DNA from: an uncultured bacterium
GTDB lineage: Bacteria; Omnitrophota; Omnitrophia; Omnitrophales; Abzuiibacteriaceae
NCBI GenBank assembly: GCA_964387845.1
Contig: CAYLXA010000001.1
Location: 256,001 to 320,000 of the forward strand
Length of the DNA stretch: 64,000 nucleotides
Reading direction: 5' to 3'
Below are positions 1-64,000 of this stretch, in pieces. The first letter of the stretch is position 1, and the number at the start of each line of letters is the position of its first letter. The translations under genes and the position numbers were made by a program. Under the pieces are notes generated by a model. That model ran no database searches. It was given only the letters and a program-made list of their open reading frames with translations, and was not told the DNA's origin.

Positions 1-10015: not shown

Positions 10016-10350
10016 CCTTTTCATTGCTATCTACAGCCTAAAGTCAACTCTATTCAAAGATCAAGTCCAACGTATCAAAATTTGCGCTTTCTCTACTGAC
10101 ACTAGATGAAAATCTATCCACACTAGATAAATCTGAAAATAAGTTTTAATAAAGTAACTATTTAGTCAAACAAAAGACCACATATTTTAGCCGAAATTAC
10201 TAACCGACTCGGCCAACCCATCACGGCTGCTTCTTCAACAAGGCTCTAAGAGAGCTCCTGTTTCCATTTCAACCTGTCTTACCCGTATCCAATAAATCCG
10301 AAGCCAGCGGATATTTCGCTTCATCAGTTTCTTGAATGTCAATTTCTGTT

Positions 10351-10899
10351 TCATTTCGCTTCACCTTTCTTCGTAACAATTGTTTGGATTTTCTCAAATT
10401 CTGAATTAGGAAAACATTTTTCAGCATGACCGTAATGTTCGGCGAGCTCTCTGATGACGTTCCAATGGCTATAAATGAACTTTGTCCAACTAGCATGATC
10501 AATTGGAGCTTCAGCCTGGATCGCATCAATTAGTTCAGAAAGAATCTTTCTTAAACTCATAGCTTCATCCGAAACAAACTCTCTCAAGCAAATTAGGTGG
10601 GCAAGCGTTTTAAACGCCTTCTTCTCTGTCGAGAAACTTGGATTCTCATGCGTAATCCCGTAAACGACCATCCCGAGAAACCAAAGCGCATGTCCGGAAT
10701 TGTGATGCTCCTGCATGAGTCTCTTGTCAATTTGAGGCAAGCTATCGGCTTGAGGCATAACGACACCCTCGAGGCCTACCGCTTCACTTTCGAGGACGAG
10801 TTTCACCTTGTTTTGATAGTTTTCCTCAAGTTGTTTAATATCGATATTTTCTTGATATTTGCTATCCTGTATTTTGTTGTCTTTTGATTGGTTAGTCAT
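10351..10899 (-). CDS. Hypothetical protein, 182 aa, His-rich (HHNSGHALW...H...H; possible metal-dependent fold)
   Basis: ORF with an ATG start. I recognise no confident family. Confidence 0.4.
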   Translation of the reverse strand: MTNQSKDNKIQDSKYQENIDIKQLEENYQNKVKLVLESEAVGLEGVVMPQADSLPQIDKRLMQEHHNSGHALWFLGMVVYGITHENPSFSTEKKAFKTLAHLICLREFVSDEAMSLRKILSELIDAIQAEAPIDHASWTKFIYSHWNVIRELAEHYGHAEKCFPNSEFEKIQTIVTKKGEAK

Positions 10900-11090
10900 G
10901 TCTTATTTCCACCTTTGACTGAACCTTACATGGCCTTTTTTAAAGTGTCAAGGAACTCAATTAAGATAGTTTCTGACATATTTATATCTATATTTGACAT
11001 CCCACGTAAGTTCATGTAGACTTGATACTTATAGGGTAAAACATCTTCTTTTTGACCAGTTAGCCGTTGAAACTTTTTTGAGGTTTTCCT

Positions 11091-12416
11091 GTGTATGATC
11101 AGATATTAGCCAAATACCAAGAGCTATTGCCGGGCTTCCCACAGCTAAGGCGTTCCTTGATTGGATCTATCATTAAGGAGACACGTGTTGATAAGGGTGT
11201 CCGGCAGATGGATTTTGCGAAGCAAATTGGCCTTAACGAAGCAACCCTTAAATCCATCGAGAACGACCACCAATTGGCAACCACTGTCTCAAACCTCGAG
11301 AAATGCGCCAAGGCGCTTGGTGTAAGCGTGGATGAACTTATCCTTCGGGGCCGAGAACATGACCCGGCTAATTTTTTCATCTTTAAGAAGAAAGCCCCTG
11401 CCGTTGTAAAAGGGATACGAAAGCGCAAACGTATTCAAGATGAGTGGCATGAGAGCAAACGGCTCCAATTTAGAAGTTTTGATATGACGCCCTGCTCACC
11501 GCCCATTAATACCAAAAAGGATTTTTTTGTAAGTCGCGTAGTTTTGCCTCCTAAACGTTCAATAGATCAATTAAGCTTGGGCGCTCATCATCACGTGCTC
11601 GGATTTGTTCTGGCGGGTTTTCATATCAAGATTCATTATGCGGGACAAGAATCGGTCGTAACGACAAATCAAGGGTTCCTCTTGGACGGCTTTTTTCCTC
11701 ACAGTATCGTCAATGAGGATGAAGACAACGCGGCTTTGATCTATCTCGTGACGAGAATCCCCCATCCGGAGTCCACTAAGACGAAGTTTGAAACCGCTTT
11801 AAAGACGGTTGAATCCATCGACATTGCCAAGGGCATTGAATACATCCGGAAATATAAATCAGACCGCCCTAACGTCTTGATTGCGGTCAAACATTTAGCC
11901 GACCTAACAGATTCCCTGGATCACGAGCAAATTGCAAAATTGATGAAGCTCAAGAAGGGCTCGTCTGTTATTCATTGGGCAAAGATTGAAGACTTGCTCT
12001 CGGGTGTCGGCGTTTCTATGGAAGAATTTCTGACTTGGTGCCATCATAGAGAAGAAAAACCAATATCACTTGCCACGATTTCAAGCCGCGCCATGATTGA
12101 TTTCACTGCCTATTACGGACTTAAGATTTATTCTGCCGTGCCGCCCAATGTGAATAGCGAATATTTTTTCGGCGAGCTCATGATCGAAGGCAAGAATAGC
12201 GGGAAAAAGAATTGGAAGAGAAAAGACAAAGCCATGGTTGCTATATTTGTAGAAGACGGTGAATTAGAAATCACGGTTGGTAAAAAACGAAGCGCCATGA
12301 CGCTTCTGAAGGGCGAAAGTATTTACTTCGACGGCAATCTGGGTTATATGCTAAGGAATCCTGCAACCGATCAAATGCGGGGGATTTTTACTACTTATCC
12401 TGCTGTGCAATTTTAA
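11091..12416 (+). CDS. XRE-family HTH transcriptional regulator with a long C-terminal domain, 441 aa; the only long plus-strand gene in this block
   Basis: GTG start. HTH_XRE signature QMDFAKQIGLNEATLKSIENDHQLATTVSNLEKCAKALGVSVDELI. C-terminal region of unknown fold. Confidence 0.6.
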   Translation: MYDQILAKYQELLPGFPQLRRSLIGSIIKETRVDKGVRQMDFAKQIGLNEATLKSIENDHQLATTVSNLEKCAKALGVSVDELILRGREHDPANFFIFKKKAPAVVKGIRKRKRIQDEWHESKRLQFRSFDMTPCSPPINTKKDFFVSRVVLPPKRSIDQLSLGAHHHVLGFVLAGFHIKIHYAGQESVVTTNQGFLLDGFFPHSIVNEDEDNAALIYLVTRIPHPESTKTKFETALKTVESIDIAKGIEYIRKYKSDRPNVLIAVKHLADLTDSLDHEQIAKLMKLKKGSSVIHWAKIEDLLSGVGVSMEEFLTWCHHREEKPISLATISSRAMIDFTAYYGLKIYSAVPPNVNSEYFFGELMIEGKNSGKKNWKRKDKAMVAIFVEDGELEITVGKKRSAMTLLKGESIYFDGNLGYMLRNPATDQMRGIFTTYPAVQF

Positions 12417-12422
12417 GAACGA

Positions 12423-13235
12423 TTAACCAAGCGTTCCCAACTCGGTTGCATAGACTTTAATATGTTCAACCATCGTCGGAATATCAAAAGGTTTTTCGAC
12501 CAATTTTTCAGGCGGGAATCCCACCTTTTGCAAAAGGGCTTTCATTTCTTTCGCATACGAAGCAGAAATTGGAATTATCTTGAGGTTCGGCTTTTTATCC
12601 ATGAGTTCTTTGATTAAATTTTGCCCATCCATGCCCGGTATCTTCATGTCAATGATAGCCACATGGCATTCGTCATTCAGAATATGGTCAAGAGCCTTCT
12701 TGCCGTCTGTGAAAATTGTGAGATTGTAGCGCCTTCCCTCCAACACTTCCTTCATGAAATCATTGAGTTCAAGCTCATCGTCCACCAAAACAATTTTGGT
12801 TCGGTTTTCATAGTAAATTTCATCTTCATATTCACTATTGACTTGGCCGGGAGTAACGACACGATTCAATTTTTTATTGATCTTATCTTCAATCTTTGCG
12901 AAATCCCTAAATGGCTTTTCGATCACGTCATCTTGGGTAATGCCAACACTCTTGAGCTTTTCTTTCTCATCGTGATAATAAGCTGTAATAATGAGAACGG
13001 GAGTATTAATATTATTCTCGCGAAGCTTCTTAAGAACTTCGTAGCCGTTCAACCTCTCCATCCGTAAGTCCAAGAGAATTAGATCAACTCGATATGCTTC
13101 GAGCGTCTGATTGACTATAGTCGGATTTGCGGTCGCAATCGGTTCATAATTTCGCCTTCTGAAATGCGTTACAAGCTGTTCAATCACGACTTTATCATCG
13201 TCAACAATTAGGATTGTGCTTTGTTTATCAGTCAT
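12423..13235 (-). CDS. Response regulator with two tandem receiver domains, 270 aa
   Basis: ILIVDDDKVV...LILLDLRM...K in the first half and IVLVDDELELNDFM...VAIIDMKIPGMDG...K in the second half. Confidence 0.75.
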   Translation of the reverse strand: MTDKQSTILIVDDDKVVIEQLVTHFRRRNYEPIATANPTIVNQTLEAYRVDLILLDLRMERLNGYEVLKKLRENNINTPVLIITAYYHDEKEKLKSVGITQDDVIEKPFRDFAKIEDKINKKLNRVVTPGQVNSEYEDEIYYENRTKIVLVDDELELNDFMKEVLEGRRYNLTIFTDGKKALDHILNDECHVAIIDMKIPGMDGQNLIKELMDKKPNLKIIPISASYAKEMKALLQKVGFPPEKLVEKPFDIPTMVEHIKVYATELGTLG

Positions 13236-13651
13236 TTCTTCTCCGGTTCATTTGATAATATTTTCTTTATTCTGCTCATAAAAATATCGGGTTTTAGATC
13301 AGTTGGTTTCTCCAAATAATCTTTTATTGAAAAGATTTCACCTCTATTTTCAAACATGTCCTTAAGAAGTTTATATGGGGTCGCAGAGATAACGGCAACC
13401 TTGGGCTTCCCTGGTGCAAATTTGCACATTTTTACAACTTCAACACCGCTCAATGGCCCTTCAAGCCTGATATCAACCAATATCAAATTGAAAAGCCCAT
13501 GCCCCAGATGTTCCATAGCTTCGTCGCTGGAAGCCGCTGTGTCAACTTGAAAACCTTCGTATTCAAGCGTTTCTTTGAGAACGCTCCTGATATCGATTTC
13601 GTCATCGATGATAAGTACCCTATTCTTTTGAGATTTGATTGCATCCGCCAT
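13232..13651 (-). CDS. Single-domain response regulator (CheY-like), 139 aa
   Basis: RVLIIDDEIDIRSVLKETLEYEGFQV...LILVDIRLEG...VAVISATP...EKP. Overlaps the next gene by 4 nt. Confidence 0.75.
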   Translation of the reverse strand: MADAIKSQKNRVLIIDDEIDIRSVLKETLEYEGFQVDTAASSDEAMEHLGHGLFNLILVDIRLEGPLSGVEVVKMCKFAPGKPKVAVISATPYKLLKDMFENRGEIFSIKDYLEKPTDLKPDIFMSRIKKILSNEPEKK

Positions 13652-13663
13652 TTTTTCTATCTA

Positions 13664-14155
13664 TCACGCCTTATTTGATGAATCTTCTCTTTGTGGCCCC
13701 AAAATCTTCTTCAAAGCTGTAATCAAATTCAAATGAAAGGACTCATTTTTTGGAATAACAGCATGAAATAAAACTCCTTCTAACTGATAGTACCATTCCA
13801 TCCGTGGAAATTCATCTGTCGTGAGGCAAAGCATTGGGAGTTTTATGCCAGCATTTTTTATTCTGCGCGCAAGCTGAATTCCCCAATTAAAATCGATCTT
13901 GGTATCTTTCAATTTTAACAAATGTTTGGCGAGCGGTAGATTTGATTGCGTTCTCATGGACAAAGCAAGAGATTCTCCCCCAATTCGCATTTCTTTGGAA
14001 ATCACAATTGCATCGACTTCATGCCTCCTAATGGCTTCTTCAATAAAGTTTTCACTAGATATTCCTATAACCTCATAGGCAAAGGATTCAAGAATTGGCC
14101 GCAAATCAGCTACCAGATAATCTTCCTCTATGAAGAGAAGTCTTTTCATAAACAT
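13664..14155 (-). CDS. Degenerate or atypical receiver-like domain protein, 163 aa
   Basis: LLFIEEDYLVADLRP...VDAIVISKEM gives a REC-like layout with substitutions at the acidic pocket. Confidence 0.45.
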   Translation of the reverse strand: MFMKRLLFIEEDYLVADLRPILESFAYEVIGISSENFIEEAIRRHEVDAIVISKEMRIGGESLALSMRTQSNLPLAKHLLKLKDTKIDFNWGIQLARRIKNAGIKLPMLCLTTDEFPRMEWYYQLEGVLFHAVIPKNESFHLNLITALKKILGPQREDSSNKA

Positions 14156-16434
14156 TACGATTCTGATTCTCGGTTCTCATTTACGGCATTTTCGGTGGGA
14201 AGCCAAAACACAAACTTTGATCCGCCTTCAAGTCGCTTCTCAAGCCAAATTTTTCCACCATGAAACTCTTCTATAATTTTCCGGCAAACATATAAACCCT
14301 GTCCATGCCCCGCATCCATTGAGATAACTGATTGTGGTTTGGGTTTCGTAGAAAACCCTTGTGAGAAAACCTTATCAAAGAGTGATTCAGGAACTCCAGG
14401 GCCCTCATCCCAATATTCAAACCATGTTACCGGTTTTTCGTTATTGTCACGTTCTGAACCAGTAAGATAAATTAAATCGTTCGGTTGTCCCGCTAAAGCA
14501 TCAATCGAATTCTTAAATAAATTCTCAAATACCTGCTCCATCATGTACACATTCCCGAATAATTTAAATCCTTCGGAGAGCGTGACTTTAAATTTTGGCG
14601 TGTCATCAATGTTCAAATTGCGCTTTGCTGTTTCCCACGGTACCCTAAAATCCATGACTTGCTTCATGTTCTTATCTCCCGCAAGAGCGCCAACAACTGA
14701 ATCCACAACTAACTTGACTCGATCTGCCATGCCTTCAATATCACGCGAATACTTAACGATCGATGCATCAATCTCTTCAAGCTGTCTAGCTTCAATATTG
14801 GTTAGTTTATCTTTAAGTTTATTTTTTAAGCGATTCACGCGGTCTGGCAAATGAAGGCGCATGTTAATGGCAGCACTTCCAACTCCCACTAACTTATTAC
14901 CAGCTTCGTGCTTTAAGCTCCTGGTGAAATTAACTTGTTCGGCAATCTTTTGCGCTTTGACTTTTTCTTCACGCTCAATAACAATATCATTTACGAGTCT
15001 TGTATTTTCTGTGGCAATGGCTGAATCCTGGGCAATTGTAAAAAAAACATCCAAATCCTCGCTTGTGTATGGCTCGTCAGATTTCTTACCGCCAAGAACT
15101 AGCACATTGGAGATTTTCTGATTAAATCCATTGCTTTCAATATCAGGCTGACCAATAAAACTAGGAATTAATGCTTCCGCTTTCAATGCATTGAAAATGT
15201 TGAGAATGTCAGACTGAGATTGAGAATCGAGTCTTTCATCTTTCATATTTTTTTCAATGGAATATGCTGTGATTGGACCATTCTGCGATGTTAATAATCT
15301 GATTACCGGGTGGTTTTCGGAAATTGTTAGCCGCGGACGATTACTTCTACCACCGTATCCTAATGGATACCTCAGATCATATTCATTATTATTGGTTCGC
15401 ATTAAGATTCCCGCATTTCTAATCCTCCCCTGTTTAACCAAATATGCGGAAACTTGTTTAGCTAATTCGTCCAAACTGTGGATGAATGCGATTTGCTTTG
15501 CATTCTCTTTGAGAAGTTTGTGGTAGTCGTATTTTTTTTGGAATAAAAATTTATCAGTAATATTGGTTAAAATTTTTTCCACGGGTCTATAAATAAAAAC
15601 AGATGCTGCAATTCCACATATCATGAGAAAAAAAGGTGATATGCCCACCGTTCTTCCAATAATCATCTGAGTCAACCCTATGGGAATAGAAATCGTCAGA
15701 ACAGATATCGTTACAACTCCAGCAAATACTAGAGTTCGCTTAATAATAAGTTTTATATCCAACAACTGATATTTAACAATTGAAAATGCCACGGTAGCAA
15801 CGTAAACCGCTACCAAAATATTTCCGACAGGTGGAATTTTTATGTTATACCACAAGAAATGATTTGTCATTCCGCCCAAGAAACCTATGAGCGTACCTAA
15901 AAGAACACTAAAATTTCTCTTCCAGACAATTGAATGCTTCTCCTTGATCAGCCAAACAATCATTAAATAATGCGAAACAGTAACATTTAAGGCAAACCAC
16001 AAATGAAATGCATAGAAAAGCGGTCCAGGAACAGGCCAATAGGCAAATGTTAAGCGTTGTTCGACAGTTTGGATGAAATAAGCATTGAATGAGAAAAATA
16101 TTATGACAACACCAAAAATCAAATTCATTAAACGAATAATTCTGTGCTCAGATTCCTTTCCCAGCAGATGGATTATAAACTCGGTAAAAGAAGGCGGTAT
16201 CAAGGTTGAGCCTACCATTGCTAAGCGTATCCAAAATAGCGCTACATCCGCACTAGCAGACGTCATTGTCCATACCCAGACAGCATAACACGCAGCCCAA
16301 AATCCAACGCTAATAGCGAATATTACAAATATAAGATTCAATCGTTTTGTGGGGTTTTTGTGAAGGACAAGAAAACTTACGGAAAAACTTGTAAGAGCGT
16401 TAATAATCGCGGACCAAAAATAATAACCTGTCAT
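14155..16434 (-). CDS. Sensor histidine kinase with an N-terminal 7-TM sensor module (7TMR-DISM-like) and a C-terminal HisKA/HATPase_c region, 759 aa
   Basis: About 7 hydrophobic helices in the first ~280 aa. H-box SLKHEAGNKL. G-boxes in DEGPGVPESLFDKVFSQGFSTK and GHGQGLYVCRKIIEEFHGGKIWLE. Confidence 0.8.
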   Translation of the reverse strand: MTGYYFWSAIINALTSFSVSFLVLHKNPTKRLNLIFVIFAISVGFWAACYAVWVWTMTSASADVALFWIRLAMVGSTLIPPSFTEFIIHLLGKESEHRIIRLMNLIFGVVIIFFSFNAYFIQTVEQRLTFAYWPVPGPLFYAFHLWFALNVTVSHYLMIVWLIKEKHSIVWKRNFSVLLGTLIGFLGGMTNHFLWYNIKIPPVGNILVAVYVATVAFSIVKYQLLDIKLIIKRTLVFAGVVTISVLTISIPIGLTQMIIGRTVGISPFFLMICGIAASVFIYRPVEKILTNITDKFLFQKKYDYHKLLKENAKQIAFIHSLDELAKQVSAYLVKQGRIRNAGILMRTNNNEYDLRYPLGYGGRSNRPRLTISENHPVIRLLTSQNGPITAYSIEKNMKDERLDSQSQSDILNIFNALKAEALIPSFIGQPDIESNGFNQKISNVLVLGGKKSDEPYTSEDLDVFFTIAQDSAIATENTRLVNDIVIEREEKVKAQKIAEQVNFTRSLKHEAGNKLVGVGSAAINMRLHLPDRVNRLKNKLKDKLTNIEARQLEEIDASIVKYSRDIEGMADRVKLVVDSVVGALAGDKNMKQVMDFRVPWETAKRNLNIDDTPKFKVTLSEGFKLFGNVYMMEQVFENLFKNSIDALAGQPNDLIYLTGSERDNNEKPVTWFEYWDEGPGVPESLFDKVFSQGFSTKPKPQSVISMDAGHGQGLYVCRKIIEEFHGGKIWLEKRLEGGSKFVFWLPTENAVNENRESES

Positions 16435-17450
16435 GTGCCATTCTTCGCAAAACAGTATTGAATAACACCTTGCTGCTCATATTCTATGCTTAAATCAGCA
16501 AGTTTAAATCCAGAATCAAGAAATATCTTCTTAAATTCATCTTCCGTTCGATAAACAAGATTCCACTCGCCGACCCATTCCATAAAGTGTATGGCCGGAT
16601 TGCTATATTTATCAAAATAATTCGCGATTACCAATACACCATTCGGGCGCAATAATTTCTTCAGATTTGAAACAAGGCGCACGGAAATCTTCTCATCCAA
16701 ATAATCAAATAATCCCGTTGAGAAAATCAAGTCATATGGTTTTGGAAACTCATGCACTATATCTTTTTTTAAAGCCATACGAACAACATTCTGCTTTACA
16801 AATGAAATGTTTGATAAATCACCTAAAAGCTTCTTTGCGTATGCAATTGCGTTTTCGTCATTGTCTAAACAATCAATATGAATATTTTCTTTGCTGAATT
16901 GAACTTGATCAATAAGTTCCTTAATATCGCGACACGGTCCCGAAGCCAGGTCCATGATATTTATTTTCTCACCATTAACTTTTCGCTCATTAATAAATTT
17001 ACTGATGATCCTTTTGAAATCGTCTTTTCTGTTCCTTGTTGCAACGGAAGCAGCGGATATTTGAAAATAATTATCAAACAATCTATCAAAACCAACGGAT
17101 GTGGGATTGTTCAAATATATATCATCGATGATTTGGAAATCGCCCGCATAACCGAAAGGTTTGTCCACACTCCATTTTATATATTGACCATAAACAAAAT
17201 CTTTCCTCAATTTTGATACAAAAAAGCGTTTCAACTTATACAGCTTTTCTTCATTGCCCCTTGCAATATTTTCCTTTTCAAATAGCATAATGTCGCGAAA
17301 AATGCCGTTTATTTCTTGATTAAATTCACTTTGAAATTTTCCCCATTTATTAGGATCAGCATACAATAATGCCTTAAGTTCCACCGCACGTTTTTTGTAT
17401 CGCTTGATTTTGCTAAGTAAAACTAAGTTTGGCTCGCCAATAGAAAACAT
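16431..17450 (-). CDS. Class-I SAM-dependent methyltransferase, 339 aa
   Basis: Motif I IMDLASGPCRD followed by an acidic motif-II region DCLDNDENAI. The N-terminal ~120 aa are of unknown function. Confidence 0.6.
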   Translation of the reverse strand: MFSIGEPNLVLLSKIKRYKKRAVELKALLYADPNKWGKFQSEFNQEINGIFRDIMLFEKENIARGNEEKLYKLKRFFVSKLRKDFVYGQYIKWSVDKPFGYAGDFQIIDDIYLNNPTSVGFDRLFDNYFQISAASVATRNRKDDFKRIISKFINERKVNGEKINIMDLASGPCRDIKELIDQVQFSKENIHIDCLDNDENAIAYAKKLLGDLSNISFVKQNVVRMALKKDIVHEFPKPYDLIFSTGLFDYLDEKISVRLVSNLKKLLRPNGVLVIANYFDKYSNPAIHFMEWVGEWNLVYRTEDEFKKIFLDSGFKLADLSIEYEQQGVIQYCFAKNGT

Positions 17451-17453
17451 TGC

Positions 17454-17831
17454 TTACACTCCCAAACAATCCATAACTGTTTTCAATAGCTCCCTTATAT
17501 CAAAGGGCTTCATTATATAAGCAATCGGATTCAGCTTTCTCGCCTCACGCTCTATATTATCATCTGCAAATCCAGTAACAAAAATAGTGGGAATTTTCTT
17601 TTGCTTTTTACTCATGTTTTCTTGAATTTGACGCACGGTTTCAACGCCGCTCAGCCCTGGCATGCGTATATCCGAAATAACAAGATCAAAGTCATCTTCG
17701 TCCATTATAGCCACCGCGTCAGACCCATTGCGCACGGTATAAACTTCGTATCCCTGCTTTTCAAGAAGCCGACTCAGAGACTTAATGAGCAATTCCTCAT
17801 CATCAATTACCAAAATTTTCTTTGCTGACAT
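17454..17831 (-). CDS. Single-domain response regulator (CheY-like), 125 aa
   Basis: KILVIDDEELLIKSL...FDLVISDIRMPGLSG...IFVTGFAD...MKPF. Confidence 0.8.
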   Translation of the reverse strand: MSAKKILVIDDEELLIKSLSRLLEKQGYEVYTVRNGSDAVAIMDEDDFDLVISDIRMPGLSGVETVRQIQENMSKKQKKIPTIFVTGFADDNIEREARKLNPIAYIMKPFDIRELLKTVMDCLGV

Positions 17832-17848
17832 TACACAGCTCCTGTTTT

Positions 17849-18088
17849 TTATTTGTTGTCTAGTTTCTCAATAACGTATTGAATGATATCTTGTACTTTG
17901 TTCATTTTTGCAGCATCTTCATCGGAAATCTCAATGTTAAACTCCTCTTCAATTGCCATAATGAGTTCGACCGAATCCAAGGAATCTAATTCGAGATCCT
18001 TAATCAGTTCAGAGTCAGGCGAAACTTCTTCAGGTTTGACTCCCAACTGATCACAAATGACTTCCCTGACTCGAGCTTCAATATTCAT
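17849..18088 (-). CDS. Acyl carrier protein, 79 aa
   Basis: Helical, acidic ACP layout with the phosphopantetheine-site motif DLELDSLDSVELIMAIEEEF. Confidence 0.7.
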   Translation of the reverse strand: MNIEARVREVICDQLGVKPEEVSPDSELIKDLELDSLDSVELIMAIEEEFNIEISDEDAAKMNKVQDIIQYVIEKLDNK

Positions 18089-18093
18089 AACAA

Positions 18094-18435
18094 CTATTTG
18101 GCGTTGAAACCATGAGTCATTACTTTCATGCGCTGAATAAGCTTCTCGATGATTTTCATACCTCTTTGCCTACTTTCACGGGACTGCCGTTCTTTTGAAT
18201 GTAGGATCTGGATAAGTTCGCGACAAAGGTCCTTGTCTTTATCCGTAAATGCCGTTGTCACTAGTATTTCATTAATTCTATTAATGAAATCCGGAATTCT
18301 TTCTTCAAGCATTCTTTCACAATCATTAGATGAAAATGCTATGTAAATTGGGTAAAGCTTATTTCTTTGATATGCCAGCAGTCTCTTGATGGCTTCCTTT
18401 TGTACTTTTGACCGTTCAAATGTCAATTTTTTCAT
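18094..18435 (-). CDS. Hypothetical protein, 113 aa, first gene of the signalling operon
   Basis: ORF only. No motif recognised. Confidence 0.4.
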   Translation of the reverse strand: MKKLTFERSKVQKEAIKRLLAYQRNKLYPIYIAFSSNDCERMLEERIPDFINRINEILVTTAFTDKDKDLCRELIQILHSKERQSRESRQRGMKIIEKLIQRMKVMTHGFNAK

Positions 18436-18637
18436 CAGATTGGTGGCAAAATTCTATCACATTTCTCTATGCAAACTGATGTGAAATAATCAGTTCGCAG
18501 GATTGGCTTAACAGTATAAATACGGCACTTTTAAGCCGTTTTTTGACTTATGATGGAATTTGAAAACAGGAGAGTTTAGCTGAATAACATTGCTGATTGT
18601 GAAATGGGTGCTATAATAAAAACGTGGCTAGAGAGCG

Positions 18638-18697
18638 CTCGACCCGGCACGGAAGAACCTCTCAGGGCATTAAGCCTTTTCGCCACGCTTGACTAAT
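18638..18697. repeat. Copy 2 of the conserved ~60-nt intergenic element
   Basis: ggctagagagcgctcgacccggcacggaagaacctctcagggcattaagccttttcgcca. About 90% identical to 9953..10015. Confidence 0.6.
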
Positions 18698-18759
18698 GTT
18701 AACTCTCCTTATAACCGCTACCTACAACGCGTTTAGGCAAATCCATTGTTCGCAATGAT

Positions 18760-20502
18760 TCAGGTAATTGAACCTGAAATGGCCTCTACAAGCCTTCTTC
18801 TAAAGTAAGCCGTCACAGATTTCTCGGAATTCATTTGGAGAAAGGCTGGGTTGACATTGCCTGTGAGGTCTCCGCGCCACCCACGAAAGATCCAACCTTC
18901 GGCAGTATTTGGAATAGCGTGCAATTGAACTTTAAATCCTTCCTGATATCGCCCGAAAGCATCAGGTAAAGGCAATTGGTTCACTATGCCGTCACCTACT
19001 ATGCCGATCTTGATTCCATGTTTCGGGAATAAGCCAGAATGTTTGCTATCTCGATGAAGTGCAGGCCATGGTAGAAAATTTGAATGAGCCTGCTGAGTGT
19101 CAAATGAAAAAAATCCAACTTCAAATGGATAACCTAGATTTTTCATGGACATCACTACATCGGTGTCTCCGTCCGTCCTTAAATCAGTGATCATTGCCGT
19201 GCCGGTCGACCCGATTTCTCCACCCGGGGGAACAGGAACTTGCGCTGGAAAGCCTGGCAGCATGTTACCCTCTTTTGACCATGCATATATTTTTCCTGAA
19301 GGAGCAAGAAAAACTAAGTCATATGAAGAGTCACCATTAATATCAGCGATGGTTACATTGCTCTTTGTGATATAGGAGTACTCAGGCATGATGGGCTGAG
19401 GCCATCCGGGAAACGGAGTTCCGTTCGATTTGAGTACGTTCACATAACCGTCCGAAAGGAATGCAATTTCAAGCGTTTGATCACCATCGAGGTCGGCCAA
19501 ACTAGGGCTCCCGAGTGAAAAGCCCCATCCCGATACAGTCCGCGGCCATCCGGTTAACTGCGTGCCATTTGCATTAAGAACATTGATGCGTGCGGTAGCC
19601 GTTGTGGAATCCTCCAAAACAACAACATTCAAATTTCCGTCATTATCAACATCGCCTACGGACAAGCTGGATATCTTTCCACCGACAGTGACCGGCCACC
19701 CAGGCAAGTCGCTTCCATCTTTACAGCGAATGGCATACACCTTGTTTTGGCCTCGGATGAGAATGTCTTCGATCCCGTCGTTGTCGAGATCGCCAACTGC
19801 CAAAGAGGACCCGGCGAAATTAGAGATGATTTTTGGGTAGGTATTATTGAATAAGGTTCCGTCATTCTTGAACAGGTAAAGCATTGCGGTAGGCGGCGTT
19901 CCAGGTGTTGTAATATATTGTGCGCTTAAAATTGCAATTTCGCTCTCACCATCGTGATCAAAATCCCAAACTAAAGGAGTGCTTACGACGCGACCGTTTT
20001 GAGTAGGACCAGAAATCGACACTCCTGCTACCGGCCAATTGGGGAAAACATTGCCATCAGGTCTAAGCACGAGCAATTTACTATCATGTATATTACCGGG
20101 TCGATTAATTCCCACGCTAGCTATAATTTCTTGAACACCGTCGCCGTCAAGGTCAGCTATGGCAGGCATCGTTTCTACAACATCATCCACACTACTAAAA
20201 GCGGGTGGATTTGCTAGTGTAAAAAGATTAACGGGAAATCCTGGCAGGTCGTTACCAAAGGAATCCACACCGTACAAGAACCCATTATTCGCCCCCGCCA
20301 GTATTTCCATTTGACCATCAGGTTTTAAATCACTGACTACAACGGGACCCAGATAATGAAACGCGGACGCGGAAATCCAGCGAATAAATGTTTCGTCGTC
20401 AGCGCGAGCTTCCTTCACACCCAAGTTTAACGTCAACAAAAAAAGACAAATGAGCAGTCTAATTAAGAATCTTCTTACGACGAATACAATTTCGTTTAAC
20501 AT
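18760..20502 (-). CDS. Secreted FG-GAP/VCBS (integrin-alpha-like beta-propeller) repeat protein, 580 aa
   Basis: N-terminal signal peptide (LLICLFLLTLNLGVKEARA). Repeated calcium-loop motifs DLDGDGVQEII, DFDHDGESEIAI, GDLDNDGIEDILI, GDVDNDGNLNVVV, ADLDGDQTLEIAF, ADINGDSSYDLVF. Confidence 0.75.
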   Translation of the reverse strand: MLNEIVFVVRRFLIRLLICLFLLTLNLGVKEARADDETFIRWISASAFHYLGPVVVSDLKPDGQMEILAGANNGFLYGVDSFGNDLPGFPVNLFTLANPPAFSSVDDVVETMPAIADLDGDGVQEIIASVGINRPGNIHDSKLLVLRPDGNVFPNWPVAGVSISGPTQNGRVVSTPLVWDFDHDGESEIAILSAQYITTPGTPPTAMLYLFKNDGTLFNNTYPKIISNFAGSSLAVGDLDNDGIEDILIRGQNKVYAIRCKDGSDLPGWPVTVGGKISSLSVGDVDNDGNLNVVVLEDSTTATARINVLNANGTQLTGWPRTVSGWGFSLGSPSLADLDGDQTLEIAFLSDGYVNVLKSNGTPFPGWPQPIMPEYSYITKSNVTIADINGDSSYDLVFLAPSGKIYAWSKEGNMLPGFPAQVPVPPGGEIGSTGTAMITDLRTDGDTDVVMSMKNLGYPFEVGFFSFDTQQAHSNFLPWPALHRDSKHSGLFPKHGIKIGIVGDGIVNQLPLPDAFGRYQEGFKVQLHAIPNTAEGWIFRGWRGDLTGNVNPAFLQMNSEKSVTAYFRRRLVEAISGSIT

Positions 20503-20528
20503 AGGGGTCTCCTTTCCACAATTAATGA

Positions 20529-21143
20529 CTATTTTTCAATGGCTTCTCTTTTTCGAATATTTTCACGGACTACGCGCAAGAAATCATCCACGGAGAAAGG
20601 TTTAAAAAGACAATCATCAACTCCAAGTTCTATTGCCTGTGTCTGTGGGTCGCCTTCATGAAAACCAGTGATCAACATTTCTCCTGCGCGAGGCCTACCT
20701 AGACTCTTTTGCGCCTTCCGAATTGCTCGAATGGTATCAAGTCCATTCATTTTCGGCATGCGAATATCGGAGATGATTAGATCGAAAAACGTTTCTTTAA
20801 TTTTCTCAATTGCGGATTCTCCGTTCTCTGCTGTTGTGACGCCATAATTCGCTTGTTTAAGCACTTTCGACAGTGAATTGCGAATAAGCTGGTCATCATC
20901 AATCAAGAGAATTTGTCTTATTTTGCCTCTGCTCTGCCGCAATTTACCCTGGCCAATAATACGAGTTACATCATTTGCATCAAAACGCAAAACACCGCCG
21001 ATCCGAATGGGAACTAACAAGCCTTTCTTTATCCAAACAAATATGGTGGAGCGATTCACTGAAAGGATCTCGGCCACTTCTTCCACACGGAGAAATTTTT
21101 GTTCCGACGCAGTATCACTTTTCAATTTCTTCTCTTTTGCCAT
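20529..21143 (-). CDS. Response regulator with an N-terminal excisionase/MerR-like HTH (HTH_17) and a C-terminal receiver domain, about 204 aa
   Basis: LRVEEVAEILSVNRSTIFVWIKKGLLVPIRIGGVLRFDANDV (HTH), then ILLIDDDQLIRNSL...LIISDIRMPKMNGLD...LITGF. The ORF track starts at a TTG at 21152. The first ATG (MAKEKK) is at 21143. Confidence 0.7.
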   Translation of the reverse strand: MAKEKKLKSDTASEQKFLRVEEVAEILSVNRSTIFVWIKKGLLVPIRIGGVLRFDANDVTRIIGQGKLRQSRGKIRQILLIDDDQLIRNSLSKVLKQANYGVTTAENGESAIEKIKETFFDLIISDIRMPKMNGLDTIRAIRKAQKSLGRPRAGEMLITGFHEGDPQTQAIELGVDDCLFKPFSVDDFLRVVRENIRKREAIEK

Positions 21144-21168
21144 TGTGAGCAATTCCTCAATAGTTAAA

Positions 21169-21208
21169 AGTCTAATTTAGTCTTAATTAGTCTTAATTAG
21201 TCGCTAAT
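21169..21208. promoter_or_regulatory. Four tandem ~10-nt direct repeats (aagtctaatt / tagtcttaat / tagtcttaat / tagtcgctaat) 25-65 bp upstream of the HTH-REC regulator gene; candidate operator
   Basis: Direct repeats are visible in the sequence immediately 5' of the gene start. Confidence 0.35.
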
Positions 21209-21423
21209 ATAACTAATATCTCGGACAAGTCAACAAAAACTTTAAAAAAATTTTCATCGATCTGTCAAGTCTGACATAGACCACGTCTTTGATGATAAGC
21301 GAGAAGCATGTGTGGTGAGTTTTTCAAGGTTTGTTAGCACCGTGTTAGCACGGAGTGATATTTGGGCACAAACAAAAAAATAGCCATCGATGTAACTATC
21401 GATGGCTATTTTATTTACGAAAC

Positions 21424-21497
<74 letters not shown>

Positions 21498-21560
21498 ATA
21501 AAAGATAAAAACGAAGATGTATTATATAAAGCGAATGACAGATTTGCAAGCGCGGCTAAT

Positions 21561-21857
21561 TTAGGGCGTTTTGGCCGGAGGTTCGGAATCTTCGGGAACT
21601 ACTTTGTAAACCACTTCGCCCGGCTTCACGAGTTTCAGCTCTTCGCGGATTACCTGCTCCAAATGCTCGGCATCGTTCCGGATCAGGTAATTTTCGCGCT
21701 CCAGATCGCTGATTTTTTTCTCAAGCGTCTCTACTTCAGCCGTCAACTTTTCTTCCGAGCGCTTAAGCTCTAAATATTTCGACAGCACCGGAAAAAACAG
21801 CAGAAACACGCCCGCCAAAATTGCGAAAATCCAAAAGAGACGGTCGATGCGCTTCAT
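21561..21857 (-). CDS. ftsB: Septum-formation initiator (FtsB/DivIC-like), 98 aa, downstream of eno
   Basis: N-terminal TM helix followed by a coiled coil (LELKRSEEKLTAEVETLEKKISDLERENYLIRNDAEHLEQVIREELKLV). The eno-ftsB arrangement is the conserved one. Confidence 0.65.
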   Translation of the reverse strand: MKRIDRLFWIFAILAGVFLLFFPVLSKYLELKRSEEKLTAEVETLEKKISDLERENYLIRNDAEHLEQVIREELKLVKPGEVVYKVVPEDSEPPAKTP

Positions 21858-21867
21858 TCAAACCGGC

Positions 21868-23202
<1,335 letters not shown>

Positions 23203-23244
23203 TTAGGATCAATCTGGTTACAAAAACGAGAGTGGCATTATAGT

Positions 23245-23324
23245 AGGGTCAGGGGTCAGGGGTCAAGTGCCAAGGCGCAAAAGACTCTTCTAAAATGGGC
23301 CTTGACACTTGCCCCTTGACCCTT
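23245..23324. repeat. Imperfect long palindrome built from GGGTCARG / CCTTGACCC units (gggtcaggggtcaggggtcaagtgccaagg ... ccttgacacttgccccttgaccc), upstream of eno
   Basis: The inverted repeat is read directly. It belongs to the same family as 38860..38965. Confidence 0.55.
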
Positions 23325-24213
23325 AATCGTAGTCGGAGATGATAAATTCTTCGTTCTGATCGCGGACAGACCGGCTGAAAAAGTCATCGAGACGTTCGAT
23401 TGCAGTCCATTCGTCAATCTGCTTCAAAACCGGAAAAGACCGGAAGGGGCGCCAAACCGTGTGCTTGACGGCGCCGACATCGTTGAACCGTTTCCACACG
23501 AGCCAATAATCGACCCGTTTTAAATCGCGCGTACCTGCCAGCGCATAAAACAGTTCGGATGTGCTATCGAAGGAGCGCTTGTATTTGAGCTCTCCGTCGA
23601 TCCGGCTGATGTCTTCGGTGTTCATGAACATTTTCCAGCTGATCGGAATTTTAATTCTCGGATGTAAGTGATGTTTTTCTTTAAATTCACGGTTCCAATC
23701 CTTGAAATAGAGATAACTCGACCAGCTGAATTTGATTCCGCGATTGATGAAAGCCGCGGGCGTTTCATCAAGCTGATCTTCTGCATAATTTTTTGTTTTT
23801 AAGATCCATTTCATTTTACGCGCTTTCACTTCGGATTTAGGCAGCGGCTCCCACGGATCCCGGAATTTGACGGATGCGGTAAAGGGATCCTCTTTGAGCG
23901 AAAGCGGCGTGACGCCGAATCCGAAATATTCATCAATAATCCACACCCGCCACCACGTGTTCCAAATAATGTGCCTCGGAAAGGGTGAGCGCCGTTTAAC
24001 ATCCGGAGGCACAGAAATCCAGGTGCTGGCTGCGCGTACTTCGGCGTTGGGGTTTGGAATGACGACTGTGACAGGTGTTTGGTCGCTCGAAAAAATAGCT
24101 GGAGAAAAAGTGAAGCTTAGACTTACTAAAATGAAGATGAAGCGGGCAATATCGGTTTTGCGGGAATTTCCAAATCTAAACCGGCTTTCCTCCCTTAACT
24201 TGTTCTCCTGCAC
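23323..24213 (-). CDS. Hypothetical secreted protein, 296 aa (Trp-rich; N-terminal TM or signal segment)
   Basis: ORF with IARFIFILVSLSFTFSPAIFS near the N-terminus. No family recognised. It overlaps the purN 3' end by 38 nt, so the true start may be internal. Confidence 0.4.
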   Translation of the reverse strand: MQENKLREESRFRFGNSRKTDIARFIFILVSLSFTFSPAIFSSDQTPVTVVIPNPNAEVRAASTWISVPPDVKRRSPFPRHIIWNTWWRVWIIDEYFGFGVTPLSLKEDPFTASVKFRDPWEPLPKSEVKARKMKWILKTKNYAEDQLDETPAAFINRGIKFSWSSYLYFKDWNREFKEKHHLHPRIKIPISWKMFMNTEDISRIDGELKYKRSFDSTSELFYALAGTRDLKRVDYWLVWKRFNDVGAVKHTVWRPFRSFPVLKQIDEWTAIERLDDFFSRSVRDQNEEFIISDYD

Positions 24214-24832
24214 ATGAATTCACGACCTTTCCGTTGACAACTTTCAATTTTCCGTCCACAAGCCACTGAACCGCCAGCGGATAAACTTCATATTCCGCTG
24301 CATGTATTTTTTGCTCCAAAGATTCCAATGTGTCGGAATCTAATCTCACAACTTTTTTCTGAAAAATAACCGGGCCCGTATCGATCCCTTCATCCACAAA
24401 ATGAACCGTGACGCCGGTTTCTTTTGCCTTAGCGTTCCACGCATCTTGAATCGCATGAGCGCCCGGAAACTTCGGCAAAAGCGCCGGATGGATATTGACG
24501 ATTCTTTGCGGATAAGCCCGGATAAACTCGGGGCTGAGGATCCGCATAAAACCCGCCAACACCACAAAATCAATTTTTTCCGCTTTCAATGAACCCAGAA
24601 TTGCGTTTTCAAAATCAGCTTTCGTTTTAAAATCTTTCCGGTCAAAAATCTGCGATTTTAAATTAAATCGCTTGCTCCGCTCGAGTGCCTTCGCCTGCGG
24701 ATTATCCGTCACGACAAGCCGGATTTCACAATTTTTAAGCCTACTTTGCCGGATTGAGTCAGCCAAATTTTCGAGGTTGGTCCCCGACCCCGATACAAAA
24801 ACCGCTAATTTTTTGACGCTTCCGTGTGCCAT
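24176..24832 (-). CDS. purN: Phosphoribosylglycinamide formyltransferase (PurN), 218 aa
   Basis: KKLAVFVSGSGTNLENL, VVLAGFMRILSPEF, IVNIHPALLPKFPG. Confidence 0.85.
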   Translation of the reverse strand: MAHGSVKKLAVFVSGSGTNLENLADSIRQSRLKNCEIRLVVTDNPQAKALERSKRFNLKSQIFDRKDFKTKADFENAILGSLKAEKIDFVVLAGFMRILSPEFIRAYPQRIVNIHPALLPKFPGAHAIQDAWNAKAKETGVTVHFVDEGIDTGPVIFQKKVVRLDSDTLESLEQKIHAAEYEVYPLAVQWLVDGKLKVVNGKVVNSCAGEQVKGGKPV

Positions 24833-24890
24833 TTAAAGTGTACCATTCAGATTATCTGAATACAAACCGCCCCAACAGATAAAAATTGCT

Positions 24891-25580
24891 CTACTCTCTT
24901 ATGCCTTCAATAATAATGACAAATTCGCCGAGAATTTTACGTTTTTCAAAGTGACGGAAAACCTCCGCCGCTCTTCCCCGCACCGTTTCTTCAAATTTCT
25001 TGGTAAGTTCGCGCGCAACCGCAATTCTGCGGTCCTGAAAAATATCGGAAATATCATGGAGCGATTTCACAAGCCGATGCGGCGACTCGTAAAAAATCAG
25101 CGTTTTTTCTTCATTCAAAACGCTTTCCAAAACTTCCCTGCGCTTTTTTTCTTTATTCGGCAAATAACCGAAAAATGCAAACGGCTCACACGAAAATCCG
25201 CTCACAACCAAAGCGCTGATAACGGCCGAAGGCCCCGGAATTGATTCGATCCGGATTTGATTTTCAATCGCTTCGCGCACAAGCGGAAATCCGGGATCCG
25301 AAATCAAAGGCGTTCCGGCATCGCTCACAAGCGCAACAGACTTTCCGGATTGAAGCTCATCGATCAATAAAAAGCGTTTTGAATCTTTGCTGTGCTCGTG
25401 AAAACTTTGAAGCGGTTTTTTAATTGCGAGATGCTTTAAAAGAGTGCCCGTGTGGCGCGTGTCTTCACATGCAACGATATCAACGGATTTCAGAATCTCG
25501 ATTGCGCGAAGCGTGATGTCCGACAAATTACCGATCGGGGTCGCAACCAAATATAAAGTTCCGGGAGTTGCAGTCTGCAT
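24891..25580 (-). CDS. rsmI: 16S rRNA (cytidine1402-2'-O)-methyltransferase RsmI, 229 aa
   Basis: GTLYLVATPIGNLSDITLRAIEIL...VACEDTRHTGTLL...SDAGTPLISDPG. Confidence 0.85.
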   Translation of the reverse strand: MQTATPGTLYLVATPIGNLSDITLRAIEILKSVDIVACEDTRHTGTLLKHLAIKKPLQSFHEHSKDSKRFLLIDELQSGKSVALVSDAGTPLISDPGFPLVREAIENQIRIESIPGPSAVISALVVSGFSCEPFAFFGYLPNKEKKRREVLESVLNEEKTLIFYESPHRLVKSLHDISDIFQDRRIAVARELTKKFEETVRGRAAEVFRHFEKRKILGEFVIIIEGIRE

Positions 25581-25603
25581 GAATGCGTCAGGCGGTGAAA
25601 CGG

Positions 25604-26587
25604 TTAACGGTTCCGTTCCAGAATGTAATCCAAAAGCAGGCCGAGACTTTTCTTGGCCGGATGATCGCCGAATGATGAAAGTTCAAGCCGTGCCAAATCC
25701 GTCAATTCCTTGGCGCGCTGATAGGAATAATCCAGCGCTTCATACTGGTTCAGGTAGTCCAACAGCCGGCGAAGCCGGTTCGGCTGTTTTTCATCTTTGA
25801 GCAATTCAATCACGTCCTGTTTCGTTTTCGGATCCGCAAGCGAAAGCAGGCGGATAATCGGAAGCGTTAAGACGCCCTGCGCTAAATCAGAGCCGAGCGT
25901 TTTTCCAAATTCGTTCTCTTCGCCGGCAAAATCAAGGCAGTCATCCACAATCTGAAACGCATTTCCAAAATGAATGCCGTAGCGTTTAAGGTGAGCGGCT
26001 TGTTCATCAGACAAGCCTGCCAACAAAGCGCCTGTTTCGAGGCAGCATGCCAAAAGCGCGGCTGTTTTCCTTTCGATGATCGTAAGGTATTTTTGCTCGG
26101 TTAACGCAAAATTTCCTTTTTCACTCAGCTCCAATATTTCGCCGTCGCAAACAATGCCGGCTGTTTCCAAAAATGATGCGATCACCTTCGGATGATTGAG
26201 CTGAAACACGGAGCCGATCGCTTTATCATGCAGAAAATCCCCCACCAAAACCGCGACTTGCGAATTCCAGGCCGCATTAATGGTCGGCATATTGCGCCTC
26301 AAGTAAGCAGAGTCTATAATGTCATCGTGGATCAAGGTTGCTGAATGGAATATTTCGAGCGCCGCGGCCATCTGAACGGCTTTGGCATCCGTTTGGCTGC
26401 CGAGACTGGCGCCAAACAGGCAAAGTGCCGGCCTTAAAAATTTGCCTTTGGCTTTGAAAAAATAACGGATAACATCGCTCGACAATTCGTTTGTTGTGGC
26501 TAAAATATCTAAGATTTTATCTTCCGCCTGAGGCAGGCGGTCTTGAATCGGAGCATAAATGGCTTCTAAATTGAGCGCTGTTTTCAT
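25604..26587 (-). CDS. Long-chain trans-polyprenyl diphosphate synthase (IspB/HepT-like), 327 aa
   Basis: First DDxxD motif LIHDDIIDSAYLRR. Second DDxxD motif FQIVDDCLDFAG. Confidence 0.85.
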   Translation of the reverse strand: MKTALNLEAIYAPIQDRLPQAEDKILDILATTNELSSDVIRYFFKAKGKFLRPALCLFGASLGSQTDAKAVQMAAALEIFHSATLIHDDIIDSAYLRRNMPTINAAWNSQVAVLVGDFLHDKAIGSVFQLNHPKVIASFLETAGIVCDGEILELSEKGNFALTEQKYLTIIERKTAALLACCLETGALLAGLSDEQAAHLKRYGIHFGNAFQIVDDCLDFAGEENEFGKTLGSDLAQGVLTLPIIRLLSLADPKTKQDVIELLKDEKQPNRLRRLLDYLNQYEALDYSYQRAKELTDLARLELSSFGDHPAKKSLGLLLDYILERNR

Positions 26588-26691
26588 GAATTTTTAGGGG
26601 TTTTGAAAGCCGTATTATGCCACGTGAAAAGCGGTGCTACAACTTTTTTCGAAACAGCCGATGATTTAGGTACAAAGTCGGCTTTTAACCT

Positions 26692-27063
26692 ATGAAAAAG
26701 ATACTCATTATCGACGACGAACCCGAGATTTGCGATGCGGTGGCTGAATTCCTGAAAGAAGACGGCTATGAAACCATTGTCGCGCACCGGGGCCATGAAG
26801 CGCTTGATAAAACACTCAAAGAAAAGCCGGATCTTTTGATTTTAGACGTCGCACTGCCGGATGTGGACGGCACGGTGGTTTATGAGACGCTCCGCAAGAT
26901 TCCCGAAACCAAAGAGATCAACGTGATTTTCCTGACCGCACTGGCATCGGGAGCGCCGCAGCAATTTGTCGGCGTTGACCGCGCACACTATTCCCTGCTT
27001 TCAAAACCGGTTGAAGTCGAGGTTCTTCGGCAAGAAGTCGTGCGCATGATCGGCAAGCCATAA
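26692..27063 (+). CDS. Single-domain response regulator, 123 aa
   Basis: KILIIDDEPEICDAVAEFL...LLILDVALPDVDG...IFLTAL...SKP. Confidence 0.75.
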   Translation: MKKILIIDDEPEICDAVAEFLKEDGYETIVAHRGHEALDKTLKEKPDLLILDVALPDVDGTVVYETLRKIPETKEINVIFLTALASGAPQQFVGVDRAHYSLLSKPVEVEVLRQEVVRMIGKP

Positions 27064-27077
27064 AACTATGATATTTT

Positions 27078-27168
27078 CCCTCTCCCTCTGGGAGAGGGTC
27101 AGGGTGAGGGAGATATCTTCTAAACTATCACCCTCATCCTAGCCTTCTCCCTCTAAAGAGGGAGAAGG
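27078..27168. repeat. Copy 1 of a tripartite palindromic intergenic element (tccctct-ggg-agaggga / agggtgaggg...ccctcatcct / ccttctccctct-aaag-agggagaagg) between convergent genes; likely a bidirectional terminator or REP-like repeat
   Basis: Three consecutive hairpins are read directly. A second copy at 47119..47210 is about 85% identical. The 3' hairpin encodes the last residues of the adjacent TrmH-like ORF. Confidence 0.6.
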
Positions 27169-27698
27169 AATATTTGAGAAAGCCCTAAGCTTTCCGCAAT
27201 CCGGTAAGCCAAAATTCCCGCAGCCACCGAAGCATTTAAAGAATTTTTCTCACCCAACATCGGAATTTCAACCGCCAGATCGGCAATTGAAACCAGGCTC
27301 TCATCAACGCCCGTAACTTCGTTTCCAATCACCAAACAAACCGGCGCTTTGGGTTTTGCTTCAGCATACGAAATACTGGAATTTGTGTGCTCAAGCACGA
27401 TGAGCTGAGTTCCGTTTTCTTTCAAATGGTTTGCAATTTCAAATGCATCCGCGCGATATTCCCACGGCACGGACATTTCGGCACCAAGCGCTGTCTTTGT
27501 AATCATCCGGCTTGGCGGCTTTCCGGTAATGCCGCATAAATAAATTTTCTCGGCGCGGATGCCGTCCGCGATTCTGAAAATGGCGCCGACATTGTGCAGG
27601 CTCCGGATATCATTCAAAAGAAGCGAGATTGGATTGCGTCTAGCGGATTGATTCTGCTCACGTAATCTGAGGATTTCTTCGTGGGTGAGTTTCTTCAT
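27153..27698 (-). CDS. SpoU/TrmH-family RNA 2'-O-methyltransferase, 181 aa
   Basis: SPOUT motifs LIVLEHTNSSISYAEA, LVIGNEVTGV, LNASVAAGILAYR. Confidence 0.8.
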   Translation of the reverse strand: MKKLTHEEILRLREQNQSARRNPISLLLNDIRSLHNVGAIFRIADGIRAEKIYLCGITGKPPSRMITKTALGAEMSVPWEYRADAFEIANHLKENGTQLIVLEHTNSSISYAEAKPKAPVCLVIGNEVTGVDESLVSIADLAVEIPMLGEKNSLNASVAAGILAYRIAESLGLSQIFLLPL

Positions 27699-27799
27699 AG
27701 CGTTCAGCGGACAGCGTTTAGCGTATAGGAAAGATAAACAAATGATTCATTTTGACTATCTCAAATCAGTCCTATCCGCTATACGCTGTGCGCTATCCG

Positions 27800-28798
27800 C
27801 TAGATTTTGAGTTTCCGGACACGCACTCCGGCTTCTTTGAGAAGATTGAGCGCCGTGCCGCCGAGCGGATAATCTACGTTATAAACCACTTCCTTCAGGC
27901 CGCTATTGATGATCATTTTGGTACACAAAAGGCAGGGTGAAAATGTTGTGTAAATCGTTGCGCCGCCGATATTGACGCCGTGGTAAGCCGATTGCGTGAT
28001 GGCGTTTTCTTCGCCGTGTGAGCAGAGGCATTCTTCTAGTTTTGTTCCGGAAGTCGTAAAGCTATTGCAGCGCGGGCACCCGCCTTCGTTGCAATTTTTA
28101 ACGCCGCGCGGCGTTCCGTTGTAGCCCGTGGAAATGATGCGTTTGTCTTTAACAATAACGGCCGCGACTTTGCGCTTCACACAATTTGACCTCAGGGAAA
28201 CGACTTTCGCGATTTCCATGAAGTATTCGTCCCAGTCAGGCCTTTTTTTTTGCGCAGAAATTTTCATGACAAGTTTCGCGATTTTATCATGAAATTCCGA
28301 AACTGTGCCCGAATTTTGCACCGTGTGATCGGCGAGCTCTAAAGTCCGGTCAAGCTGCTGGTCGCTTCCGACTTTGCTCTTCCCTTCGACATTCTCGAGC
28401 CGTTGAAATTCCGAAAAAGTAATCGGGTCTTTTTCGCGCCCGCGTTTTTTGATCCGCTGAAACCGGATTTTGGGAGAAGCCGCTACTTGAACCAACACAA
28501 AACCGTTTTTCGCGCGCAACTCCCGGACTTCTTCCGGATGCCGGATTGAATCGATCACATAATGCTTGTCGACATCTATTTTCTCGAGCGTCCGCTTCGC
28601 CAGAACACCTGCACCGTATTTTTGGCGGAGATCATTGCCGATTGCGATTAAATTTTCACGCGTGACGGGTTTTTTGCGCTTTTTGGCTTCATCCCGGACC
28701 ACATCCGAAAGCGAGAGATAATGAAAGCCGCGGTCCTTCAAAAAATCGGCAGCTACGCCCTTTCCGGAACCATTCTTGCCTGTTAAACCAATTAACAT
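27800..28798 (-). CDS. Two-domain protein, 332 aa: N-terminal P-loop nucleotide-kinase-like domain fused to a C-terminal dCMP/cytidine deaminase zinc-binding domain
   Basis: P-loop GLTGKNGSGKG. Deaminase motifs HGEENAITQ (H-x-E) and SPCLLCTKMI (P-C-x-x-C). ISTGYNGTPRG is typical of the dCMP deaminase (ComEB) family. Confidence 0.75.
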   Translation of the reverse strand: MLIGLTGKNGSGKGVAADFLKDRGFHYLSLSDVVRDEAKKRKKPVTRENLIAIGNDLRQKYGAGVLAKRTLEKIDVDKHYVIDSIRHPEEVRELRAKNGFVLVQVAASPKIRFQRIKKRGREKDPITFSEFQRLENVEGKSKVGSDQQLDRTLELADHTVQNSGTVSEFHDKIAKLVMKISAQKKRPDWDEYFMEIAKVVSLRSNCVKRKVAAVIVKDKRIISTGYNGTPRGVKNCNEGGCPRCNSFTTSGTKLEECLCSHGEENAITQSAYHGVNIGGATIYTTFSPCLLCTKMIINSGLKEVVYNVDYPLGGTALNLLKEAGVRVRKLKI

Positions 28799-28824
28799 GA
28801 ACCTTTTCTCCGACTTTACAAACC

Positions 28825-29754
28825 ATGAATGAGTGCCGAAATTCTATATTACACGCTTTCAGTGTTCAAGGTGTTATTTATATGGGAAAACTTACAAAAT
28901 CCACCCGCCGCGGCATTTTCTATATGGTTGCCGCTTCACTCGGGTTTGCCACCATGGCTGCTTTGGTGAAAATTTTGAGCCACAGCCTGCCGCCGTTTGA
29001 AATTGTATTCTTTCGCAGTTTGTTTGGTTCTCTGATCATGGCTGCTGTGCTTTTTAGAAAGCGGAAGTCATTCGTCGGGAAAAATCCAAAGTTGTTGGTT
29101 TGGCGGGGCGTGTTTGGGTTTGCAGCGCTTCTGATGAACTTTTATTCGATTTCAGAACTGAATCTCGGAACCGCAGTCATGCTGAACAACACCTCTCCAA
29201 TTTTTGTTGCGGTCCTTTCATCCATACTATTAAAAGAACGGATTTCGCTCCGGCTTTGGGTTTTAACACTTGCATGCTTCGCAGGCGTGTATTTGCTCAC
29301 GGCTCATCAGCTACTCATTGAACCATTTCCGGTTGTGGTTGGCATACTTTCAGGAGTTCTCGCAGCGGCCGCATTCTTGACCATCAGCGTGGCGGAAGAA
29401 TCAGAATCTTCTTACACTATCATTTTTTATTTTACGACTATTTCTGCAATCGGAAGCTTGCCGCTTTTGAAATTTGGATACGTAACGCCTCATTTAAATG
29501 ATTGGTGGGTCATCGGCGGCATTGCCATCACGTCATTTTTCGCGCAAGTTTATGTCACGCGCTCATTCCGGATTGCCCCGCCTTCGGTGGTAAGCCCATT
29601 TGGATATTTAATGCCGGTGTGTTCGTTTGGTTACGGATTTTTGCTTTGGAAAGACCCTGTAACGCCTAGTATGTTTTTGGGAGCGCTTCTCATCATCATC
29701 AGCGGAGTTCTTATTTACCTCTTCGAACACAAAGCTCGCCCGCTCACTGATTAG
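28825..29754 (+). CDS. EamA/DMT-family permease, 309 aa (the start may be the downstream MGKLTKS)
   Basis: Ten predicted TM helices in two EamA halves. Confidence 0.65.
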   Translation: MNECRNSILHAFSVQGVIYMGKLTKSTRRGIFYMVAASLGFATMAALVKILSHSLPPFEIVFFRSLFGSLIMAAVLFRKRKSFVGKNPKLLVWRGVFGFAALLMNFYSISELNLGTAVMLNNTSPIFVAVLSSILLKERISLRLWVLTLACFAGVYLLTAHQLLIEPFPVVVGILSGVLAAAAFLTISVAEESESSYTIIFYFTTISAIGSLPLLKFGYVTPHLNDWWVIGGIAITSFFAQVYVTRSFRIAPPSVVSPFGYLMPVCSFGYGFLLWKDPVTPSMFLGALLIIISGVLIYLFEHKARPLTD

Positions 29755-29797
29755 AAAATAAAAGGATTAAATCAGGCACGGACTCTGTGCTTTGAAC

Positions 29798-30391
29798 TTA
29801 CGAAGAAATGATGCTGACCAGAAACTCAACGTTGCGCCTGAGCGCGGCGGGATCCTGGAAAGCGCGGGCAAGCAGGTAGGCGCCCTGAATTTGCGACAAA
29901 ATCGCTTCGGCGGCTTCTCTCGGAATAATCGACTGCCGGAATTCATCCTCGTCAATTCCTTCCTGAATGACGCCTTCCAAGTGAGAAGCATAACGGATGA
30001 AGTAGTCGTTTAACTTTTCCTGAAAAAAAGAATGCCGGTCTGCAAGCTCTGCCGTTAGATTTCCGAACACATCACCCGTTTTGCCGCCGCCTGACTCAAA
30101 CTGCTTTACGAGAAACTCGGCAAGCTGCTCGAGCCGCTCCTTGGGAGAAAGTGATTTGTTGCTGAGGATTTTCTGCCAGATTTCTTCATCCACTTTTTCG
30201 AGCATCGCGTCGAATGCGGCCATCGCACAGGCCTCTTTGCTCTCGTAGTGGTAATAAAAGTTGCTTTTTTTGACGCCGCTTTTTTCGAGAATATCATCCA
30301 CGGTCATGTGGTGATAGCCCTTTTCGCGCATCAGGGCAATCGTTGCGTCAATCAATTTGAACTTGTTCCGCCTGCGGATTAGGATTTCCAT
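29798..30391 (-). CDS. TetR-family transcriptional regulator, 197 aa
   Basis: N-terminal HTH GYHHMTVDDILEKSGVKKSNFYYHYESKEA followed by a helical C-terminal domain. Confidence 0.7.
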   Translation of the reverse strand: MEILIRRRNKFKLIDATIALMREKGYHHMTVDDILEKSGVKKSNFYYHYESKEACAMAAFDAMLEKVDEEIWQKILSNKSLSPKERLEQLAEFLVKQFESGGGKTGDVFGNLTAELADRHSFFQEKLNDYFIRYASHLEGVIQEGIDEDEFRQSIIPREAAEAILSQIQGAYLLARAFQDPAALRRNVEFLVSIISS

Positions 30392-30394
30392 AGG

Positions 30395-30742
30395 TTATGT
30401 TTTGAGCTGCTTGGGTAGTTTATCAATTTTTGCAGCCAAAATAAAATCATTTTCTGAGAGGCCGCCGATCGCGTGCGTGCTGAGTTCGACGGTCAGTTTC
30501 CGGTAGGACGTTAAATGAAGGTCCGGGTGATGATTTTCCAGCTCTGCAATTTCCATGATTTTATTGATTAAATCAACGGCACATCTGAAATTTTTCATCA
30601 CGTAGCCGGCCTTAATCAATTTGGCATCCGGCGCCAAAACCCATCCCGACAAGCCCATGAGCAGTTCTTCGGATTGCGACCTTGTAAGCGGCTGCGCACC
30701 GCCTTCGCACGGCACGCATTTTTTATCGGCCAGCGAGCTCAT
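30395..30742 (-). CDS. Pterin-4a-carbinolamine dehydratase, 115 aa
   Basis: LSGWVL...KNFRCAVDLINKIMEIAELENHHPDLHLTSYRKLTVELSTHAIGGLSENDFILAAKID contains the conserved E-x-x-HHPD core. Confidence 0.8.
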   Translation of the reverse strand: MSSLADKKCVPCEGGAQPLTRSQSEELLMGLSGWVLAPDAKLIKAGYVMKNFRCAVDLINKIMEIAELENHHPDLHLTSYRKLTVELSTHAIGGLSENDFILAAKIDKLPKQLKT

Positions 30743-30984
30743 TGAACATCCGCTTTCGGAGGATTTGGATTGGTGAATTCATAGGTATCTAAAATGTAAG
30801 TTTTCTGCACTCTTTCGCCCGGTTTTTCATTCACGTAAGTCGCACCGCCCCACAAGCGAATGCAGCCGGTTTGAATCACCGATAGCGTCAATAAACAAAC
30901 GGCCAAAAGAAATAACCGGGGCCTGATTTTATTCTGTCTAAAAGAAAAGCGCATATTTGGCATACGGCGCTGCCGCTCCCGCAA
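30739..30984 (-). CDS. Small putative lipoprotein, about 60-81 aa
   Basis: Lipobox-like LSVIQTGC after a hydrophobic segment. The start is ambiguous (several Met codons). Confidence 0.35.
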   Translation of the reverse strand: MRERQRRMPNMRFSFRQNKIRPRLFLLAVCLLTLSVIQTGCIRLWGGATYVNEKPGERVQKTYILDTYEFTNPNPPKADVQ

Positions 30985-31255
30985 TATCCCACAAGCCGCT
31001 CATTAAATAAGAAACGGTTTTGGCGGTCCCGCCGACAGCTCCGTTCAGTATACCGATCGGCGGCGCTTGTGTGAAAGATTTTTGCAATAAGTGGGCCGGA
31101 AGTTGGAACGGGGCCGATACGACCTTCCCGAAACCTTGCATGAAGCGGGATGTATCAGAATACTCAACTGCATAAGCGGGTGCTAAAAAAACGAGGAAAC
31201 AGATAAAAAATCCGCCGATGACCGATAAAGAAGAGTGTGTCTTTTTCTGTTTCAT
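30938..31255 (-). CDS. Hypothetical exported protein, 105 aa
   Basis: Signal peptide LSVIGGFFICFLVFLAPAYA. No family recognised. Confidence 0.35.
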   Translation of the reverse strand: MKQKKTHSSLSVIGGFFICFLVFLAPAYAVEYSDTSRFMQGFGKVVSAPFQLPAHLLQKSFTQAPPIGILNGAVGGTAKTVSYLMSGLWDIAGAAAPYAKYALFF

Positions 31256-31324
31256 GAGAAACCGTTATTTAGAAAATGCCGGTATATTGAATATCGGCCT
31301 TCGTGGAGCAAAAATAATCTCTTT

Positions 31325-31930
31325 TTACCAGCCGAGCCCTAATTTCTTAAATGCCTCAATCAAACGTGCGGGCGATATGAATTGAATGCCGTGAATACCG
31401 ACCCGTTCCGCGGCTTGTACAAATTCAGCGACATCATCAACAAAAACCGACTCCTCGGGTTTTTGCCCAGACACTTCAAGTGCATGGCGAAAGATCGCTT
31501 CATCGGGTTTACGGTAACCGACTTCGTGAGAGGGAAAATGACGCTTGAAGTGCTTTAAAACAGGAAATTTCTGTTTGATGAATTCAAAGTGAAGTTCGTT
31601 CGTGTTCGAAATCAAAAAAAGCGGATACTGTTTCGAAAGCGCTGCCACCAAATCCAGCATGCCGTCATTTTCCGTGAAAATGTCGTTCCACATTTCTGAA
31701 AATGATTCAAAAGTAATTTGAGCCGGATAACGGGCTTTGATTTGATTGAAGAATTCAAGTGACGAGATTTTTCCGGTCGTGTAAGAACGTTCCAAATCGG
31801 AAACAAAAAGGTCCCGCCATAATTGCGCCTCACTAATGCCAAATGCTTTTGACAATTTTCCGGCCGCGATATTGGCGTCAAATTTGACCAACACGTTTCC
31901 CAAATCAAAAAAGATTGCGCGAATCGCCAT
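31325..31930 (-). CDS. HAD-superfamily hydrolase, 201 aa
   Basis: Motif I IFFDLGNVL. Later ISNTN and VDD motifs. Confidence 0.7.
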   Translation of the reverse strand: MAIRAIFFDLGNVLVKFDANIAAGKLSKAFGISEAQLWRDLFVSDLERSYTTGKISSLEFFNQIKARYPAQITFESFSEMWNDIFTENDGMLDLVAALSKQYPLFLISNTNELHFEFIKQKFPVLKHFKRHFPSHEVGYRKPDEAIFRHALEVSGQKPEESVFVDDVAEFVQAAERVGIHGIQFISPARLIEAFKKLGLGW

Positions 31931-32823
31931 CAGACTGCCGTTTCTCCCTCTTTTTCCAAGTGATCCAGGAATTTCTCATCCTTTTTCCAATCTTTGCGCT
32001 CCTTGACGGTAAGTTGCAGAAAAATTTTCTTACCTAAGAACAGCTCGATGTCTTCACGCGCATTTTTGCCGATGAGTTTAATCATTTTTCCGCCCTGCCC
32101 GACCAGAATACCCTTCTGCGAATCCCGTTCCACAAAAATGGTCGCTTCAATGACTGCCAACTTTTCACTTTTTTCCTGAAAACTATCGATTTCTACCGCC
32201 ACCGAATAAGGAACTTCCTGGCTTGCCAGGCGGAAAATCTTTTCGCGGATCATTTCGGTCGCAATGAAACGCTCTGTATGGTTCGATGCCTGGTCTTCGG
32301 GAAAATAAAGCGGGTGTTCCGGCAAAATTTCAAATGTCTTTTCCAAAAGTTCCGGAAGATTGTCGCGGTGCATCGCCGAAACAGGAAAAAGCGCTTCGAA
32401 CTTAAAGAGTTTGTGATAACAATCCAAAACCGGCAAGAGTTCAGGCTTTGCAACCGTATCGACCTTGTTGACCAATAAAAAAACGGGTTTAGCTAATTTT
32501 TGGATCGTTTTCCCGATTTCTGTTTCTTCTTTTCCGGGAATTTGCGGGAACACCATCCAGTAGATAATGTCGGTTTCCAAAAACGATTTTTGCGCGTCCT
32601 TCACCATCCGTTCTCCGTAGGCATCTTTGGGCTGATGAAGCCCGGGCGTATCGAGAAAAACAATCTGGCCGCGCGGTTCGGTCAAAATACCGCGCACGGT
32701 TTGGCGGGTTGTTTGAGGTTTCGGAGAAACCGCCGCAAGCTTGGTACCGACCAATCGGTTGAGCAAGGTTGATTTTCCGACATTCGGCCTTCCAACGATC
32801 GTGACAAATCCGGCTTTGCTCAT
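31930..32823 (-). CDS. era: GTPase Era, 297 aa
   Basis: G1 GRPNVGKSTLLN, G3 DTPG, G4 NKVD, and a C-terminal KH domain (VIEATIFVERDSQKGILVGQGGKMIK). Confidence 0.9.
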   Translation of the reverse strand: MSKAGFVTIVGRPNVGKSTLLNRLVGTKLAAVSPKPQTTRQTVRGILTEPRGQIVFLDTPGLHQPKDAYGERMVKDAQKSFLETDIIYWMVFPQIPGKEETEIGKTIQKLAKPVFLLVNKVDTVAKPELLPVLDCYHKLFKFEALFPVSAMHRDNLPELLEKTFEILPEHPLYFPEDQASNHTERFIATEMIREKIFRLASQEVPYSVAVEIDSFQEKSEKLAVIEATIFVERDSQKGILVGQGGKMIKLIGKNAREDIELFLGKKIFLQLTVKERKDWKKDEKFLDHLEKEGETAV

Positions 32824-32826
32824 ACT

Positions 32827-34047
32827 CTATAAGGCAGGGTTTTTACTGGATGACTTTTGAGACTGCTGCGAAAACCGGTCCACCAGTTGTTTTAGAAGAT
32901 CCGCAGGTTTTGCTTCAGCCTTTCCGCCGGTTACAAATTTTTCAACCTGTTTCAATGAATCGGCGTTGAGGCGGTCAATGGATTTATCGAGCTTTTCATG
33001 AGCTGATGTGAAAAATGAATTTGCAAGCTCCTGCTTCAAATCAAACGAGGGATCTCCCAGGTTCCCGGATACCGAAAAATCAAACTCGAAGGGCTTGTCA
33101 TTCATCAGCGTAAAAAATTGTGACAGTGTTTTTCTTGAAAATCCAAACACAATTTCATCCGCTTTTTTGCCGTTCGTTTCTGGAATTACCACGTTCCTTA
33201 ATTTAATTTGATTATCGATCTTCAACTGATTATTTTCGCAGTAGAAGACAGAGTCAATATCTGTAAAACCGCCGGCAATCCCTGCCTGTGTCGGAACCGA
33301 GTTCAGCGAATTCACATCGCGCAGTGCAATATTTTGAAAACTGCTCTTTATTTTAAAATTTTTGTTATTCGAAAGGAAGATGCCGGTCCCCGAAATTCGA
33401 ATTTTACCTTCTTCTCGCCCGGTTAATTTCGAACTTAAATAAAATGAGGTGGTTGCTGGGCTGTTCGGCCGAGGCGGATAATTAAATTCTGAAAATGAGA
33501 AATCGATGTCCCGGAATACCCATTCCCTCTGCTCCGGCAGTGCATTGTGATTTAGATGACGGACGGTCCCGCTTTTAATAGAAAAATGCTGAATCGCATA
33601 ACGCTGAAAAAATTCGAACTTCCCAATCCGGATCTGAGGCCTGAAAAGCTGCTTAAACCGGTGCCCCAATACATCGGAATTTAAATTACCTCTCGGATCC
33701 CGCTCCAAATTCAAAACCGGGTTGATCAGACGGACTTCTTCTACGATAAATTCATTCGCCAGAAAACTCGTAAAGCTCAGATTAATTTCGAGGCGCTTAA
33801 TCGAAAGAAAGATCCGCTCCCGGGAGCCGGGCACATTACCCACTTCGAGCCCCTCCAGCCACACAGTTGCATTTAAGAAGTTAATGCCTCCCCTCTCGAC
33901 ACTCGTCGGAACGCCCAACAATGTTTTTCCGTTCTTTTCTACCATCGAGGGGATAAGAATTTGAGAAGCCAGATGAGCAGAGCTCAAGAGGATAATAAGC
34001 AATAAAACAGCGATGATAATAACAAGATGTGACTTTCTAAGCGGCAT
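32827..34047 (-). CDS. Membrane-anchored hypothetical protein, 406 aa (N-terminal TM helix, large extracytoplasmic domain)
   Basis: TM helix LVIIIAVLLLIILLSSAHLA. No confident family. Confidence 0.45.
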   Translation of the reverse strand: MPLRKSHLVIIIAVLLLIILLSSAHLASQILIPSMVEKNGKTLLGVPTSVERGGINFLNATVWLEGLEVGNVPGSRERIFLSIKRLEINLSFTSFLANEFIVEEVRLINPVLNLERDPRGNLNSDVLGHRFKQLFRPQIRIGKFEFFQRYAIQHFSIKSGTVRHLNHNALPEQREWVFRDIDFSFSEFNYPPRPNSPATTSFYLSSKLTGREEGKIRISGTGIFLSNNKNFKIKSSFQNIALRDVNSLNSVPTQAGIAGGFTDIDSVFYCENNQLKIDNQIKLRNVVIPETNGKKADEIVFGFSRKTLSQFFTLMNDKPFEFDFSVSGNLGDPSFDLKQELANSFFTSAHEKLDKSIDRLNADSLKQVEKFVTGGKAEAKPADLLKQLVDRFSQQSQKSSSKNPAL

Positions 34048-34092
34048 AGCGAGTCAGATTACTAAAAAATCTCTCCCATTTCAAGAAAGCTC

Positions 34093-35769
34093 TTACTCCC
34101 GTTCTTGCCTTACTTTGCTGCTCACCTGAAACTGCATGTAGCGGCCGAGCATCAATCTGGTTTGAGCATCCAAAGCCGGCAGCGCCAAAAGCGTAGCCAA
34201 AATGACCGGCAAGAAGAAAAATTGAAGGATAAAAGTCAGATTTTTAAACCTCGAAACATGCGAAGGCCGTTTTGGTAAAAGCAAGAAGCTGATCGCGAGC
34301 GTCACGATCACCGACAAGCCCGCCATTTGAAAAATCATAGCCGAAATTTTCGGTAAATTATAAGAAATGACGGAAAGGCCGTATTCTCTTCCGCCCCAAA
34401 TAACGGGCAGCCAGCCAAATAAACTGATGATTAATCCCCAAGTTGCCCATGAAACGTGGTTCTCGAGCATTTTGAGCCCGTGCGTGATTTTCACGGAAAG
34501 CGGAATCCTGGGATTCTGCGCAAAGCCTTCCATAATCATCGGAAAGTTTTCAATCCCCCAGGCCCATCGGCGTTTTTGTTTGTAAATTTTGATAAACGTA
34601 TCGAACCAATTTTCACCGACAATAATGCTCATGGAAAGTGTCACATTCAGCGGCACTGTTTTATAGTGCCCGTCAAAATGCAGGAAACACCGCCAAAAAA
34701 TTGCCGAATCATCGGAAATCATGTCTACAGGCCAATAATTCACATCAACCAGCGTTTGAAAATTCATACTGTGACTTGAAAATGTAACCAAATGGTCCGG
34801 ATCCGCCGATTCAATCAGCTGGCCGAACGAAGAACCGGTATCCATCATGCGCGCAAACGCCGGGACTTCCCAGACATTGTTGTGATAAACCGGGATCGGC
34901 TGAAAACTGCACCGCATCCTGTCTTCGCGGATTAGAAAATGATACGTAAGAGACGAAAAATATTCTTTTGTGACACAAGTATCCGCATCAAAACAGGAAA
35001 TGAGGACATTTTGCAATGGGATTTTCTGTTTTTCCAAAAACTCCTTTACCCTTTTCGCAGCCCAGCTCGCATTGGCACCTTTGACAGGCGTTTCACCGGG
35101 CAAACCATCCGGATGAAAGGTCACGAGAAAATTAAAAAACACGCTGGTATAGGATTTATAAAGTTCTTCGGCCTTTAATTTCGCGCCTTCGCCTTCGCGA
35201 TCTTCGAATGCCACCACCACAATCATCCGGTCAAGCGGATAGTTAGCATTCCGTATAGAATTTAAAGTATCTTTAAGGACACGCATATCTTCCCGAAACG
35301 CCGGCAGGATAACAGCGTGATAAATTAAGCCGTAATCCGGAATTTCGGTTTTTGCCCGCACGAGCCGCTCGACACGGTGCAGGTATTCCGTCTGAGACCT
35401 GAATTTGCGGACTAGTTTGATTTTATTCTCGGAGCGGTGGAGTTTTTTGATTTCCTGATAAAGCCCGTTCAATCTTTCTTTAATCTTTGTTTCAAACTCA
35501 CTCAAATTCATGAGTTCTTTGCACCGCATTTGCCAATCCGTATCCCGCTCCTGGTCCAAAATCGAGTAAGACAACACGATTAACGTTGTCATATAAAATA
35601 AGCGGAACACCCAAAATAAATTAAACAACAAAACCAGAATTGCGCCCGCGATGGGTTTGGCAGCAGCTGTGGCTATAAAAAGAATGAGCAGGCTCCAGCT
35701 GATAAGGCCTGGGACAATCTCGAAAATGCGCCGAAAAAGGTAACTTTTTTTAGTAAGTGATTCTGTCAT
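34093..35769 (-). CDS. Processive family-2 glycosyltransferase (polysaccharide synthase, cellulose/chitin-synthase-like) with multiple TM helices, about 559 aa
   Basis: D, DxD (CFDADTC) and Q-x-x-R-W (QKRRWAWG) motifs, with N- and C-terminal TM clusters. The ORF-track start at 35901 overlaps the upstream gene. The first ATG clear of that gene (MTESLTKK) is the reverse complement of 35767..35769. Confidence 0.65.
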   Translation of the reverse strand: MTESLTKKSYLFRRIFEIVPGLISWSLLILFIATAAAKPIAGAILVLLFNLFWVFRLFYMTTLIVLSYSILDQERDTDWQMRCKELMNLSEFETKIKERLNGLYQEIKKLHRSENKIKLVRKFRSQTEYLHRVERLVRAKTEIPDYGLIYHAVILPAFREDMRVLKDTLNSIRNANYPLDRMIVVVAFEDREGEGAKLKAEELYKSYTSVFFNFLVTFHPDGLPGETPVKGANASWAAKRVKEFLEKQKIPLQNVLISCFDADTCVTKEYFSSLTYHFLIREDRMRCSFQPIPVYHNNVWEVPAFARMMDTGSSFGQLIESADPDHLVTFSSHSMNFQTLVDVNYWPVDMISDDSAIFWRCFLHFDGHYKTVPLNVTLSMSIIVGENWFDTFIKIYKQKRRWAWGIENFPMIMEGFAQNPRIPLSVKITHGLKMLENHVSWATWGLIISLFGWLPVIWGGREYGLSVISYNLPKISAMIFQMAGLSVIVTLAISFLLLPKRPSHVSRFKNLTFILQFFFLPVILATLLALPALDAQTRLMLGRYMQFQVSSKVRQERE

Positions 35770-35782
35770 TTTGTGGCCAACA

Positions 35783-37270
35783 CTAATCCAAAGAAATTTG
35801 AACCGGTGAATGATAGGGTTTTGTAAATTTAATTGAAAACGGAAAAAGCGACGGCTCCAACAATTCGGCTTCGCAGATTTGCGTACGCTCATCGGAATCA
35901 CAGCCGGTCCAATATATTCTGCCGCTTAGCTCGTCCAAATGAATGGACAGCTCATCACCCGCCCAATGTTCGGCGATTGTTTGGCTCGAAACCGAATTGC
36001 CGGTTGTAAAATTCATTTCGATCAGTTCGATCGTCTTAGCGGTTGCCATGACCGCATATTTTCCCTGCCGGATCATCTGCGCAAACAAGATCGGGCGGTC
36101 ACTCTTCCAAATCAACCTTTTCTGCGGGCCCTCCTCAAAAAAACTGTCCCGCTTTCCCGCCGTTTGCAGGTCAAGCAGCCAAAGCTCTTTTGATTTCCAA
36201 AAGAGCAGCTGCTCGAGCCCGGGCATCAACCTGACCGATTTGACATCCTCATCAATAAAATAAGGCAGCCGGTTCATGAGAAGCTTGCCATCCTCCGAAA
36301 GCCAAAACATGGTGCCTTTCTCGGTCATGAAAACCCGGTACGGTTCAAAATCCTCGTCTCCGAAAAAAAACCTTTTGAATCCTTGATTCGGAAATAAATT
36401 GACGATTTTCTTTCCCTCCAAGTCAGCGGAAAAAAGATCCTGTCCGGAATCAAATCCGTAAATTTTGTCGCCGATCACTTCAAAAGAAAGAACCTTGCTG
36501 ATGAGCCCCGTTTTGTGGGAGCGGCTCCCGAGATCGATTAGATCAATCCGATCTCCGTTCAGGCAAAATAACTTTTCGGAATCATTCGGATGAAAGCGCG
36601 CGTTGGAAACCGGATCCTGAGTAAATTTTGATAGAAAAACCGGCAAGGCGTCCTCCGAAACCGTGCTGGCGACATACTCTGTCCGGGAACCGCTTTGAAA
36701 CCCGATCAATACCCTTTTTTCATCTGCTGACGAACTAATTTCGACTGAATTTACTTTTGAATCCTTTTCTTCAAACTCAACAACCGGAAAGGACTTTTTC
36801 TTTTTAACGTCATGCGCCAGAATCGTTACTTTATTGCGAGCTTGGTGAACAAGAAATAAATACTTGTCGTCGTCTGAGGGCAGAAAAGCGTTGACAGGAA
36901 AAATGGTGGATTTTGATTGATGTAACTCTTTTGGTATCAATAAGATATGCTCAATCCGAGTTACCTCCTCCTGCCGCACTTCGAGATCGCGGCTCCAAGA
37001 TTGATAATCTTTACGCACAACTTCAACATGATACCGTCCGGGCCTTAAACCCGAAATTGCCGCGGGGCTTTTCCCACGATAATGGTGGTCAACTAAAATA
37101 TCCGAAGATTTAGGCTCCGACACAACCGAGATGATTCCTGTTTTCACAAAATTTTTTGAAACAGGATCAAACACAAAACCGAGCGAATAAAGAGCGAGGA
37201 CGGGCGCAGTAAGAAAATAAAGAATGATAAACAGCCAAAAAATGACTTTGCGTAGTGTGCTGAGTCTCAT
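35783..37270 (-). CDS. PEGA-domain protein with an N-terminal TM anchor and a C-terminal beta-propeller-like region, 495 aa
   Basis: TM helix VIFWLFIILYFLTAPVLALY. PEGA signature IISVVSEPKSSDILVDHHYRGKSPAAISGLRPGRYHVEVVRKDYQSW. Confidence 0.6.
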   Translation of the reverse strand: MRLSTLRKVIFWLFIILYFLTAPVLALYSLGFVFDPVSKNFVKTGIISVVSEPKSSDILVDHHYRGKSPAAISGLRPGRYHVEVVRKDYQSWSRDLEVRQEEVTRIEHILLIPKELHQSKSTIFPVNAFLPSDDDKYLFLVHQARNKVTILAHDVKKKKSFPVVEFEEKDSKVNSVEISSSADEKRVLIGFQSGSRTEYVASTVSEDALPVFLSKFTQDPVSNARFHPNDSEKLFCLNGDRIDLIDLGSRSHKTGLISKVLSFEVIGDKIYGFDSGQDLFSADLEGKKIVNLFPNQGFKRFFFGDEDFEPYRVFMTEKGTMFWLSEDGKLLMNRLPYFIDEDVKSVRLMPGLEQLLFWKSKELWLLDLQTAGKRDSFFEEGPQKRLIWKSDRPILFAQMIRQGKYAVMATAKTIELIEMNFTTGNSVSSQTIAEHWAGDELSIHLDELSGRIYWTGCDSDERTQICEAELLEPSLFPFSIKFTKPYHSPVQISLD

Positions 37271-37285
37271 ATCTTAGGAAAATCT

Positions 37286-37999
37286 TTACGATTTTTTCTC
37301 AAGCCAACGGAACAATTGGGAAAAAAACTGCACGTACCGGTGACCGACTTCCATCGCCGACTGCTTCGTCACTTGCTGCTTAATGCGTTTCTCGCCCCAA
37401 TCCACCATTCCTCCGCACCAATGCGGCGCAATGTCGCTTGTCCATGCTCCGGTTTTTCCCTTCCCGAAACTTCCGAACACAAGAAGCGGCGCTTTCTTTC
37501 CGGACACTTTCTCAACAAGCTGTAGAATGATTTTCACATTTTTTTTCGGAATCACTTGATTATAGCCAATAATCACCGGACTGACTTTGAGCGGAATATT
37601 TTTTAAAACTGCGTGGGCGTTGACTTTTCTAAAATAAGCGCCGCTTGCAAGCTGGCGCCGGTCATCTCCCCTTTTGCAGAAAACGGGCAGCGCTTTTTCA
37701 ATGGGCGTTTTCCGGTAACCGCCATCCAAACCCGTAAAAGACCCCCACCCGCCAATCATGAGCAATCCGGTACCGCGCGAAACTTGGCTTACGATTTTCT
37801 TCATAACAGCCGGCGACAGGTTCTTTCGCGAATAATCACTGATGATAATCAGAGAAAAAGTTCTGGCGAGTACGGCGGCTGATACTTTTTTGCCGGGCGG
37901 AACATGAATGACGGAACGCTTCATGCGTTTTGCAATACCCAACAAATAACGTGCGTTGTGCTCAGCAGGGCCGTCGCCCAAATAAAGATACGGTTTCAT
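37286..37999 (-). CDS. Hypothetical protein, 237 aa (possibly class-I glutamine-amidotransferase-like fold)
   Basis: ORF only. The family is a weak guess. Confidence 0.35.
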   Translation of the reverse strand: MKPYLYLGDGPAEHNARYLLGIAKRMKRSVIHVPPGKKVSAAVLARTFSLIIISDYSRKNLSPAVMKKIVSQVSRGTGLLMIGGWGSFTGLDGGYRKTPIEKALPVFCKRGDDRRQLASGAYFRKVNAHAVLKNIPLKVSPVIIGYNQVIPKKNVKIILQLVEKVSGKKAPLLVFGSFGKGKTGAWTSDIAPHWCGGMVDWGEKRIKQQVTKQSAMEVGHRYVQFFSQLFRWLEKKS

Positions 38000-38802
38000 T
38001 ATTTATCGTATCCCAATTTTTTAAATGAAAGTTTCAGGATTTGTATCACGGTAGAGCGAGGAACTAATTTCTCAACATAATAAAGCGCCCGATTCCACAA
38101 ACCGGTGATGACACTGGCCGTACGGCGGCGTGCAATCGCGCGAAACGCTTCCTCCACAACCTCCTCGGCAGTCTGTGACGGCCGTTTATCAAGCGGATGA
38201 TGCTCGTAACCGGCTGCCTCTCCAAAATTGGTTTCGGTCCTGCCGGGGCATACATTAATAATTTGAATGCCCTTTTCCGAAAATTCGGACGCAACGGCTT
38301 CTGAAAACGACGTCACAAAAGCCTTTGATGCTGCATAAACTGAAAAGTAAGGCATCGGTTGAAAACCGGCCGTTGAAGAGACGTTGATGATCATTCCGTG
38401 CTTTTGACTCACCATGCCGGGTAAAAACAAATGCGTGAGCGCCACGAGCGCTTTGACGTTCACATCCACCATCTCTAACTGGCGCTCGAGATCTAGTCTT
38501 GTAAAACTACCGATTGCGCCAAAGCCGGCATTGTTGACGAGGCAGTCAATCACGATTCCGCCGCCTCGGATTTCTTCATAAATCTTGCGGTACAAATTGT
38601 CATGAGACAGATCGGCGGGCAAAACAACGGTTTTGATCTGATGTTTTTGTTCGAGGACACGCGCAATGGCCGTTAACTTGTCTTCAGAACGAGCCAGCAA
38701 AACGATGTTCCAACCTTCTTTGGCAAACCGCTCGGCAAACGCCTTTCCGATTCCGGATGATGCACCGGTGATCAGAGCCCATTTATTCTGTTTGGTGATC
38801 AT
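37999..38802 (-). CDS. Short-chain dehydrogenase/reductase (SDR), about 267 aa
   Basis: TGxxxGIG motif ALITGASSGIGKAF 10 aa after the Met of MITKQNKW. Catalytic YAASK. The ORF-track start at 38895 would read through an upstream terminator hairpin and palindromic repeats, so the start at 38802 is preferred. No SD sequence at either start. Confidence 0.75.
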   Translation of the reverse strand: MITKQNKWALITGASSGIGKAFAERFAKEGWNIVLLARSEDKLTAIARVLEQKHQIKTVVLPADLSHDNLYRKIYEEIRGGGIVIDCLVNNAGFGAIGSFTRLDLERQLEMVDVNVKALVALTHLFLPGMVSQKHGMIINVSSTAGFQPMPYFSVYAASKAFVTSFSEAVASEFSEKGIQIINVCPGRTETNFGEAAGYEHHPLDKRPSQTAEEVVEEAFRAIARRRTASVITGLWNRALYYVEKLVPRSTVIQILKLSFKKLGYDK

Positions 38803-38821
38803 AGCCGGTATTATAACACTT

Positions 38822-38859
38822 AAAAAAGCAAAAACCCTTGGCAATTTCTCGCCAAGGGT
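38822..38859 (-). terminator. Rho-independent terminator for nrdJ (minus strand): stem cccttggc / gccaaggg followed on the RNA by a U tract
   Basis: Plus strand aaaaaagcaaaaa-cccttggc-aatttctc-gccaaggg. The A tract is on the side that becomes 3' U's in the minus-strand transcript. Confidence 0.55.
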
Positions 38860-38965
38860 TTGTGAATCAAATGGAAAAACAGGGTCAGGTGCCAAGGGTC
38901 ATGGGTCAAGGCACAAATGAACGGTTACTCTTGCCTTGACCCTTGCTACTTGCCCCTTGACCCTA
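38860..38965. repeat. GGGTCARG / CCTTGACCC palindromic repeat cluster (gggtcaggtgccaagggtcatgggtcaaggca ... tgccttgacccttgctacttgccccttgaccc) between nrdJ and the SDR gene
   Basis: Read directly. It belongs to the same family as 23245..23324. Confidence 0.55.
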
Positions 38966-38968
38966 AGA

Positions 38969-41900
38969 TCAGGAACAACCGATGCTATTGCCGCAGTTCA
39001 AACATTTATAGCAGGAGCCGTTGCGGACAGTAATATGGCCGCAACCGTTGCAAACCGGTGCATCTCCCATCATGTGCGCCAAATGGTCGCTTAATACGGA
39101 CACGCCCCCTTTGGCTTCTGCTTCTTCCTGCACGCCACCGCCGGTTGACGTATGTGCTACCGACACAGCCGCAACTGCGGTTTGTTTCGCCGAAGAAACC
39201 GGCTCTTGCGGAATCTTTTTTGCTTCAGCGGCTTTTGCCTTTTCGATTTTTTTCTGCTTCGGCGCCTCCGTAATGGCTTCAGCATCCGTCGGGCGGTGGA
39301 TGAAATCGGTACGGCCGAGATATTCCATGCCAAGCACGCGGAACACATAGTCGATCACGGAAGTCGAGAACTTAATATTCGGATGATCCACAGGCCCTTG
39401 CGGCTCAAAGCGCGTGAAGGTAAACACATCCACGAACTCTTTCAGCGGAACTCCGTATTGAAGCCCGAGTGAAATTGAAATCGCAAAGCAGTTCATGAGA
39501 CTTCTGAACGCCGCACCTTCTTTGTGCATATCGATAAAGATTTCGCCCAACGCACCATCCTCATATTCCCCGGTGCGCAGATAAACTTTGTGGCCGGCAA
39601 CTTTGGCTTCCTGCGTAAATCCGGCGCGCTTTTTCGGCAAACGGCGCCTTGAGGGAGCTGCCACCACCGCTTCAACTTCTGCTTTCTTATCGGAATCTTT
39701 GGAATCACCGGTATTGGAACTTAAAGGCTGAGACGCTTTGCAGCCGTCGCGGTAAAGCGCGATGGCCTTCAAACCCAGCTTCCAACCTTCCATATAAATG
39801 TTGTAAATATCCTGTTCGGTTGATTCGTTCGGGATATTGACCGTCTTCGAGATCGCGCCCGAAATAAACGGCTGCGCGGCGGCCATCATGCGGATATGAG
39901 CCATCGGAGCAATAAAACGTTGGCCGTACTTGCCGCACTTATTGGCGCAATCAAACACCGCAAGATGTTCATTCTTCAAATGCGGTGCGCCTTCAACCGT
40001 CATGGTTCCGCAAACCACACGGCCGGCTTCTTCGATCTCAGCTTTCGAGAAACCAAACGCTTCAAGGAGACTAAATCCCGGCGTTTGATATTGCTCCGGC
40101 TTAAATCCAAGGCGTTTCAAAGTATCTTCTCCGAGAATCCAGGAAGCAAACCCATCTTTAAGTTCGAAAATAAACGGAAGCGCGTTTTCTACCTTTTCCA
40201 AATCTTCTTTGGTCAGGCCCTTATTCAAAAGCGCGGATTCGTTCACCCACGGCGAGGTTTTGAGTGAATTGGTTCCGAGCACATATTCAATGATTTCCTT
40301 AGACTCCACTTCGTTGTAGCCAAGATGCTTGAGCGCGGACGGCACGGATTGATTGACGATTTTGAAATAACCGCCGCCTGCGAGCTTTTTGAATTTCACC
40401 AGCGCGAAATCAGGCTCAATGCCGGTTGTGTCGCAATCCATCAAAAGGCCGATGGTGCCGGTCGGCGCAATCACAGTGGCTTGCGCGTTGCGGTAACCAT
40501 AACGCTTTCCGAAATTCACCGCATCGTTCCAATCTTCTTCCGCGGCTTTGAGTAGATAGGAAGGACACTTTTCAGCGCTAATGGCTTTCACGGCAGCGCG
40601 GTGTTTTTCCATCACACGCAAAGTCGGTTCCTGATTTTTTGCGTAACCGGGGAAAGCACCTTTGTGTTGTGCGATTTCGGCGGATACACGGTAACCATGG
40701 CCGGTCAAAATCGCCGTGAGCGCTCCGCAGATCGCAAAACCTTCTTCGCTGTCATACGGAATGCCGTTGACCATCAAAAGCGTTCCGAGATTCGCATAAC
40801 CAAGGCCGAGCGGGCGGTAATCATGGCTGTTCTGGGCAATCTTTTGTGTCGGATAAGATGAGAAATCCACCAGGATTTCCTGCGCGGTAATCAAAATGCG
40901 GATGGCGTGGCGATAACTTTCCACATCCACTGAACCATCTTCATTCAAGAATTTCATCAAGTTGATGGACGACAGGTTGCAGGCTGTATCATCCAAAAAC
41001 ATGTATTCCGAACAAGGATTGGAAGCGTTGATTTTGTCCGTGTTAGACGATGTGTGCCAATCATTGATCGTGGTATCAAATTGAACACCCGGATCCGCGC
41101 ATTCCCAAGCTGAATGGCAGATTTGGTTAAAAAGCTTGCGGGCATCTAGACTTTCGCAAACTTCGCCGGTCGTGCGGAAACGTGTTTCCCATTTTCCGCC
41201 TTCGACAACGGCTTTCATAAACTCATCCGGAACGCGGACGGAATTATTAGAATTTTGGCCGGAAACCGTACGATACGCTTCTCCGTTGAAATCAGCCGGG
41301 TAACCTGCGGCAATTAAAGCGCGGACTTTTCTTTCTTCCTTTTCCTTCCAATTAATGAAGTCGACAATTTCGGGATGGTCCATATCGAGGCAAACCATCT
41401 TGGCCGCACGGCGTGTGGTACCGCCGGATTTCGTGGCGCCCGCGCCGCGATCAAGGACTTCTAAAAATGACATGAGGCCGGATGAAGTACCGCCGCCTGA
41501 AAGTTTTTCCTGACGGCCGCGGAGTTTTGAAAAGTTGGTTCCCGTTCCGGAGCCGTATTTGAAAAGGCGCGCTTCGGCTTTCACCAAATCAAAAATGGAC
41601 ATCAAATCATCGCCGACAGATTGGATAAAGCAAGCGGAGCATTGCGGATGAGAATAAGCGTCTGTGGTCCTTTCAACTGTTCCTGTTTTCGGATTCCAGA
41701 ACCAATTGCCGCCGCTTCCTTTAATACCATATTCATGGTAGAGGCCGCAGTTGAACCATACGGGAGAATTGAAGGCCGCTTTTTGCGTCACGAGGAGATG
41801 GGTAAGCTCCATTTCAAATGCTTCGGCATCTTCCGGAGTGGCAAAATAATTTCCGAGCTCTTCACCTGCGCGGCGGATTGTGTGCGCAATACGCTTCACC

Positions 41901-42238
41901 ACTTGCCGAACGCTGGTTTCGCCGCCGACGCTCGTAACACCGGCCTTCCGGAAATATTTTGAAACCACAATGTCCGTCGCAAGCTGCGTCCAAGACTTTG
42001 GAATTTCGGCGTCTTCCATTTTAAACACAACAGAACCATCGGGATTGCTGATCACAGATTTGCGGCGGTCCCACTCAATCTGATCGAAAGGATGAACGCC
42101 TTCTTGCGTGAATCTGCGCGCAATATGAATCCCTTCACGCGAACTAACACCGGCACCGGCAGAAAAATGTGCTTTTCCGTTTGATCCTGCTTCAGCCGAT
42201 TTATTCGCTTGTTTGGTTTTTTGTGTTTTTGCTGACAT
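38969..42238 (-). CDS. nrdJ: Adenosylcobalamin-dependent (class II) ribonucleotide reductase with a C-terminal Cys4 zinc-ribbon extension, 1,089 aa
   Basis: Large single-chain RNR with NrdJ-type blocks (PCSEY..., thiyl-radical region CNLSSINL, and C-terminal [27 protein letters not shown]). SD sequence GGAGG upstream. Confidence 0.88.
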
Positions 42239-42300
42239 TATGAATTCCTCCGTTATCGAATCCTTAAGCTACCTTACTAAGCCGCTTAGGAGCTTTATTG

Positions 42301-42347
42301 TAGCATATATAGTGTTCTTTTAGAACTTCTCTACCATATCTAGTGCC
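42301..42347. promoter_or_regulatory. Two candidate NrdR boxes (tagCATATATAGTGtt and taCCATATCTAGTGcc), starts 31 bp apart, 60-110 bp upstream of nrdJ
   Basis: Tandem similar 16-mers with an ATAT core and ACAC/GTG-type flanks at a three-helical-turn spacing, as described for NrdR operators. The match to the published consensus is partial. Confidence 0.35.
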
Positions 42348-42504
42348 CGTAATGGACAATTCGGCACTCTTGGATTTTACTTAAGCTTATTTTTCTCCCT
42401 TTTTCGCTATCTGAATTAGTTGTTCTTTAGGCTAGATGTATTTGGACCTGGTTGACCCACAAAATTCACGATGGACTTTGTAAATAAACTGACAGGAAGT
42501 CAGG

Positions 42505-42550
42505 AAAAAAAACGACTGAACCGGGCTCTCTTTAAGAGCCTGGTTCAGTC
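42505..42550 (-). terminator. Rho-independent terminator (minus strand) downstream of mnmE: 16-bp stem gactgaaccgggctct / agagcctggttcagtc followed by U8
   Basis: Plus strand aaaaaaaa-gactgaaccgggctct-cttt-aagagcctggttcagtc. Confidence 0.65.
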
Positions 42551-42760
42551 GCTTCATTTCACTGTTGGATGTTTCGAACAAGCATTAATTATGATTCCGT
42601 TACTTTCATCCGCGACTCTGCGATTTTGATCGCTCATCGCTTCCAATCGTTCATTGAATTTTTCATCAAAGAACTTTAACTGCCGAGTGAAGAGAATTTT
42701 ATGCGAGAAATAATTCAGTGTCAACAACAAAAATATTTTTTTTTAAAATCTCGCACAAAA

Positions 42761-44137
42761 TTATTTTCCGATACAAAATTCCTTGAAAATGACATCCAAA
42801 AGGTCTTCACTGTAGATCTCGCCGATGATCTCACGCAATGCATCCAGCGCAAGTTTTAAGTCCATCGTAACAATTTCGAGAGATTCCTGCCTTCCGAATG
42901 ATTCCCTGCTCTTTTCCAGCGCTTCCAGAGACGTTTCAAGTGAACGTTTATGACGAAGCCGTATCAAAGAAGCCGATTCTTTGGCAACGCCGTTCTGCCA
43001 CACCGCTGATACGACACTTTTCTCCAGTTCTTCGAAGCCAAATTTTGTTTTTGCCGAAACCAGGCATGCTTTTTGACCCTTTACAAAGTTCTTTTCTAAT
43101 GTTTTTTCTAAAAGATCGGCTTTATTGATGACATGAATGACGGATTTTCCCTCCAACTCGGAGCGAATCTTCTGATCTTCCGAAGTGACGCCGGCCGGTG
43201 CATCGGTGACAAACAAAAAGAGGTCGCCAGCTTCTATATATTGGCGCGATCTTTGAAGCGCAGCTTGCTGCAAGGGATCACTGCTTTCCCAAAAACCAGC
43301 CGTATCAACCAGGCGGATAGGAATTCCGTCTAGTTCGATCATTTCTTCAAGCGTATCACGCGTTGTGCCCGGAATATCAGACACAATGGCCCGGTCACGG
43401 TCGAGAAACGCATTCAGGAGCGACGACTTACCCACGTTCGGCCTTCCTATAATTACCGCCAGGACGCCTTCCCGCAGGATTTCGCCCTTCGTAAAGGACC
43501 CAATGAGTGATTTCATCCGGTTTGCGGTTGATTCGTAAAGATCGAGAAAGGCTTTGTTCTCATAAATCTCCAAATTTTCATCCGGAAAGTCGAGATAAGC
43601 CTCCATATGCGCGTACATTTTCATTAGGCCGTCTTTGATCCCATGAATTTCTCGGGAAAGCGAGCCTCCGAGCTGATCCATGGCGGCCTTCAACGCACGA
43701 TCCGTCTTGGCTTGAATCGCATCCAGCACGGCTTCAGCTTGCGTAAGGTCAAGCCGGCCGTTCAAGAACGCGCGCTTTGTGAATTCGCCGCGCTCAGCCA
43801 TGCGCGCACCGGCTTTGAGTACCGCATCCAGAATCCGGTGCAAAGATACCGCGCCGCCGTGCGCGCTAATCTCGACCACATCTTCCTTGGTGTATGAATT
43901 CGGCGCCCGAAAAACACTCGCCAGCACCTCATCCAGCGTTTCGTGATTTGAATCCGTGATCACGCCGTGCCGGATGGTGTGCGTTTTGGCGGAAGCAAGC
44001 GGCCGGCCGTGTTTGGATCTAAAAATTTTATCCGCGATTTGGATTGCGTCTTTTCCGCTGAGGCGGATCATGCCGATTCCGCCTTCACCGGCCGGTGTTG
44101 AAATCGCTGCAATCGTATCTTCTGAATTGATTATCAT
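42761..44137 (-). CDS. mnmE: tRNA-modification GTPase MnmE (TrmE), 458 aa
   Basis: G-domain motifs GRPNVGKSSLLN, DTAG, NKADL. C-terminal CIGK. Confidence 0.9.
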   Translation of the reverse strand: MIINSEDTIAAISTPAGEGGIGMIRLSGKDAIQIADKIFRSKHGRPLASAKTHTIRHGVITDSNHETLDEVLASVFRAPNSYTKEDVVEISAHGGAVSLHRILDAVLKAGARMAERGEFTKRAFLNGRLDLTQAEAVLDAIQAKTDRALKAAMDQLGGSLSREIHGIKDGLMKMYAHMEAYLDFPDENLEIYENKAFLDLYESTANRMKSLIGSFTKGEILREGVLAVIIGRPNVGKSSLLNAFLDRDRAIVSDIPGTTRDTLEEMIELDGIPIRLVDTAGFWESSDPLQQAALQRSRQYIEAGDLFLFVTDAPAGVTSEDQKIRSELEGKSVIHVINKADLLEKTLEKNFVKGQKACLVSAKTKFGFEELEKSVVSAVWQNGVAKESASLIRLRHKRSLETSLEALEKSRESFGRQESLEIVTMDLKLALDALREIIGEIYSEDLLDVIFKEFCIGK

Positions 44138-44139
44138 AG

Positions 44140-44200
44140 TTTTAAGTCGTAAGTGGTAAGGGCTAAGTTATTCGATCGCTTAACACTTACCACTTATCAC
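44140..44200. repeat. Structured palindrome (gtaagtggtaagggctaag ... cttaacacttaccacttatcacttatccc) filling the folC-mnmE spacer
   Basis: The inverted repeat is read directly. It has the same short-unit architecture as the GGGTCAAGG family but a different sequence. Confidence 0.45.
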
Positions 44201-45529
44201 TTATCCCTTCTTCAATTGTTCGCTCGCTTCTGCGACAAGAAATAACGATCCGGTAATCACCGTGATTGCATTCCGGTCACTGAGCCGCTTTGAATATTCC
44301 AAGGCTTCTTTTATATTTTCAGCCGGGATCATCAAATCAAAATATGCTTTGCCGGCTTCCATCATGACTTTCAAATCCTGCGCTCTCGGCTGATCAGCTT
44401 TTGTGAGAATGACTAGCTGCGCAACACCGGCCAAAGCACCGAGCATTGATTTTAAATCTTTTTCCCGTGAGGCGCCAAAGATAACCTGGATTTTCTTTCT
44501 TGGCAATAAGCGCCTGATGTTTCGGGCTAATGCGCTCATGGAAGCATCGTTATGAGCGCCATCCAAGATAAACATGCGGCCCTTCTTATTAATCACTTCA
44601 AAACGGCCGGGCCATTTAGCCGATAAAAGACCTGTTTTTATCTGAGATTGGGATATTCCGAGACCCATTTGACGGTTTAAAACATGAATACCGGCTAAAG
44701 CCGTTGCAGCGTTTTCTGTTTGAATATCGCCGATCAAGTGTATTCGGCAACGTGCCAGCTTGATTTTCTTCATACTGAAATCAAACACAGAGCCATTAAT
44801 ATCCATCCGGCGAATTCGAGCTTGGAAATCCGTGCCCGAAAAGATACCCTTCACGCCAAGCGTGCGGCATCTTTTTTGAAGTACTGATTTTGCTTCAGAT
44901 GTTTGTTTCGACGATACAAACGGCGTGTTGCGCCGGATGATCATGGATTTGTCTTTCGCGATTTTGGCAATGGTGCTGCCCAGATGCTCCTGATGATCCA
45001 AACTGATCGGCATCATCACCGACAAATTCGGATGAACGATGGTCGTTGCGTCAAGCCGTCCGCCCATTCCGACCTCGAGAACCGCCCAATCAATTTTTTG
45101 CTCCGCAAAATATAAAAAAGCAATCAGTGTTGAAATTTCAAAAAATGTGATGGGTTCAAGCAATTTAATCTCGCGGCGTCTTTTCTCGATGGTCCTTTTT
45201 ACTTTCGATACCAGCTTCGCGAGTTCCGATTTTGATATCATTTTCCCGTTAACGCGGATCCGCTCGCGAAAATCAATCAAGTGCGGCGATGTGTACATCC
45301 CGGCTTTGAATCCGGCAGATTGGAGAATCGATTGAAAAAAGACAGCGGCCGAACCTTTTCCCTTTGTTCCGCCGATTAAAATGGACGGATACTTTTTCTC
45401 GGGATTGCCGAACCAGCGCGCAAGCACACGCATCCGCTCGATGTTGAGCTCGCGTTTGTATTCGAAATGCGACACTTTCTCGAGGTTAAAGAAGGAATAA
45501 AGATACTGAAGCGCCGAAGCGTAGGTCAT
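44201..45529 (-). CDS. folC: Folylpolyglutamate synthase / dihydrofolate synthase (FolC), 442 aa
   Basis: Mur-ligase P-loop GGTKGKGS and the overall FolC layout. Confidence 0.85.
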   Translation of the reverse strand: MTYASALQYLYSFFNLEKVSHFEYKRELNIERMRVLARWFGNPEKKYPSILIGGTKGKGSAAVFFQSILQSAGFKAGMYTSPHLIDFRERIRVNGKMISKSELAKLVSKVKRTIEKRRREIKLLEPITFFEISTLIAFLYFAEQKIDWAVLEVGMGGRLDATTIVHPNLSVMMPISLDHQEHLGSTIAKIAKDKSMIIRRNTPFVSSKQTSEAKSVLQKRCRTLGVKGIFSGTDFQARIRRMDINGSVFDFSMKKIKLARCRIHLIGDIQTENAATALAGIHVLNRQMGLGISQSQIKTGLLSAKWPGRFEVINKKGRMFILDGAHNDASMSALARNIRRLLPRKKIQVIFGASREKDLKSMLGALAGVAQLVILTKADQPRAQDLKVMMEAGKAYFDLMIPAENIKEALEYSKRLSDRNAITVITGSLFLVAEASEQLKKG

Positions 45530-45541
45530 GGAAAGCGGGGT

Positions 45542-47104
45542 TTAATGTTTGAAATGACGTTCGCCGGTAAAAACCATGGCAATGCCGTAATGATCGCAGG
45601 CCGCGATAACTTCCGAATCTTTAATCGAGCCGCCCGGCTGAATGATGGCACGGATACCGTTCTGATGGGCGACTTCGATATTATCCGGCATCGGGAAAAA
45701 CGCATCACTCGCAAGCATGCTTCCGCGCGACCATGATTTTGCTTTTTCGCAGGCCAATTTGACGGCATCGACCCGGGACGTCAAGCCGCCGCCGATTCCC
45801 ACGGTCTGCGTTCCGCGCACAAGCACAATCGCGTTTGACTTCGTGACTTTGACGCAGCGCCAAGCAAAAAGCAGAGATGCCAATTCTTCTTTCGACGGCT
45901 TTGATTTCGTAACGGTTTTCAAATTTTTATTCAGCCTGGCTAAATGATGGTCAATCGGGTCGTCTCGGTCCTGCAGCAAAACGCCGCTTTTCACGTACCT
46001 CAAATCATACGGCCCGATGTGGCGAAACTCTGGCACTTCAATAACGCGGAGATTTTTACGCTCCTGGAATATTTTGAGTGCTTCTTTTGAAATTTTAGGC
46101 GCAACAACGACTTCGAAGAAAGTAAGTTTGGCAAAAAGCATCCGCGCAGCAGCGGCCGTCACTGGCTGATTGACGCCCACAATACCGCCGAACGCCGAAA
46201 GCGGATCGCAATCGACAGCCTGCGCAATCGCAGTTTCCAGATCCTGATTCACGGAAATGCCGGAAGGATTGTTGTGCTTCACCACACACGCCGCGGTTTC
46301 TTTGAATTCGCGCATGATGTCGACCGTTGCATCGATATCAAGAATATTGTTATATGAAAGTTCTTTGCCCTGAAATTGAGTAAACGAAAATTTGGGCGCC
46401 GAATCAAGCCGCGTGTAAAGCGCCGCGCGCTGGTGCGGATTTTCGCCGTACCTGAGCGTGGCGGATTTCTTAAACGGAACGCTCAAAAATTCAGGCAGGC
46501 CTTCTTCTTTCACAAATTGCTTTTCAAGATAATGCGCAATGGCATGATCATAAGCCGATGTATGCTGAAACGCTTTCAGAGCAAGTTTCTCTAGCGTTTC
46601 TGCCGATAATTTTCCGCCGTTCTTCTGCAATTCTTCAGCCAACACTGTGTAATCCGCTGCATCGGTAACGACCGCAACCGATTCGTGATTCTTCGCCGCC
46701 GAACGGATCATCGCCGGGCCGCCGATGTCGATATTTTCAATAGCTTCGGCCAGTTTCACCTTCGGATTTTTGACCGTTTCCTGGAACGGATAAAGATTGA
46801 TGACCACCATATCGATCGGCTGAATGCCGTGCTGTTTGGCTTGTTTGGCGTGCGATTTAAGGGAACGCCGGAATAAAATGCCGCCGTGAACTTTGGGGTG
46901 AAGGGTTTTGACGCGCCCGTCCATCATTTCAGGAAAGCCGGTAAGATCCGAGATATTTTTAACCTTGAGACGCGCTTTCTTGAGCGCCGCCTCCGTACCG
47001 CCGGTTGAAATCAACTCAACGCCTAATTTGGCAAGCGTTTTTGCGAAATCCACGACGCCGGTTTTATCGGATACGCTGATGAGTGCGCGTTTAATTTTTG
47101 CCAT
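45542..47104 (-). CDS. purH: Bifunctional AICAR transformylase / IMP cyclohydrolase PurH, 520 aa
   Basis: MAKIKRALISVSDKTGVVDFAK...GGTEAALKKA...VVINLYPF ... GGIVGVNQPV... are canonical PurH blocks. Confidence 0.95.
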   Translation of the reverse strand: MAKIKRALISVSDKTGVVDFAKTLAKLGVELISTGGTEAALKKARLKVKNISDLTGFPEMMDGRVKTLHPKVHGGILFRRSLKSHAKQAKQHGIQPIDMVVINLYPFQETVKNPKVKLAEAIENIDIGGPAMIRSAAKNHESVAVVTDAADYTVLAEELQKNGGKLSAETLEKLALKAFQHTSAYDHAIAHYLEKQFVKEEGLPEFLSVPFKKSATLRYGENPHQRAALYTRLDSAPKFSFTQFQGKELSYNNILDIDATVDIMREFKETAACVVKHNNPSGISVNQDLETAIAQAVDCDPLSAFGGIVGVNQPVTAAAARMLFAKLTFFEVVVAPKISKEALKIFQERKNLRVIEVPEFRHIGPYDLRYVKSGVLLQDRDDPIDHHLARLNKNLKTVTKSKPSKEELASLLFAWRCVKVTKSNAIVLVRGTQTVGIGGGLTSRVDAVKLACEKAKSWSRGSMLASDAFFPMPDNIEVAHQNGIRAIIQPGGSIKDSEVIAACDHYGIAMVFTGERHFKH

Positions 47105-47118
47105 TTTTGTTTCCTAAT

Positions 47119-47210
47119 TCCCTCTCCCTTTGGGAGAGGGCTAGGGTGAGGGATTTCTATAAATCCCACCACCCTCATCCTAACCTTCTCCCTCTAAAGA
47201 GGGAGAAGGG
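47119..47210. repeat. Copy 2 of the tripartite palindromic element (ccctctccctttgggagagggctagggtgaggga...caccctcatcctaaccttctccctctaaagagggagaaggg)
   Basis: About 85% identical to 27078..27168. Again the 3' hairpin encodes the last residues (SLEGEG) of the upstream ORF. Confidence 0.6.
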
Positions 47211-48007
47211 ATAAATCGTTTCATTAACCTGCTTGTTATAACGCCCGGAATTTCCGTGCCGATTTGACGGCCATCGAGCGACCGCACCGGCACGATGATA
47301 CCTGTTGAATTGGTTAAAAAGGCTTCATCCGCATTAAATACATCGTGACGCGTTAAGAAGGATTCTTCCGCCGAAATACCCAATTCGAGCGCATATTTTA
47401 ACACAAAACGGCGGACGACTCCATTCAGGATTCCGGCTGTGGGAGGCGTTTTCAACGCGCCTTCCTTCACCATGAAGAAGTTCCAGACTCCGGCCTCGCG
47501 TACATACCCGTCTGGCCCCAGATAAATCCGGTCAAACGAATCGGTACAATCTAAAAAAGCAAGCAGCCCATTGACCAGATCGCCTGATTTTGCTTCCGGC
47601 GGAACGCTGTTTGAGAGGTTGCGCCTCACAGCGGAAGTTTTAAGATCAACGCCTTCCCGATAAATCTTTTCGGGATAAGAGCGCACGGATACGATCGTGA
47701 AAATATTTTTCTCCGAAACAGCCAGACGAATTGAATGGTTTGGATTTTCTTTGGCGATTTCGGCAAGTTCTTTTTCAATCCGTTCACGTTCGGTGGGAAC
47801 TTCAATCCCTGAAGTTTTTGCGGATTCAAACAAACGGTCCAAATGTTCATTCAAATGCAGAATTTTACCGCTCCGGGATTGCATGGTTTCGAAAACGTTT
47901 AATCCAAGCTCCGCCGGCGATATTATAGGAAGCTCTGCCGGTTTTATCTGTTTTCCGTTGATAAAGAGAAGCATATCCGTAAGTGACATGGGAAAAGTAT
48001 AAAGCAA
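47180..48007 (-). CDS. Class-IV (fold-type IV) PLP aminotransferase: branched-chain aminotransferase or aminodeoxychorismate-lyase-like, 275 aa
   Basis: Fold-type-IV layout with EAFLTNSTGIIVPV and LNGVVRRFVL blocks. The neighbouring folC/purH genes favour, but do not prove, an ADC-lyase (PabC) role. Confidence 0.7.
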   Translation of the reverse strand: MLYTFPMSLTDMLLFINGKQIKPAELPIISPAELGLNVFETMQSRSGKILHLNEHLDRLFESAKTSGIEVPTERERIEKELAEIAKENPNHSIRLAVSEKNIFTIVSVRSYPEKIYREGVDLKTSAVRRNLSNSVPPEAKSGDLVNGLLAFLDCTDSFDRIYLGPDGYVREAGVWNFFMVKEGALKTPPTAGILNGVVRRFVLKYALELGISAEESFLTRHDVFNADEAFLTNSTGIIVPVRSLDGRQIGTEIPGVITSRLMKRFIPSPSLEGEG

Positions 48008-48030
48008 AAAAACAGGGCTGACTATTCGGA

Positions 48031-51000
48031 TTATGCGGAGTAGAAAACCTGCATTTGCGCGCGGAACTTGCCGACCAAATATGCCGCGGCTGATAATACA
48101 TGGTCCACAAACGCTTGGTTCCAGATTATGACCTTGTCTGCGATTTTTTCAAGAAATGGAACGGCAACCGCGTCATCTGAAACACCGATAATGGCCATGG
48201 AAAGACCGAGATTTCTAAGTTCGGCGCGCGCCTTGTGGTAATCCTCAACGGGAACAATCCTATTTTTTGGATTTGCAATGGTTGCATTAATCTCGTCGAT
48301 GACGCGAAGCTCTGCGCGGTTTGTCACGATCACCATGTAAGAACCGTAAACATCCGAAAGATTCCGGCCAACCACAGCCAGACTTCCCTTTTCGCCGAAG
48401 AAAGCGTTACGCGTAAACACTTTCCCTTCCCGCATCTCTGATCGATTTTGAAGTGCTGTAACAATCTGATTGTCAAAACTGCGAGCGTTTGACACAATCC
48501 GGCGCATTTCGCTTCTCGCTACCGGTGCAATCTCAGTTTGCAAATCTCGGAATAACGGATTTTCTTTGACTTCAACTCTTCCTTTAGCAATGGTTTTTTC
48601 AGTCTTTGCAATGACGCGGAAATTAAAAACTGTTTCACCCGAAACTTCGGACTGCACCTTGGCCATAATTAGCGGGAGCCCCAAAACTTCGCTTTGCACC
48701 TTGTCTCCGATTTCAGTATTATTGAAAGCATCTGCTTGATTTAGAATCGACTTTTCAATCGCGCTTTGAAAATCGATTGGTTTGATTTTTTGAAGGCTTT
48801 CCGGCAGCAATTCCTTGTTAATTTCGCCTTCCAAATGAATACTGACATCATAACGGCTTCCAATTGTCTTTTGAGCGATTGTAAAATTCCGGTGTTCGCT
48901 TGTTAGCGATTTGACGCCCGCCTGCTCATAAAATTGAGCATCAATAACGGGAACCTCGCGGTCTGCGATCTCTTCTAAAATCCGGACCGCGCGATGAATA
49001 TATTTAGCGTGCCGGAAACTTCTTCGCTCATTTTCGCTCAGAGTCAAACTCCTGTTTTTCATCTGCAATTCCGAATACCAGCGCCGGAATAACTTCATAA
49101 TTTGAATCAGCGAAAGCGGCTGGTTAGCGCCGAGCGGATTGGATGAATTTTGTTCGTAAATTCTATTAATATCTGTCTCGCTTTGAGCTGTCCAGCTTGA
49201 TTTTTCCTGATTTAAAACCGCTTTAAGTACCGGAATATAAAAACCTGTGTCACGCTCAATCCACCAATTAAGCACATAAAGAGCGGCGAAGCGCGCAGAT
49301 TGGCGCAGCATATCCGGATTAAAGTTTTTAGGCGCTACTTCAATGAGCGGTTTCCATTCATCAACCGGAATAACCGGTTCAGCTAAGTATTGAAGCAGTG
49401 TTTCGAGGCCAACCTCATTTCCTTTTCCAAGCTCATCGGCTCTTGTCTTCCGGATTGTAAAATTAGGATGCGACAAATTTCTAAGAAGTTTTTGCACCGA
49501 ACGCAGTTCTGATTTTTGGCTGCCGGCATCAGGCCCAGGCATCGGCTCTGTCAATTTTTGGAAACGTTCGGCCAATTCGGTTTCTGAGATTTTAAACATT
49601 TCGTCAACAAACGCTTCGGAACCGCCAAGCTCCCCTCCGTCTTCTCCGAATAAACGGACTTCGACTAACTCATGAAACGCAACGGCAAATCTTTCGGCCG
49701 ATATCCTTTCTTCATCCGTTTTGAATTCAAACTGAAAAGCGAGACGCGTATCCTTAACCGCTTCAAGCGTCATCAAGGCCATCGGATTATCCGCTTCGAT
49801 CCATTCAGCACTCCCTTTGTTCAGATTTTTGATCTTAACAGAAACATTTTTTGCTAGGGCGGCTTGCGCCATTTCGACAATGAACATCGCTGGACTCGCA
49901 TGGACACCTTGCCGGTTCTTGACCGTAACATTGATCTCAATGCTGTTACTTTCCCCTTCCCGCAATTCCGACATGTTTCTATCAGTCGGCGTTACGGACT
50001 TTTTATATTCATTAATCTGATGATCGAGAAAAGCTTCGTAACTATCAATGGCCTGGCTTGTTTGCGCCAACCACTCTTCTTCTTCTTTCAATAATAGGCC
50101 ATGTTCTTCTTTCATTCCCTTCAAAGCAGACTTTGCTTTTCGAAGCTCTGGTAATATTCTGAGATAATAATCGTTCGCTTCCGCGGCTAGAGAATTGCCT
50201 CGATCCGAAACTGACAAAATAAAGCTGCTGAAACGATTCAACAAAACTTCCGTGCGGCTCAATAAAATCTTAATTCTGAGCTGCTGTTCATCCAAAGCGA
50301 TTCGCCTCGGTTTGATAAGAGAATAATAAAGGAGCGCTCCGACTCCTATGCCTATCGCGCCCGCTGAAATACCGATAACGGTATAATTTCGTAATTCAGA
50401 ACGATGTTTAGGCGGACGGGGAAAACTTTGAAAAGGCCCCCTGCGCGCAGCGCGGACAGCCTGAATTCTCGCCGTCACTTCTTCAATAGTATCTAAGTCA
50501 CCGGCTAATTCTGCGTTATGAAGCTCGACTTCCAATCTTGCCAAATCCGTCGAGTGATGCGATTGGTCTACAGCAAACGGAAGCTCGATCGGCTCCTCAT
50601 TTTCCAAATCATTGCGCAGTTCCGAACGGACACCGGATTTTTCGCGAGGCGGCTGTTCAGATTTCGGCGGAACCGGGATCCATCCTTCCCACCGGCGGTA
50701 AACATGCGTAGGCCGCGTCCCTACTTCATTGGAAATATTTTTACCGCGCACGCCATGAACCTGATGGGCTTCATCACGCCGTAAAACTTCGGCTCTTTGT
50801 GCACGAAAATAATCATCCGTAAAATGAGTGATTTCGCCGGTTTTTAAGCCCGCGCGGCGCCAGTCAATGTGCCCTTCGGGATGAACAACACGCATATCTT
50901 TCTTCAGTACCTGCAAAGCTCCGGAAAATGCGGCGTGATTAAACAAAATAACTGTTTTCCCGCGATACTGCTCGTTCATGCGTTTCCAAAAAGCGGCGGC

Positions 51001-54000
51001 GCGGATGATTAAATGGGCAAAACTTTCGCCATGCTCAGGTTTCGCCAAAACACTCCACTTTTGATAACTTCGCGCGGCCTTGAATTGTTCCCGGCCAAAC
51101 TGCGCCTTAATTTGCTCATTGGTGAGCCCTTCCCATTCGCCTTGAAAAATTTCTTTTGTATCGGGATCAATCATCACTTTCAGTTCAATTCCTAATTTTT
51201 CACGTACCAACCGGATAAATGGTTCTGCCGTATCCCGCACACGCCCAAGCGGATTAATGATCACCACAAACTGATCCGGATTTGCTGTGATTTGGTCTTT
51301 AAACTTTTCAAATAATTTTTCAGCGTCAGCTTGCGCTTGCACGCGCCCTTTTGGCGTCAACTGCGCGCCTTCGTTATCCATACCGCTTCCCTGAAACCTC
51401 TTTCTCCCTGTTCTTAGCCCTTCCGCAATGATGTGAGTTTCTCCGTGGCGGATAACGTAAAGATCCAGATCAAGCGCCGGTGGGAAATAAGGCTCTTTAT
51501 AAAAAAGCTGCCCGGTCGATTGATTGACCCAAAAACCCATTTGTTGCAATGTTTCGGAAACATTTTTTCGCAATTCCACCCTCGCCTTCATTAATAAATC
51601 CGGCTGTATTGCACTGGTCGGAACCACAAGTTTGCCGTTTTCCCAATAGACCAGCGCACTCAAAAACTGGAACATGACCGGATCATGTTTTCTCACAAAA
51701 TCAGGGTCAAGCCAGTAAAGAGACTGGGCTTCAAAGAAAAACTCTCGCGCAGAAACAATGCTGTATCGGCTCAAAAACTGCGTTTCAATTTCTTCTTGAG
51801 AATAATCAAGCACCTGCTTCTTTTTCCCAAATTGCCTTTCAAGTGCCTGCAGCCTAGTCTCATAAATCCGTTTTGCAATCTGATAAACTGCTGTTTTATC
51901 GTGTGGAATGTTCACAATAGAGAGTGGTAAATTTTTATTCGCAAAATGCTCTAAGCGCTCAAAGTTAATCGGCAGCGCATACTGATTATGCTCAACGAGC
52001 GTTTCCGCAAGTTCGTGAGTCAGGAGCCGTTCTAAATAAGTAAAGTCCTTATCCCTCACCTTCAAAAATTCATCGCTCACTGGCCCGTCATAGGAGATCG
52101 GATGATCGCCCGCATAAAGTGAAAGAAAGATCGATTTAACATTGGACAGCACAGGATGAAGGGAGTGATAGGTAACGCCTCCCAAATGATCTCCGTTGCG
52201 TCTTACGATAGAACGCGCAATAAATACTTGGGCATTGAGCATTTTAAAAAGCGGTGCAATTGCAATGCCGGCCCTATGGCTTTCAAGGAAATGATTGAGC
52301 TGGCCATATAACTTACGCGCTAATCTCCAGTCGGTTTCACTGTTTAATCCATGCAATACATCAGTCCGAATATGTGCAGAAGAGCCTTGTAGATAACCCA
52401 AAACAATTTGACGCAATTCCGCCCTTGCCCCCTTTGAAGAAACATTTTCATGATCCGCTGGGGCCGAGGGGCTTTCTTGTAGTTCTTGCAAAATTAATAT
52501 CACTTCGTCCGGAAGTCCTAATGCGCTTAAAGCATCCTTGGCGCTTTCGAGCTGATGAAAACTGAAATGATCCGCAAATCTTTCTGCGCGAGACTTATTT
52601 CCCAGCAACCCTGTCAAAAATGGGATAGCCAACTCACGAAAATGAATGCACCATGGCTCCGCTTGAAGAATCCGGTTGGTCAGATAAAGCAGTTTTTTAA
52701 GCTGTTTAAACGATAAATCGCTATCTTGAAGCGCGGCACGGATTGCGTCATGGCCTGCATCCAACAACATAGTCTTAGGGGCAGCACTTTCCGCTTCGGA
52801 ATTCCTGAGCTCGGAACGTATGGCTCTAGATTTAATAGCAACGCTGCCGAGATACACATTGCCGCTCTGGTGATAAAGAAGCGGGTTTTCGTGGCCATCC
52901 ATGCTGATAACGTCTCCATCCGCGATATCACGGCCGGCGATGAGCCAAAGATGCTTTTCCGGCTGGAACACCATGTCCGGAACGCCATAAACGGCCGAAA
53001 TGCCTTCTTTCTGCGCCAGCGTTTCCGCATGCACTGAAATGGTCTTCGCTAAAATATGAACCCCTTTTGGAATCCGGTTAATCATTTCGGGATTCACTCT
53101 GTCCAAGATCAAAATAACGCCGTCAACATCCGCTCGGGGATGAGAAACAAGTTCGCCCAAAAGCTTTTCCGCTGCTTCTATCGAATTAGCCGCCAAACCG
53201 CGAATCGCACCGCCGCTCACGCCATGGCCGCGCGCAATCGGCTGATTGTCAGTCGAGTCGGCAAATTCCGGATATTGATCCGTCACAAAATCATCATTGC
53301 TTTGGACAATCCATATCTTTCCGCGCTCAATCGTGAATTCAAACTGCTGGTTGTAACGGAAAATGTTCTTGAGCTTACGCGCGTACTCGAACACTTGTGC
53401 GTAAAGCTCCGGCTGCAATGCTTCAAATGTTTGTTCATCCGGCCGGATTCGCTCACCATTTCCGATTAAAATGTAATTTTGGCCGGCACGGCTCATCAAT
53501 TGATCGCCGATCGAGTGAAACCGAAATTTACCTTGGAGCACGTCATGGCCGTCCGGAAGTGTTCTCAAAACTGCGTGCCCCGCGCCTGAAATTTTCCCGT
53601 CATCAGTCGGCTTTAAATTTCCGAAAACGCCTTTCTGCAGAATAACGACCGTTCCCCACTCTTGCGAAATCTGATGCCGTGTACGATACGCGCGTGCCTC
53701 TTCGGAGTCCCACGATGCATAAACCGCTTCGACTGCCATCATGACCTGATCCATCATGTCGTTTGGAATTATTTTGCCGTGCCGCGCCACGATTGCTTTG
53801 CACTGTTCCACCACTGCCTTCATGCCGTCTGCCGACAAATCTTCCTTTTCTTTAACATTCAAAACCTGCTCAAATTCCGCCTCAGGAATACCGAGCACAT
53901 TGATCGAAAATGACCGGATAAATTCCGCGTAGGTGTCATACGCAAACCACGCATCGCCGCTTTTTTGGGCAAGCGCTTCGGCTTCCGCGTCGTTCATGCC

Positions 54001-57000
54001 CACATTCGACACAGTAGCCAAAAGGCCGGGCAGCATGAAAGCAGAACCGCTTCGCGCGTACAAAATAAGCTTGAGGTCGGGATACTCGGAGTAGCGTTTG
54101 AGCCGTTCGATTTCGGCTGCGATTTTTTGACGGAATTCGTCCGACCTGAAAATGTCGGGTTTCGTCACTAACTTGGCGCTCAAGATGACACCCGGCGGTA
54201 CGGGAATCCTCTCGTGCGTCATGCGGATCAAGTTCAGGCCCTTTTTGCTCCAAAGCGAGAGAAGTTCCGGCCGTTCATCCGTTTCATTTTCGCCAAACCG
54301 GTACAAATGTTGCTCGAAATCATCCGGCCTTTCCGCGCCGGCATCCTCACGGATGGCTTCGTCCTGGCCTTGCGAAAGCGCAGAAGCGAGAACAGCATCA
54401 AATTTCATGAGCGCGCGGTCAAATGCCGTCGCGCCGGAATTCCGGATCAGCTCATCAATCACCGCGGCTTCAAGTCTCTCTTTTCCTTCAGGCGGAAAGT
54501 CATAAATTTGATAAGTCTGATCATCCTCTGTTTTGGTTTTGATTTTAAAGAGGCTGGTATGTTCGCGCCATAATTTTGCCAGATCGTGATAACCAACTTC
54601 ATCCAAGCTGTATTGCATGGCCGCGCGCATGGTGTTATTTAGTTGCCGGGTAATTTTGTGGACTTCGGCCTCAAGCGTGTGGACCAAATCGTAGAGCTGC
54701 GACGCCTTAATGCTGCCCGAATCAAGCTCAACCATCAATTGATCAAAATCGACACCACCCAGCCCTGAAGCCTGAATAAACCGGCCGAGCGCAATGAGAT
54801 TGGGCAATTCGCGCCGCAAATCGTCTACAGAATTTATTTTTTCAATCTTTTCCTGGACGTGAGCAATCTTTTCCGAAGCTAAAATCGATAATTTCTCGCT
54901 CATTTCAACCAACGTGCGTAAATCATATAGATAATCACCTTCTTCATGCATATCGTTCCACTCCTGGTCTATATCATCCGCATCCTCATCGGCCGAATCT
55001 TCGCCGTCCCGCCCAATGCTCTTCTCTGCCTGTCCCAATACTTTTTTCTGATTTTCCTCTCCGGAAAGCAAAAACTCTTTAAGATCATTTTGCACTTTCA
55101 CGATGGCGGAGAAAATGGCCGCATGATCATCAGAATCGATCAACATAAGCAGCCGATCGTAATCCTCCCGCATAAACCGGGTAATGGCCGTCATTTTCTT
55201 TTTCAAGTACCCACCGTCACGCAGATCTTCAGTTTCTCCTTTTAAGAAAGGAACGATCGTCGCGACGCGAGTTCCGAAATGATCCGCAAAAGCCAAATAA
55301 AGTTGAGTCATTAATTGAACGCGTTCATAGTCAATCTCGGACACATCTTCATCCCGGTTCGCTTCTTCATAAATCGCGACTACTTCACGCTCCGGAATGT
55401 CCAGGATTTCATCCAGAAAAGCCTCCGGATCGCTTTTGCTGATTTTCCCTTTGGCCGCAAGCGCTTTGACAAAACGGTTCAAGAGTTTTGAATAAGTTTG
55501 AAGAGTCGCTGGATTGAAATCTTTTGTCATATCATCCCGCAGCAGAGTCCAGTTGCTTTCCTTTAAAATAGACTCATCAAGCGTCAACCAATAAGCAAGA
55601 ACTCTTCTCGTATTCTCAAAGTCACTTCTATTCAAGTTTCGATGAATACCGTCTCTAAAATGGCTGAACCATCCGCGGCCAAACTCGCCGGGATAAGAGG
55701 CATTATTATCAAGCCGTCTTGAATAGCTGATAATACGGTCCTGCGAATTATCCGTAGAGACGCCGCCCTTGCGTTCGGCTTCGATGACTTTCATTAAATA
55801 AAAATAGGCCGCTCGGGCGTTTGGTTGATGGAGCAAATACAAGGACATCTGCGGATACTCTATGCGCTTTCTGCCTTCGCTTGGAATATCACGCACAAGG
55901 CCTTGGGCTGCCACAAAAGCAGCGGCAAGCGGATCCGCCGGTGAAACGCTCAGCAAGATAGAAATCAGTTCCCTGAAAAATTCGTGGCCTATGGTTCGGA
56001 GGTGCAGCAGAAGGTGAATCAGTTTACCCAAGTCGTCAGGACTTGCTTGGCGGAAAGTTGCTTCTAAATCATGGTGGATATCAGCTTTGATGTAATGCTC
56101 ATTAAAGTAAGCGGCTGCCAACTCAAGAAAAATCCGGTTCTCTTCCGGCGAATTTGTTTTAGAGAGGTAAATCGGAATCAAATGCTCTTTAAAGAAAGCA
56201 TCCGTCATTCTATAGCGGTCGGGCGACATCGCGCTCGACACGTACCACAAGTAGCTCTGTTTCTTATCCAGCGGTAAATCTGCTTTTAAAATAAACTCGC
56301 GAATCAAATTCTGCAGATGCTCTTTAGAATTTTTTTTAAGTAGGTCGATAATCGCCTCTTTCCTCGCCCCGACGGCTTGATTTTGCTCAAACGACAGGTG
56401 CTTGCCGCCTCTTCCAAAACTTAGTTTCATGAGTGTTTGGTAATCGCGCAGCGCTTTTTCGAATTCTTTATAAGACATTGGGTTTGTACGACCGTCCGAC
56501 CTGAGCTCGGAACGTTTTTGGGCAGTAAGTGTTTTTAAATTCGGAAAAAGTGTGCGGAACGGTTCGCCGAAAAAGAGGCGGCGTCGGACAGCCTCTTTGC
56601 GGCGATGAATAAATGCGGCTTGAGTCGGAAAAATAAGATGCCTCGGCAGAGGAGCGTATTTTAAATAAACAGGAGCTGATGTATTGATACCAACATTTAA
56701 TTCCGGGTCTTGCAAATTCGGCAGCGGAAGCGTGAGCACCGCATCCCGCAGAGGATTTTTACTGCGGTCACCGATTGTGCGAATCAGCATGCTGGCTTGA
56801 ACCTCGCTTACATCCCACGGTGAACGGAATCCCAGCCGAACCCAGTCAGATTCATTACGCGATAAAACTTCCGCGACCAGTTTTTCTATTTTTTCATTCG
56901 AAATTTTTCGGCCCGTTTCAACACCGTTCTGATCCAGTTCGGGAACATCGGTCAGCATCCGGCTTAGATATTCCGTCATGGATTGTTTTCCGGTGCGGCG

Positions 57001-60000
57001 TTTTGTATCGTCCGGCCAAAATCTGGCGCCATACTTCAGTGAGAATATTTTTACGCCCAGATCTGTGGATCTGTAACCAAACTTCCAATCATGAACGTCT
57101 TGATCCAGCATGACCGATAAGGCCCATAGCATCAAATTTCGATACGTGAAACCCGGATAAGACTGCGAGAATTTTCGTGTAGACGGCGGTATATCGGCCA
57201 AACGTTCTTCGGGCCATGCCGATACAACACTAATGAACCGCTTGACATAATCGGCCAGCAGCTCGTTGTCCGAGGGTTTCTTGATTTCTTTCCCGTCAAA
57301 TTCCTCAATATGAAGACCGGTCGGACGCAGATGTATGACTTGCGTCAAGCCCAATGTCCAGTAAGCGTAAAATAAATCCTCTAAACCACCCGCAAGCAGA
57401 TGATCCAGACGGCCTGCAAATTTTTCAAATTCGTCCAGGTCTTTGAAATAGGGATCGATTAACGTTGCCAAAAATTGGTTGAGGTTGCCGAATTTCTTGT
57501 CAAGGCCCCGGTTTTCCCATTCCCGGCGCAATTCGACGCCGAGCTCGCGTAATTCCCTATTCGAAAATCCTTCGGGCAATACCTTGCTCCAATAAATGCG
57601 CCTGTCCTCTGAGCCGCTTCTGGGCCAAAACCGATTGGAGTCGTGCGGGCTCAATAGAAACGTCAGAGCTTCAAGGATATCGCCTTCCGTCAGACTGTCA
57701 TAAATCTTATTCGGAGAGCCCGCTTGATCCATCAAATCGCGAATCACATCCATAACTTGATCGACTTTTGAACGTTGGGTGACCGCGGCAGTTTGCCTAA
57801 GTTCCGAACGGTTTTTCAGAATTTGCCGCCGTTCTTCGAGCGTAAAAAATTGTTTTTCGTAAGCTCTTTTTGCGGCTTCCCGGATTTTTCTATTAAACCG
57901 GTCTAAATCAGTTATTTCCTTCTTTAAAAAATCAAGCCACTGTTTTGGTTCAATGGTCATTTCCCCGAAAAATTCGTCGCTCAAAAGCATCAACAGCTGC
58001 ACAAATGCGACTTTGTACAAAGGATCTTCCTGATCCAAGGCAGCCCGCATCGCATCTGATACCGGAAGTACCGGATTCAGATAAGGGAACAGGATTTGAG
58101 CCGGATAGGACGACCGGATTAATTCATTCAATTTAGCTTCTACTTCAAAGTAAGCATGGGCCAACAACCCCTGCTGATCGCCTTCATACCCGCCCAGCGC
58201 ATGAGCCAGCAAACTTCCGGGACGCAGGATAGCTTTCATCACATTAATCCAATAGAGCGATGTTGAGTAATCGTTTTCTCCCTTATAAAATTCGTTTGCA
58301 AACACATAGGCATCGGAATGGCTAAGTTCCTCCTCTAAAACTCCGCTCCGGTATAATTGTGCGACATACCCATAATCGCCCAAACTATAAAAATGCATTT
58401 GAATCCAATCTCGTAAGTAAGCGACGGGTGATTGATCAAAATTGGGAAATTGATACTGGCCCGTTTCATATAACTTTTTCAAATTTTGGTAATAATCAAA
58501 ATTTTCTATCGAAGGAACGTCGGTGCCTTCAATAATGACAATATGCCTGTCTTTCGCAAATGCACTTAGGTAACTGTCGCTCTTTCCGTCTCTCGATTTG
58601 AGGCGAACGGTGTAAACCGGAACAAACCGGCCTGCCGCAGAGCGCTGAGATTCCCTTTTGATAATTTTACCGACCAAGAGTCCGCTGCCGTTCACTATGT
58701 CCACGATCAGGCCACGTGGAATTAAAATATCGTCCGCGATTTTTGTTCCTATTTTTCCGATATCATAAATAGAAATCAAATCTTTGTGGCCAAATGAAAA
58801 AGCGGCATCAAAATCCGGTGAAAGAGGCCTGAGAACCTGGTTGAATGTTTCAACGGCCTCAAGACGGTTTAAGTCATTTAGACTGGCTTTTTCGACTAGG
58901 TACTTTAGCTTCGGCCAATAGCTCACCCAAAACCATTCCACAACATCAAAGCTGGGGCTATCCGGATTTAGGAGCCTAAACTCTCTGATTAAGTTGAGAA
59001 TTTGATTCGCCTGGCTGGTGTTGAGCGTGATCTTTCCGCGCAAAGCTTTGATAATGCCTTGCGCATTTAAATTTTGAGTTTCCAAAAATTCTTTCAGAAC
59101 ATCTACGGTAAAAAAGCGTTTAATATTTTTTACGCTTAATTTCGAAATGATGAGAGCATGCAGCGTTTGAACCGGATCCGTATTTACTGCTTGTGCCGTC
59201 TGATTGCGCAATTCAGAGCGGAGTAGCTCAGACTGCGGGGCAGCGGTTTGACCTTGCAACGGGATTTCCCAGAAATTGCGGGCGTTGCGGGCAGAATCGA
59301 AGAATGCTCTGGCTTTCGCACGGTTGCCTTTGGTTAACTCGAATAATCCAAAAATAATTGCGTAAGCTCTTTCCGTAAAGCTACGCGACTTTTTTAGCAC
59401 AAAGTCACGGGCCAGCCACCGGTAACGGAATGCGTCAAAATGATACTGAAAACCGGCTTCCGGATCGTGAATCTTTTTAATTGTATTGCGCGAGGCTCCC
59501 TGAGAGTAGTGCTGATCTAAATAATCGCGGCCGTAGTTGGTAATCCCTGCATAGATCTTCTTAAAGCCCGAACGCCGCGCGACATCTTGAAGAATCTGAA
59601 TCGCTTCCGGCATCAGTTCATCGAAATATTTTGCACCGTCATTGTTAAACTCGAAACTGTTGACCGTTAGTACCGGATCTCCATTGTCTTCCGATGCAAT
59701 CATCCACATCTGTGCCCGATGCTGATAGGCATCGCCTGAACCCTTGTGATCGATGTCCGCCAGGATAATTCCGTCGTCACTCAGGAGAGAGGGCAAAATC
59801 CAGGAGACAAAATGCTGCAGAGAAATACAATTTCCGATGGCTTCACTTGAAGTGAGAAAATCTATCGCGCCTTTCAGGGTCTTTTTGTCGTGAATTCTTA
59901 TTCGAATTCCCTTTTCTTTATTTTCGTAAACCCTGCCCTTCTCAAATTCAGAAACATTGATGCCGATTGCCTGCATTTTTTTCTCAATGGCTGAAACATG

Positions 60001-63000
60001 GCCTGTTTTGCGAAGTCTTTCTGACAAATAATCACGCAATCTTTTGTAATACAAAATTCCGGGCGCAATATTGAGCCGCGTGCTGATCAAAAAAGTTCCT
60101 GGCGCGATAATTCCCATCAAAATAAAAAACAAGGCAGCATTTGAAATGAGAGGATAAATGGTAAAAACGCCGAACCCGACCAGAAACGCGAAAGCGGTCG
60201 GCGCCACCCAAGCATAAATGGGCCTTGGCGGCTTTCTAAGGCCTTTCAAAATGCGTGGATTCATCGTGACAATGTCGAGAGCATCTGCAATGCTGATCCC
60301 GAGTGCGCGCCGCACTTTGGCAATTTCGGAAATTTTCATGCGGCTCAGGCGCGTGGCTTTCATAAATTTCTGAACCGCCATGAGTTTGTCAAAAGCGTCT
60401 TTTTTAAGACTGTCCCGCACCGCTTTGTCTTCGGAAAGCCTGCGCATAGCTTCTTGATTTGAGGCTGACCAGACTACGGCAATAACTTCTTCCGTTTTTT
60501 TCCGCTGGTCAGGCGAAAGTTTATCCAAAAACTTAAGCACATTGACGAGATCGCCGTCTTTAACGGACACGTTGTACAGAATTTCTTCAAAAAAGTACCG
60601 CAAATTCCGGTTTGGACTTGGAAAATATTCGAGCAACTTTTCAAGTTTCGCGATTGCGCGCGGAGGATAGCTCATTTTCTGCGCAACGGGATTTTCATTA
60701 ATTTCAGCGAGAATGGTTTCGATAAATTTTGGATATGCGCGGAGCTCGGATCGCTGCTCATCGGTTTTTTTTGCGATTGCCCTCCTTTCAGACTTATGCT
60801 GAAACCACCACATTCCTCCAAAAAGAAGCAGAAGCGGCGGGATCAAGGAAGCATTGTCCGTAAGCCAGGCAACGGGCCCGGTCACAACAAGAACAAGCGA
60901 GGCTGTAATTGCCTTAAGAAAATATTGTTTCCGGAACTTAAACCACCACGTTTTATACTGAGTCGGAAAAATCTTAACGCGGTTCGATGGTTGAATTAAA
61001 TCCGTTACATAACCAATCACTTCACCTTTTGGGAAAGCATACTCCAAAGGCTCGACCGGATACCCATAAACGTCTAAATATTGTTTTTGGGAAGGATCGG
61101 CATATTCGATCGATACAAGCTCGGGCTGTTTGCCGGATTTCTTAACATAATCGACAAGCCTCTTAGGCCCTTGATTGAGCGGATAAGCAAAATAAAGAAC
61201 TGATTTAAATCCGCATGCCCGGGCATAGTTCTCGATGATTTTTTGAATTCCCTTCGCCTTTGCATCAAAAATTCGCCCCTCCACACCGTCCACAAATAAA
61301 ATCGGCTGTTCTTTTCCGTCTTGATCCTTATAAATCGCGGCGGCGATTCTGGCCCGTACCCGGCGGCCTTCGCGCGTACGGAAATCAATCGCTGAAATAC
61401 TTTTGTTGTGCAAATAATTAAACGGGCCCAGCGCACCTTTTGTTCTCCGGTTTAATTTGTCAAGCCACGTGTTGCCGCGAAGCGACGCCGAAGAAAAGAA
61501 ATCCTTTTGATTGGTTAAATCAAACCACGGATCGCGCCGCCAAATCCGGGCTTCTACAATTGAGTCCGGTAAATTTCCCCAATCGTCAATCTTGGAGATA
61601 CTTTTCTGAAGGTATTGATTGGCCTTCGCGGCATTGGGGTTTACATATTGGCCCAGCTCTTGCAGCAACTTTTTTCCTTCCTCGACAGGCAATTCACCTC
61701 TTTTATTCCTGGCCAATTCTTCTTTGTGCGCATTGAAAAATTGAGTGACCGACTTCTTACCCTCCTTTAAATTGGGCGTGTACTGTCCGGGCTTAAACTG
61801 GCGGTCTTCGGTTGAACCCAAAAAATCCCTGAGTATTTTCTGGATAAACTCGGGGATGGTTTGATTTTCCGCGTCTTCGAATTCCCCTGCCGGTACTTTT
61901 TCAATATTATCCCCGCGAATTTGATAATAGACTTTGTAATCCGGATTATCCCAATTTTCGTTGATGCCGACCGATTTGAGACGCTCCATGGTTTGAATCG
62001 CTGCCTCGGTCTGGTCAAACCATTGCCGGTAACTTCGCCGCTTAAGCATGGAGGCCAGATCCAACGCGGAAATTGTTTTCCACGAAAAAATGAACATTCG
62101 TTTCGCAAATACCGCCAAAATGTAAACCAAGGCTGTGAAACCTGACGCCACAAACAAGCTTTCAATCCATCCTGCGGGATCAGAATTGTTGATCATTTCC
62201 CTAATATTTAAGCTTGCTAAATTTCCATCCATCCAAAAAGAAATAGCGGAATAGAAAATTGTGAGCGCTGCGCGTTGAACCGAAGCATAGAAATATCCAA
62301 TAACGCCAGTGAAGGAAACCGCGAGAAGATGCAGCCACGGGTTCTGAATGAGCGCCGTACGGGCGTGCGCAATCCGTGCGCGTTCTAATTTTTCTTCGTT
62401 AATTTTGTTCAAGTCAATCTTTAAACTTTTAAACTTTTTCCACAAAAATTTCAGCTCCGGGAAACCGTCTTTCTCCATCCGCTCGTCGATTTCGGCAATG
62501 GTGAGATCTGAATTCTCACGCAGTTCACTGGCTGCCTTTGGATTTTTGCTTTTTCCGTTTCCGGAAAAAGCGTTGCGCGTCAGAACACCGATCGTTTTAA
62601 ACACCAGCGCGGTGTTATAAAGTGCCGACCGGTCCCGGATATCGTTTAACTCCAGCTCTATGTCATGCGTGTCCATGCCAAACTTTCCGGTTCCGATACC
62701 CCGCTTTAGAGCGCTTGAGCTGAGAAAACCCGGCTTGGTGTGATGTAAAACACTTTCGATATAATTTTGATCAACTTCCAAAGGTAAGCGCGGCCTTGGC
62801 CCAAACCATTGCATGTCACCGCGGACAATCGACAAGAGCTGCGGAAGCTCATCAAGCCCCGTTCTGCGCAAAAACCATTCGTAAGGCGTAATGCTTTCAT
62901 CTGAAATGTTGAAATCAAGTTTCATGGTTTTAATTTTTCGTATCACAATCGTCTTGCCCTGAAAACCGATTCGCTCTTGAATAAAAAACATGGGGCCGCT

Positions 63001-63996
63001 TGTGATAATTTTCCGGATAAAGGCAAGCAAATAAACCAGCGGAAGAGTTAAAACCCACAAAACGAGCGCTGTGATTCTCCCTGCCGCCTCGGACAGATCA
63101 GGTTTCTTTGCCGCGGGAAGCGATAAAGCATTGGTTTCCTTCAAGCGCAATTCCGAGCGCGCTTTATCGATGTCGTTCGATTGAGAAGCCGAAGTCGGTA
63201 TTTCTCCGGTTGGGTGATTGCTGCTTACCGCATTTGCTTTTCCTTTTGAATGCAAATAAAAGGTGCCGACGGCGGATGTTAAATGTCCCAATCCGGCCAG
63301 AAGCACAACCTCGTTTGAATCTTTTCTGGATCCAAGATACGCGGTTTCTGCCATAAAAGATCCTCTGTCTTTTGCTTTGTCGTTGGGATGTGTCAAATAA
63401 TCAGGGGCGAATAACTGGTGCGACTCGATAGATTTCAACCATTTGGTAAAAAGCAGAATGAGAGAAACCACAAGAAACCACGGTGCAAAAAATGCAGCTA
63501 TTAAACTATCCCGAAGCGAATCCCCATGATCAAATATTTCACTGCCAACCTGCAATTTGTAAAGCAGGCGAAAATTTCGCTCGTGAAAAAATGGGATGCC
63601 TTCTCTCGCTAAGAAATAAGATAACTCCCGTACTTTTTTCTTGTTTAGCAGCATAAATTCAGAACCATGCACAATGCCAATCACATGAAAAGTACGCCCG
63701 CCGATTTTGACCATCTTACCGGAAAAACCAAAGCGTTCCGCAATCGGCGAATCTTGAAATTGCGCCATGGTTTCAGAAGCCGCCTTTCGCCAAATTGGAG
63801 TAGCGAAGTCTGAAAATACTCGGCGGTGATAACCGATATTTTTGCCTAAAAGACCGGCTTTTTTAAATTTCTGAAACAATTCGATGGGTTTTGATGATTC
63901 AATCATCCAAGTTCCGATAGTCCTTTCTGAAATTTTTAATTCACCCGCTCGATCCCAAAATTGTTTCTCAGACGGGTAACGTAAAACATTGATCAA
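48031..63996 (-). CDS. Giant polytopic membrane multidomain protein, at least 5,321 aa (15,966-nt uninterrupted frame). Domains identified from N- to C-terminus: possible TraB-like region, PGT (polyprenyl-phosphate hexose-1-phosphate transferase) domain, several TM clusters, PPDK/PEP-synthase-like ATP-grasp plus PEP-utilizer phospho-His domain, histidine phosphatase (PGAM-like), HPr-like domain, and an unassigned C-terminal ~540 aa
   Basis: Single ORF ending at a stop at 48031. The frame is still open at 63997..64000 (the track start at 63996 is a TTG), so the true 5' end may lie beyond the window. PGT domain: FIQERIGFQGK...TGLDELPQLLSIVRGDMQWFGPRP. PPDK_N region: GLNLIRMTHERIPVPPGV, ARSGSAFMLPGLLATVSNVG, RAYRTRHQISQEWGTVVILQKGVFGN...SGAGHAVLRTLPDGHDVLQGKF. 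Phospho-His domain: AKTISVHAETLAQKEGISAVYG. PGAM-like: LYVIRHGETH. HPr-like: KNRQGVHASPAMF. Confidence 0.85.
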   Translation of the reverse strand: MINVLRYPSEKQFWDRAGELKISERTIGTWMIESSKPIELFQKFKKAGLLGKNIGYHRRVFSDFATPIWRKAASETMAQFQDSPIAERFGFSGKMVKIGGRTFHVIGIVHGSEFMLLNKKKVRELSYFLAREGIPFFHERNFRLLYKLQVGSEIFDHGDSLRDSLIAAFFAPWFLVVSLILLFTKWLKSIESHQLFAPDYLTHPNDKAKDRGSFMAETAYLGSRKDSNEVVLLAGLGHLTSAVGTFYLHSKGKANAVSSNHPTGEIPTSASQSNDIDKARSELRLKETNALSLPAAKKPDLSEAAGRITALVLWVLTLPLVYLLAFIRKIITSGPMFFIQERIGFQGKTIVIRKIKTMKLDFNISDESITPYEWFLRRTGLDELPQLLSIVRGDMQWFGPRPRLPLEVDQNYIESVLHHTKPGFLSSSALKRGIGTGKFGMDTHDIELELNDIRDRSALYNTALVFKTIGVLTRNAFSGNGKSKNPKAASELRENSDLTIAEIDERMEKDGFPELKFLWKKFKSLKIDLNKINEEKLERARIAHARTALIQNPWLHLLAVSFTGVIGYFYASVQRAALTIFYSAISFWMDGNLASLNIREMINNSDPAGWIESLFVASGFTALVYILAVFAKRMFIFSWKTISALDLASMLKRRSYRQWFDQTEAAIQTMERLKSVGINENWDNPDYKVYYQIRGDNIEKVPAGEFEDAENQTIPEFIQKILRDFLGSTEDRQFKPGQYTPNLKEGKKSVTQFFNAHKEELARNKRGELPVEEGKKLLQELGQYVNPNAAKANQYLQKSISKIDDWGNLPDSIVEARIWRRDPWFDLTNQKDFFSSASLRGNTWLDKLNRRTKGALGPFNYLHNKSISAIDFRTREGRRVRARIAAAIYKDQDGKEQPILFVDGVEGRIFDAKAKGIQKIIENYARACGFKSVLYFAYPLNQGPKRLVDYVKKSGKQPELVSIEYADPSQKQYLDVYGYPVEPLEYAFPKGEVIGYVTDLIQPSNRVKIFPTQYKTWWFKFRKQYFLKAITASLVLVVTGPVAWLTDNASLIPPLLLLFGGMWWFQHKSERRAIAKKTDEQRSELRAYPKFIETILAEINENPVAQKMSYPPRAIAKLEKLLEYFPSPNRNLRYFFEEILYNVSVKDGDLVNVLKFLDKLSPDQRKKTEEVIAVVWSASNQEAMRRLSEDKAVRDSLKKDAFDKLMAVQKFMKATRLSRMKISEIAKVRRALGISIADALDIVTMNPRILKGLRKPPRPIYAWVAPTAFAFLVGFGVFTIYPLISNAALFFILMGIIAPGTFLISTRLNIAPGILYYKRLRDYLSERLRKTGHVSAIEKKMQAIGINVSEFEKGRVYENKEKGIRIRIHDKKTLKGAIDFLTSSEAIGNCISLQHFVSWILPSLLSDDGIILADIDHKGSGDAYQHRAQMWMIASEDNGDPVLTVNSFEFNNDGAKYFDELMPEAIQILQDVARRSGFKKIYAGITNYGRDYLDQHYSQGASRNTIKKIHDPEAGFQYHFDAFRYRWLARDFVLKKSRSFTERAYAIIFGLFELTKGNRAKARAFFDSARNARNFWEIPLQGQTAAPQSELLRSELRNQTAQAVNTDPVQTLHALIISKLSVKNIKRFFTVDVLKEFLETQNLNAQGIIKALRGKITLNTSQANQILNLIREFRLLNPDSPSFDVVEWFWVSYWPKLKYLVEKASLNDLNRLEAVETFNQVLRPLSPDFDAAFSFGHKDLISIYDIGKIGTKIADDILIPRGLIVDIVNGSGLLVGKIIKRESQRSAAGRFVPVYTVRLKSRDGKSDSYLSAFAKDRHIVIIEGTDVPSIENFDYYQNLKKLYETGQYQFPNFDQSPVAYLRDWIQMHFYSLGDYGYVAQLYRSGVLEEELSHSDAYVFANEFYKGENDYSTSLYWINVMKAILRPGSLLAHALGGYEGDQQGLLAHAYFEVEAKLNELIRSSYPAQILFPYLNPVLPVSDAMRAALDQEDPLYKVAFVQLLMLLSDEFFGEMTIEPKQWLDFLKKEITDLDRFNRKIREAAKRAYEKQFFTLEERRQILKNRSELRQTAAVTQRSKVDQVMDVIRDLMDQAGSPNKIYDSLTEGDILEALTFLLSPHDSNRFWPRSGSEDRRIYWSKVLPEGFSNRELRELGVELRREWENRGLDKKFGNLNQFLATLIDPYFKDLDEFEKFAGRLDHLLAGGLEDLFYAYWTLGLTQVIHLRPTGLHIEEFDGKEIKKPSDNELLADYVKRFISVVSAWPEERLADIPPSTRKFSQSYPGFTYRNLMLWALSVMLDQDVHDWKFGYRSTDLGVKIFSLKYGARFWPDDTKRRTGKQSMTEYLSRMLTDVPELDQNGVETGRKISNEKIEKLVAEVLSRNESDWVRLGFRSPWDVSEVQASMLIRTIGDRSKNPLRDAVLTLPLPNLQDPELNVGINTSAPVYLKYAPLPRHLIFPTQAAFIHRRKEAVRRRLFFGEPFRTLFPNLKTLTAQKRSELRSDGRTNPMSYKEFEKALRDYQTLMKLSFGRGGKHLSFEQNQAVGARKEAIIDLLKKNSKEHLQNLIREFILKADLPLDKKQSYLWYVSSAMSPDRYRMTDAFFKEHLIPIYLSKTNSPEENRIFLELAAAYFNEHYIKADIHHDLEATFRQASPDDLGKLIHLLLHLRTIGHEFFRELISILLSVSPADPLAAAFVAAQGLVRDIPSEGRKRIEYPQMSLYLLHQPNARAAYFYLMKVIEAERKGGVSTDNSQDRIISYSRRLDNNASYPGEFGRGWFSHFRDGIHRNLNRSDFENTRRVLAYWLTLDESILKESNWTLLRDDMTKDFNPATLQTYSKLLNRFVKALAAKGKISKSDPEAFLDEILDIPEREVVAIYEEANRDEDVSEIDYERVQLMTQLYLAFADHFGTRVATIVPFLKGETEDLRDGGYLKKKMTAITRFMREDYDRLLMLIDSDDHAAIFSAIVKVQNDLKEFLLSGEENQKKVLGQAEKSIGRDGEDSADEDADDIDQEWNDMHEEGDYLYDLRTLVEMSEKLSILASEKIAHVQEKIEKINSVDDLRRELPNLIALGRFIQASGLGGVDFDQLMVELDSGSIKASQLYDLVHTLEAEVHKITRQLNNTMRAAMQYSLDEVGYHDLAKLWREHTSLFKIKTKTEDDQTYQIYDFPPEGKERLEAAVIDELIRNSGATAFDRALMKFDAVLASALSQGQDEAIREDAGAERPDDFEQHLYRFGENETDERPELLSLWSKKGLNLIRMTHERIPVPPGVILSAKLVTKPDIFRSDEFRQKIAAEIERLKRYSEYPDLKLILYARSGSAFMLPGLLATVSNVGMNDAEAEALAQKSGDAWFAYDTYAEFIRSFSINVLGIPEAEFEQVLNVKEKEDLSADGMKAVVEQCKAIVARHGKIIPNDMMDQVMMAVEAVYASWDSEEARAYRTRHQISQEWGTVVILQKGVFGNLKPTDDGKISGAGHAVLRTLPDGHDVLQGKFRFHSIGDQLMSRAGQNYILIGNGERIRPDEQTFEALQPELYAQVFEYARKLKNIFRYNQQFEFTIERGKIWIVQSNDDFVTDQYPEFADSTDNQPIARGHGVSGGAIRGLAANSIEAAEKLLGELVSHPRADVDGVILILDRVNPEMINRIPKGVHILAKTISVHAETLAQKEGISAVYGVPDMVFQPEKHLWLIAGRDIADGDVISMDGHENPLLYHQSGNVYLGSVAIKSRAIRSELRNSEAESAAPKTMLLDAGHDAIRAALQDSDLSFKQLKKLLYLTNRILQAEPWCIHFRELAIPFLTGLLGNKSRAERFADHFSFHQLESAKDALSALGLPDEVILILQELQESPSAPADHENVSSKGARAELRQIVLGYLQGSSAHIRTDVLHGLNSETDWRLARKLYGQLNHFLESHRAGIAIAPLFKMLNAQVFIARSIVRRNGDHLGGVTYHSLHPVLSNVKSIFLSLYAGDHPISYDGPVSDEFLKVRDKDFTYLERLLTHELAETLVEHNQYALPINFERLEHFANKNLPLSIVNIPHDKTAVYQIAKRIYETRLQALERQFGKKKQVLDYSQEEIETQFLSRYSIVSAREFFFEAQSLYWLDPDFVRKHDPVMFQFLSALVYWENGKLVVPTSAIQPDLLMKARVELRKNVSETLQQMGFWVNQSTGQLFYKEPYFPPALDLDLYVIRHGETHIIAEGLRTGRKRFQGSGMDNEGAQLTPKGRVQAQADAEKLFEKFKDQITANPDQFVVIINPLGRVRDTAEPFIRLVREKLGIELKVMIDPDTKEIFQGEWEGLTNEQIKAQFGREQFKAARSYQKWSVLAKPEHGESFAHLIIRAAAFWKRMNEQYRGKTVILFNHAAFSGALQVLKKDMRVVHPEGHIDWRRAGLKTGEITHFTDDYFRAQRAEVLRRDEAHQVHGVRGKNISNEVGTRPTHVYRRWEGWIPVPPKSEQPPREKSGVRSELRNDLENEEPIELPFAVDQSHHSTDLARLEVELHNAELAGDLDTIEEVTARIQAVRAARRGPFQSFPRPPKHRSELRNYTVIGISAGAIGIGVGALLYYSLIKPRRIALDEQQLRIKILLSRTEVLLNRFSSFILSVSDRGNSLAAEANDYYLRILPELRKAKSALKGMKEEHGLLLKEEEEWLAQTSQAIDSYEAFLDHQINEYKKSVTPTDRNMSELREGESNSIEINVTVKNRQGVHASPAMFIVEMAQAALAKNVSVKIKNLNKGSAEWIEADNPMALMTLEAVKDTRLAFQFEFKTDEERISAERFAVAFHELVEVRLFGEDGGELGGSEAFVDEMFKISETELAERFQKLTEPMPGPDAGSQKSELRSVQKLLRNLSHPNFTIRKTRADELGKGNEVGLETLLQYLAEPVIPVDEWKPLIEVAPKNFNPDMLRQSARFAALYVLNWWIERDTGFYIPVLKAVLNQEKSSWTAQSETDINRIYEQNSSNPLGANQPLSLIQIMKLFRRWYSELQMKNRSLTLSENERRSFRHAKYIHRAVRILEEIADREVPVIDAQFYEQAGVKSLTSEHRNFTIAQKTIGSRYDVSIHLEGEINKELLPESLQKIKPIDFQSAIEKSILNQADAFNNTEIGDKVQSEVLGLPLIMAKVQSEVSGETVFNFRVIAKTEKTIAKGRVEVKENPLFRDLQTEIAPVARSEMRRIVSNARSFDNQIVTALQNRSEMREGKVFTRNAFFGEKGSLAVVGRNLSDVYGSYMVIVTNRAELRVIDEINATIANPKNRIVPVEDYHKARAELRNLGLSMAIIGVSDDAVAVPFLEKIADKVIIWNQAFVDHVLSAAAYLVGKFRAQMQVFYSA

Positions 63997-64000
63997 TAGC

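Follow-up and report, generated by a model that had tools for sequence, protein, structure and literature searches.

In Omnitrophota and related bacteria, giant genes pose a recognized puzzle, and the locus considered here raises it in a compact form. In the window, that is, the whole stretch of 64,000 nucleotides which was analyzed, a minus-strand frame stays open from position 63999 to a stop codon at 48031-48033, and the question is what its outermost part encodes: the N-terminal module of one very large protein, as a preliminary description had proposed, or something else. The reading favored here, at a probability of roughly 0.6, is that of a giant multi-enzyme ORF of the Omnitrophota type, which in this region comprises two self-contained units bounded by the pentapeptide RSELR, namely a membrane hydrolase (termed unit X) and a phosphoglycosyl transferase (PGT) of the PglC type. 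The features are collected in Table 1.

Table 1. Features of the giant ORF and of its two units, with window coordinates and residue numbers of the window ORF
Feature	Position	Strand	ORF residues	Remarks
Window part of the giant ORF	48031..63999	-		5,322 codons + stop
Unit X, window portion	63145..63999	-	1-285	P0001 residues 654-938
Helical subdomain of unit X	63760..63978	-	8-80	All-helical; conserved in the family
TIKI/TraB-like alpha/beta hydrolase core (probable)	63235..63750	-	84-255	
Key codons of the core	63669-63667; 63582-63580; 63366-63364; 63285-63283	-	H111; E140; R212; H239	
Hydrophobic insert in the core	63436..63513	-	163-188	RDSLIAAFFAPWFLVVSLILLFTKWL; invariant Pro173
Junction, unit X / PGT unit	63145..63159	-	R281-S-E-L-R285	RSELR
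PGT unit	62518..63144	-	286-494	209 aa; complete small monotopic phosphoglycosyl transferase, PglC size
Bac_transf (PF02397) match	62581..63075	-	309-473	E=1.6e-28
PGT re-entrant membrane helix (predicted)	63013..63078	-	308-329	ITALVLWVLTLPLVYLLAFIRK; helix-breaking Pro320; aligns with that of PglC
PGT catalytic dyad	62848..62853	-	Asp383-Glu384	GLDELPQL; aligned to PglC LDELPQL
PGT PRP motif	62791..62799	-	Pro401-Arg402-Pro403	GPRPR; GDMQWFGPRPR; conserved in monotopic PGTs
Junction, end of PGT unit	62518..62532	-	A490-S-E-L-R494	Variant, Ala at -1

The preliminary description had held that the frame is still open at 64000, that the codon upstream of the TTG at 63996 encodes Leu and that the window does not reach the start codon, and each of these points stands. 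The codon at 63999-63997 is CTA, and the window ORF is identical to residues 654-5975 of a database protein, P0001 (5,975 aa; 100% identity over 5,322 residues), which adds 653 residues upstream. P0001 comes from an NCBI contig of 409,037 bp on which PurH and MnmE of the window are likewise found. The flagged stretch (62518-63999, minus strand) thus corresponds to residues 654-1148 of this 5,975-residue protein and is internal, not an N-terminal module, since P0001 continues so far upstream. Three units, together with the 111 N-terminal residues of unit X that bear two predicted transmembrane (TM) helices, precede it; upstream of unit X, P0001 has a signal-peptide leader, a SAM-methyltransferase and a lipoprotein-like unit. 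Nor is the region a single module, as it consists of two protein-sized units parted by RSELR motifs. The P0001 gene call would put the beginning of the giant gene some 1,959 nt past base 64000.

It is exceedingly improbable that the gene begins within the window at one of the in-frame ATG codons of residues 32, 78 and 96 (63906, 63768 and 63714), or that separate genes were fused into the long ORF by an error of assembly or a frameshift. Weak purine-rich stretches do occur upstream of the three ATGs, yet the frame reaches the window edge unbroken (the 95 codons upstream of the ATG of residue 96 are without a stop) and goes on in P0001, and the family alignment of unit X is conserved from about residue 8, upstream of all three. 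An independent Logan assembly (L001) agrees with the window base for base over 21,563/21,563 bases, among them the last 9 kb (3') of the giant ORF, which argues against an isolated assembly error as the source of the long ORF; moreover, what is found at the junctions between units is a translated, conserved motif in place of stop, RBS and start signals. A 57-mer close to the window end gave no exact-DNA match in GTDB genomes or JGI metagenomes, and exact-protein look-ups gave no record for P0001 or for the aminotransferase of the neighborhood.

The composition of the giant ORF places it beside the Omnitrophota giants of the "multi-enzyme metabolic cluster" class (West-Roberts et al. 2023, 10.1101/2023.11.21.568195; Nielsen & Lui 2026, 10.64898/2026.06.07.730766). 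Like them it is one ORF of thousands of residues, with many unrelated enzyme families, a signal peptide and TM helices. Its Pfam families are Methyltransf_25, Bac_transf, PPDK_N, PEP-utilizers, His_Phos_1 and PTS-HPr, so that methyltransferase, PGT, PPDK/PEP-utilizing, histidine phosphatase and HPr units are tiled along one chain, which also has several TM segments and an N-terminal signal-like peptide; the neighbors of the gene in the window are housekeeping genes (PurH, FolC, MnmE and RNR). At 5,975 aa the protein is small for its class, and its units are bounded by RSE[LM]R, whereas the papers on the published giants report no junction motif.

This pentapeptide, R-S-E-[L/M]-R, recurs in about 22 copies along the whole giant ORF, between units that are unrelated to one another. 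The window ORF holds 18 copies of the motif, compared to none in the other ORFs of the window, which total 13,825 aa, and exact SELR occurs 14 times where about 0.13 occurrences are expected. The Ser, Leu and Arg codons of the copies vary freely, which points to selection on the peptide. A DNA-level repeat or recoding element at the junctions was rejected, as synonymous positions vary, and so was the idea that the L/M/V position marks internal TTG/ATG/GTG starts, as CTC, CTT and TTA serve for its Leu as well. No paralogous units were found within a giant protein, and a description of the motif was not found in the literature on RSELR and giant genes.

The identity of the second unit is nearly certain. 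PF02397 matches it with 99.9 bits against a cut-off of 27, over profile positions 7-177 of 179, and its alignment covers residues 17-192 of the 205 of Campylobacter PglC (PDB 8e37/8g1n), with which, as with the catalytic domain of WbaP/WcaJ, it falls in one length class (209 aa here, 205 aa there). The two share the re-entrant helix with its kinking Pro, the Asp-Glu pair within LDELPQL, GPRP, F-Q-R-G (F-x-Q-x-R-x-G) and K-x-KTM. The helix at residues 308-329 is thus probably re-entrant, as the preliminary description had recognized in calling a PGT domain here; the peptides it quoted are both present, GRTFHVIGIVHGSEF at ORF residues 101-115 and ITALVLWVLTLPLVYLLAFIRKII at 308-331. In NCBIfam the unit matches EPS/WcaJ/WbaP transferases in their catalytic halves, with no equivalog reached. 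The free-standing relatives of the unit are ORFs of 196-264 aa, the same size as its 209 aa. Among GTDB genomes, its closest relatives belong to giant ORFs from five MAGs, four of Omnitrophota and one of Planctomycetia.

In contrast to the free-standing genes of the PglC type, the PGT unit is embedded between RSELR motifs of a 5,975-aa ORF, and at its N-terminus only G-R-I-T-A is left of the basic-Asp motif KRxxD. Its C-terminal third is divergent (PGFLSSSAL in place of PGITGLAQV), which makes both activity and substrate uncertain. The unit may be active nonetheless, priming a lipid-linked glycan.

The TIKI superfamily (PF01963) includes the Wnt protease Tiki1, Enterococcus PrgY/TraB, Vibrio RRSP, ChaN and the erythromycin esterases. 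Unit X, which as a whole spans residues 543-938 of P0001 (396 aa) with RSELR at both ends, is likely to have a fold of this kind, and we read it as an alpha/beta hydrolase of the TIKI/TraB/GumN type that has diverged, keeps the whole His/Glu/Arg/His signature and is predicted to be hydrolytically active. Its core has the alpha/beta fold with a parallel beta-sheet, and ten of its positions are invariant (S84, H105, G108, H111, G112, E140, D157, R212, G236 and H239). The signature itself (G108-x-x-H111, E140, R212 and G236-x-x-H239) is invariant in 10 cores, and His158 follows Asp157 in 8 of the 10. The signature residues are placed after strands 102-109, 137-139 and 230-236, with R212 at a helix start, an arrangement compatible with an active site. 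Their spacing, 29/72/27, is close to the 28/71/29 of RRSP (PMC6254334); of the 2His/2Glu set of RRSP, the first Glu (E3900, which precedes the first His by two residues) is missing from unit X, where position 109 is hydrophobic.

PF01963, the profile by which the TraB call of the preliminary description could be checked, does not match the window sequence even at E<=10, and only one of the 13 members of the unit X family reaches E=0.075. A PDB profile search with the family found nothing related, and Foldseek gave no significant match to unit X in the PDB. The TraB/GumN-like call is upheld by the fold and the catalytic signature, including the GxxH in GRTFHVIGIVHG, and lacks the profile match. 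Its placement also changes: instead of occupying the first ~160 residues and being followed by a TM helix, the core spans residues ~84-255, and the segment 163-188 is inserted within it. That the likeness to TraB/TIKI is coincidental, unit X being an unrelated Rossmann-like alpha/beta membrane protein that uses His/Glu/Arg for metal binding or phosphatase-like chemistry, is judged unlikely.

Unit X differs from known TIKI/TraB proteins in several respects. In place of the Thr of GTxH it has a hydrophobic residue; it carries an additional invariant His, H105, as well as the Asp157-His158 motif; a helical subdomain and the two TM helices are added at the N-terminus; and it is mostly an internal unit of very long proteins. 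A further difference is the Pro-kinked hydrophobic insert of ~25 aa inside the domain, which, with residues 305-334 in the PGT unit, is one of two strong hydrophobic segments. Since the fold continues on both its sides, the insert would form a re-entrant hairpin, probably dipping into the membrane, and not a membrane-crossing helix. An RGS-like match of the helical subdomain (E~0.05 over 66 residues) is probably due to chance.

The distribution of unit X bears on its role. It is flanked by the same or a variant motif in three further giants, P0003 (395 aa; RSEV/MR, 21 copies), P0004 (386 aa; 9 copies) and P0005 (421 aa; 12 copies), and at these loci the junction motif is limited to the giant gene. 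Unit X is the sole unit common to five otherwise unrelated giants, a presence that is partly circular, as these relatives were found by the unit X search. P0004 has no Pfam-recognizable domain anywhere, which leaves unit X as its only hydrolase-like part. P0002, P0006 and P0010 were rejected as relatives, being tandem-repeat false positives. A word-indexed protein search yielded no relative for either ORF residues 1-305 or the family profile A1; the relatives are present in that collection, so this reflects a blind spot of the tool and is not evidence of absence. When a single protein was searched over both collections, only the PGT pattern GDMQWFGP gave relatives, in both of them, and no relative of unit X was recovered.

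The giants L002, L004, L005 and L007, which the PGT brought up independently, show no sign of unit X over the up to 6,800 aa retrieved, and their junction peptides are quite different from RSELR; those seen in other lineages are KPEAPDMA, TNSAVL and SAS[SP]L. Unit X is thus not a universal processing enzyme of giant proteins.

Members of the TraB/GumN group are found in polysaccharide loci, and GumN itself lies in the xanthan gum cluster with the priming transferase GumD. Unit X adjoins a PGT here, and the TIKI superfamily includes esterases, erythromycin esterase among them (PMC6254334), so that unit X might serve the PGT in glycan biosynthesis as a GumN-like esterase, hydrolase or accessory factor and take no part in polyprotein processing. 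This is quite unlikely, however, as the adjacency is not conserved (the units following X in P0003, P0004 and P0007 give no PGT match) and as unit X is what giants with otherwise unrelated cargo have in common.

Whether the giant protein is cut at or beside RSELR into individual proteins is, in our estimate, an even question. A lipoprotein-like signal stands at residue 291 of P0001, right after a motif, and a TM anchor begins two residues after the motif at ORF residue 4539. Buried in one chain such signals would be non-functional, which argues against an uncleaved protein; the PGT unit likewise has the size and the ends of free-standing PGTs, and signal peptide, TM and cytoplasmic enzyme units are hard to fit into a single consistent topology. 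A somewhat doubtful alternative is that the product is one giant uncleaved multi-enzyme membrane protein in which RSELR is a linker (for docking, Ser phosphorylation or a folding pause) and unit X and the PGT are tethered in one assembly line. In agreement with this alternative, Omnitrophota giant multi-enzyme ORFs have been described without demonstrated cleavage (10.64898/2026.06.07.730766), and in the 2023 study the giants could not be split for analysis, their cleavage points being stated as unknown (10.1101/2023.11.21.568195). Pfam, too, recognizes no peptidase family in the window ORF at E<=1, nor in the three upstream units of P0001, and the one candidate for a self-encoded peptidase is the TIKI-like unit X.

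Should the protein be processed at RSELR, unit X may tentatively be proposed as the protease. Its two N-terminal TM helices would anchor it in the membrane with the core facing the cytoplasm, where it would cut the giant protein at the motif. In its fullest form, which we consider doubtful, the proposal is that a chromosomal bacterial polyprotein is cut at R-S-E-[L/V/M]-R by its own sequence-specific endopeptidase, unit X, of which each giant gene has one copy. [quoted passage not shown] As a FRET peptide, the putative RSELR cleavage site takes the form DIDKARSELRLKET.

Processing of this kind would resemble that of viral polyproteins and MARTX toxins, which likewise combine one product, many unrelated units, a short recurrent junction peptide and, as a candidate here, a self-encoded peptidase. 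The enzyme that processes MARTX toxins is a cysteine protease domain, not a TIKI unit. These toxins also carry the TIKI-family endopeptidase RRSP (PMC6254334). In contrast to both systems, the giant gene is chromosomal and lies among housekeeping genes, its cargo is made up of metabolic and envelope enzymes and not of toxins, and its cleavage is predicted.

The present analysis shows on a small, tractable example that a giant ORF can be built of ordinary protein-sized units. Even without confirmed cleavage the annotation of the region is corrected, as it is not an N-terminus and holds two units, not one. Unit X probably represents an unrecognized and highly divergent branch of TIKI/TraB proteins and, if its fold is as proposed, adds a family to the TIKI superfamily. 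Whether, where and by what the giants are processed is now open to direct experiment. If the processing proposal is true, the RSELR junctions would constitute the first cleavage map for giant proteins of the Omnitrophota type, and viral polyprotein expression would have a counterpart in bacteria.

The region at 62557-63996, which the preliminary description took for an N-terminal module with a TraB/GumN-like part and a PGT domain, is best read as a pair of units within a giant gene that resembles a polyprotein. The gene occupies one stop-free frame of the minus strand, from the window edge at 63999 to a stop at 48031-48033 (5,322 codons), and both peptides quoted in that description are found in its translation (GRTFHVIGIVHGSEF, aa 101-115; ITALVLWVLTLPLVYLLAFIRKII, aa 308-331). 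Its earliest start-type codon in the window is the TTG at 63996, preceded by CTA (Leu), and the frame is thus still open at the edge, as had been noted. That a frame of this length is an artefact, or that the gene starts internally, is very unlikely. An independent Logan assembly (L001) matches the window DNA at 100% over 21,563 bases, among them the last 9 kb of the ORF at its 3' end, and such independent identity supports the DNA itself. When ORF aa 1-300 were searched exhaustively by phmmer against 1.84 billion cluster representatives, the protein P0001 (5,975 aa) matched at 100% identity over its residues 654-953, and the window ORF agrees with the C-terminal 5,322 residues of this protein with zero mismatches. 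P0001 derives from an NCBI contig of 409,037 bp that also bears the window's PurH and MnmE. Because of this identity, the gene must run at least 653 codons (~1,959 nt) past base 64000, which places the start codon beyond the window, as had been proposed, and excludes the internal ATGs at aa 32 or 96; in the family of the first unit, conservation already sets in near aa 8, ahead of both. The start position of the giant gene is predicted, from the P0001 gene call. P0001 opens with a signal-peptide-like MKLNSYLLKSVALTLVLTF, has a SAM-methyltransferase as its second upstream unit (Methyltransf_25, E=8e-9) and then a unit opening with a lipoprotein-type signal. Since the upstream part carries these other units, the region is internal and not an N-terminal module.

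The units are fenced by a recurrent junction pentapeptide, RSELR, with the consensus [R/K]-[S/A/V]-E-[L/M]-R. The window ORF holds 18 copies, spaced 24-1,232 aa, whose positions match the domain boundaries; the inter-motif segments, compared with one another, show no paralogy. P0001 has 25 loose [S/A/V/T]-E-[L/M/V/I]-[R/H] sites, about 22 of them preceded by R/K, and exact SELR is observed 14 times against ~0.13 expected; the other 33 window ORFs (13,825 aa in total) contain zero copies of the motif. Its codons vary (Ser TCN and AGT; Leu TTG, CTG, CTC, CTT and TTA; Arg CGN and AGG), and the motif is therefore conserved at the peptide level rather than the DNA level. The use of CTC, CTT and TTA also rules out the L/M/V position as a hidden start codon. 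Between RSELR motifs of the same ORF, on the minus strand, lie a PPDK_N and PEP-utilizers unit (~52800-56500), a histidine-phosphatase (His_Phos_1) unit (~50600-51600) and a PTS HPr unit (~49500-49970), which form a phosphotransfer theme within the polyprotein. At the opposite end of the window, a second long ORF (1980-8192, minus strand, 2,070 aa) is without an RSELR-type motif.

Coordinates of the junction motifs, the two units and a related complete giant gene
Feature	Location	Strand	Remarks
Motif copies 1-6	63156, 62529, 60750, 59217, 57807, 57537	-	first base of the S/A/V codon
Motif copies 7-12	56511, 52815, 52422, 51579, 50625, 50400	-	first base of the S/A/V codon
Motif copies 13-18	49971, 49512, 48513, 48441, 48315, 48225	-	first base of the S/A/V codon
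PGT unit	ORF aa 286-494 (209 aa); window 62518-63144	-	between two junction motifs
Unit X (TIKI/TraB-like)	P0001 543-938; last 285 aa = ORF aa 1-285	-	motif-bounded
P0003	L013 (GCA_023247055.1, JAHFHF010000038.1) 581-21001		6,806-aa complete RSEVR/RSEMR giant

The PGT unit, precisely flanked by motifs at aa 281-285 and aa 490-494, is an ordinary PF02397 member in an unusual setting. The domain that had been proposed is borne out by Pfam Bac_transf (aa 309-473, E=1.6e-28, 99.9 bits against a cut-off of 27). Among solved structures, a 208-aa query (window 62515-63138, essentially the whole unit) aligns to residues 17-192 of the 205 of full-length Campylobacter PglC (E=2.9e-12), with which the unit shares the Pro-kinked re-entrant helix, F-x-Q-x-R-x-G, K-x-KTM, the Asp-Glu dyad (D383-E384 in LDELPQL) and GPRP. 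NCBIfam matches only the catalytic halves of the large EPS, WcaJ and WbaP transferases, under their full-length cut-offs. Over its C-terminal third the unit diverges, with PGFLSSSAL where the PglC type has PGITGLAQV, and any sugar specificity read from the alignment would therefore be uncertain. Free-standing relatives of the same size (ORFs of 196-264 aa, 33-47% identity) come from soil metagenomes and from MAGs of actinobacteria. Among GTDB genomes, the nearest relatives (36-45% identity) are embedded in five giant ORFs, from four Omnitrophota MAGs and one Planctomycetia MAG, and they suggest an Omnitrophota/PVC origin for the window. Four of the five ORFs span at least 3,700-6,800 aa and reach the ends of the retrieved DNA without closing; the fifth (L003) is represented by 790 aa on a contig of 3.8 kb.

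The preceding unit, here called unit X, probably represents a new and highly divergent lineage within the known TIKI/TraB superfamily. The TraB/GumN-like guess found no PF01963 match in three sub-ranges (none at E<=10), and a single one of 13 family members scanned individually reached that profile (E=0.075); NCBIfam gave no match, and a family profile against PDB sequences nothing related. The guess is nevertheless supported by invariant residues, catalytic signature and fold. Leaving aside P0001 and three false positives with tandem repeats, the exhaustive search yielded 12 relatives, nine of which are embedded in longer proteins (911-6,806 aa). The rejected candidates (P0002, P0006 and P0010; units of 91, 59 and ~105 aa in 20-43 copies) owed their high scores to the sum of many weak local matches. 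A word-indexed search with unit X or its profile returned no matches, though P0001, P0003, P0004, P0005 and P0007 were in the collection, and a null result of this search for such giants is therefore not evidence that homologues are absent. Ten full-length cores share invariant S84, H105, G108-x-x-H111-G112, E140, D157, P173, R212 and G236-x-x-H239. H111, E140, R212 and H239, spaced 29/72/27, reproduce the order and spacing of the TIKI-superfamily active site as experimentally defined in RRSP (H3902, E3930, R4001, H4030; 28/71/29; PMC6254334), whereas the first Glu of the 2His/2Glu set of RRSP has no counterpart in unit X; TraB proteins carry GTxH at that place. An AlphaFold model from 13 sequences is confident (pLDDT 85.4, pTM 0.83), and in it the signature residues follow strands 102-109, 137-139 and 230-236 or start helix 212-223, where they would be expected in the fold. 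A coincidental resemblance to TIKI/TraB is a less likely reading; the shared spacing and the modelled positions speak for kinship. The helical subdomain (63760-63978, minus strand; family-profile aa 35-100) has a weak RGS2 match (E~0.05, 66 residues), probably by chance.

The two strong hydrophobic segments of this region are aa 163-188 and aa 305-334. The former, previously read as a TM helix, sits inside the unit X domain, between its Glu-bearing and Arg-bearing halves, and carries the invariant Pro. A single crossing would put the two halves on opposite sides of the membrane, and we infer instead a hairpin that re-enters the membrane, comparable to that of the PGT. Upstream, beyond the window and after a strongly basic stretch, unit X has two more TM helices, and by the positive-inside rule the hydrolase core would face the cytoplasm.

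In other giants unit X is likewise fenced: P0003 (395 aa; RSEVR/RSEMR variants, 21 copies), P0004 (386 aa; RSELR, 9 copies) and P0005 (421 aa; 12 copies). P0003, from an NCBI assembly, and P0004, from a Logan contig, are complete genes among ordinary neighbours, and at both loci the motif is found in the giant gene only. When five giants were cut at their motifs into 68 units and compared all against all, unit X alone was common to all five, a partly circular result as they had been found through it; their cargo is otherwise unrelated, and Pfam recognised no domain anywhere in P0004. In other giants the junctions are marked by different recurrent peptides, whose codons also vary: L004 (Omnitrophota MAG JBAROK010000101.1, ORF from nt 6421) has eight copies of KPEAPDMA(REK) and L005 (Omnitrophota MAG JAKLFA010000005.1) has 11 of (T)N[S/A]AV[L], in each case flanking the PGT. 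Unit X was not found in the retrieved parts of these or of two further PGT-relative loci, L002 and L007. Relatives of unit X also occur in RSELR-free giants: in P0007 (6,713 aa, on a 194,974-bp JGI contig) S[A/S]S[S/P][L/A] recurs about 12 times with variable codons, and two of the copies flank unit X; P0015 (3,002 aa) has possible PAAAP-type peptides, one of which separates a beta-eliminating lyase domain from one for guanylate kinase. Statistical support is weaker for these two than for RSELR.

Multi-enzyme giant ORFs have been described for Omnitrophota (10.64898/2026.06.07.730766), and post-translational cleavage has been proposed, at points that its authors state to be unknown (10.1101/2023.11.21.568195). 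Neither paper mentions a junction motif, a full-text literature search for RSELR found nothing relevant, and the fencing of units by it appears to be undescribed so far. The giant could act uncleaved, as a tethered multi-enzyme. Its PGT, however, is complete and of stand-alone size, a lipoprotein-type signal begins directly after SELR at P0001 aa 291 onward (AFKILKLIQLFSLIGLASVGC), and a TM helix (YTVIGISAGAIGIGVGALLYY, ORF aa 4539-4562, window ~50320-50385, minus strand), resembling the signal anchor with which a free protein would open, begins two residues after RSELR; these features suggest that each unit originated, and probably functions, as a protein in its own right. Internal N-terminal signals are meaningful only with a newly made N-terminus, which makes processing at RSELR plausible; from the sequence we give it about an even chance (0.5). 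The best candidate for the enzyme would be unit X, since the TIKI superfamily includes sequence-specific endopeptidases (Tiki1; RRSP, PMC6254334) and in the RSE[LVM]R giants unit X is the constant component and probably faces the cytoplasm. This assignment is tentative and rather doubtful, because the sampling was partly circular and giants with other peptides lack unit X in the portions seen. Less probably, by analogy with GumN, unit X would instead serve a glycan pathway; it adjoins a PGT here, but the cargo differs among its giants. Faint precomputed Pfam matches in P0003 point to methyltransferases, HATPase_c and the site-2 protease family Peptidase_M50, and an M50 unit would be an alternative candidate for the processing protease. 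If unit X were the protease, it would cut the junctions as they emerge in the cytoplasm. The different peptides suggest that giants of this kind generally have junction motifs particular to their lineage.
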